Assembly (NCBI GenBank): GCA_965287045.1
Contig: OZ336872.1
Location: forward strand, 29,574,001 to 29,638,000
Source of the DNA: Carcharhinus amblyrhynchos
Lineage: Eukaryota
Direction of reading: 5' to 3'
DNA: 64,000 nt
Shown: one piece after another, positions 1 through 64,000 of the stretch
Layout of the letters: the number at the start of each line of letters is the position of its first letter
How positions within the stretch are numbered: position 1 is the stretch's first letter
Made by a program: the position numbers and the translations under genes
The notes under the pieces: generated by a model
Told to the model about the DNA's origin: nothing
The model's database searches: none
What the model saw: the letters and a program-made list of their open reading frames with translations, nothing else

Positions 1-25
1 GATTTAAAGCCAAACGGAATAAAAT

Positions 26-106
26 AATATTAGTAATAGTAATATTAGTAATAGTAATATTAGTAATAGTAATATTAGTAATAGTAATATTAGTAATAGT
101 AATATT
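26..106. repeat. Minisatellite, 15-bp unit AATATTAGTAATAGT, ~5.4 perfect copies
   Basis: Unit repeats exactly at 26, 41, 56, 71, 86, with a partial copy at 101-106. Confidence 0.95.
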
Positions 107-149
107 GCACATCTGCAGCTAATTTAATTGAAATTGTCAATCTAAATGG

Positions 150-262
150 TGCAGAAATCAAAAGAGAAAATGCTGGAAAATGTCAACTGGTCTGGCAGCA
201 TCTGTAAGGAAAGAAAAGAGCTGACATTTCAAGTCCAATTTTGTCAAAGTTGACCCTTTTGA
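150..262 (-). mobile_element. Penelope-like element terminal-repeat fragment (family P3), decayed
   Basis: gaaaatgctggaaaatgtcaactggtctggcagcatctg motif recurs near 10650 and 31365; the minus strand carries a degenerate TTGACAA..GAAATGTC hammerhead-like core. Confidence 0.6.
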
Positions 263-369
263 CAGTCCTAACCTGTTTTAACAGTGTTGTATTTACTTAG
301 TGAAGCTCAATATTACCACTGAACAGTTTTGCAATGCAGAGAAATAAAGATAGACTTGGCCTTACTCAC

Positions 370-409
370 CTTCACTTTCCATAGATGGATTGGTATGCAA
401 AGTGGTCAT
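370..409 (-). CDS. Candidate first coding exon (MTTLHTNPSMESE, phase-1 end) of an unidentified gene continuing left of the window; the exon would span 462-370
   Basis: Strong donor AAG|GTGAGT at 370/369, acceptor TTATAG| at 463/462, in-frame TGA upstream of the ATG at 409. No homology recognised. Confidence 0.3.
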
Positions 410-714
410 GGGAAATCTCTTAGAATTTTTAAGATGACACCAAAGTCAGAAAACTCTGCAGCCTATAATTAAGCTCTGATAGGAGATGTTGCAAATATGA
501 AAAAATATTCTTAGGCTTCTTTCTGGTCAGCTTTTCTCTGACATCATTGACTATTCTCTGTGGATTGATGGGTTTTAGATACACTTCGCCAAGTGTGCCA
601 TATTTCAAGTGCAACATGGACTGAGAACTGATTGCTAAGGGGGTGGTCTAGTGTAAGGGTCTGATAGGTGCGGGACTCAGCAGAGTGTGGTTTCATTCCT
701 TTGTGTTTTCTTTG

Positions 715-1035
715 CAGTGGTTGAATGCAACTGAGTGACTTGCTAGGCCATTTCAAAGGGCAGTTAAGAAGCAACTGTATTTCTATGGGTCTGGAGTGAC
801 ATGTAGGCCAGCCCTGGTAAGGACGACAGATTTCCTTCTGTAAAGGACATTAGTGAATCCATTGGGTTTTACAACAGTCAACAATGGTTGCATGCTCATC
901 AGTAAACTTTTAATTCCAGATGTTCCATTGAATTTAAATCCCACAATCTGGTGTGGTGGGATTCGAACCTGGGTCCCCAGAGAATTATCCCAGGTCTCTG
1001 GATTGCTACTCAAGTGACAAACAACATTGCGTCAA
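715..1035 (-). mobile_element. tRNA-headed SINE family B
   Basis: gggtctggagtgacatgtaggcc...gggattcgaacctgggtcccc (B-box-like); same family at 24778, 28375 and 29657. Confidence 0.8.
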
Positions 1036-1065
1036 CACCTGTATGGCATATACCCTATTTAATCC

Positions 1066-1378
1066 TTTGGATTTGATTTATTACTGTCACATGAACTGGG
1101 ATATAGTGAAAAGTATTGTTTTTTGCATGCTATACAGACAAAACATACCGTTCATAGAGAAGGAAACAAGAGTGCAGAATGTAGTGTTACAGTCATAGCT
1201 AGGGTGGAGAGAAAAATCAACTTAATGCAAGGTAGGTCCATTCAAAAGTCTGGTGGCAGCAGGGAAGAAGCTGTTCTTGTCTCAGTTGGTACGCGACCTC
1301 AGACTTTTGTATCTTTTTCCTGATGGAAAAAGACAGAAGGGAGAATGTCCGGGGTGTGTGCAGTCCTTTGTAATTATG
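1066..1378 (-). mobile_element. Rex1/Babar-type LINE 3' fragment
   Basis: (TTTGA)n tail plus the antisense of the LKNSFFPAA-type C-terminus; 7 more copies in the window. Confidence 0.8.
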
Positions 1379-2423
1379 GTTACAGTATTTTGTTTTAAAT
1401 TGAAGGATGTCACGGCAAAAATATTGCAGTCCATCTCTCAACGACATATCCTGGTACTCTTAGTATTCTCTCTCTAAGCCTGGGTTTCTTTCCTGCACAG
1501 ATCTGTTTCGGCACCTGCTCAGAATCAAGTCTTTTCCCCCCATTAAGGGGAAAGTGTGCACATGATCCCATGTTTATTGTCCTTATATACTGGCCAATTG
1601 GATGCCAAGTCAAATTAAGCACATCTAATTGTACTTTCCTGTTGCAACTATATCTTTCTAAATTCAAAATCCTGGACTGTGTTTTCCAGTATTCAAACAT
1701 TTAAAGTTTTGTTGCTCTCCATATCAGTTTAAATACAGCATTAAGGTCTGTGACATATGTTATACATCATTGACGGAAATGTATTTTCAGTATTTGTTTT
1801 CTCAGAATGTCTTGCAGCATTTTCAGTGTTTAGTGTGGACAAAATGCAACTGGAGAGTCGTTCCAAAAATGTTCCTATCCAAATACGCATCATTATTTTG
1901 CGTCAGGGATAAACATTTAAATGTAATGGCCTGGAACTTCTACTCAGCTATGCTAACTGTTAGTGTAATTCCCCGTCAGCATGGCCATTGCAAAAGATAA
2001 ATGAACCATAAAATCCCTACAATACAGAAACAGGCCATCCAAGCCACCAAGTTTGCACTGACTCTGGGAGAAAGAGCACGCCACCCAGACCCTCCCCTTT
2101 CCTCCCCTGCCCTATCCCTGTAACCCCATGCATTTAACATGGTCATTCCACTTAACCTGCACATCTTCGCACTGTGGGAGGAACTGAATGGTCTTTTTTT
2201 AGAGACAGACAACATGGTTTGTACAAGGGAGGCCATGTCTCACTAATTTGATTGAGTTTTCTTTGAGGAGGTGACAAAAATAATTGACAAGGGAAGGGTT
2301 GTGGCCGTCATCCGCACAGACTTTAAGTAAAGCATTTGCCCAGGTCCCTCATGGCAAGCTGATGCAAAAGGTTCAATTGCATGGGATCAAGGGTGAACTA
2401 GCTAGATGGGTTCAGAACTGGCT

Positions 2424-2460
2424 TTTTAACCTGGTGTTGTGAGACTTCTTACTGTGTTTA
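2424..2460 (+). mobile_element. Short Penelope-like terminal fragment (family P1) inside CR1
   Basis: ttaacctggtgttgtgagacttcttactgtg matches 13393-13421 and the reverse complement of 31559-31585. Confidence 0.75.
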
Positions 2461-3002
2461 GCCTTAGAAATCAGAGGGTAGTGGTGGAAGGGTGTTTTTC
2501 TGAATGGAGGTCTGTAACTAGTAGTGCTCCGCAGGGATCAGTCCTGGGACTTCAGTTGTTTGTGTTATATAGAAATGATTTGGAAAAAAAATGTAGCTGT
2601 CTGATTCAAAAGTTTGCAGATGGTACTAAGATTGCTGGAATCACGGATAGTGATGAAGATTGTCAGAGAATACAGCAGGATATAGATGGGCTGGAAAATT
2701 GGGCAGAGAAGTGGCAGGTGCAATTTAATTCAGACAAATGCGAAGTAATGCATTTTGATAAACCCAATTCTGGTGGGAGCTATAAACTAATTGGCAGAAC
2801 CATCAGGGCATAGACATACAGATCTGGGAGTATAGGTCCTCAGATCCTTAAAAGTGGCAGCACAAATGGAAAAGGTGATGAAGAAAACATGTGGCATACT
2901 TACCTTTATTGGCCAAGGCATTGAGTAAAAAAGTTGGCAAATTATGTTACAGTTATATAAAAACATTGATTAGGCCACATCTGGAATACTGTGGCCAGTT
3001 CT

Positions 3003-3717
3003 AAGAACATAAGAAATAGGAGCAGGAGTAGGCCATCTAGCCCTTCGAGCCTGCCCCGCCATTCAATAAGATCATGGCTGATCTGTCGCTGCTCAGTTCC
3101 ACATTCCCGCCCTCTCCCCATAACCCTTAATCCCCTCGCTTATCAAAAACCCATCAACCCGCGTCTTAAAAATATTTAGCGAGGCAGCCTCCACCACTTC
3201 AACGGGCAGAGAATTCCAGAGATTCACCACCCTTTGAGTGAAGAAGTTCTTCCTCAACTCCGTTCTAAACCGTCCCCCCCTTTATCTTGAGGCTGTGCCC
3301 CCTAGTCCTATTATCCTTTCTGAGCGGGAAGAGTCTCTCCACCTCTATCCTATCCATCCCATTCATCATCTTATACGTCTCAATGAGATCTCCCCTCATT
3401 CTTCTAAACTCTAACGAGTACAAGCCTAGTTTATTCAGCCTCTCCTCATAGCTCAACCCCCTCAACTCCGGCATCAGCCTAGTAAACCTCCTCTGCACTC
3501 CCTCCAAGGCCAAAATATCCTTGCGTAAGTACGGCGACCAAAACTGCACACAGTACTCCAGCTGCAGCCTCACCAATGCCCTATACAGCTGCAGCAAGAC
3601 CTCCCTACTTTTATATTCAATCCCCTTCGCTATGAAGGCCAGCATCCCATTCGCCTTCCTGACCACCTGCTGCACCTGCAGGCTGGGTTTTTGCGACTCA
3701 TGCACAAGGACCCCGAG
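3003..3717 (-). mobile_element. Young CR1 subfamily, 3' fragment nested in older CR1
   Basis: ORF 3265-3705 (LYRALVR..LEYCVQFWSP..RRMRGDLIETYK), AAGAACAT tail, GTTCT duplicated at 2998-3002 and 3718-3722. Confidence 0.95.
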
Positions 3718-5059
3718 GTTCTGGTCATCACACTACCAGAAGGAGGTGGAAACTTTGGAGGGAGTTTACAGAAAAGGTTTACCAGGGTGTTGCCTGGTAT
3801 GGAGGTTATTAGCTACAAGGAGAGATTGAATAAACTGGGATTGCTCTCCCTGGAAAGATGGAGGCTTGAGGGGCCACCTGATAAAAGTTTATAAAATTAT
3901 GAGGGGCACAAATAAGGTGAAGAGTTGGAAGCTTTTTTTCCCAGGGCAGAAATGATAATTACAAAGGGGGCATAGTTCAAGATAAGGGGGGAAAGGTTCA
4001 GTAGAGAAGTGCAGGTTGTTGGGGGCCTGGAATGCACTGCCAAGTGAGGTGGTTAAGGCAGACACATTAATGACATTTAACGGGTCTATCTGGATAGACA
4101 CATGAACAGGTGGGGAATCTGGGGATACAGGAGGTTGGTCTAGGTAGGACAGTGTGATCGGCGCAGGCTTGGTGGACCAAACAGCCTGGTCCTGTGCTGT
4201 CCTGGCCTTTTGTTGAAACTGGTGCACCCAGAGGAAACCGATGCAGATACAGGGGAAAAGTACAAACTCTATACAGGCAGTCACCCAAGACTGGAATCAG
4301 ACTCAGGTCCCTGGTACTCTAAGACAGCAGTGATAAACACTGCGCTGCCCATGATTTTAAGCACAAGTTGTGTTCAGCACAAATCTGGTTCCTGCAATTT
4401 TTCTGTGCTAGTTTTAAAAATATTGCACTTGAAACAGGGCCTACCCACAAAACTGGAAACCCCCCAAAGTGAATTACTACTGTTTGGAGTTTCCAGAATT
4501 GTGTTGGTTTGCAATCCTGTGAGGAGGCGCCAAACAATGAACTTGAACTTTTGGATGCAAGAACTCTGTTTTCAACTTTTTAAACATTCTTTAAATAAAC
4601 TTTTGTTTGAATTCACTAAGTAATTCCCTACTGTATCCCAACCTAACAAGAAAATCCTTTATTTTAAGCACTCTTTTCCAGTTATTTAAAATCAAGTTAC
4701 CCACAGATACTGGATTGACACAGATTTAAACTTTTTTTTAAAATGTGATATCCATTTCCAGCTGTTTCAATCAACATTTCCCAAGTCATCACTCTTCACC
4801 GTATCAAAGAATGTTTAACAGAAAATCTTTTTTGAAACAAAAACTCTGATTTTTTTTTAAATTGCCCAACAGGGCCAGTACACGTCAGGTTCAGTGTTTG
4901 GTGGAATCCAAATGAGTCTGAGCAGAAACACAGGGAAAAGAAATGCTTGAAAATAAGCACCATCATGGGTGTGACTTCCACCACAATTGTTGATTCTGCT
5001 CCGAGTGGGAACTCTGCCCATACATATATATCTGAACAATGTAGAGATCCAGTACTTGG

Positions 5060-5420
5060 AGTCTTGCCAACAAATTTACCCAAATTTATCCTCCCATGTT
5101 CAGCACATAGCAATCCGTCTGATTGCAGAGCTGGAGAATGTTACAGGGATTGGAGGGGTGAGGCCATGGATGGATTGAACCACAAGGATGAGAATTTAAA
5201 ACAAAAGTCAAGATGTTGTTTACCAGAAGCCAATGTAGGTCAGAGGGCACAGAGGTGGTGGGTGAACAGCACTTGGTAGGGCTTTGGACAGCAGAGTTTG
5301 GAATGACCCCAAGTTCATGAAGGAAAGAATGTATGTAGCCAGCTAGGTATGCATTGGAGTAGTCATATCTTGAGAGAATAAAGGCTGATGGGACCTCTAG
5401 CAGCCGATGAGCTTTGGTAG
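5060..5420 (-). mobile_element. L2-type LINE 3' fragment, decayed
   Basis: Antisense of an L2-like 3' region (gaggggtgaggccatggatggattgaaccacaaggatgagaattt), similar to 38300-38500. Confidence 0.55.
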
Positions 5421-6149
5421 CGCAGTGTAGGAGTTGGAGGTGTGATTCGGTAATACGATTATCTCACCACCCCACCAGTGTGGGTGAGGAAAGCCTTGAA
5501 AGACGTTGTCAACCCTCAGAGCCAGGCTTGTCAGGGCGTCATGATGTTGGTGCAATTATTCACAATAAAGTTCATGAATAGGAAAGTCCTTGATCACAAG
5601 TGAATGGATAATGTTGGCAAAGTCCACTGGCAAAGTTCAGAGGGTGAGCAAAGGGAGGGATTAGCTGGATGGCAAAGAGATTGGCAAGATGAACAACGTT
5701 TACCACAACGGTCAAGAAAAGGTCAGCAGGTGGGCCTAACATTACAGCTTCTAGGACACAGGCTACAGGAGATACAGGTACTGTAACCATGGGGCTGGCA
5801 AACTCAGTGACACAGCGCAGGTGTCAAATTAATGGGTGTGCATTTCAACACCCTCCACAGCATCACTGTGAAGCCATGTATGATCACAAGCTGCTTTCAC
5901 TACCTAATTAGTGGCTGATCTGTTCAACTATTTGCAGCTTGTACCCTCCTTTATCATGGAGGCAGAGGGGGTAGGGGAGCAAACAGCATTGGAGCCCTTC
6001 CAGATGGTGAACCACCCTCTGCCCTGCCCCCATCAAAGCATATACAGGGAATATAGGTTGGAAACCAGATGTCCCAGCTTTGCAAAATGTCCTGGTGTCC
6101 TAATAGTTTTCTCCAATCACTCTAATGTCTCAGTTTTGAAATCCCCTGA

Positions 6150-7106
6150 GTAACTCAGCTCTCATGTTCCAGTTACTGTTAACAAACCCAAGCCCTCTTG
6201 CACTGCACTGCAGGTGTGAATTTCTTGTCTCTGAGAATTGCTGCATCCAGCTATTTCATGCAGTTTTACACATCCCATGTCTACTTTGTTCTCAAACTCG
6301 TCGTCACCTTCCAGGTTATGGTTTATTTTCCTTCTCGTTCACCCTGTTGCTCCATTTCTGCTAACTTGTTTACCATCTACCTTTTTTGTTTTGCACATCT
6401 TTTCCCAGAGATTCGGCTTTCTAAAAATTCTGCAGCTTGACCCATATGTGGGACGTTTCCTTGTTCGTGAACATATAGGTTGTCTACACTCTTGCACATC
6501 ACTCTCTCTGCCTGGTGTACATTCTTCTGTTGCTGTTTCACTACATCAACCCTGCTCTCGTTCTCTTGACTTAGCTGAAGGCTGGCCGGTTGGGTAGTCA
6601 ATACCTTCATCTGTCTACTCATTACTTCGTGATCTGACAGTGTCTTCCACTCATGATGCTCTGAACATATCCTTTCCAATCAAATCTTTTTATACTCAAG
6701 TGTGCTCAGAACCCCAAATGAGCTGATCTATCAGCCTATTTCCTTGAATTTAGATTTTCTGGCTGCATCTCTCAAACTTGTTAAGAGATCGTCAACAGGC
6801 TCACCTGATTGCTGCTTTGAAATTCATTCTGGCGAATTCAACGATTTGACTTTGGCTGGAGATGCTGAATGTGTGCTACTTTTACAAAATTGTCTGGAGT
6901 TTTACTGCCACCTTCCCTCAGCTGTTAAATATATATAACCCTTTTTCTCCTGGCAACAAAGGTAGTGGACCCCTTCCTCTTGGCTACTGCCTTTTAGAAA
7001 GCTACTGGATGTCAGCCTGCACTGTTAGTTACTTCTCAAATGTCTCCACAGTACCATCAGCTTCCCAATTCATCATGGGCTGAAGCTGTGCACTCATTGT
7101 TGCCAT
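6150..7106 (-). pseudogene. Gypsy/Ty3 LTR-retrotransposon gag relic with frameshifts and stops
   Basis: Stitched minus-strand translation gives MATMSAQLQPMMNWEADG..GEKGLYIFNS..QQSGEPVDDLLTSLRDAARKSKF..LIDQLIWG, then a decayed zinc knuckle (PTYGSSCR..RKPNLWEKMCK, ~6390-6500). Confidence 0.75.
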
Positions 7107-7244
7107 AGTCACCACTGCCATTTCATTTTTGCACAATTCACTTAGCTTTTTCTCTTACTCAGGCAGTAACTCATGTTGACTCTTCTCAAACCAACTTAAC
7201 ATGAAAGCAGATTTAAATGTTTGGATCTCAGTCACAGGTGCACT

Positions 7245-7256
7245 CCACTGCCACCA
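7245..7256 (-). promoter_or_regulatory. Primer-binding site (tRNA-Leu type) of the Gypsy relic; the 5' LTR ends at 7257 and extends rightward, far boundary unresolved
   Basis: Minus strand reads ...CAACA|TGGTGGCAGTGG, i.e. an LTR-terminal CA followed by the complement of a tRNA-Leu 3' end (CCACTGCCA-CCA), about 140 bp upstream of the gag ATG. Confidence 0.7.
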
Positions 7257-7602
7257 TGTTGCGTCTTCTGGAACTCTGAGTTTGAAATAATCATTGACAT
7301 GCTGGAGTTCCATTGAGTGCATTTCTTACAGTTCTCCACATGACTGGCGGACTGATACAATGATGCTAGGCACCTGACTGCTGTGCGGCAACAAATGCGG
7401 CACCCTGGATGTTCATGCATGTAACTATCAGTTCCTATTTCTTTACGAATATCAAAGCAAACCACTACATTTTCTCATCAGAATACTGCTTTTATACATC
7501 ATGAGGTGCTGAAAATGTAAGGTGTAAAATGTTGATGAGGTTTCATTGGTGCTGGATAAGAAAAGTAATTTTGTAATTGTCATAGTTTTTGAACCTTCCA
7601 TT

Positions 7603-8115
7603 CATAGAGTCATAAAGTTAAACAGCATGAAAACAGGCCCTTCGGCCCAACTCGAACATGCCAAGCAGGCTTCTTAAACTGAACTAGTCCCATTTGCCTG
7701 CATTTGGCCAATATCCCTCTAAATGTTTCCCATCCATGACTGTCTTTTAAATGTTGTAACTGTACCCACCTCTACCACCACCTCTGGCAGCTCATGCCAT
7801 ACACACATCACCCTCCATGCAAAATAGTTGCCCCTCAGGCCCCTTTCATCTTAAACCTATGCCCTCTAATTTTGGACTCCCCTACTCTGGGGGAAATATT
7901 TTGACTATTCAACCTATCTATGCTTCTCATGCTTTTATAAACATTTATAAAGGTCACCCCTCGTCCTCCTATGCTCCAGAGAATAAAGTCCCGGCCTATC
8001 CAGCCTCTCCTTATAATTCAAACCTTCCAGTCCTGGTAACATGCTTGCAAATCTTTTCTGCATCCTTTCCAGTTTAATAATATCTTTCCTATAGCAAGGC
8101 GACCAGAATTGTATG
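7603..8115 (-). mobile_element. CR1 LINE 3' fragment
   Basis: catagagtcata tail, aggcccttcggccc, and the antisense of the CR1 ORF2 C-terminus. Confidence 0.85.
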
Positions 8116-8179
8116 CAATTTTACACAATTACAAAGATACAGCAAGATACAGATTTGGCTTTTTTTCTGTCTAAAATAG

Positions 8180-8289
8180 TGCTCGGGATTTCCCAGCCCC
8201 AGCGAGGTGGGATCCGCCAGCCAAAATTCCATCAACTTTCAGTGGAACCGGATAATCCCAGTAACGAGCCGGACCAGAAGTTCCTGCCC
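8180..8289. mobile_element. Short MITE-like element with Harbinger-style imperfect ends
   Basis: gctcgggatttccc...gaagttcctgccc termini; similar short elements at 21769, 31800 and 55697. Confidence 0.45.
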
Positions 8290-8969
8290 ACTGAATTTAT
8301 GCAGTTTGATTTTATTGTTGTACACCGAGGGCAGGGTCCTCGTCAAGCGAGACCTGTAAGCTCTTTGTTTCAACCAGATTCATCAAGTTCTTGCAGAGAA
8401 GCAAAGGATCAGTATGTGCACAGTCACAGCAGCAAGATTTTTTTCGTTATCTATTATAAGCACCGGAAGCAAGAGCTAAGATGGAAGGAAAATGAGATAC
8501 ATTTCCTCCTGTTGCCTGTTTTTGTAGGCTGACGTTTCTGACCAGGGAACTCACTCGTGATGCAATGTCAAGCAAATCTGGTCGTGAGGAAACTTTCAAA
8601 GATAGAAATAAGAAACAAATATTAGAATTTGACAGTTTAAAACTGTCATACTCAAGTCTGGCAGAGGCTGAAAACGTTTGAAGAAAATTCCACCCAAAAA
8701 GATACATTTTGATCCATTTTGCTACAAATTTTGATGATCCTTTAGACAGTTTTATAAAGGTGCTGGATAACTTTGGTGAAAAAGCCAATTTGTTTAGTAC
8801 AACTATTTTGTTGCAAGATGAACTTTGACTCTAAGTGTAATAAATTAGTAACGATTTTCTTAAAAAAAAGTCTTGCAAGTTATCCAAGAAAACAGAGATA
8901 ACAGGAGTGCCTGGCAGTGTTGCACAGTGAAACAGAGTCATGCCAGTAAAAGAAGCAAAAGAAAAGTCC

Positions 8970-9632
8970 CGGGGCTGTTTTTAACTCTCAGAGGGAAAGC
9001 AGTGGGGCAATTAATGTCATCCATGAGGCGAAATAGCTGATATCCTGCTCCCTTCCCACTCTCTTCCATTTCAGTCTGTTCTTCCAAGCAGACAGGGAAG
9101 CCACCTTCCGGAATACCCCAGGATCCTTCCTTCAATGTCACTGGGGACCCGATTTACTTGTTCAACCAGTGGCTCAATTGGAAAGTCCTCTGTGACACTC
9201 TGGCCTGCTGACGCTAGCTAAAGAGGAGCTGGGGCCAGAAGGAGCCCAAACAGCCAACAGTTTCATTAATTCCACACGGAGCCAGAAAGATCAAGAGTGC
9301 TCTTTTGCTCTCTGCCAGAAAGGTTTGAGTGGCCACTGCCTTGGGTTGCTGCCCCCATACCACCCACCCACCCCATGCAGCATCATGTGCTAATTGCTAG
9401 GTCCCTGCCAAATATTTTCACCATCGTACGAGTGCCAGGGAGTTTGTCTGCACTGTGTGATGGCAGTTTCTTGCCTGACATTTTACTCTCGTCAAGTGCC
9501 AGCGCCCATATAGTTTGGGTGGGCAACTTACTGCAGGCAAGGCTCAGGAGTTAAAATCATCTAGGCCTTACAGTGCTACTGTTAAAATAGTTTGCCACTA
9601 GCCACAATCCTGACCTGCCTAATTTCTGCTCC
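8970..9632. mobile_element. Decayed non-autonomous DNA transposon (Harbinger-like)
   Basis: GC-richer block with gggctgtttttaactc...aatttctgctc ends. Confidence 0.4.
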
Positions 9633-9939
9633 AAATGAAAATCACTTATATAATCATTTTGAGTGAACATTTGACACCTAGTTTGTAGAATGTTTGAGCA
9701 TTTAACTCAAATCAGTTGGCTGGAGATAAGTAGGAAGGGGTGAGATTTAGCCTAATCGTAGGGTTCAAATAATGTGATTCATCAAGAATTGGAGGTATCC
9801 TTCAGATTTATGCACATACATGCCAAGTGGATCAGAGATGTGTGGAACACAATGCCCGTGTTTTTGTTTGATTCAGGTTTTCAGCAAAGTTAATCAACAA
9901 TTCAAATCATCAAATCTTACATAACATATCTTCACAGGG

Positions 9940-10053
9940 TCGTACACAAGGGAGATAGGGTAGGGAGGGGGCCTGGGTAAGATACTGTCAGAGAGTCAAT
10001 GCAGGCTTGACAGGTTGAATGGCCTTATTTTGCACTGTAGGAATTCTATGATT
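9940..10053 (+). mobile_element. HE1-type SINE 3' part (CTATGATT tail)
   Basis: gggcctgggtaagatact...gcactgtaggaattctatgatt. Confidence 0.75.
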
Positions 10054-10064
10054 ATAAAATTTTT

Positions 10065-10365
10065 AAGTTTATTAGGTTCACAAATAGGCTTACAATAACA
10101 TTGCAATGAAGTTACTGTGAAAATCCCCTAGTCGCCACATCCAGAGCCTGTTCGGGTATACTGAGGGAGAATTTAGTATAACCAATGCACCTAACCAACA
10201 CGGCTTTCGGACTGCGAGTAGAATCCAGAGGAAGCCCATGCAGACACAGGGAGAACGTGCAGACTCCGCACAGACAGTGACCCAAGCCAGGAATCGAACC
10301 CGGGTCCCTGGCGTGGAGAGGTAGCAATGCTAACCACTGTGCCACCGTTTTGCCTCATGCCACCC
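10065..10365 (-). mobile_element. HE1/V-type SINE with the alternative (AATAAACT) tail
   Basis: A/B-box tRNA head (ggtggcacagtggttagc, gggttcgattcc) and ctaggggattttcacagtaacttcattgc tail. Confidence 0.9.
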
Positions 10366-10644
10366 TACATTATAATACCAGGGCAAGATGCAGTTGGAGA
10401 GATAGTGGTTGTAAATCAGTTGAAGAATGTGGCCTCTTACATATTAGTGTCACTTCACTACATTTCTTAAGACTAGAGTGGTTAGCATTAAGGAAACAAG
10501 ACGCTAGTTCATTGTAGATTATCTCTTAGAAGGGAACCTTACACACGATGACAGTGTGAAAGTTTCAGCTGAATAGGAAGAATAGGTGAAGACTGATTCC
10601 GGTAATTTACAACGAGTTTGTTCATTTAAAAGAGCGTTTTATTC

Positions 10645-10745
10645 AGATGAAAAGACAGAAAATGCCAGGAATATTCAGTAGGTCAGTTAAGATTTATGGA
10701 GAGAACAGACAGTTAATGTTTCAGATAAGAATCCTCTACAAATCA
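10645..10745 (-). mobile_element. Penelope-like terminal fragment (family P3), decayed
   Basis: acagaaaatgccaggaatattcagtaggtcag...gttaatgtttcag, similar to 150-262. Confidence 0.5.
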
Positions 10746-12192
10746 GTCTGCTAAGATATCTAAATTCCGTTGGCAAGCTCAGCAAGTAGCAAATCTTGCA
10801 CAACTGTGGAGAAACTAGCAGTATTTATATAATGAGTAAAACAAGGAGTGAAAAACCTACCACGTGGGATAGACTGAACTACGAGTGAGTCAAAATGATA
10901 AGTCTGTACAACAACTGCACAGATCAGATAAAACCATCAGTAACCCACTTCTTCCTTCACAAAGTTTTTTTTCAATAAAAGGACTAAACACTTTCATTTG
11001 AATTTTCAGGTCCTTGAGTCTAAATTTCCAGATTCAAAGATGAAGACGAGACATGAATGAAGCTTCTGTATTCTCTCGGAAAAGATGTCCAGAATACTCC
11101 CAACTTTACAGCAAGGGCTGCAACTTGAGCATGTGTGAGATACATCTTGCATACAAATTCACACTTGTAGCAATTTTTGTCAGGTTCTGCTCATTTTAAA
11201 GGGATTGAAATAAAAGTGGGCAGTGATTGGCATGAAACGTTCTGGCTGAACAGGGACAGTAGGTAGAGATTGGCACTGAAAGAGTGAGCAGGAAGAATTT
11301 TCCTTAGGGAGAAGACAGTTTTCTTCAGGTGATAAACCAAGGATTGAGCTGAATATCAGACACTTGATACTTTCATAGAAAGCACGCATACAAACCCTTC
11401 ATGGTGCCGCAACAGACTGGTCCTGGTCTCTTTAATTTGTACACCTAACAATAGCTCAAGCAGAGATAATCCGCCAATACTGCATCCGTAATGCATATCT
11501 ATCATCTTCAAATATGTCAAATTACACTCACAATCTGAGAGTTTCCCTAAAAATTGCTGCTCTCTTTTAATTGTCTACAAATTTGAATTGAAATTAACTC
11601 ATGTCTTTTCAAAGGCAAGAGTAGAATTTGATTCCCCCCAATATGAATGCAACATCTGGCAGGAGCTCCACTCACAGAAGCACAAAAACAGCTGCTGGCT
11701 CCCTCCGAGCCTCACTGGCAGCAGGACAGGATTTCCAACAGCACCAGTGCGGTGATGGGAACAGACAAAGATCCTTTCGTGTGGTGTTTTGAGCTTCTCT
11801 ATTTCCTTGGTGTTGCACTGGTCTTGGCACCAATCACTCAAACATGCAGCCCTGGGTTTGCTTCAACTTCAATGATAACTGATCTTACTTCTAGAACTAG
11901 CTCCAGCGCAAAGAATGATCTACTGTGCTGAAGTTTGTTTTGCGTCTGAACACAGTTAAATCAGGATATTAATAAACAAGTGCATCAGGGAGGCCAGAAT
12001 GTACCGTAAACCAGAGCTGTCCCTGTCACAAGGCTCTTCTTTTCACAGATTGTGGCAGCCGAGGTGGACCAAAAGTACACACATTTCACAATTCACTTTT
12101 CAGCTTCAAAGGGCAACTAAATGATTACAAGCTGGATTTAATTGAAGCCATTACTAAACCTGCCTAATGAGGTAATAATGCTCATGACAATT

Positions 12193-12505
12193 CATAGAAT
12201 CCCTACAGTGCAGAAGGAAGCCATTTGGCCCACCGAGTCTGCACCGACAACAATCCCACCCAGGACCTATTCCTGTAACCCCCACATATTTATTCTGCTA
12301 ATCCCCCTATGCTAGGGACAATTTAGCATGGCCAATCAACCTAACCCGCCCACCTTTGGACTGTGGGAGGAAACCGGAGGAAATTCCCACAAACACAGGG
12401 AGAACGTGCAAACTTCATACAGACAGTGACCCAAGGCCGGAATTGAACTTGGATCCCTGGCGCTGTGAGGCAGCAGTGCTAACCATTATGCCAGCGTACT
12501 GCCCC
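12193..12505 (-). mobile_element. HE1/V-type SINE, full length
   Basis: catagaatccctacagtgcag tail through to the tRNA-like head. Confidence 0.9.
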
Positions 12506-12648
12506 ATGCTGCACAATTAGGAAAGAAACCATCATCTTCTCTGCCAAAAGTCAGGCAACAAAATTGTCACATATTCCTTTTAACCAATTTTTCGTGATTG
12601 CCATGGGAAGCTGGGGAATGGTACAATTGCAAATGTTTATAACTTGAG

Positions 12649-12895
12649 TATTGCTGAAAAGAGGGAAACATTGTTGAAACTTCGTCTTGCACACATCAGG
12701 ACAAAAACAAGAATGCAAAATTTCAAACCATCAGATCAATTTACACCAAAGGAGAAATGAGCGTGCCAAGACAATCAGGATTCTTTCCTCTGGTAGTATA
12801 AATTGTTGTGGTTGCCTGAAATTTGACAGTTGTGCATTTGTCCTGATGCGCGCAATATGAGATGCTTCAGCAACATGTCTCTCTTTTCAACAATA
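12649..12895. mobile_element. Palindromic Penelope-like element (family P2) with decayed hammerhead motifs in both arms
   Basis: Arms of ~105 bp are imperfect reverse complements (tattgctgaaaagag / ctcttttcaacaata); each carries TTGTC-CTGATGN..GA..TC. Confidence 0.7.
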
Positions 12896-13240
12896 TGTAA
12901 GTTCTTTCCCCTCTCACTTTAAACCTATGCCCTCTAGTTTTGGACTCCCCCATACTGGGATGGCATGATGGCACAGTGGTTAGCCCTGCTGCCTCACAAC
13001 ACCGGGAACCTGGGTTCAATTCTGGCCTCGGGTCACTTTGTGCGTAGTTTGCACTTTCTCCCCATGTCTGAGAGAGTTTTCTCCGGATGCTCTGGTTTCC
13101 TCCCACAATCCAAAAATGTGCAGCTTAGGTTAATTGGCCATGGTAAATTGCCCCTTACTGACAGGGAGATTAGCAGGGTAAATAAGTGGGAGATAGGGCC
13201 TTGGTGGGATTGTGATGGACCAAATGGCCTCTTTCTGCAC

Positions 13241-13458
13241 AGTAAAAAGTCTGACAACACCAGGTTTTAGTCCAACCTATTTATTTGATAATATACTCAC
13301 AAGCTTTCGAGGGACACCCTCTTCGTCAGGTGACGAAGAGGGTGTCCCTCGAAAGCTTGTGAGTATATTATCAAATAAATAGGTTGGACTAAAACCTGGT
13401 GTTGTCAGGCTTTTTACTGTGTTTACGCCAGTCCAACGCCGGCATACCCACATCAGGT
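13241..13458. mobile_element. Penelope-like terminal-repeat insert (family P1): inverted copy, direct copy and 3' tail, with 12-bp TSD
   Basis: Palindrome 13238-13421 (91-bp arms, one mismatch, 2-nt centre); CTCTTTCTGCAC at 13229-13240 and 13459-13470. Confidence 0.88.
13297..13333 (-). ncRNA. Minimal type-I hammerhead ribozyme motif
   Basis: Minus strand: UCAC CUGACGA A GAGGG-UGU-CCCUC GAAA GC UU GUGA. Stem I UCAC/GUGA, intact CUGANGA and GAAA, 5-bp stem II, self-complementary AGCU in place of stem III, NUH triplet CUU. Confidence 0.75.
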
Positions 13459-14519
13459 CTCTTTCTGCACTACAGGGATTCTTTGATTCTATGAAAAGAC
13501 ATTGGCTATTCACCGTATCTATGCCCCTCATGAATTTATAAACTTCTATAAGATCACCCTCCCCCACCCTGTCTATCTGTAATGACACTTTCAAGGAACT
13601 ACTTACCTGCATCCCTAGGTCTTTCTGTTCGACAACACTCCCAGGGCCCTACCGTTAACTGTGCAAGTCCTGCCCTGGTTTGTCTTCCCAAAATACAAAA
13701 CCTCACTTTTATCTGAGTTCAGCTCCATCTGTCATACCTCCGTCCACTGGGTTCAATAAAGTTCTCCTTCACCCTCATCTCTGTCAACTGTTCTGTAAGA
13801 AGTCAGTCTGTTCAATACATTTATTGTGGATTGATCCATATCGGATGTTCATGTGTATCCACTTCTCACTCTCATCAAGTGCAAGAATCCTAATTTATAT
13901 CTCCCCTCCATTGTCCATGGATGCTGAGACCAACTAATAGCCGATCAAGATAATTCAGAATGGGGTGGAGAAAAATAACTCAAAAATGAATGAAAACATT
14001 TCACTGCATCTGGAATCTGTAAAATGTGTCTTGATTGTGGGTGTCAGCCAGACTCTGACAGCACCAATCTCAAGTCAAGAGATTCTGGCTCAAACTTCAT
14101 TCACGAACATAATTTAGGCCAGTGAAGCCAAAGCTATTGACCATAGGCTCCTCAATCCTTGGCTATATAGCACAGAGCTCAGACAAACTAGAGCTGGTGA
14201 TTCTTATTATCTGATTTGTCCAGTTAGCTGTAGCTTGAAAGACTGGAAAATAAGTATTGTTCTATTACTTTTAGTGCGATGGTCTAATTGGTGGGTAGAT
14301 CCTAAATTGGAACATCAGTGGCCTGTTGGTACCCAATACAGACCAATGAATGGAAGTATGGTCTTAAACTTAATGGATGCCTTTGTGGCTAAACAGTTTA
14401 CTTCAACGCATTCTACATAGAAAATGAATGTGAGTATTATTGTTGGCCAATGCAGTACAGAAGAAAAACTGTATTATATGAAGTACCACATACAATATTC
14501 AACCAAGATCTCACCTACC

Positions 14520-14570
14520 TGTTCCATCGGTTCAGGTGGAGGTTAATACATTATTTCAAAAACAATGTTC
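14520..14570 (-). other. Candidate short exon ending ATG GAA CAG (possible alternative 5' exon)
   Basis: ttttgttcag| acceptor and CAG|GTAGGT donor; stops in all frames before the ATG. Confidence 0.2.
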
Positions 14571-15134
14571 TGAACAAAAGCTTCCCCCGCAACCCAAACC
14601 CACCTCAGTCAACATCACCAATGTTCTGAACCCCATTCCCCCTCCTCAGTCAACATTCTAAAATCAGAATGACTGGTCATTCATTTCATTGTAGGATCTT
14701 GCTGTGTGATCCTGCTAATTCTTGTGGGAGGAGCACTCGAAAGATGTGGTAAAGGCATGTATTTATGTACAATCCCAGTCATACCCAGCCTTTAGGATGA
14801 GAGTGTAGTCATGATACACTTACCCCATTGAAATTCCAACCACTGACTGTGGAAAGCAGGGAGGAGGTGCTACCTTGTAAGGCAGACCTAGGAAACAAAA
14901 AACAAATAAAAAACTTTTACTGTCAGGACCTTTGACAAACATCAGTAACAGATTAAAATCCAATATCAGTCAGGGGTCATCTGTATTTCAATGGCAATTA
15001 GGGATGCTGGCGTTTTCATTGATCCCTACATTTCATGATAGTATTTTAAAAATCCATTATTTCTCCTTCCATTTTGTCCTACACATGACCATGTTAAATT
15101 TCACATGCCCTTGTTCCATGCCTATTAACAACAA

Positions 15135-15405
15135 AACCTGAACAACATTCAAGTTTGGGCTAAGAGGTAATTATTTGCACCGCACAAGTACTAGTCAATG
15201 GCTATCTTCAACAAGAGACAATCTAACTACCTCCCCTTGATACTCAGTGCCATTTTTTTCACTGACTCTCCCACCATCGATAGATATCCTGTAGTCACCA
15301 TTGGCCCAAGGCTTAACTGGACCCGCCACAAACGTTGTGACTACAAGAACAGGTCAGAAGTTGAGAATTCTATGGCGGGTAACTCATCTCATGATTCCTC
15401 ATAGG
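15135..15405 (+). mobile_element. CR1-clade LINE fragment (second family)
   Basis: Decayed LNNIQVWA..FAPHK..MAIFNKRQSNYLPL..GVTI..LNWT.H motif; same family as 27580-28330. Confidence 0.7.
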
Positions 15406-15989
15406 CCATGCAGTGAAGATTGCTGAACCACATACACTGAATCCTATTACCTTGTTGCAGTTAAAATAGCAATAGGGTGGGGAAGGCACAGATAAGGCCT
15501 TTACGCAACCATTCATTGGCCAAATAAGTGCCTCAATTTCACAGTAACTTTGTTGCGGTGTTAATGTAAACCTTATTTGTGACTAATAAATAAACTTTAA
15601 ATTTTTCAATAGACCCAAGGGCAGTCAGGCTGATACCTTCCCCACTCAATTTAAATTGGGCAACAAGTTGTAGGTGGGCAAGAACATGGTGGGAAGGCTA
15701 TTCACTTTATTTTTTTAGTCTCCTCTCACCTTTAACAAGGCTGGTGGGGAGGCCAAATCCAGCCCCAAGTTGTCATTGTAAATTAACCCTAATGCTGGTC
15801 ACTCAGCACCCTACACAGAACCTCCTCCCCTCAACTCCAACATTACTCCTCTGGTTTGTTGGGAGGGGAAGTTAAGGAGACGACTATCAAGCTTCCATCG
15901 TGACGATGGTGTGAATATTTTTAACACATAGACCTTGTTTCCATCTGACTTGCCCACCTGTCAGAACCAGTAGTAGTAGCAGTGCTAGA

Positions 15990-16740
15990 AAAAGGTGTTT
16001 ACCAATGAGAGCAAGATGTGACTGACGGCCATGTGACCACCAGTCAGGTATTTGAAAACATAATCAAGAGGCAAGGATCATTGAGAGAGAAGGTGTCACC
16101 ATCTACAGGCCAAATTTCAGTCAAAGACAGAATGTTAGCACGATCCTCTATAGTCAGGTGAGTGAATGGATATTCTGGATGGAAATTCAGAGAGATACAC
16201 ACACACACACAAACAGACAGCAATTGTAGATCTGCTTGCAGATAGCGGTGCAATTAAAACGGGAAAGAGGTTGCTGATTTTAACCCTAGAATGAGAAGAT
16301 CTGAGAGAGAGGAGGGTGAGCAGTTGAGATTACTGTTTGCAAGAATATAGCTAAGGATATTTAAATGGGTTCCACAGAGCATGCTGGAAGGAGAGAGACC
16401 CACAGAGCATAGTTGTGGATTTATTGAAGGGGCATTCAAGTTTAGGATGTGGCAAGAGAGCTGGAAGTGGTGACTGGATTGCAGAGGGATCGAATGGGGA
16501 AGGAAAAATAATCCAAGCTGAATCAATGGAAAGGTAGAATGGTGAGGTGACATGGGGGAAAGAGAGAGTGGTTTAAGAAAGGTTGAGGATAAACGGATTT
16601 GGCATGACAGCCAAACCACACATGTAAATGATTAGGAAGAGGAGCTGAGTGATGCAGACATGGTAGAGATTAAGTGAGACATGTCACAGTTGTAATCAAA
16701 GGACTGAAGGAAAGAATCTGGAACCAACACAAGTTAAAGT
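15990..16740 (-). mobile_element. L2-type LINE internal fragment, old
   Basis: Purine-rich plus strand; the minus strand gives decayed endonuclease/linker remnants (LSDLLILG..). Confidence 0.55.
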
Positions 16741-16847
16741 TAGAGAGTCTGTGGTGGAATGAATTCAACATGTAAATAGCGTGGAATTAGCTTTGAATGT
16801 CTAAAATCCATCGTCCAGGCTGAGGGTTTGTGAGAACTGATCATTAC

Positions 16848-17150
16848 TTGTTTATTTATTTGTGTTACAAGTAGGCTTACATTAACACTGCAATGAAGAT
16901 ACTGTGAAAATCCCCTAGTCGCCACACTCTAGTGCCTGTTCAGGTATACAGAGGGAGCAGTTAGCACGTCCAGTGCACCCAACCAGCATGTTTTTCAGAC
17001 CGTGGGAGGAAACATGAGCACCCAGAGGAAACCCACGCAGACATGGGGGAGAACGTGCAGACTCCACACAGACAGTTATCCAAGTCGTGAATTGAACCCG
17101 GGTCTCTGGCGCTGTGAGGCAGCAGTGCTAAACCACTATGCCACTCCCCA
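16848..17150 (-). mobile_element. HE1/V-type SINE with alternative tail
   Basis: Same structure as 10065-10365. Confidence 0.9.
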
Positions 17151-17718
17151 GGCCACCTTTTCAATATTCCCCATTCATGGAACCACAATTCAACTCACTA
17201 CATTGTGTCTGTCTCATCCCCGCTCCCTCAACCAGTCAACTGGGTCACTCAATTGAGCATCTTACTCTGGCTGCACCAAAGCCGAAGTAAATCATGTAAC
17301 TATGTTTGATAGATAATTTATTTAATCCACAAATGGACAAATTAAGGAACTTACGGACTTCATTTAAATTATTAAAAACAAAACTATTTTGTTCCTTAGC
17401 TTGGTGATACTACTTGCTTGAATGTTTTAAATAACATATGCTGCAAATTTATGCAGCATCTACTTTTCACCTAAAATATGGACAGTGGATGAACAGGGAG
17501 GGTATTTAATGTATTCAGCATTTAGAATATAAATGATTCACTCTGAAGTCCATCCATTTTCAGCTGGGATCTACCCAAACCACTGGTCATAGTCATGCAA
17601 TGAAGGAAGGTAAGCACCTTATAACATTTAACACTGAGTCATTAATACTGAAAGCATTTAATGTATTATTTATCTCGCTGCAACTTGTGAGACCTTGCAG
17701 TGCACATACAAGATAGCA

Positions 17719-18052
17719 GGGCAGCATCATGGCAGAGTGGTTAGCACTCTTGCTTTACAGTGCCAGGGACCCCAGGTTCAAGACCAACCTTGGGTCACTG
17801 TCTGTGTGGAGTTTGCACATTCTCCACGTCTGCATGGGTTTCCTCCGGGTGCTCCGGTTTCCTCCCACAGTTCAGAGATGTGTAGGTGGATTGGCCATGC
17901 TAAATTGCTCCTTGACATCCCAAGATTTTTAGTTTAGATAGATTAGCCATGGGAAATGTTCAGGGTTATGGTGATAAGGCCTGTGTAAGGTACTCTCTCA
18001 GTTCAGAGAGTCAGTGGCCTCTTTTGTACTGTAGCGATTCTATAATTCTATG
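17719..18052 (+). mobile_element. HE1/V-type SINE
   Basis: gggcagcatcatggcagagtggttagcact head and attctatg tail. Confidence 0.9.
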
Positions 18053-18733
18053 ACATATTTCCCTCCACATTTCAAAAATGCTTAATTCATTGTGAAGTGT
18101 TTTGGCCTATGCTGAACAGTGCTGTATAATACAAATATGTTCTTTATTCTAGAAGTTTGTCTTTACAGATACAGGAACTTGCAGGCGGACTCCAGTGAAG
18201 CCTATTTCAAAGGAGCACATTCTTCTGGGAGAAGGTTACTTCGGGAAATTGTCAAAACACCTTCAAGCCAATCGCAAAGTGATAGTTTGAAACTACTTAT
18301 CCAACGTTGTGAAACCATCAGTTACTTGGAATCTTTATATCTGAAGACAAACAAAATTAATCTGTTTAAATTGTCAACATAAACATTGGCGATACAAAAA
18401 TCAAACAGTGTTCCATGACTAAACATACAAAATAGTGACACTACTGGCCAATTAGAGAGATACAGCATGAATGGGATCAAATATTTGGTCATTTGTGTGA
18501 AAGTAATCAACTTTTGATCTTTTTGTAAACAGTTTATTAAAAAAATGAAAATATCTTGCAGCAGCGTTAGTTATTACCATGCCACACCACGTGATTTGAT
18601 TTGGTATGTTAGAACTTGGATAAGAGGACTTTCAGATAACAATTCTGCAATGTGCTGCCACACATAAAGGCAGACAAATCATCATTCTCTTCTATTCCTA
18701 TGTTCATGAATTCCATATTTATTGCTGGGTTCT

Positions 18734-18785
18734 TGCATGTGCAAATCCACGTGCCCGCCTGCATGGGCAAATCCACGTGCCCGCC
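18734..18785. repeat. 26-bp tandem duplication, each unit containing CACGTG
   Basis: TGCATG(T/G)GCAAATCCACGTGCCCGCC twice, one mismatch. Confidence 0.9.
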
Positions 18786-19637
18786 AAGCTCTTTTTTGCT
18801 GCAGTAAGAAATCTTATTTTGAGCCACGCAGTTAGTGCCAAAGTTCACTGACAATATTTCACTGCCAATCTCCATTCCAGATACAAGTGTATGCAATTTA
18901 GGTAATTTGATTATTACATCAGGTAATCAAAAGCTCACATTAAGAATTAGAACAATCTTATTAAAAGATAACTTAAATAATAACTCAGTACTTCTGGCAT
19001 GAAGGAACTTGGCAGGTCATATATGGCCATCATTCCTATTCTTAAGGCAGCAGTAGGTGGTGATTTTAAAGTGGATGACTAACAACATATCACCCATGTG
19101 TTGCAAGCCTGCACTATACAATGAAGTGGAAGTGCCCACACTAAATGGAGAACTTTGCTTGAATAAACAGTGGGCCTCGCACTTTCAGAATGCTATTAAT
19201 AACATCCCACCCCCAAAGTATGGCAATTACATTTCCAACAGCTCTGCCCACCTCACTGTCGATGTTTACTGTTCTGACATCCTAACAAGGCCGAACTGTG
19301 CCACGGAGAACCAAGGTCTGCTCAGATTAATCAAGTAACACAAACATCATTATTGTACATCCAATCCATCACTCAGATGTTATCAACTTGTGGATCCCCC
19401 TCCCCAATCGTTAGAAGTGATAACTCCTTAAGGGAATGGGGGTGGAAAACAACAAGAGAAAAAATGGCTAATGTTAGGGACCACGGTTGGATATTGCTGA
19501 TTGATTTCCTACAGCAATCAAGCAAGTTCCAGGATATCACGGTTAACGTTAACTTCTTTTTTAGAAGGATGTTTAAAGATCTGCCATCTGGATATGTATA
19601 ACAGCATCTCCGGCATCTTTCAGACACGCTGGGGGAG

Positions 19638-20342
19638 GGGCAGGGGATTCTGCCGGCTCACCGTGCTGCTAGAGCAGTGCAGCAGGCTGGGACACGTTAG
19701 GGGAGGCCGTGTAGCAGCCTTCTCGCTGGGCACCCTGGCCTTCACACGTTTCCAGCATTGCCAGGCCCACACCAGACATCAGCGCAGAGCTGAATAAATC
19801 GTTTAAGATTGGGGGTTTGCATCCTATTAGCAGGCCCAGGATTGAAATCTCCAGGCTGCTAGTGTCTCCCCCCCCACCCCCAGGACTGGTTCACTCCAGC
19901 GGGGTTTATAACATTGCCCCACTAATTTGGAGTTGATAGTCTGACCCTGCTGGAGTAAAGGATGGCCATGGAGATCCCCTCAGGAGGTCAGGGAGAGAAG
20001 GGTGTGTGCGCACCCTCAGGCATTGCCAGCGCCAACCTGGCCCCCAGCACTGCCCAAGGGGCAAAGTGGCAATGCCCAGGGCACACCTTGGCACTGTCCC
20101 CCACACACCAGGCAATGCCAACAGAGGCAGGGCAGGGAGTTCCCACTGCCATTCTGTATTTGGGATCATAGGCTGGGGGTGGGGGGGGGGGGGGGGGTGC
20201 GAGATGGGAGCTTAGAATTGTTTTGGAAGTACTCCCCCCTCTGTTTCCACAATCATGCACCTTGCTATTAGGGATTGTGAGAGACATTTCCCTTATTAGA
20301 TAGCATGTATTAACACTCAGTGATGTCCTGCGGAAATCCCAT
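19638..20342. mobile_element. GC-rich non-autonomous DNA transposon (Harbinger-like) with a poly-G tract at 20175-20197
   Basis: gggcaggggattctgcc...ggaaatcccatc ends; internal tgccc/tgcca-rich body. Confidence 0.55.
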
Positions 20343-21768
20343 CTTGTCTCAAGTATAAAATTACACAAAAATTCTGATGAACCAACTTTTTGATGTACAA
20401 TTTCAGTGAATATGTCATTATATTCAAGTGACTTTTGGAAGCCATTTTTAAGGCTTTAAAAGGTGTTCATTTAAAAGGTAGGTTCACTTTCTTTGCAAAA
20501 TCTACAATATGGCAATTGTGACAATTGTCAAACCATCCCCTAAAAAGCATATTGTGTATCCAAACTAAAATGATAAACCATCTGAATCAGGTGACAATTT
20601 GGATGGGCGTCGTACTTTTGATGCCACTAATCACAGCACGTTTTAAACAAATCTGTACTTCCACATGCGCTGCACCACTACAGCCTGTCATAAACTAATA
20701 CTAAAGTTAGAAGATGGAAAGGCCTGACAGACTAATCTTTTGCATGCTGGATTAACAAATTGGAATACTGCTTAATATTTCCTTTCGTTCATGTCTGAAT
20801 TAAGAACATTTCTGAAGAATGGAAACATAGGGAATCAGCTCACTCTAATTTCTACATAGCTCAGTCTTCCAAGGCTTAGCTCTGCCTCTGACAATCTGTC
20901 ACGCCATGTGAAGAAGCATCTGTCCTCTGTACAGCTTTGTCCGAATTCCCTACCTGGCCTCATTGTAATTATTTTCTATTGTATCATTGCAGATCATACT
21001 GGAGCACCAACATACTTCTTCTCAGTGCCATTGCTTATAAGGCACCTGATCTTGAATTATGTAACACTATAAAGCATTACTATTCCAACACACTTGGTGG
21101 GAATGGACCTTTTCTGCAATTGCAGGGGCACTTTTCCTGGTGTAATTTTTTTTTAAATTAAACATCACAATTAGCAGCTAAAATCCAATTTAAAATCAAG
21201 AACACAAAAACAAGATTTTTTTAAAAACCAAAAATTGTAATTGGCAAAAAGGATAATTATTTGATATGTTGAGAGATTATTAAAAAAAAAAGGTCCAGTC
21301 TCAGCAGCCACCATCCTTGTTATTTCACAATGTCTGAAGCTGAGTAAGTTGGTTCCATTAGATCTGCAGATACAGCATTTGGCCTTGTTGCTCGATTACG
21401 CTACACTGCAGCCCGTTGACAACACCTTGAAGTTGGAAACAAATGAATCATATCTGAATGCTCCAGTGCACAGTATTATTCTTCCATCCCTCCTACACAG
21501 TGAGCGATAGATGATTCATTTTTGTTCATCACCACAGGGGATTCTGCATCTACCAAGTCAATCACACAGCCAGGAGTCAAGCTTTCCTCCAGGTTAAAAT
21601 ATTAAAGAATTAGAATCAGAGCAAAAATTGCTGATTTCTGCTAATAAACTGATAGAGAGCAAAAAGAATGCCTTTTTTTAAAAAGTACACATAACAACCA
21701 AACTCAGTCCCGATCAAGGCTGTGTGGAAATTCAAACATATCCATCAAAAACCTCTGTCCTTGTTCAT

Positions 21769-21874
21769 GGCTAGGGTTCTCCAGCAACGCTGAGAGTGAA
21801 GAGTTTTGGCTGGAACACCAAATTCTACATTCTCACCAGCAGGGGTGCATGGACAAAATCGGAGAATCCTGCCC
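21769..21874. mobile_element. Short MITE-like element
   Basis: ggctagggttctcc...ggagaatcctgccc imperfect TIRs. Confidence 0.55.
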
Positions 21875-22054
21875 ATCAAGTCACAAAACTTCTAACTATC
21901 CAACATTCATTTGCCCTCACTCTGAATAGAAACATTCTTTATCAAAATAGTGTGACCTACTTTCTAAAAGATTCGTCACAGAAAACCACCCCAGCCCTCA
22001 CCCCAATTCCCACTATGCTTCCCCGGTGGATGAGTTCTCAGTAAACTTATGTCA

Positions 22055-22345
22055 AGGTGGTGGTGAACTTGTGGCACTGCTGCCTCAGCGCCAGGGACCT
22101 GGATTCGATTCCAGCTTCGGCTTACTGTCTGTGTGGGGTTTGCACGTTCTCCTCATGTCTGCGTGCTCCCCCCCGCCCCCCGCTGTCTGAACGATGTGTG
22201 CGTTCCGTTGATTGGCCATGCTCAATTGACAATGTCAGAGGCAAAAGCAGGGCACATATGTGGGGTAATGGGCCTGGGTGGGATTGTGGTCAGATGCAGA
22301 CTCGATGGGCTGAATAGCCTCATTCTGCACTGTAGGGAATCTATG
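22055..22345 (+). mobile_element. HE1/V-type SINE
   Basis: Family body (cagcgccagggacctggattcgatt...) and tail. Confidence 0.88.
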
Positions 22346-22819
22346 AACTGGCTCAAGAGTCATTCACACAATCACATTATGAAATAACTTGTATCCATTT
22401 ATTATTTTTCTTGGACTTACACTGAGCACATTCTCTGCCTCATTCTTTTTGAGGGATGGGAAAAATATCTTGGGAGGTGATGGACCATAAGCTGAGGCCT
22501 ACTGAAGTGTGGGGGCGTACATCTCCAAAAAGGTCAAGAATGATTGGGGAGATAATTCAGCCTGGCAGCTGCTTGTGTTTATGAGTAACACTGCCTACTT
22601 GAACAAGGTGATTTCTGAGATAATATGCAGTGTTTCAGTTTTACCAAAGAATGTTCATCCTCCAATAAAAAGTCTTTTGAAAGGGTATAATTTTTCAACT
22701 TTCTTCCAGAATGTGAAACTGGCATTGCATATCCTTCTATCGATAGAAAAGCTAGCAGTTGTATAACCAAACCAAACCCAGAATACCCACCTGGTGTTAA
22801 GTTCCACAAATGGGAAAGA

Positions 22820-23010
22820 AATAAATTACCAGATCATCTATTTTAGGAGTTGTTTGTGAAATGAATATTGGCCAGAACTCCCCACCTCTACTTAGAAAAA
22901 TATCTTGGGATCCTTTTCATTTACGTGACAGAGCCTCAGTTTAATATTCCATTCAGAAGATAGCACCTCCAATGCAGAACTTCCTCAGTACAACACCGAA
23001 GTTCCAGCCT
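22820..23010 (-). mobile_element. Ancient DeuSINE-type (AmnSINE1/SacSINE-like Deu domain) remnant
   Basis: Minus strand aggctggaacttcggtgttgtactgaggaag...ggaggtgctatcttctgaatg...taaactgaggc...aaaaggatccca resembles the Deu-domain consensus as I recall it. Confidence 0.6.
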
Positions 23011-23017
23011 AACTTAC

Positions 23018-23144
23018 GCACTCAGTCCAATTTGATAGGCTATTACGCTCAACATCAGTTTGGATAACAGCAATCGACTCCAGGCACAGATCTGTCCCAT
23101 TCATTTCCGTAGCACTGAATTCCTGACTGGAGCAGATTATTCTG
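23018..23144 (-). CDS. Candidate exon (RIICSSQEFSATEMNGTDLCLESIAVIQTDVERNSLSNWTEC), product unknown
   Basis: ttttatgtttcag| acceptor, TGC|GTAAGT donor, one open frame, phase-compatible with 27199-27313. Confidence 0.35.
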
Positions 23145-24225
23145 CTGAAACATAAAATACGCTGTAATACTTTGCAGCTTTTCTCGAAGGAATGCATTGG
23201 AAAGTCGTTGTTTCTTCATGTTAGTGGGGTCTTCTATACCCGATAATCTTGCCAGGTTCCAAGCTATTATAATAAACACTAACTGAAAGAGGTTGATCCT
23301 CCATTTCCAATACCTGGTGTACAGTCATCAATTCTCCCAATCGCTAATGAAAATATAAAGCCTTTTTTGTTGGGTTAACCTTTCCCTGTTTCATTAATAT
23401 GTTGCTCTATCCACATGCATAATCTTGGCAAAGTAATAACTTGTAGATGTGCCAACATCTGCCAAAAAGCTAGTTCTTTGCAATAAAATAAAAATTTATA
23501 AGAGCATTTTCTTGACTGTAACTCCCTCAGAACACAGAAACGCTGCCCACTGTATAATGTTATTCTCATTGACATGGAACTATTCACCGTCTCAGTGGAA
23601 TACATTGGTCCAGATTGTGTAGTCAGGGGAAAAACGATGACGCTCACTGCTGACCTTGAGGAAAGCTATCCACAAAGATCCAGCAGTCTTTCTGGTTCGG
23701 ATTTCACCTTCCACAATGTTAACTTCATTCAGCCGTCACTAAGCAAGAATTTCCGGCATCCAACAACAGTGGTGTCATCAACTAGGCTAAGCAGCTGATG
23801 AACGTTGTCAGACAGCAAAGCAGCAAGTTAAAAGTATTGATTGTCCTTGATTTCTCAATCATCTTACAGAGAACAAAATAATGATTGGGACATACACATG
23901 GAATTAAAGTAGAAGCTGATATTTTGTTAACAATCTTTTAAAAAAACCTTTTAAAAGTTGATATCATAATGGAAAAAGTATATTTCACAATATATTCATG
24001 GCCAGAGAGCTTGTTGAACAATAATTATGACTTTGTATGCCTTAAAAATCTAGGGTGGAATTATACGGGCATACTTTTTTATACTAAACTTGTGGGAGGG
24101 AGCCTGCCCAGGGGAAGGGCTGTTCCGGTTAATAAGCTGGAAGTAATATTTCTACCCCACAGGGTCCAGAAGTCTCGACTTGCTGCTGAGAGAGACTGGT
24201 AACTCTTGATGAACTGGTAGGAAAA

Positions 24226-24573
24226 CCAGTACATCATTCAAACCAGGCTCCCAGCCATTGACTCTGTCTACACCTCCTGCTGCCTCCGAAAAGCAGCTAG
24301 CACAATTCGGGACCCTACGCAACCCGGACATACTGTCTTCATGCAAAAGTCTAAGGACACAACAACCGACTCAAGAACGGCTTCTTCCCTGCTGCGATCA
24401 GACTTTCGAATGGACCTACCTATTGACCTTTCTCTACACCCTAGCTATGACTGTAACACTGCATTCTGCACACTGTGTCCTTCTCTATGAATGGTATGCT
24501 TTGGCCGTGTAGGGCGCAGGAAACAATACTTCTCACTGTATACTAATATATTTGACAATAATAAATCAAATCA
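24226..24573 (+). mobile_element. Rex1/Babar-type LINE 3' fragment
   Basis: ccattgactctgtctacacc...aataataaatcaaatcaa tail. Confidence 0.82.
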
Positions 24574-24777
24574 AGCAGTGGCCACAGGTGCTGCACTCGA
24601 GGCATGAGGTAGTGAGCTGCAATGGATCGGAACTTGGTAAGTATTAGGTGGTTTGTTGAGGGAGTGGGAGTCAAATTTTGAGAAGCCATAGCAGGAGGGC
24701 ATCATGAAGAGTTTATAATTGAGGGATCTTCAATGGGGTCAGCTAAGCAGGGATACTCCCGGCCCACTAGCAGGCAT

Positions 24778-25120
24778 GCTGATGGCCTAGTGGTATAAAT
24801 CACTAGACTATTAATCCAGAAACTCAGTTAATGTCCTGGGGACCCAGATTCAAATCCCACCCCAGCAGATGGTGGAATTTAAATTCAACGAAAGTACCTG
24901 GAATCAAGAATCTACTGATGACCATGAAACCATTCTCAATTGTTGGAAAAACCCATCTAGTTCACTAAGGCCCTTTAGGGAAGGAAACCTGCCACCCTTG
25001 CCTGATCTGGCCTACATGTGAGTCCAGTGCCACGGTTGACTCTGAGCTACCCTTCAAGTGCAACTCAGGATGGGCAACAAATGCTGGCCAGCCAGTGACG
25101 CACATGTTCCATGAATGAAT
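24778..25120 (+). mobile_element. tRNA-headed SINE family B
   Basis: tggcctagtggta head, ttcaaatcccacc B-box, gggaaggaaacctgcc core. Confidence 0.82.
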
Positions 25121-26343
25121 AAATAAAAGGGAATTAAGCTGTGCTGGCCACTTGGTATTTACCCCTCTCACACCACTACTGAAATGCCAGTGGCAGCAGA
25201 ATTGGGCCCTTAGGTGAGCATTAAATAATGTGGAGATAAAGGAAACCAGTATCCTCTCACGTCCAATGGGTTCCGGCCTTCCAAGCTTCCATCTACCCGG
25301 AGAAGAAGTATGCAGAACATTTTGCTGCCTCATGCCCAGTACAGTACAAACTACTATTCAACCAACTAAATTTAATGATTTTCACTAAATTTCTACGATT
25401 AGAAACTGGAAGATACTTCAAGGTTTTCTTCAGTACCGACTACTACATAAATGTTCCATGTAATGAAACCAGATGCTCATTGTTAAATGAAGCAGGAAGT
25501 CTCCGAATATCAATCACACGTTTAGTTTTACAATTCACACCTGAGACAGCTGCTCCCCTTTGACTCAGTGAACAGAAACTAATCTCAATGAAGGGTATCT
25601 GCAGATAGCTTTGCATATAATGCGCCTGTCGCTCTTTCACACTTCCAATTTTGTGATGCGGATGTAAAATGCTTTATGTGAGCGTCAGGGGCAGATTATA
25701 TTGAGCCAAATCCCAAATGAGTAGATGGTAAGACTCAAAATAATCAGTTTTAAAGATTCCCGCTCATCAATATACCTTTGCATTTTCTTTCTCATTATTC
25801 CCCTTTTAAATATTACACCTTTTACTATTATAATTTAAACAGTTGATAACTGTCTAACAGCTGTTGCCTATTGAAAAACAGATCAATTACATGCTGCATC
25901 CTCCAACCGGAATGACACAAGGCTGAGGATGTCATGGCAACAGAGCATTGCAACTAGTCTCTTGTCCCTATTGACTCTGATGAAAAGGTGCACTCCTGAA
26001 AATACTTTCCTCCATGTTTCTCCAGAGACTTCCCTTTGTTGTTGTGAAGACTCCATATAGTCTATACAGCAACATCCAGAAGTAATCATTGGCATTATAC
26101 ACACTGAGAACACTCAATTTCCCATCCTGTTAGATAGTAAATAGAGCCTTGGAAATGACATTACCTAAACATGATGAATCGATGACTACTGAAACACTGT
26201 TCACAAATCGGTCAGAGATTGGAGAGGACAGACCTTCTGGAAGTTTTTTTTAAGTAAATCCATGCAGAATATCGCAACTGATTGCATTCAACTTCACTGG
26301 CACAGTAAGCTTCTCAATGGGAACATCTCTGGCAAATACAACC

Positions 26344-26524
26344 TGATGTGGAGATGCCAGCATTGGACTGGGGTAAGAACAGTAAGAAGTCTCACAACAC
26401 CAGGTAAAAGTCCAACAGGTTTATTTGGTAGCACAAGCTTTCAGACTGTCACTTCTTCTTCAGGTAGCAACACTCCGAAAGCTTATGCTACCAAATAAAT
26501 CTGTTGGATTTTAACCTGGTGTTG
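26344..26524. mobile_element. Penelope-like insert (family P1): minus-strand copy with tail plus inverted partial copy; hammerhead core with decayed stem II
   Basis: Homologous to 13241-13458; imperfect TSD AAAT(A/G)CAACC at 26334-26343 and 26525-26534; minus strand UAC CUGAAGA..GAAA GC UU GUG at 26432-26466. Confidence 0.8.
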
Positions 26525-27198
26525 AAATGCAACCCTCCCAGTCTCAGTAGCGAATGCAAGCAGAAAAAAGCCTCTCATGAGCCTAGCCATCAGCAACATA
26601 CCAGTTTCTATCAATAGGTCCTTACAGTTGTCCAAAATTGGTGACTTTGATATACACCAGCACAGAGATGGCTGGTGTGCAAGAGGCCAACAGTTACACG
26701 GAGGAACAGGAGGAATAACAAAATAGATCATCAGTAAAAGTACATCACCCCAAAGGCAAAAAAAAAAGTGAGAGATCTGAAATGGCAGCAGAAAATACCG
26801 GAAGTAGTTAACAGATTCCGGTTCATCAGTGGAGGGCAAATCAGTTAACATTTAAGACATATGCAGATCTCCCACAAGCTACGCAGAGTAGCCAATGCAG
26901 AATGCCCACTTTGGAGCTCATCTGACAGCAAATAAACTCAACAATTTTAGCGGAGTACAGATTGGTTGGTTATATAAGTTGACACAGGAAGTCACAAAAC
27001 CTAATTTCCAATTCAGTAATCAAGGTGACCCTTATCACAAAAAATAACTTAGTGATTCCCAACATGTACTTAAACATTGGAAAACTACCTGTTGTAACTG
27101 CTTTCTGTGTATTTTGTCTCTTTAGAGATAATAAGGTCAAACTATTTGATGTGTAAAAGAAAACAGGTTTGTAGTGAATTGACATACTTTAATCTCAC

Positions 27199-27313
27199 TT
27201 GATCCTCTTTCCACTGAAGTTACACGAGGATAATCTTTGCTGACTCATTTCTGACCCTGGCACTGCTTTAGCTTGGTTGGAAATGAAAAACAATTGGTAA
27301 CTTTTCCAACCCA
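27199..27313 (-). CDS. Candidate exon (GWKSYQLFFISNQAKAVPGSEMSQQRLSSCNFSGKRI), product unknown
   Basis: Strong acceptor ttgtttttgtttctcag|, donor AA|GTGAGA, only one open frame. Confidence 0.3.
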
Positions 27314-27579
27314 CTGAGAAACAAAAACAAATGGGTGAAGAATCAGCTGCCAATAGACTACCAGCCCGTTTCTGACACAGACACGTTTCACCATCTATTA
27401 GTTCCTTTTTAAAGACAGTTTGTGTGAAGGACACAAACATAGTCCTCTGAGCTCCTCAATAGAGACTGTATAATATGGTGAGGAAAGGGAATTATGCAGT
27501 GTTTATTGAAGTGTGTTCCTATTATTTGTGCTCAGAATAAATTTACAGCTTCATTGGTGGTGCATGTTATTCCTCTGTC

Positions 27580-28330
27580 ACTTTTTAATTCTTTCATGGG
27601 ATGTGGGTGTCACTGGCGAGACATATATTGCTCATTGCTAATTGCCCTTGGAGAAAGTGGTGGTGAGCTGCCATCTCAAACTACTGCAGTCCATGTGGTG
27701 TAAGTAAACCAAACTGCTGAAGGAGTTACATATTTGTGATCCAGTAACAACGAAGGAACAGTAATACATTTCCAAGTCAGGATGGGGTACGGCTGGGAGG
27801 GGAACTTGCAGATGGTGATGTTCCCTCATGTCTGCTACCCATTTTCTCCTGGACAGCAGAGTTTGCAGGTTTGGAAGATACTGTCAAAAGGTGGCCTGGC
27901 AAGTTGCTGCAGTACAGTTTGTGGATGGCACACTGTGCTGCCACTGTGCACTGGTAGTGGAGGGAATGAATGTTTAAGATGGTGAATGATGTGCTATTCA
28001 ATCAACTGTTTTGTCCTGGATGGTGTCAAGCTTCTGGAGTGTTGTTGGAACTGCATTCATCTAGGCAAGTGAAGAGTATTCTTTCACACTCCTGACTTGT
28101 ACCTTGTAAATAGTGGGGGTAGTTTGGGGTGTCAGGTGGTGAGTTATGCTCTGCAGAATTCCCAGGCTCTTGATCTGATCTTATAGCACAGTACAATCTG
28201 GCTAGTCCAGTTAATTTTCTGGTCAACGGTAATCCCGCTCCCCCCCCGCCTGGATATTGACAGTCGGGGATTCAATAATGGCAATGCCAAGGGGAGATGG
28301 TCTTTTAACTTGGCATGCGTGAACTGTTAC
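27580..28330 (-). mobile_element. CR1-clade LINE 3' fragment (second family)
   Basis: LNIHSLH..TVAA.CAIHKLYCSN remnant; its 3' end is shared with SINE family B. Confidence 0.78.
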
Positions 28331-28374
28331 CTTCTGCTTCAGTACATTTTGGCTGTTGCTTCTGAATGAACATT

Positions 28375-28742
28375 TTTAATTCATTTTACAGAATGTGGGA
28401 GGAGCTTGCTGGGCCTATCATTTATCTCCCATCTCTAATTGCCCTCCATTTCAGAGGGCGTTTGAGAGTCAGCCACATTGCTGTGGGTCTGGAGTCACAT
28501 GTAGGCCAAACGAGTAAGGATTGCAGATTTCCTTCCCTAAAGTACGTTTGTGAACCAGACAGGTTTTTATGACAATCCACAATTGTTTGTTTCATGGTCA
28601 TTATTAGACTTTTAATTCCAGATATTTACTGAATTCAAATTTCACCATCAGCCGTGGTGGGATTCGAACCTGGGTCCCCACAGCATTATCCTGGTTCTGG
28701 ATTCTAATTGAGTGACAATTCCACCATACCACCGCCTCCCCT
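28375..28742 (-). mobile_element. tRNA-headed SINE family B, full length
   Basis: Head ggggaggcggtggtatggtgg; B-box; family core. Confidence 0.85.
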
Positions 28743-29059
28743 GAAGAAAACTGTTGTTGCATGTGTGCATTCTGGTACTTTTCTTGAATCCTGCCTGAGG
28801 AACAACTCCTTGACAACAACTTAAACCTACTTAGCACCTTGAGAGTGGTCAAACACCCCAATAAACTATGAATAACGAAGGCACTGAGAGGCCTATTCAG
28901 AAAGACGGGAGGTGGAATACATCAGCAGTTTAGAAATTCAGCCTGAAATTTAAACAGAGAGTGTGTTGGTAAAATATTACAAGTGCACCAGCTCCAAAGT
29001 TAACTGTGACCCCTACCAGCATATTGATCTGAGGAAGAGATTTCCATTTAAATGCTTAC

Positions 29060-29113
29060 CTGTCCCTAATCCCTCTGGAAACTGATAGTCACCTATGCCT
29101 GCAGCAACCTATC
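29060..29113 (-). other. Candidate short exon
   Basis: ctctgtacag|GATAG| tandem acceptors (29113 or 29108) and strong CAG|GTAAGC donor; from 29108 it reads VAAGIGDYQFPEGLGT in phase with 27313. Confidence 0.28.
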
Positions 29114-29656
29114 CTGTACAGAGTGTAGAAATAGAGTAATGCATTTACTGAAGTCAACATGCACATCAGAGGGCTGCGGAGCATCAGAAGATAATACGCT
29201 GCTCATAAGCTTCATTTGAGTCTTGTTTTGAACAGACCAAAGCCAGACTGGGAATGGGAGCTAGAGAACCAGGGTTCAGCATCGCACGTGCAGAGGAACG
29301 AAGTTGTTTGACAAAACACAGTCACCCAATTTGCATTTAATCTTCTCAAGAGAAAGATAATCATACAGTGAGCATAGTGTGCTACGAGAGGAATTTAATG
29401 TAAATTCACACAATCAGAATTTTTGAGTGTAACCCATCATGTCTGCACCTGTTTTCCAAATGAACAATTTACTTATGTGTCATTCTCCCAATTTCTCCCC
29501 ATAACCCTACACGTTATTCCTTTTCAAATACAGTCTAATTCCCTTTGAAAAACATCCATTCTGTTTCTGTCACTCAGCCAATTCCACATCCACGTTGCTG
29601 CTGTCCCTTTTATTCCATGACTATAAGTTTGCTTTCAAGTCCATTGTGTAGTATTT

Positions 29657-29985
29657 TGGGAGTGGCCTAATGGTATTGTCATTGAACTAGTAATCCAGAG
29701 ACCCAGGGAAATGCTCTGGGGACCGCAATTCAAATCCCACCACGGCAGCTGATGAAATTTGAATTCAATAAAAAAAAATCTGGAATTAAAACTTGACTGA
29801 CGACCATGAAACTATTGTCAATTGTCGGAAAAACCCACCTGGTTCAAAAATGACCTTTAGGGAAGGAAATCAATCATCCTTACTTGTCTGGTCTAAATGT
29901 GACTCCAGACCCACAGCAATGTGATTAACTCTTAAATACCCTCAGGGATGGGCAATAACGATGCCCACATCCCTTGTACAAATTA
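29657..29985 (+). mobile_element. tRNA-headed SINE family B
   Basis: tggcctaatggtattg head; gtgactccagacccacagcaatgtg core. Confidence 0.85.
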
Positions 29986-30569
29986 AAATATCATCCAAAT
30001 GCCTTTGGGAAGTCCATGTACATATCACCCTAATCAACACTTACTCAAGCATGATTTTATAATCAAGAAATCCATGCTGGCTTTCCTTAATTAACCTGTA
30101 TTTGTTCATATAACGACGGTATTCCAAATGATTGGTGATGAGGAAACTTTCAGAAACAAAGTTAAACTGACTGACCTACATCACACACACAGGCAGCGCA
30201 TTAACCACTTGCTGGTGAAAAGTTTTTTTCTCAATTTCTTTTCTCATTTCTTTTGAAATTCCTTAAATTTCACCCTCATTGCCAATCCTTTTAGGAGTTG
30301 CAACAGTTCTCTCCATCTACTCTATTTGGCCTCCTCTTGATTTGTATACCTTTACCAAATCACCTCTCAGCCTTATTTTCTCCAATGAAAGTAATTCTCA
30401 TTTCTCCAATCTATCTTCATGAACTGAAGTTTCTTATTCCTGGAACCATTCTCTTGACTGCACTCTCTTCAATGCCTTCACATCTTTCCTAAAGTGCAGC
30501 ACCCAATACTCAACACTCAATACTCCAACTGAGGCTGAACTAGTGTCTTAAGTTCAACATAACCTCTTC

Positions 30570-30771
30570 ACACTCTCCCTGCCTGCATAGGTTTCCTCTG
30601 GGTACTTCTCTTTCGTCTCTCAGTTCGAGAGATGTGCTGGATAGGTGCACTGGCCATGCTAAATCTCCCTCAGTATACCCGAACAGGCACCGGAGTGTGA
30701 CAACTAGGGGATTTTCACAGTAACGTCATTGCAGTGTTAATGTAAGCCTACTTGTGACTAATAAATAAACT
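30570..30771 (+). mobile_element. HE1/V-type SINE 3' part, alternative tail
   Basis: actaggggattttcacagtaac...gactaataaataaact. Confidence 0.85.
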
Positions 30772-31330
30772 TGTTACTTGTACTGTACGCCCCTATTACC
30801 GAAGCCCAGGATACTTCCTGCACTGTAATTTTCTTTGTTCTATACTTTTTTTTCAACCAGTGACATTTGCAAATATGTCAGACCCCTCTGCTCCTGCACC
30901 CCATTTTAGTAGCCTTTATTTCTACACTCTCTCTTCAGGTTCTTCCTCACAAAATGAATTACTTCACATTTCTCCACGTTGAACTTCATCTGCCACCTGT
31001 CTGCCCATTCCACCAACTTGTTTTTGTCTTTTGAAGTTCTATGCTATTCTCCTCAGGGTGCACAATATTTCCAAATTTTTTTGTCATCCATAAATTTTGA
31101 AACTGTGCCCTGAACACCAAGATCCAGATCATTAATATAATGAGGAAGAACAAAGATCCCAACACTGATCCCTGCGGAACACCTTCCCCCAAAAAACATC
31201 CATTCATCACAACCCTGTTCCCTGACACTCAATTCCATATCCATGTTGCTCAAGTCCCTTGTGCAGTATTGTATCAAATGCCTTTTGGAAATCCATGTAC
31301 ACAACATCAACAAACTCATCCAAATCAAAC

Positions 31331-31458
31331 AAATACTGCAGAAGCTGGAAACTGGAACAAAAGCAGAAAATGCTGGAAAATCTCAGCAGGTCTGACAACA
31401 TCTGAGGAGAGAGAATAGAGCCATCATTTCAACTCAGGACGACTCTTTGTCAGAGCTC
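31331..31458 (-). mobile_element. Penelope-like terminal fragment (family P3) with decayed hammerhead core
   Basis: aaatactgcagaagctgg...tgctggaaaatctcagcaggtctg; minus strand CTGACAA..GAAATG. Confidence 0.65.
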
Positions 31459-31558
31459 TAATCTCCCCTTGTTGCCAACTCTTCAAAAATTCCAGCAAGT
31501 TACTAAAGAATGATTGTTCCACAAATCAAGGAATCCATGCTGGCTTTCCTTAATTAAC

Positions 31559-31658
31559 AATAAGAAGTCTCACAACACCAGGTTAAAGGCCAACGGGTTT
31601 ATTTGGTAGCACAAGCCACAAGCTTTCAGAGCACAAGCCCCTTCATCAGGTCTCCACA
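31559..31658 (-). mobile_element. Penelope-like insert (family P1) with 14-bp TSD and hammerhead core at 31618-31651
   Basis: TTTCCTTAATTAAC at 31545-31558 and 31659-31672; minus strand AC CUGAUGA A GGGGC-UUGU-GCUCU GAAA GC UU GU. Confidence 0.85.
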
Positions 31659-32694
31659 TTTCCTTAATTAACCCACATTTGTTCACGTGACTGCTAATGT
31701 TGTCCCAAATTATTGTTTCTGGAGGTTTCCTCACCAAAGTTAAACTGACTAGCCTGTACTTCTTGGGCTTATCTTTACATCTTTTTGAACAGGAAAATTG
31801 TTAGCCAGAAATGTTCCGTCCCGCAGGAATCGTAACAGGCAGGACAGTAAATTTGGCAGATCATTTAAAAGGCCCGTTGAACTCAAGCAGGAATTTTCTT
31901 GTCTTAGGGTGCTTGTGGCCGGAAAATCTCATCCATCATCTCTCACAGAAGGAGACAAGAGTCCCCTTCCCACTCCATAAATTACTGGCACATTTTTTGA
32001 AACACTTGATGATCGTATTCCTACTGGCCTGTATCTGTCCTTCTGTGCCTCCCTCCCCATTCTCATTTGTCATCCATAGTAGTATCATTATCACAGGAAC
32101 CTATCAAAAACAGGGTAAGTGAATTTCATATTAGGACTGGACTGAGACAGCCACTCTTATTGGCTAGTACTGTTATCCTGTATAATGATCAAGTTACTAA
32201 GGCTACAGGTTTGACTAATTCAACAGACTCACTTACAGTAGCAACTGTGTATTGTCTTAATCTTGCACTGAGACAACGCAGCTGCCAGTTTAAATTACGC
32301 CATCACTGAAGTTGTTCTCTATCACTGGTTGGGAATGGAATTATATTACATTGAATTATTATTTGTGCACCAGACTTAGCTGTATAGACAATTGAAAAAT
32401 GATTGTTTTCATTTATAGACTTTGAATCTGTTTATTTAATAGCAGATTTATTTAAGTGCTAACTAACAATCGGGTTTTTAAGTGGTAGTCCTGCCAAAGA
32501 CTGTTCCTTCTGTCCATTAATCAAACTGTGACAATATACAGACGTAGGCAATTGAATCTAAATCTCAGTTTAAATTCTTTCATGGCAACTTTTGAATTTT
32601 TAATCCCAATTTCAAAAATATCGAATAGCAGAAATACACAAAAAGATTTTTCTTGCGGAAAAACAATTTGACTGGCAAATTAGTGGTTAAAGGA

Positions 32695-32900
32695 TGGACT
32701 GGTAAGGCCCTACCATTTGTTTCCCATCCCTAATTGCCCTTGAATTGAATTATTTGCTAGACCCTTTCAGAGGTCAGTTAAGGGTCAATCATATTGCCGT
32801 AGGCCAGGCTGGACAAGGAGAGCAGATTCACTTCCATATAGTGAACCCTATTGGGTTTTTACAATAATTGATGATAACTGCCTGATTACCATTATTACTT
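32695..32900 (-). mobile_element. SINE family B fragment
   Basis: cccatccctaattgcccttg...gtaggccaggctggacaagg. Confidence 0.65.
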
Positions 32901-33083
32901 TGAGACCAACTTTCCCATTTTGAGCCTGACAATGAGGTCCTGGAACATCGGAAAACCGTCACATATTTCAGCTACCACAAATAATTCAATATTTTTCAAA
33001 TTGGTGTTCAAAAACTTGCCATTCTTTCCCCATTCTTCTGTAACGTATAAATGCCCTATGTTTAGTGTGAGAGGAAGAGTGCT

Positions 33084-33988
33084 GGCCCAGGATTCTGCTC
33101 CTAGGTCAGACGTGCAGAGATGGGAGAATTTCCATTTCTGCAAACATGATCTTTCAAAATCAGCACTGATAGGTCAGATCTTTGACCCGGGGAGATGGAC
33201 AGGCTGTATTCATTCTGGGGCCTAACTTCCACTCCATAGGCTGCTGAATGCAGAGGCAGGTTGTGGGGTAGGCCTGTCTCTGTTCTCCAACTCTTTGTTC
33301 AATTAAATTTAAAAAACAATCCTCCTCCATCACCATCCTTATACACTCACCATGTTCCACCCACACCAGTCTATGCCACCTTGTGTCACCCTTTGGCCTC
33401 TCATATCCCCTGTGCTAACCCATGGCCCCTCACATCCCCTATACTAACCCATACCTCCTCCATCCACCCCTACCCCTATGCCCTCTACATCCCCATGCCT
33501 CTTTACAGCCTTTATGCCAACTTTGCTGCCGAGTCAGGCTAACCTATGCCCCTACTCATTACTCTTTCCCCTTATCTCTGCCATGCCAACTCACCAAGTA
33601 TCCTTTGGCAACTCTTTGATAGCCTGAAAATTCCAGGACAGTTCCCTGATTGCTCGACAATTCCAAAGAATTCATGCACTTTTTTTAAAAGCACAATCAT
33701 GTTTACTTTTAACAATCCTAAAGGTGCCTTCTCCTCTCCCAAAGGTGCCCCTGGACCAGATACAAAAGGATGCCTTATCTGCCTAAAGGAGTAAGTTGGC
33801 TTTCCAAACAAATCCACCTGGTGACTCAAATGGCCAGCTACCTCCTAAACCATGCATGTGGGAAGTGCAGGCCAGACCCGACTCCCCTCCCACTGTTAGG
33901 AAAATGGGATGTGACATGTTCAGGAATAGGATTCCTTGCAATTTTTGCCAGGACAAAGCATCTTTCTGTCTTGGTGAAAATCTAAGCC
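33084..33988. mobile_element. Non-autonomous DNA transposon (Harbinger-like), decayed
   Basis: ggcccaggattct...aaaatctaagcc imperfect ends; C-rich low-complexity interior. Confidence 0.45.
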
Positions 33989-34001
33989 TTAGCTTCTTTT
34001 T

Positions 34002-34667
34002 TTATTTGATTTGATTTACTTTTGTCACGTATTAGCATACAGTGAAAAGTATTGTTTCTTCTGTGCTATACAGACAAAGCATACCGTTCATATAGAAGGA
34101 AACGAGAGAGTGCAGAATGTAGTGATACAGTCATAGCTAAGGTGTAGAGAAAGGTCAACTTAATACAAGGTAAGTTCATTCAAAAGTCTGGCAGCAGCTG
34201 GGAAGAAGCTGTTCTTGAGTCAGTTGGTACGTGACCTCAGACTTTTGTATCTTTTTCCCAAAAGGCAGCAGCAGGAGAGAATGTCCGAGGTGCATTATGG
34301 GGTCCTTAATTATGCTGGCTGCTTTGTCGAGGCAGCGGGAAGTGTAGGCAGTGTCAATGGATGGGAGGCTGGTTTGCGTGATGGATTGAGTTACATTCAC
34401 AATCTTCCTTGCGGTCTTGGGCAGAGCAGGAGCCATACCAAGATACAATCAGAAAGAATGCTTTCTATGGTGCATCTGTAAAAGTTGGTGAGAGTCGTAG
34501 CTGACATGCCAGATTTCCTTAGTCTTCTGCAAAAGTAGAGACTTTGGTGGGCTTTCTTAACTATAGTGTCAGCATGGGAGGGAGGGAGGGGAGGGGAGGG
34601 TGGGGAGTGGGGGGAGACTGGTTGTTGGTGATCTGGATACCTAAAAGCTCTCAACCCTTTCTACTTC
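34002..34667 (-). mobile_element. Rex1/Babar-type LINE 3' fragment
   Basis: IVKKAHQSLYFCRRLRKSGM..LTNFYRCTIESILS motif; (TTTGA)n tail. Confidence 0.9.
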
Positions 34668-47209: not shown

Positions 47210-48875
47210 AGTGCCACACAACAAATTGAGAGAAGTTACAGCTCATGGAATAAAAGAAAATAGTAATGTGAATATGAAATTAGCTGAATAATACAAAGCA
47301 GAGAGTAATGGTAAATGGATATTTTTTAGATGCGGATGAGCATAGATCATTGAAGATGGAGAGAGCAGTTAATAAAGCAGATAGTACTCTGTGCTTCATT
47401 AATAGGGACAATAACAGGGCATTATGATGAACTTATACAAGACACTAGTTAAACCTCAGCTGGAGTATTGTGTACAGTTCTGGGCACTACACTATAGGAA
47501 GGATGTGAACATGTGAATTCGCAGATGACACTAAGATGGGTGACACAGCAAAGTGTGCAGAGGACGCTGAAAGTCTGCAAAGGGATATAGATAGTCTAAG
47601 TCAGTACGCAAGGGTCTGGCAGATGAAGTACAACGTCGTTAAATGTGAGGTCATCCATTTCGGTAGGAATAACAGCAAAATGGATATTATTTTAAATGGT
47701 AAAAAAATTTGCAGCATGCTGCTGTGCAGAGGGACCTGGGGTGTACTTGTGCATGAATCTCAAAAAGTTGGTTTGCAGATGCAGCAGGTAATTAAGAAGG
47801 CAAATGGAATTTTGTCCTTCATTGCTAGAGGAATGGGTTTGAAAATAGTAAGATTATGTTGCAGCTGCATAAAGGTGCTGGTGAGGCCACACCTAGAGTA
47901 CTGAGTACAGTTTTGGTCTCCCTACTTGAGAAAGGATGTACTGGCACTGGAGGAGTGCACAGGAGATCCATTAGGTTCATTCTGGAGTTGAGAGGGTTGG
48001 CTTATAAGGAGAGATCAAGTAGACTGGAGCTATACTCTTTGGAATTCAGAAGAATGAGGGGAGATCTGATAGGAACTTAAGATTGTGAAGGGAATAGATA
48101 AGATAGAAGCAGGGAAGTTGCTTCCACTGGCAGGTGAAACTAGAACTAGGAGGCATAGCCTCAAAATAAGAGGGAGCAGATTTAGGACTGAATTGAGGAG
48201 AACTTCTTCACACAAAGGGTTGTGAATCTGTGGAATTCCCTGCCCAGTGAAGCAGTTGAGGCTGCCTCATTGAATGTTTTTAAGGCAAGGATAGATTTTT
48301 GAACAGTAAAGGGGTTATGAGTTATGGTGAGCGGGCGGGTAAGTGGAGCTGAGTCTACAAAAAGATCAGCCATGATCTTACTGAATGGTGGAGCAGGCTC
48401 GAGGGGCCAGATGGCCAACTCTTAGTTCTTATGCTAGAGAAAGTGCAGAAGCGGTTTACAAAAATGGTTCCAGGGATGAGAAACTTCAGCTTGGAGGATA
48501 GATTGGAGAGGTTGGGACTGTTCTTCATGGAGCGAAGAAGGCAAAGAGGAGATTTGATAGTCTGAGGGGGAACCTGAACCCATTTGTAAAAGGCTCAAGA
48601 ATGAGAGGTTATAAATTTAAAGTGATTTGCAAAAGAAGAAAACATGATGCGAGAAAAAGCTTTTTCACACAGCGAGTAGTTCAGGTGTGGAAGGCACTGC
48701 CTGGCACCGTGATGGAGGGAGGTTCAATCGAAGCATTCAAGTGGACTTTAGATGGTTATTTGAATAGAAACAATGTGCAGGGCTGTGGGGAATTGGTAGG
48801 CAAATGCTTGTTTGGAGAGCTGGACACACACAATGGGCCAAATGGCCTCCTCCTGTACCATATCAATTCGGTGAA
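47210..48875 (+). mobile_element. Old CR1 fragment with a second CR1 (about 47512-48433) nested in it
   Basis: YRKDVN (47500) resumes as LEKVQKRFTKMVP (48434); the insert has FADDTK, KCEVIHFG and its own 3' end. Confidence 0.9.
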
Positions 48876-49427
48876 ATCCCAGTTGAAGGCTTATAGTTGT
48901 AAAGCTGCCTATTAAATCATTGACTCTGACAGGTCTCAGACACAGCTGTCAATCACAACCACAACAGCAAAATGCTTGCTTGATGCTAAAGCATTAATGC
49001 TGTGTCAGAAGCATCCTGATTCAAGATCACTTGAAGACATATCAGAACAAAAAGACATTAACAACTGAACCAAATCAGCTGTCACATCATAATATTCCAA
49101 GATAGACAATGCTTGTGAAACAAACCTGTAATCATCAGAATTTTCAAAATGAAATGTTCTGGTATTTAAATAATGAATATATTAACCTCTCTATTCTCCA
49201 ACAGGAATCAAAATTCAGAGATAAGTTCAGGAATATTTAGTCTGTCAGGTTGGAACATGTTCCAGTAGCTGTTGAAGCAATTAACAGAAACCTGAATACT
49301 ACAGTCAACAATTTAAAGAATATCAATAGACTAATGGACAAAAGTGTTTCACTTTGTTACATGTTTTATCTTCCCACTTTAGGATTAACACCAACATGAA
49401 TCAAAAAGCATACAAAAACGTCTGCGT

Positions 49428-50460
49428 TCATAGGAATAAGAGTAGGCTATTCAGCCCCTTGCGCCTGTTCTGCCATTCAATTAGATCATGGTTGATCTGT
49501 ACCTTACCTGCCTTAGTTTCAAAAGCCTTAATACCTTCCCTAACTAATATATCGACCCACCACCCCAACAGCCTCTTGGGAAAGAGTTTCCAATCTCTTC
49601 TATCCCTTGTGTGAAGGAGTGCTACCTGACATAGCCCCAAATGGCATAGCTCGATAAAGCTATGTCTTTTTTCTCTGGATACTTCCAGAAAAGGTAACAG
49701 ATTTTCTCCTACCCATCTTATCAGTTTCTTCAATCATCTTAGCTCCTCAATATATTACCCTTAATCCTTTGCACTCAGGGGAATACCTGACCTTGTTTAG
49801 GTGACGTGGCCTCATATTTAATCCTTTCATCCATGGCATGTTGGCAGAGTGGTTAGCACTGCTGTCTCCCAGCTCCAGGTTCAATTCCAGCTTAGGGGCA
49901 CTGTCTGTGCAGTCTGTATGTTTTCCCTGTGTCTGCATGGGTTTCCTCCCACAGTCCAAAGATGTGCGAGTTAAGTTGATTGGCCAGACTAAATTGACTT
50001 CGGCAAGTCAAGTGTGTGGGGTTACAGGAATCGGGCCTGGGTGGGATTGTGGTGCAAACTCAATGGGCCAAATGGCCTCCTTCTGCATTGGAAGCATTCT
50101 ATGATTCTGGCAAATTTGCACTGCATCCCCTTCATGAAGTTTGGTGCCCAGTACAGATTGCGGTATTCCAGCTTGAAGCTAACCAGGGTTCTGTACAGCT
50201 GGAACATAACATCCTCCCCCATGTATTCCAGCCTCCTTGGGATAAAAGCCAACATTCTACAGGCCATATTAATTACGTCCATACTTTGACTCCTAAACTG
50301 CTCTACTCATCCACATTTCCTAGCTTCTTATCATTTAGAAAAGTGGATAACCTCACACTTTCTCATACTGAACTCCATCTGTCAAAGCTTGGCTCATTCA
50401 ATCCAGGACTAGCCCTTTGCAATTTTCTGCTTCTGTCTACACTACTTATTACGCCACCAA
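49428..50460 (-). mobile_element. Old CR1 3' fragment interrupted by an HE1 SINE (49833-50108, plus strand)
   Basis: RMLAFIPRRLEY..FQLYRTLV..LEY remnant; cataggaataagagtaggc tail. Confidence 0.8.
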
Positions 50461-50775
50461 ATGTATTACGTTTTCATTTTTTTGTTAGTTTGGCTCAATT
50501 TGAAACTATCTCAATATTTAACAATGATTTATTGCCCGTGTAACATAGATATCCAAACTAGTAACATTAGTGATTAAAATGAACAAACTGATATTTGGAC
50601 ATCACTATTATCAAGGACTTCCCAAAGTACTTTAGAGCCAGTGGATTCCTTTTGAAATCGCTGCTGTTGTTTTGTGGAGCAAATTCTTTCAGCTAAGGCG
50701 CCCACAACTTTAATATTTTAGCAAATGAGATGAAGAACCAAAGAAAATCTTGTCTTTAGTGGAGAGACAGAAAAT

Positions 50776-51142
50776 CATAGAATCACAGAATCTCTATAGT
50801 GCAGATGGAGGCCATTCGGCCCTTCAAGTCTGTACCAACTCTCCAATAGAGCATCTTACCCAGGCCCACCCCATGCCCTATCCCCATAACCCCATGTATT
50901 TAGCCCATTAATCCCTTCTAACCTACACATCTTGGTAGAGTAAGAGGCAATTTGGCATGGGCAATCTACTTAACCTGCACATCTTTGGAGTGCGGGAGGA
51001 AATTGGAGCACTCAGAGGAAACCCACGCAGACACGGGGAGGACGTGCAAACCCCACACAGACAATCACCCAGCATTGATATTGAACCCGGGTCCTTGGAG
51101 CTATGAGGCTGCAGTGCTAACCACTATGCAACCGTGTTGCCC
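50776..51142 (-). mobile_element. HE1/V-type SINE
   Basis: catagaatcacagaatc tail through to the tRNA head. Confidence 0.9.
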
Positions 51143-51875
51143 CAGTCTATACTGCCTACATCCCTTGAATGGAAAAAAATAATGTTCCTCCTGGTCTGAT
51201 TGAAACACGACTGCAACACCTTGTTGGTCAATCTTAAATACCCCTCAGAACAACTAGGTACGGACAATAACTATTGTCCTTCCAATGCTGCCCACATTCC
51301 AAAGGCAAGTTATTAAAGAAAAAAATCCTGTTACTGACTCACACATATAAACAACCAATCCATTATAAAGATGATATTTTAAAGTTTGTCCTCTGGTTTT
51401 TCTCCAAATAATTCTGAAAAAAACAATTCAACATCTACAGAAAATGAGAAAAGTATTGCAGTTCAGCTGACTAATTGGTACTGACGCAGCCTGAGAATAC
51501 ATGTTTAGATGTACTTTTCCTTCAAAAAAGTAGACAATCAGTGGGTAAATTTAATCATGTAAAGAATGATACTTTTTTTTAAAAAGTTTTATTTTTGGAA
51601 CCATAGAAAATGTAATTAATAAGAATATGAATTGGGCGTATTGTTCCGTGGAAAGGATTTTGAGTGATTTGAGGGAAAAATATAATGGAAGAATGTCAGA
51701 TAATCATTACAGGTCACCATCGTTATTTAAGGCCATTTACTGGTATAATGGTCTATAGCTACAGTAAGTCCAACCCAGCAAATGATGACCATGTATCATT
51801 GAAATTCCCATAGGAAATGTTGTTCGAATGAAATTACTATGAAAACCCACAGTAGGTTTCAACAGAATTGTAGGG

Positions 51876-51985
51876 GATCAGCAGGGTCAATTTATGGGGT
51901 TACAGGGATAGGGCCTGGGTGAGATCGTTGTCAGAGCAGGCTCAATGAGCCAAATAGCCTCCTTCTACACTGTAGGGATTCTATG
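51876..51985 (+). mobile_element. HE1 SINE 3' fragment
   Basis: gggcctgggtgagatcgttg...gggattctatg. Confidence 0.8.
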
Positions 51986-52702
51986 AACACATAACCAACG
52001 TACGAAGTATAACATAATTGGCCAGATTTTGCTGTCAAAATAATGATGATCACTATTACTTAAGCTGAACTAGTACAGCAAGGAGCAGATACATGGTTAA
52101 CTGCCAATAGCTAAAAATTTATCATCGGAGATCGCCACTCTGTGAGATTTGCAAAAGCATTATTTTGCTGTCTGCCCCCATTTACAAGCATTAAAATGTC
52201 ATTAAATGCCATAATCATGTGTGCAAATACAAAACAAGCTTGCCACAAGAAGTTAAATCTTGCATTATAAAGGAGCTTATACACTTTTAACAATACGGCA
52301 AGTGAACAATTAAAGCTAATCAGCTTTGCCAGTACTAAAATTCACAAGTGTTACAAGTGTGGAGTTTATTTCTTCAGACAGCATGTTGAAGATTTTTTAA
52401 AAAGACAAGTTTAAAATTTACAATTTTTCACTTTTTTTTGTCTTTTTTCAAATTCATATTTCTTACTCTGTATCTGCATTGACACTGAATTGATCCATTC
52501 TAACTTCCAGTTCTTTGAGTGCTCGACTATTTATTTCTTCACCCAAATGTGATCAGTTAAGGAGATACACAGTTGATTGCTTGTCAAATTAACTTGCCTT
52601 GTCTGTCTTGCTGCATCATTACCAGCCCACATTCTTAGCAACTTCATAGACAAAAAGGTTTTGAGCTGAAGGATGCAGGGACAAGTCTAACTAACAGCAA
52701 AG

Positions 52703-53017
52703 TCATAAAATCCTAGAATCCCTTCTGGACAGAAGGAAGCCATTTGGCCCATTGAGCCTGCACTGACCACAATCCCACTCAGGCCTTATTTCCGAAATCC
52801 CCAAATATTTACCCTGCTAATCCCCTGACATTAGGGTCAATTTAGAATGGCCAATCAACCAACCCACACATCTTTGAAACGTAGGAGGAAATTGGAGCAC
52901 CTGGAGGAAACCCATGCAGACACGGGGAGAATTTGCAAACTCCATGCAGACAGTGACCCGAGTCCAGAACTGAACCTGAGTCCCTATGAGACAGCAGTAC
53001 TAACCACTGTGCTGCCC
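52703..53017 (-). mobile_element. HE1/V-type SINE, inside a decayed DNA-transposon-like block (about 52019-53085)
   Basis: Full SINE body; the flanking block has ggccagattttgc...gcaaattcagg ends. Confidence 0.85.
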
Positions 53018-54147
53018 ATCTCCAACATCCACACCTTACGTACATAACAAGGGCCCGTGCTCAGCCTGAGCACTGCAAATTCAGGTATTTTATCATTTGA
53101 TGTTACTTCAGGGGCTGTTTCATAAGTGAATTAAATGGAACAGCAAACCCAGAATTGAAGTAATGAATGTTTGTGCTTAGCGATGTACCAAATCCTCCAT
53201 TTTTCATTCAAACACAGGAGCTCAATACAAATAAAACTTTGATCAACTCCAGATTTGGCTTCAATTGATTCAATAATTGAGGACAATAATTTTAAGTGGT
53301 TTTTGATCTGAAATTTTGAATTATTCATTTTGTTCATATGTGTATGCACATTGACATGACAGTTATTTATGTATAGAGGTCTGTAATATAAAATCACACC
53401 TTATAATCTTCAGTGTAGGTGGCACCCAGCAGTGAAAGCATATGCTTCCAATCATTCCTTCAAGCAATGCGAGAAAAATTTCTACAGGGTCCTAGCTCCT
53501 GCACTGCTAACAACTTGAATGCCGCTTTCATACTAGGGATTTAAAGAAAGTTGGTTCAGGAAGTCTGTTTCCCTTTCCCAACATGGTTGATTTTTTTTTC
53601 CCATGGTTCTGGGAAAGGGATATTAGAAACCCATTATTATGGCAGAACTCATCATTATTTAAAAACCTCAAATAAATCCCCTCTTAACCATCCCCATTAA
53701 AAATGTCAAATCTGTCCTCTTAATTATGGTTTGCTACTGCAGGGACTCTTTCCTGTGTGCTCTCTATGTCTTTAAAGTAATTATTATAATGGGACACCCA
53801 ACGCTAAACACAATACTTGAGTTGTGGCCCAACCACTGCTTTGCACAAATTTATCATTAGCTCTTATTTGTTCTTGTATTCTATTTATAAACCCAAAATC
53901 TTTTATCTACCTACATTTGCACTTTCAGAGAAGCATATATTTGAATCTTGGAGTCTCTGTTCAATTGCACCTTGCAATGTATTTGCAACAAGTTTCCAAA
54001 GATGTTTTTCTGTTCAAGTTGCATTGTCTGAAATTTATCCATATTAAGTTGCATCTTTCACTCTCTGATCATTCCCCTAAATGATGTTCTCTTGAAATAT
54101 TTTCTAGTTGTTTCTCAATTAACAATTTGCAGCATTATGCTCTTGAT

Positions 54148-54435
54148 TCATAGAATTATAGAATCCTGACAACACAGAAAGAGGCCATTCAGCCCACTGC
54201 ATTCGTACCAACCCTCCAGAAAAGCCCAATTCTTTGACTTAACCCCATGACCCTCACACTGATCATGGCGAATCGACCTAATCTGCACATCCGTGGGAGG
54301 AAACTGGGGCATCTGAAGGAAACCCATACAGACACAGGTAAAATGTGCAAACTCCACACAGAGTCACCCAAGGTTGGAACTGAATCTGGGTCCCTGGCAT
54401 TGTGAGGCAGCAGTGCTAATTACCATGCTGCCCCC
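54148..54435 (-). mobile_element. HE1/V-type SINE
   Basis: catagaattatagaatc tail through to the head. Confidence 0.88.
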
Positions 54436-55074
54436 AGATGTCCAAATTCAAATCATCAGCTGTAGATACCAACACAATGTGAAGTTCACACTTACCCTGG
54501 AGTGCACCAATTCTAGCTCTTCTTCAACTTGAGAAAAATCACATAAACCCTCACCTGTTCTTCCCTGTTCAACAACTATGTTTCAATCAATGCTTACTAC
54601 ATTTCATATTACCTCATAACTGGTTCCCAAAACACCTTCTAAGAGTTCAAAGACACCACATCCACTGCAATTCCTTTCTAACCCATTGGTCACAATTTCA
54701 AAAACAAGTATTACATCTGTCAAACATAATGTAACTTTAGCAGATCCCTGCTAGCTGCCCTTGATTGATTGACTCACCCATCTGTAAATTCTAGTACTAT
54801 CTAAATTGAGTGCAAACTCAACTGTCATTGGACAGAATAGGGGAACATTATCTACACAATCTCCTTCATATTACACTTTCTGTTGACTGAAAGTATTCTG
54901 CAAGAGGAAATTCCAGGATATATGATCCATCTTTGGTCCCTTTGTTTTAACAACACAACAGAAATGAAAGCAACTGTTTTCATAACACAACAAAATTTTG
55001 GCATGACGTAATTTATGGACTTATTGAACTAGTTCATCCAGATCATTCTGAAAAAACATGCAGCTTTCACCTAC

Positions 55075-55103
55075 CTCAGCCAAGAAAATCAGTTGAGTAT
55101 GAC
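55075..55103 (-). other. Candidate micro-exon (29 nt)
   Basis: Strong acceptor tttttcccactgcctccttag| and GAG|GTAGGT donor; one open frame (GHTQLIFLAE). Confidence 0.25.
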
Positions 55104-55409
55104 CTAAGGAGGCAGTGGGAAAAATACTGGAAGAGGTTTTATTGGTCTTTTAGGATGATTTGCAACAGCGTTCTTCATCAATGTAGAATAAGGGAAAAAC
55201 AAGACAGAGCTACAACTCAGAGTAAAAACTTAATGTCATACACTGTGACAGCAAAGTCCAAATAGTTGTGCAGTTCATATGAACCTTAAGGTCATTGTTA
55301 ATTTCATTCTCAGGATGCGGACATTGCTGGCACACCGGGTTTTTCACGCCCAAGAAATCCCTGGTGGATCTTCTTCTCAAACAGCTGTAGTTCATGTGGT
55401 AGTTTTTGT

Positions 55410-55860
55410 TAGCCTTTGTAGTAGTTTAATACAACTGTGTATTTTATTAGGCCACATCAGAGAACAATTATGAGTCATCTGTATAGATTTGGAACTGAAG
55501 TCACATGTAAACCAGAACGATTAAAGATGACGTACTTCCTTCGTCAAGGGATATCAGTGAATCAGCTAGGGTTCTGTGACAATTCAACAGCTTCATGATC
55601 ACTATTGCTGATTCTGGTTTTTATTTCCAGATACCTTTTAAACTGTATTAAATTCTCAAATTGATTTAAAGTCTCATTTCCTGGATTACTAGACTCGGGG
55701 TGAAATCTTCCTGTCCCGTCCGCCACGGGAATCATAGCAGGTTGGGGAGGACCATGCAAAGATCCACTGACCTCGGGTGGGAATTTCTGGCCTTGGAGCG
55801 AGCAAGCGAGGCCAGAAAATTCCACCCTTGGTCTCTAACTTGCTAGTACAAGTACAAAAC
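55410..55860 (-). mobile_element. SINE family B, decayed, with a MITE (about 55698-55827) inserted
   Basis: MITE ends GGGTGAAATCTTCC and AGAAAATTCCACCC are imperfect TIRs; a related copy lies at about 31800-31935. Confidence 0.65.
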
Positions 55861-56297
55861 TACTGTGCTTGCTTCAGATTCACTTGGCCCATTTTTATGG
55901 CAATACTTTGCCAAGTAAAGGCAGGTGTAGGGAATGGTGCGACATACCAGATCCAAATATAAAAGAACCCTCTCGAAGAAGTATTGACGGATGCCAGAGT
56001 AACACCAACAAGAAACATTGCTCGCAGGACAGAGTCTGGCTCATGCACATTAAGCTGCAGTTTCCTACCTGCTGCATCATTGGGAAATTTGTGCGTTGAA
56101 GCTGTATATTTACAGCAGCACTTTAATCTAGCTGGCCCAGATTGAAGTGACGTTTGTGAGTGTGTTGTGACCATTAGAATATTAACAACTGTTAGTTGTG
56201 CAGGGATCTGTTCCTGGTAATTTTTTTTAAAAACAGTATCCACAACAACTTGCATCATCTAAGTGCATATTTTGCCCACTTCACTTGCCTCTAACCT

Positions 56298-56555
56298 CGC
56301 ACAGTGGCAGTGGTTAGCACTAGCTTCATAGCGTCAGCGACCCGGGTTTGATTCTTGGCTTGGGTCACTGTCTGTGCAGAGTCTGCATGGGTTTCCTCCC
56401 ACATTCCAAAAGACATATTGGTTAGGTGCATTGGCCATGCTAAATTCTCCCTCAGTGTTACCCAAACAGGCTCCGGAGTGTGGCAACTAGGGGATTTTCA
56501 CAGCAACTTCATTGCAGTATAAATGTAAGCATACTTGTGACACTAATAAATAAAC
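56298..56555 (+). mobile_element. HE1/V-type SINE with alternative tail
   Basis: Head plus actaggggattttcacagc...cactaataaataaact. Confidence 0.88.
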
Positions 56556-57194
56556 TTCAATAAAGCTTTAAAACTTTAGACTAGTTTCACTAGACTAGCT
56601 TTAAAAATTATTAAGTGGTTTAAAATGTTTACTCCTCATTTAATGACTTAAATCAAACATCTTCATGGGAGAGTATAAAACTACTTGATGGGAACGTCTC
56701 ACACTTGTATCAGAATACTGTACATCACACAAATCATAGAAATATGAGCTTCCTGTTAAAATCAAAACAAAAAACAAAGCAACAGCAACCTCATGGTTTG
56801 TGGGCTATGAGACCTCCTGCCAAGTCCTGCAGGTTATGTGGTAAGAGACCACAGTGTGATTTAATGTCAGTCAACCACTGCTTACTTTTTAGACATGAAG
56901 TACCTCATCGTTTGGTTGCTGAGAAGAACTTTTCCAATGTTCACAGGCCTGAATATACAAATGTTCCCACTATGTTTCTACACCAACTGCTTCCAAATCA
57001 GAATACACTAAATCTTCGAACACCAAGGGGGGAACCATCTATTTTCCGGCAACACTGAGCACATTTTGACTCAAAGTTGTCAGGAATGAGGGGCTCTCGT
57101 TCCGTGTTTTGGCAGCCATTTGCATTTGTCTGCTAGATAGTCTACTGTGCTAACTTCCAGCTGGGTCAGTAGGTACAGCACCAAACAGACGATG

Positions 57195-57300
57195 GGAGTG
57201 CTGTGGGCGGGGGCTGCATTTTCCCAATGGAGTTGATCCCACGTCTCTGTCACCAGCCTGCTGGGAAGCAAACATTTTCCTGAGTCAAGGATTGGCCTGG
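57195..57300. promoter_or_regulatory. Candidate promoter/enhancer motif cluster
   Basis: GC box GGGCGGGGG at 57205-57213, AP-1 TGAGTCA at 57281-57287, CCAAT (minus) at 57291-57295, within 100 bp of non-repeat DNA. Confidence 0.3.
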
Positions 57301-57776
57301 AGAGAGGTTTGCTGCCCTTATTAACAGAGCCAAGACAGAAACCAATTTTGAGTAGGCAAAGGCTCTTCTCTGCTCATACTCTGTATGTAAGAAGTTTGGT
57401 CATTTAATGCTCAGAATTACAGGCATCAAAACTCAGCAAAAATAATCATTGTGCAGAACTGTGCACCAAATCTGTCTCTAAAAGCAAGTATAGAAGACAT
57501 CTTGCAACTGGCAATCATTTGGTCAACTGTGTGAGATACCAATTTCCACATTTACAGTGTTGATCTGTTACTCAGTAGCTTGCCAGTTGGCAGAATTCAA
57601 AATAATTATCAAGAATCCTTCATGAGACAATAATCACCCATTTTATTGCTAGTAACTCCTACAACATGTCTGACGATGTCAAGCACAGTAATTCCTCGCT
57701 TAACATTCTAGTTGTGTTCCGGAACTGCACAACTTTAAGTGGTTTTACCATTACGGCCAACATGAAAGTTGTAATT

Positions 57777-58191
57777 AGAACATAAGAACATAAGAAATAG
57801 GAGCAGGAGTAGGCCATCTAGCCCTTCGAGCCTGCCCCGCCATTCAATAAGATCATGGCTGATCTGTCGTGGCTCAGTTCCACTTTCCCGCCCTCTCCCC
57901 ATAACCCTTAATCCCCTCGCTTCAAAAGCCCATCAACCCGCGTCTTAAAAATATTTAGCGAGGCAGCCTCCACCACTTCAACAGGCAGAGAATTCCAGAG
58001 ATTCACCACCCTTTGAGTGAAGAAGTTCCTCCTCAACTCCGTTCTAAACCGCCCCCCCTTTATCTTGAGGCTGTGCCCCCTAGTCCTACTGTCCTTTCTG
58101 AGCGGGAAGAGTCTCTCCACCTCTATCCTATCCATCCCATTCATCATCTTATACATCTCAATGAGATCTCCCCTCATTCTTCTAAACTCTA
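57777..58191 (-). mobile_element. Young CR1 subfamily, 3' fragment
   Basis: Near-identical to 3003-3412; (AAGAACAT)n tail. Confidence 0.95.
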
Positions 58192-59699
58192 GATTGTGTA
58201 GGACAGTTCTCATCAGGAAATAAATATACTTGGTAAGCTAAATCCTGTGCATTTTCTAAATTCCTGTCTTCAGAAATGAAATAACATAATAAAATACATT
58301 AGAAAATTTAAAATAGGCTAATTCTATCTATCTACATCCTGTTCCCAACAATCTCCTGCTGGTTGCTTCCTTCTCCTGCTCACTGCCTCTCCATTCACTG
58401 CTTTCCTCTCCTGTTCCCTCCTACTCAGCGACCCCACCGATTGCTGCTGCTCCCATTCTCTGCTTCCCTTTCTCGAACTCTCACCTTGAACAAGGGCTCA
58501 GGAGAGGGGCAGGGAGAAGAGGGGATCAGGTGAGCAGAATGGCACGCAGAAGGACAAGAGTTGTTGAGTGGAAGGGCTGGGGAAGGAAACAACAAGGAGG
58601 CGGGCAGGGGAGGAGGCAAGTAGGAAAGAGCCAGGCAGGAAGACTGCTCCAAAATGGTGCCGATCTGGTCACATGATGCTCTGTCAGCTCCCGTATGAAT
58701 CAACACTATAGCAGAAATCCCAGGACTAAATGCGCATTCCTGCCCCACTATATCCATAAGCTAAAGCAGAACAAAGCTAATCGAGGCAAATGAATTGGGG
58801 GGCTTACTATAAAATGGAAAATTCATTGTTTAATGGATAGTTAACTTTTCCGCCATCATGATTACCTTAATGAATATGGATGTAAATCATGCTATTGTAC
58901 CCATTATCAGATGAACTCTAAAAGGAGGAAAAATCATTTTACTCGCTCCTTAAAATGCTCCCCACCTCCATGCAGCCGCTGTAAAGCCGAACAACTATTG
59001 AACTCCGGCCGAATCCCTGAAGATCCCAAAACTTTCCAGAGATGGGCTTCTGAGCCAGCCTCATTGTAAATGAGCTCTTAAAAGGAGCGGGATTGTTCGA
59101 GGCCCACTTGCTCCCAACATCAGGAAAATGGCAGAATGCCATAGTGGAGGTGGCCATTTTCCTTGCCTTCTGATTAGGAACATGAAAATTCCAGCCAACT
59201 GTCACTGATACTAAGTGCCAGTGCAAAGAAGATTAATGAATAGTCAAAACGCTAATGGACAATTCATTGCTACATGGAGATTTCTTCAGTAAGGGAAAGG
59301 TACGCTTCCCGCTAATCTTTGCAGACTTTCCAAAACATTGGAATGACATCATTCAAAAGGAACACAGTCCTACATTTCCCAAAAGATGCAGTAACAAGCA
59401 TATCTTTATTCTCTTAAGCAAGGATCATAAAGTAATAGAAAAGGGAGTTTTCATTTGCCCAGTGGACCAATTCAAGGAACAGACATGGTGTTAGATTTCT
59501 CTGCTTACTGATTTGGTACAATTTGTGCCAGAGCTGCTCACAGCATAATGTTCTTTATATTTACACATGCTGAGAGGCTATTAAGACCATGTAGTCAGAA
59601 GAAAGGCACTGAATCACTTAGTATTCATCAGTGGAGAAGCAGCAAGAGGCGTGAGATCCCTCAATTTTTCCCCCCAGTTTGGTAAAGCCTTCTCTAGGC

Positions 59700-60810
59700 T
59701 TTCAGCAATGCCAATCTGAGCTTGCAGAATAGACATTGCCCAGCAAAACAAAGCAAGCTCACAAGTCACGGTGACAGCATTCCAATCGCTTAAGGCTGAC
59801 ACCCAAAGACAATTCCAAAAGATAAAAATCAAGGGGGGGGTGATGGAGAGAAAAATCTGAGATATTCAACAATATGCTGACTATCATGACTTGCAAAAGC
59901 TTTTTTGTTTGCAGCCACCAGGTGCAACTACAGACCAAAATCAAATGGACAGTAGCCCCTCTGCTAACAGAATTGTATTCTTAAGGATGACAATGTCATC
60001 CATCTGAGGCACAGTGTAACTTTACACCTTCAAGAAGAACCTCTGACATGGTCTTTGTGGCCAGACAAATGTCAAGAAAAAGCACCAGAAACTTTCAATT
60101 GCATTCATCAACACAATCAAAGCATTTGATTCAGTAAATTATGAGGCTCCGAGAATGTGCTTCAAGTATTTGAATGTATATGAAACTTTATCACAATCCT
60201 GCAAGTGTTTCACGATAATATGACTGCAACTGTCTTGAGTGGGAGATCTGATTTCAAAATCTGGCCTGGTGTGTGTGATAGTCCCCATTCTATTTAAATT
60301 GTACCAGAAAGTGATTAATCAGGTCAAATATTAAATACAATCCAGATGGAAAACTTTAATTTCAGTTGCCTCTATGCCAAAACTAAACTGATCAACATAG
60401 ACATACATGACCTAAATAGTTTGTACTGTTGATGCTCATTCTGCATCAGATTTGCAAGCCATCCTCAATCTCTTCAAGTCTGGATTAAAGAAACTCAGCC
60501 TATTAAATGTTGCCAGAACAAAACTTTTATCAACCCAGAGCTGGTTAATAAATATCCCTCTGTCCATATATGGCGAAGGACGGACTCCAGAATACGCTCA
60601 GCAGTTTCCATATCTTGGCAGGTACCTCTTCCAAAAGATCACCATTGATAAGGAGATCCAACACTGGATCAGATGTGTCAGTTCAGTTTTCTATAACCTT
60701 TGGCAGCAGATATTTAACAACAAATTCCTCTGCAAGTCAACAAAACTCCTGGAGTAGTCCTGCACTGCAGTGAGACTCGGACTCTTTATCAGCGGCACTT
60801 AGGTCCTGAA
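59700..60810 (+). mobile_element. RTE-clade LINE fragment, old
   Basis: EAQCNFTPSRRTSDMVFVARQ..AFINTIKAFDSVN and FPYLGR..IDKEIQHWI..IFNN..STKL motifs. Confidence 0.8.
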
Positions 60811-60829
60811 GTTCTAATGAATTTCATCC

Positions 60830-61550
60830 TGAAGGAACTGGTTAGTCAGAGCTCTGAGATGCAGAAGGCTCTTGGGGTCCTAGTGTATGAATCACAGAAC
60901 GTTAGGATTCAAGTACAGCAAGTAATTAGGAAAGCTCATAGAATGTAATCATTTATTGCAAGTGGAATTGTATACAAAAGTAGGAAGGTTATGCTGCAGT
61001 TGTACAGGGCACTCATGAGACCACATCTGGAGTATTATGGATGGTACTGGTCTCCTTATTTAAGGAAGGATGGAACTGCAAAATGTTCAGAGAAGGTTTT
61101 CTACCTGGAATGGGCAGATTCCCTTATTGGGAAAAGTTGGACAGGCTAGACTTGTACCCACTGGAATTTAGATGAGTAAGAGGCAGCTTATTGAAATATA
61201 AAGAAGATTCTGAGAGATCTCGACAGGGTGGATGGGGAAAGGATGTTTCTGCTTGTGGGAGAATCTTGAATTAGGGAGTCTCTGTTTAAAAATAAGGTGC
61301 TGTCCATTTCAGATAGAGATAAAGAGAGTCTTTGGAACTCTGTTCCTCAAAAGGTGGAGGAAGCAGAGTCTTTGGATATTTTTAAGGCAGAGGTGGACAG
61401 GTTCTTGATTAGCAAGAGGATGAAAGGTTATGGGGGTTAAAGACAGGAATGTGAGGTTGAGGTTAAAATCAGATTAACCATGGTTTTATGGAATGGTGGA
61501 GCAGGGTCTAGAGACCAAATGGCCTACTCCTGTACCTAATTCGTATGTTC
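60830..61550 (+). mobile_element. CR1 LINE 3' fragment
   Basis: LQLYRALMRPHLEY..WSPYLRKD; 3' end ggcctactcctgtacctaattcgtatgttc. Confidence 0.9.
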
Positions 61551-62130
61551 AAAACAGCACGAGAGAAATTTCATCAGCTATGTCTTCACAATACTATATG
61601 TGGTCTCACCAAGGCTGTAATTGCAGTGAAACCTCTCTACTCCTTGTGCTCAAATCCTCTTGGAATAAAGGCTAACACACAATTTGTCTTCCTAATTGCT
61701 TGCTGTACCTGAATGTTAGCTTTCAGTGACTTATGATCAAGGACACCTGGATCACCAGTGTTGGATAACACCCGCAGGAGGTCGATTCAAGCAGAAGCTC
61801 CCAGGTCAGCTGACTGAAATAATGCAGGTGGAACAAGATCGGGCTTCCTGAAAGCAGAAGCAGATTCACAGGTGAACCCAGAAAAAAAAAAATCAAGAAA
61901 CGGAACAGAGCAAGATCACAAGGATCACACTTAAAAATACTTTACACAAACATGGGCTAAGAAGGTTCACTGGACAGGGACTGAAATGGCTGGTGCAAAA
62001 AAGTTTTAAAAAAATTCATCATTTAACAGAGACAGGGGTGAAAACATTACTGGTTCAAAGGGTAGAAAGGAGTGGTATAATAGTGAAATGAAGAAACCAT
62101 CACAAAAGGCAGCATGATTCACATGAAACA

Positions 62131-63050
62131 GCAAATTGTGCGGAGGGTGTGGAAAGTCTGCAGAGGGATCTAGATAGGCTGAGCGAGTGGGCGAGGACCT
62201 GGCAGATGGAATACAACGTTGCCAAGTGTGAGGTTATCCACTTTGGCAGGAATAATAGTAGGAAGGACTACTACTTAAAGGGCGAAAAGCTGCAGCATGC
62301 TATGGTGCAGAGGGACGTGGGGGTCCTTGTGCATGAGTCGCAAAAACCCAGCCTACAGGTGCAGCAGGTGGTCAGGAAGGCAAATGGGATGCTGGCCTTC
62401 ATAACGAGGGGGATTGAATATAAAAGTAGGGAGGTTTTGCTGCAACTGTACAGGGCATTAGTGAGGCCGCAGCTGGAGTACTGTGTGCAGTTTTGGTTGC
62501 CGCACTTGCGTAAGGATATTTTGGCCTTGGAGGAAGTGCAGAGGAGGTTTACTAGGCTGATACCGGAGTTGAGGGGGTTGAGCTATGAAGAGAGGCTGAA
62601 TAGACTGGGCTTGTACTCGTTACAAGTTTAGAAGGATGAGGGGGGATCTTATTGAGACGTACAAGATGATGAAGGGGATGTATAGGGTAGAGGTGGAGAG
62701 GTTCTTCCCGCTCAGAAAGGACAGCAGGACTAGAGGGCACAGCCTCAAGATAAGGGGGGGAGACAGTTTAGAACGGAGTTGAGGAGGAACTTCTTCACTC
62801 AAAGGGTGGTGAATCTCTGGAATTCTCTGCCCGTTGAAGTGGTGGAGGCTACCTCGCTAAATACATTTAAGATGCGGGTAGATAGGTTTTTGGCAGGCAA
62901 GGGGATTAAGGGTTATGGGGAGAAAGCGGGAAAGTGGAACTGAGCCACTTCAGATCAGCCATGATCTTATTGAATGGCAGGGCAGGCTCGAAGGGCTAGA
63001 TGGCCTACTCCTGCTCCTACTTCTTATGTTCTTATGTTCTTATTATGTTC
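62131..63050 (+). mobile_element. Young CR1 subfamily, 5'-truncated
   Basis: ORF 62149-62631 is the CR1 ORF2 C-terminal part; (TTCTTATG)n tail; same subfamily as 3003 and 57777. Confidence 0.95.
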
Positions 63051-64000
63051 AGTGACTTTATGAAGGACCCTCCAGAACCTAGTGTCAGAAGGAGTATAAT
63101 TACATTATTAGGTCAGCAAAGTGTACAAGTGTATCTTGATGAATAACTGGGCATATTGCTATGTCATCACAAAGCAAATAGGTATTCCTTAGCACAATAG
63201 TCAAGCATAATACTTCAGGGCATCACATTGCGTTGTGGCCCTTGTCTCAGTAGCAAAGTCACTTGGCAGCATTCATATCAGTTATCTCACATCCTGCAAA
63301 ACAAGCTAGCACATTGTGACCTCTCACCCTAGCTCTTTAACCCTTGTACCTACAATTAGTGTCAATCATTCCATAAACTCTGACTGATTGTGGCAGTAGG
63401 ATTGGGGAAGTATTGGTGCCAATGAACACTGTGCACTTCTCCTTCAGGAAATGGTAGCACACGGTGCTAGGGAACACTAGGAAACTGGATGAGGAAATGC
63501 CAACATCTGCTGCTATGTAACAGCACATGAATTGGAAGAATTGACAATATTGGCTTCAATTTAGCCTGGAAGTAGGGGTGAATTCATGTGATTCACTGGG
63601 CTTGGAAGAGTCTATGGGCTGGGTGTTTTGTGGAGGTGATGACCCTGTCCACCAGCTGAAAAGTCAGGGCAACCTGTCCTTGTCAAGCCTGGAAGCCAAG
63701 ACCAGATTTTACAGTCACCAGCCAGTTAATTGCCAGTGGTTGTGGCTTCTGCCAGCTTGTGGCAGGACATCCCACCTTCAAGAGCAGTCAGCCAATCAGA
63801 TGGAACAGTGGCCATTGCTGGGACTCGTGTGAATCCCTGGCAAAGAGCTATGGAGGAGATGCAACTGAAGGCCAAGTGGAGTGGCCTGTCCAAGGGCAGT
63901 CAGGTAGACCCCAAAAGGGGTGGGGGAGGGAGCAATCAGGAGGTTAGGGTATAGTTCAAGCAGGGATGTCCCTTTCAGGACACAGGATAGAGAAGTGGAG

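Follow-up and report, generated by a model that had tools for sequence, protein, structure and literature searches.

The insertions left by EN+ Penelope-like elements (PLEs) have been described, in three papers (PMC8557442, PMC3846280 and PMC11167929), as complex arrangements in which an inverted, 5'-truncated pLTR is accompanied by a tail of 30-40 bp. For the anole element, PMC11167929 reports that both strands are cut and that extension proceeds from two start sites bracketing the tail; for rotifer Penelopes, PMC3846280 favours self-priming on an antisense template. As to how PLEs build the inverted arm, PMC11167929 and PMC8557442 both regard further steps as needing validation. PLEs also carry minimal hammerhead ribozymes (min-HHRs), for which PMC4209133 records no cleavage as monomers, low cleavage as dimers, and dual copies 100-700 bp apart on opposite strands, and the anole PLE ribozyme is reported to have cleaved only with protein and to be dispensable for insertion in vitro (PMC11167929). 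Among PLE clades, Neptune is marked by a linker of the form CX2-5CxxC plus CCHH, which Nematis shares (PMC8557442). Finally, animal non-LTR retrozymes are presented in bioRxiv 10.64898/2026.07.22.740005 as tandems whose units follow one another head-to-tail, every unit having its own hammerhead.

Against this background we examined a palindromic 218-bp insert in the genome of Carcharhinus amblyrhynchos, lying within a stretch of 64,000 nucleotides (contig OZ336872.1, positions 29,574,001 to 29,638,000), referred to here as the window. The locus is very probably a dead end, left by an autonomous EN+ Penelope-like retrotransposon that is abundant in the genome, has a linker of Neptune type and inserted here with heavy 5' truncation; its family membership, layout, target-site duplication (TSD), linked RT/EN ORF and recurrent junction are demonstrated below, and its features are collected in Table 1.

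Table 1. Features of the insert and its target, in window coordinates
Feature	Position	Strand	Remarks
Host SINE, interrupted near its own 3' end	12951..13492	+	tRNA-type look; paralogs have a single target-site copy
Left target-site copy	13226..13240	+	exact 12-mer 13229-13240; 15-mer with one mismatch
Inverted tail-less pLTR arm	13238..13333	- (sense on minus)	start 5 nt upstream of hammerhead U4
Minimal type-I hammerhead	13297..13333	-	predicted to cleave at 13301/13300; stem II of 5 bp, stem III formed by the palindrome AAGCUU
Head-to-head junction at TCA/TGA microhomology	13326..13333		arms overlap 3 nt
Forward pLTR arm	13331..13421	+	5'-truncated at U4; without C3 and the stem-I 5' strand
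PLE 'tail'	13422..13455	+	34 nt, forward arm only
Right target-site copy	13456..13470	+	exact 12-mer 13459-13470

The core of the insert had been recognised in an earlier interpretation of the letters (hereafter the sequence-only reading) as a palindrome at 13238-13421 with one mismatch and a 2-nt centre, and so it proves to be: the arms, 13238-13328 and 13331-13421, measure 91 nt apiece, disagree only at 13250/13409 and enclose the letters GG. The plus-strand insert has a predicted fold of -167 kcal/mol, and the next best inverted repeats in 12000-15000 are SINE pairs at 76-85%. The inverted truncated terminal copy proposed by the same reading is the tail-less pLTR arm at 13238-13333, and the inverted arms of siblings end within ~10 nt of the same place; its plus-strand mirror copy indeed has G at the C3 position (13330), a loss that is the truncation junction and not a mutation. 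The forward arm bears a derived G at 13409. Since the family sequence ends at 13455, the proposed 12-bp TSD, though present as an exact 12-mer, is better taken as a duplication of 12-15 bp that pairs 13226-13237/40 with 13456-13467/70 and contains one mismatch; its period stays at 230. Of roughly 105 duplicated positions at the locus ~2 differ, one between the arms and possibly one between the TSD copies, which suggests a relatively young insertion with ~1% change per copy.

The stump occupies the innermost level of a three-level nest, in which an older repeat (12861-12950 / 13493-13680), presumably LINE-like, encloses the SINE at 12951-13492, which by name we take to be HE1-like. Freed of the insert, the flanks resemble the 3' part of other copies of the SINE in the window (72-75%), each of which holds the target once, and both TSD copies share one letter absent from the four SINE paralogs compared. 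The joint between 12950 and 13493 was seen in contigs of three public runs. An assembly fold-back artefact is barely credible at such a site, where the SINE split at the TSD is uninterrupted in its paralogs, the tail is one-sided and the arms differ, and where hundreds of like junctions elsewhere have TSDs of their own; contigs of single-copy depth in two samples also extend 2-3 letters into the insert at its left edge, a weak indication. The artefact could appeal to the contigs listed from four public short-read runs, none of which bridges the whole insert, but such contigs break in repeats. An insert-skipping joint is likewise absent from those listed.

Other inverted and PLE-derived sequences occur in the window. 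Two oppositely oriented SINE copies at 12192-12493 (-) and 12950-13500 (+), ~450 nt apart, compose a longer imperfect inverted repeat (76-90% segments) that surrounds and adjoins the insert, and a 43-nt inverted repeat at 12641-12683 / 12861-12903, 74% complementary with 177 nt between its halves, is possibly an old DNA-element remnant. Older PLE-end fragments, at 76-91% to the insert, lie at 26344-26524, 31557-31649 and 2428-2460; the first looks like a second head-to-head pair, its hammerhead at 26463 (-) being decayed, and a further hammerhead core is found at 31649 (-).

The family is abundant. The tail-proximal 27-mer has 9,980 exact matches in the 2.9-Gb genome, a 20-mer common to both arm types has 35,295 and the locus stem-II variant 1,098, with 0 for the reversed-pattern control of each. 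Two siblings, L031 and L032, agree with the forward arm at 124/125 positions and lie next to frames of 631 and 778 aa; Pfam RVT_1 is matched in L032 (E 2.6e-9) and L072, and GIY-YIG in L072, right at the cut-off, with no Pfam GIY-YIG match in the L032 frame. These sibling frames, on which the presence of RT and GIY-YIG was judged, are broken or partial. They carry a C-x4-C-x2-C linker ahead of the GIY-YIG motif, with Cys and His placed, by eye, as for CCHH, and would accordingly be of Neptune type, a clade call made by motif and not by tree. The long sibling L072 comprises an inverted arm, a 5' pLTR whose tail end runs into the ATG of the ORF, ORF pieces and a 3' pLTR with tail. The Penelope-like origin advanced by the sequence-only reading is upheld, siblings with 99% identity to the element end at the locus having RT frames joined to them. 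Among the 30 best siblings a TSD of 10-14 nt stands next to the inverted arm in 20, one has an 18-nt match that includes arm overlap, two have distant 8-mers only and seven have none in the locus. As in EN+ PLEs generally, pLTRs occur in direct and inverted orientation (L072; 56/115 loci paired), the 34-nt tail is at one end only, and the TSD is short.

Several further observations concern these siblings. In L072 (4300-7454) the hammerheads of the 5' and 3' pLTRs differ in stem-II variant, and the inverted arm matches the 3' one. Different stem-II variants stand at apparently the same site of other repeats in L031 (~329) and L070 (~7709), and again in L002 (~1625) and L070 (~3376-3736), one of these pairs in opposite orientation, which suggests recurrent use of target sites by the endonuclease. 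An 868-aa frame resembling, by eye, a protocadherin exon lies ~1.9 kb from a family copy (L033 2291-4894, -), and broken frames resembling LTR-element gag and protease lie upstream of another (L038 145-2625, +).

The single arm mismatch was also traced across the family. At the site equivalent to 13409, the tail-proximal pattern occurs genome-wide with G 100 times and with A 9,980 times (1.0%), and the tail-independent pattern with G 588 times and with A 35,295 times (1.6%). The best siblings covering the site have A in the inverted arm in 21/21 cases and G in the tailed arm, and in four longer loci the inverted arm has 3 A and 1 G. A systematic mismatch between arms, arising from two template regions or from editing, was rejected as a product of ascertainment, the query itself having carried G; with a share of 1.6% regardless of tail, the letter is not specific to tailed arms. 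Compared with a single control A, which gave 27 matches, the site shows the A-to-G change ~4x as often (100 matches), and the change spans stem-II subfamilies.

Read on the minus strand from 13333 to 13297, the insert presents a stem-I strand, the C3-A9 core, an extra A, a 5-bp stem II with 3-nt loop, GAAA, GC, UU and a second stem-I strand. The motif agrees with the earlier claim of a complete set of hammerhead core residues and of the cleavage site: C3-A9, G12-A14, A15.1-U16.1, H17, the extra nucleotide after A9 and G10.1-C11.1 are all in place. Stem I has 4 bp at the locus, cut short by the junction, against 6 bp in its native context. Stem III is palindromic, as had been proposed, and cofolding predicts an intermolecular helix through AAGCUU, compatible with a dimer. 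The Rfam hammerhead models, put forward as a check on the ribozyme, matched nothing at E<=10 in 12500-14500; the scan of that interval returned 16 matches, the best of them miRNA-hairpin models and all below gathering scores, and an RF00163 search of the genome itself gave no match, its controls likewise giving none. The candidate ribozyme is called on motif, predicted fold and covariation, and not on Rfam.

The motif was surveyed in 224 distinct arms, 147 of them parsed over the whole of its length (2 mis-parsed) and 3 more unparsed; the sample was picked in part by core-containing patterns, so that invariance is partly built in. Within these partly core-selected arms (n=147), A13, A14, A15.1 and U16.1 are invariant, G8 has become A in 9 (CpG context), and position 17 (H17) is occupied by U in 125 arms, by A in 21 and by G in one. 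Stem II covaries across 9 recurrent variants, each pairing 3-5 bp, in a comparison that has no shuffle control and shares the same partial core selection. The real signal of selection in the source elements lies in this covariation, together with the alternation of U and A at position 17. As the min-HHR of the family's pLTR, the hammerhead is maintained by selection in those elements and probably acts there as a dimer or aided by protein; the locus copy has it as a passenger.

In the locus copy, the ribozyme is predicted to be fully sequestered in any read-through RNA, much as the sequence-only reading supposed: the pair probabilities of stems I and II fall from 0.86-1.0 in the isolated arm to 0.000 in the read-through fold of 13500-13200. 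Because the arms stand head-to-head, the antisense arm would be transcribed first in either direction and the sense arm captured in the 91-bp duplex. Co-option of the insert by a host transcript, as a regulated ribozyme switch or as an siRNA/ADAR substrate, is highly improbable even though the RNA of either strand is predicted to form a stable duplex of 91 bp and small RNAs from PLE copies are described in rotifers and flies (PMC3846280). The insert is indistinguishable from its neutral siblings, no alternative predicted fold frees the ribozyme, and among 280 unmasked frames of at least 52 aa in the 64-kb window none reaches the Pfam cut-off (5 weak matches; small exons would be missed). Long near-perfect hairpins of this PLE family could matter for dsRNA surveillance, if transcribed.

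How such palindromes arise was approached through 115 loci, comprising 56 head-to-head pairs within a 1.5-kb flank, 14 duplicates, 21 loci without a tailed anchor and 24 without an inverted anchor. The inverted arm is tail-less in 55/56 pairs. Two pairs were dropped for a large gap or a tailed partner, leaving 54 for analysis, a set that mixes four ascertainments and includes the locus itself. Measured upstream from the anchor, their junctions fall at 0 to ~850 nt. An arm overlap of 1-4 nt is seen in 26 pairs and one of 6-10 nt in 3, the overlap is 0 in 4, and inserted letters separate the arms in the remaining 21, figures that have no chance baseline. Junctions in L041, L044, L116 and others hold short duplications of nearby element sequence. 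These duplications resemble the templated insertions of alternative end joining.

The exact 18-nt centre of the locus has 288 copies in the genome. Of the first 30 loci that share it, 14 have a truncated tailed arm and 13 an intact one, the other 3 showing no tail, and a TSD of 8-14 nt is present in 20; in the 27 with a tail there are 13 different stem-II sequences, and both mirror forms occur. The AAGCTT centre has 62 copies, and for one other microhomology centre, counted by eye in 6 of 50 listed junctions out of 1,416 short ones, the estimate is ~170. The notion that the hammerhead core is a unique hotspot for junctions was discarded, since 288 is of the same order as ~170 and 62 elsewhere. 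The locus centre is a recurrent microhomology join and not a lineage, the palindrome being rebuilt at each insertion.

These counts bear directly on the sequence-only reading of the insert as a young, non-coding, ribozyme-bearing mobile unit. Its youth stands; the mobile unit gives way to the 3' stump of an autonomous RT/GIY-YIG element, the centre recurring independently across subfamilies and junction positions varying between copies. That the palindrome might be a non-autonomous unit, retrozyme- or MITE-like and copied in trans, is very unlikely. Its centre is the commonest junction measured, and L073 has the same centre type with the same stem II; yet the palindrome is not a self-copying unit, because that centre recurs in both mirror forms and in combination with many variants of stem II, the counts of other microhomology centres are comparable, tandem units are absent, and the RNA of such a unit would be a duplex without a free ribozyme. 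Classification as a non-LTR retrozyme fails on the single head-to-head pair found where head-to-tail tandems would be expected, and classification as a MITE- or SINE-like independent element on the want of ends, centre and variants shared by descent, with junctions that vary and 13 stem-II sequences.

A regularity among the 54 pairs is that the two arms usually co-terminate. They end within 25 nt of each other in 42/54, against a permutation mean of 13 and a maximum of 23 in 10,000; their endpoints have a Spearman correlation of 0.85 and a median offset of 2 nt, and co-termination extends to long arms (14/21 against 2.9 expected). The tail-less arm is the longer in 28/54, the tailed arm in 22/54, and the two are equal in 4/54. 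A model in which both RTs halt at the same time, with the inverted arm expected ~35 nt further upstream, was rejected, since it fits 1/54 pairs and the median offset is 2 nt. Stem II is identical in both arms of 56/65 scored pairs, with 7 one-letter differences and 2 pairs flagged as different, one of them merely truncated; 21 more pairs were unscorable. The two arms of L036 hold different multi-site stem-II variants, and at two loci besides it the arms are one letter apart, between recurrent variants.

Our favoured account, to which we give somewhat better than even credence, is that two primings make the two arms. At this locus the GIY-YIG endonuclease would make a staggered cut of ~12 bp in the SINE; RT would extend both target 3' ends on element RNA, one from the tail end and one from ~34 nt upstream; both cDNAs would halt at the hammerhead core; and they would be joined through the TCA/TGA microhomology into a head-to-head palindrome with a one-sided tail. 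A possible but less probable route is that the second arm of the same element is made by fold-back, one strand priming itself, with the centre later trimmed or opened. Fold-back would account for co-termination and for the stem II common to both arms, and is in line with the self-priming favoured for rotifer elements. A single fold-back of the tailed cDNA is disfavoured, because in 28 of the 54 pairs it is the tail-less arm that extends further upstream; fold-back is also at odds with the differing variants of L036 and the two one-letter loci, and gives no account of an inverted arm that stops near the second RT start site reported in PMC11167929. Two primings are nonetheless short of proof, since a trimmed palindrome centre would give similar junctions and fold-back also predicts the arm sharing seen in 56/65. 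Some route other than these two is unlikely.

One tentative idea, which we think rather more doubtful than otherwise, is that an RT dimer copies both arms off a single RNA, or off two RNAs that the stem III palindrome of the hammerhead keeps in register in the manner of a retroviral dimer signal. Were it true, the two cDNAs would end at the same template position regardless of length, the thousands of junctions in the genome would document the second-arm step quantitatively, and the min-HHR would serve for dimerisation no less than for cleavage.

Taken alone the locus carries little weight, for it is one among many thousands of neutral PLE stumps. The Carcharhinus amblyrhynchos genome offers thousands of young PLE junctions with diagnostic stem-II variants, and any model of the second arm must meet arm co-termination, variants shared between arms and two mirror forms of the junction. 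A literature search, with most subscription papers and Repbase/Dfam outside its scope, found no paper on the PLE family of the locus or on arm co-termination.

Set beside the described systems, the insert resembles non-LTR retrozymes in being short, non-coding, PLE-derived and furnished with a type-I hammerhead, and is unlike them in consisting of a single head-to-head pair with one complete core. It shares with Neptune clade PLEs the C-x4-C-x2-C linker that its siblings carry before GIY-YIG, a likeness of motif, whereas no microsatellite targeting is seen at the locus site. With the metazoan PLE min-HHRs of PMC4209133 it has in common the full core, the extra nucleotide between 9 and 10.1, G10.1-C11.1, a palindromic 15.2-16.2 and a covarying stem II, and it differs in a stem II of 5 bp, against 7-8 bp in Schistosoma, and in the junction-shortened stem I. 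In the anole element PAc, RT starts 111-118 nt into the ORF, whereas the tail of the present family ends at the ORF's ATG (L072). With the complex insertions of EN+ PLEs the family shares much: a tail-less inverted arm head-to-head with a tailed arm, a 34-nt tail, a short TSD, a palindrome at the junction and, in long siblings, an ORF with RT and C-terminal GIY-YIG. The locus copy departs from them as an extreme stump whose junction falls within the hammerhead core; its layout of inverted tail-less pLTR, tailed pLTR and TSD is already published, and the locus is an ordinary member of that company.
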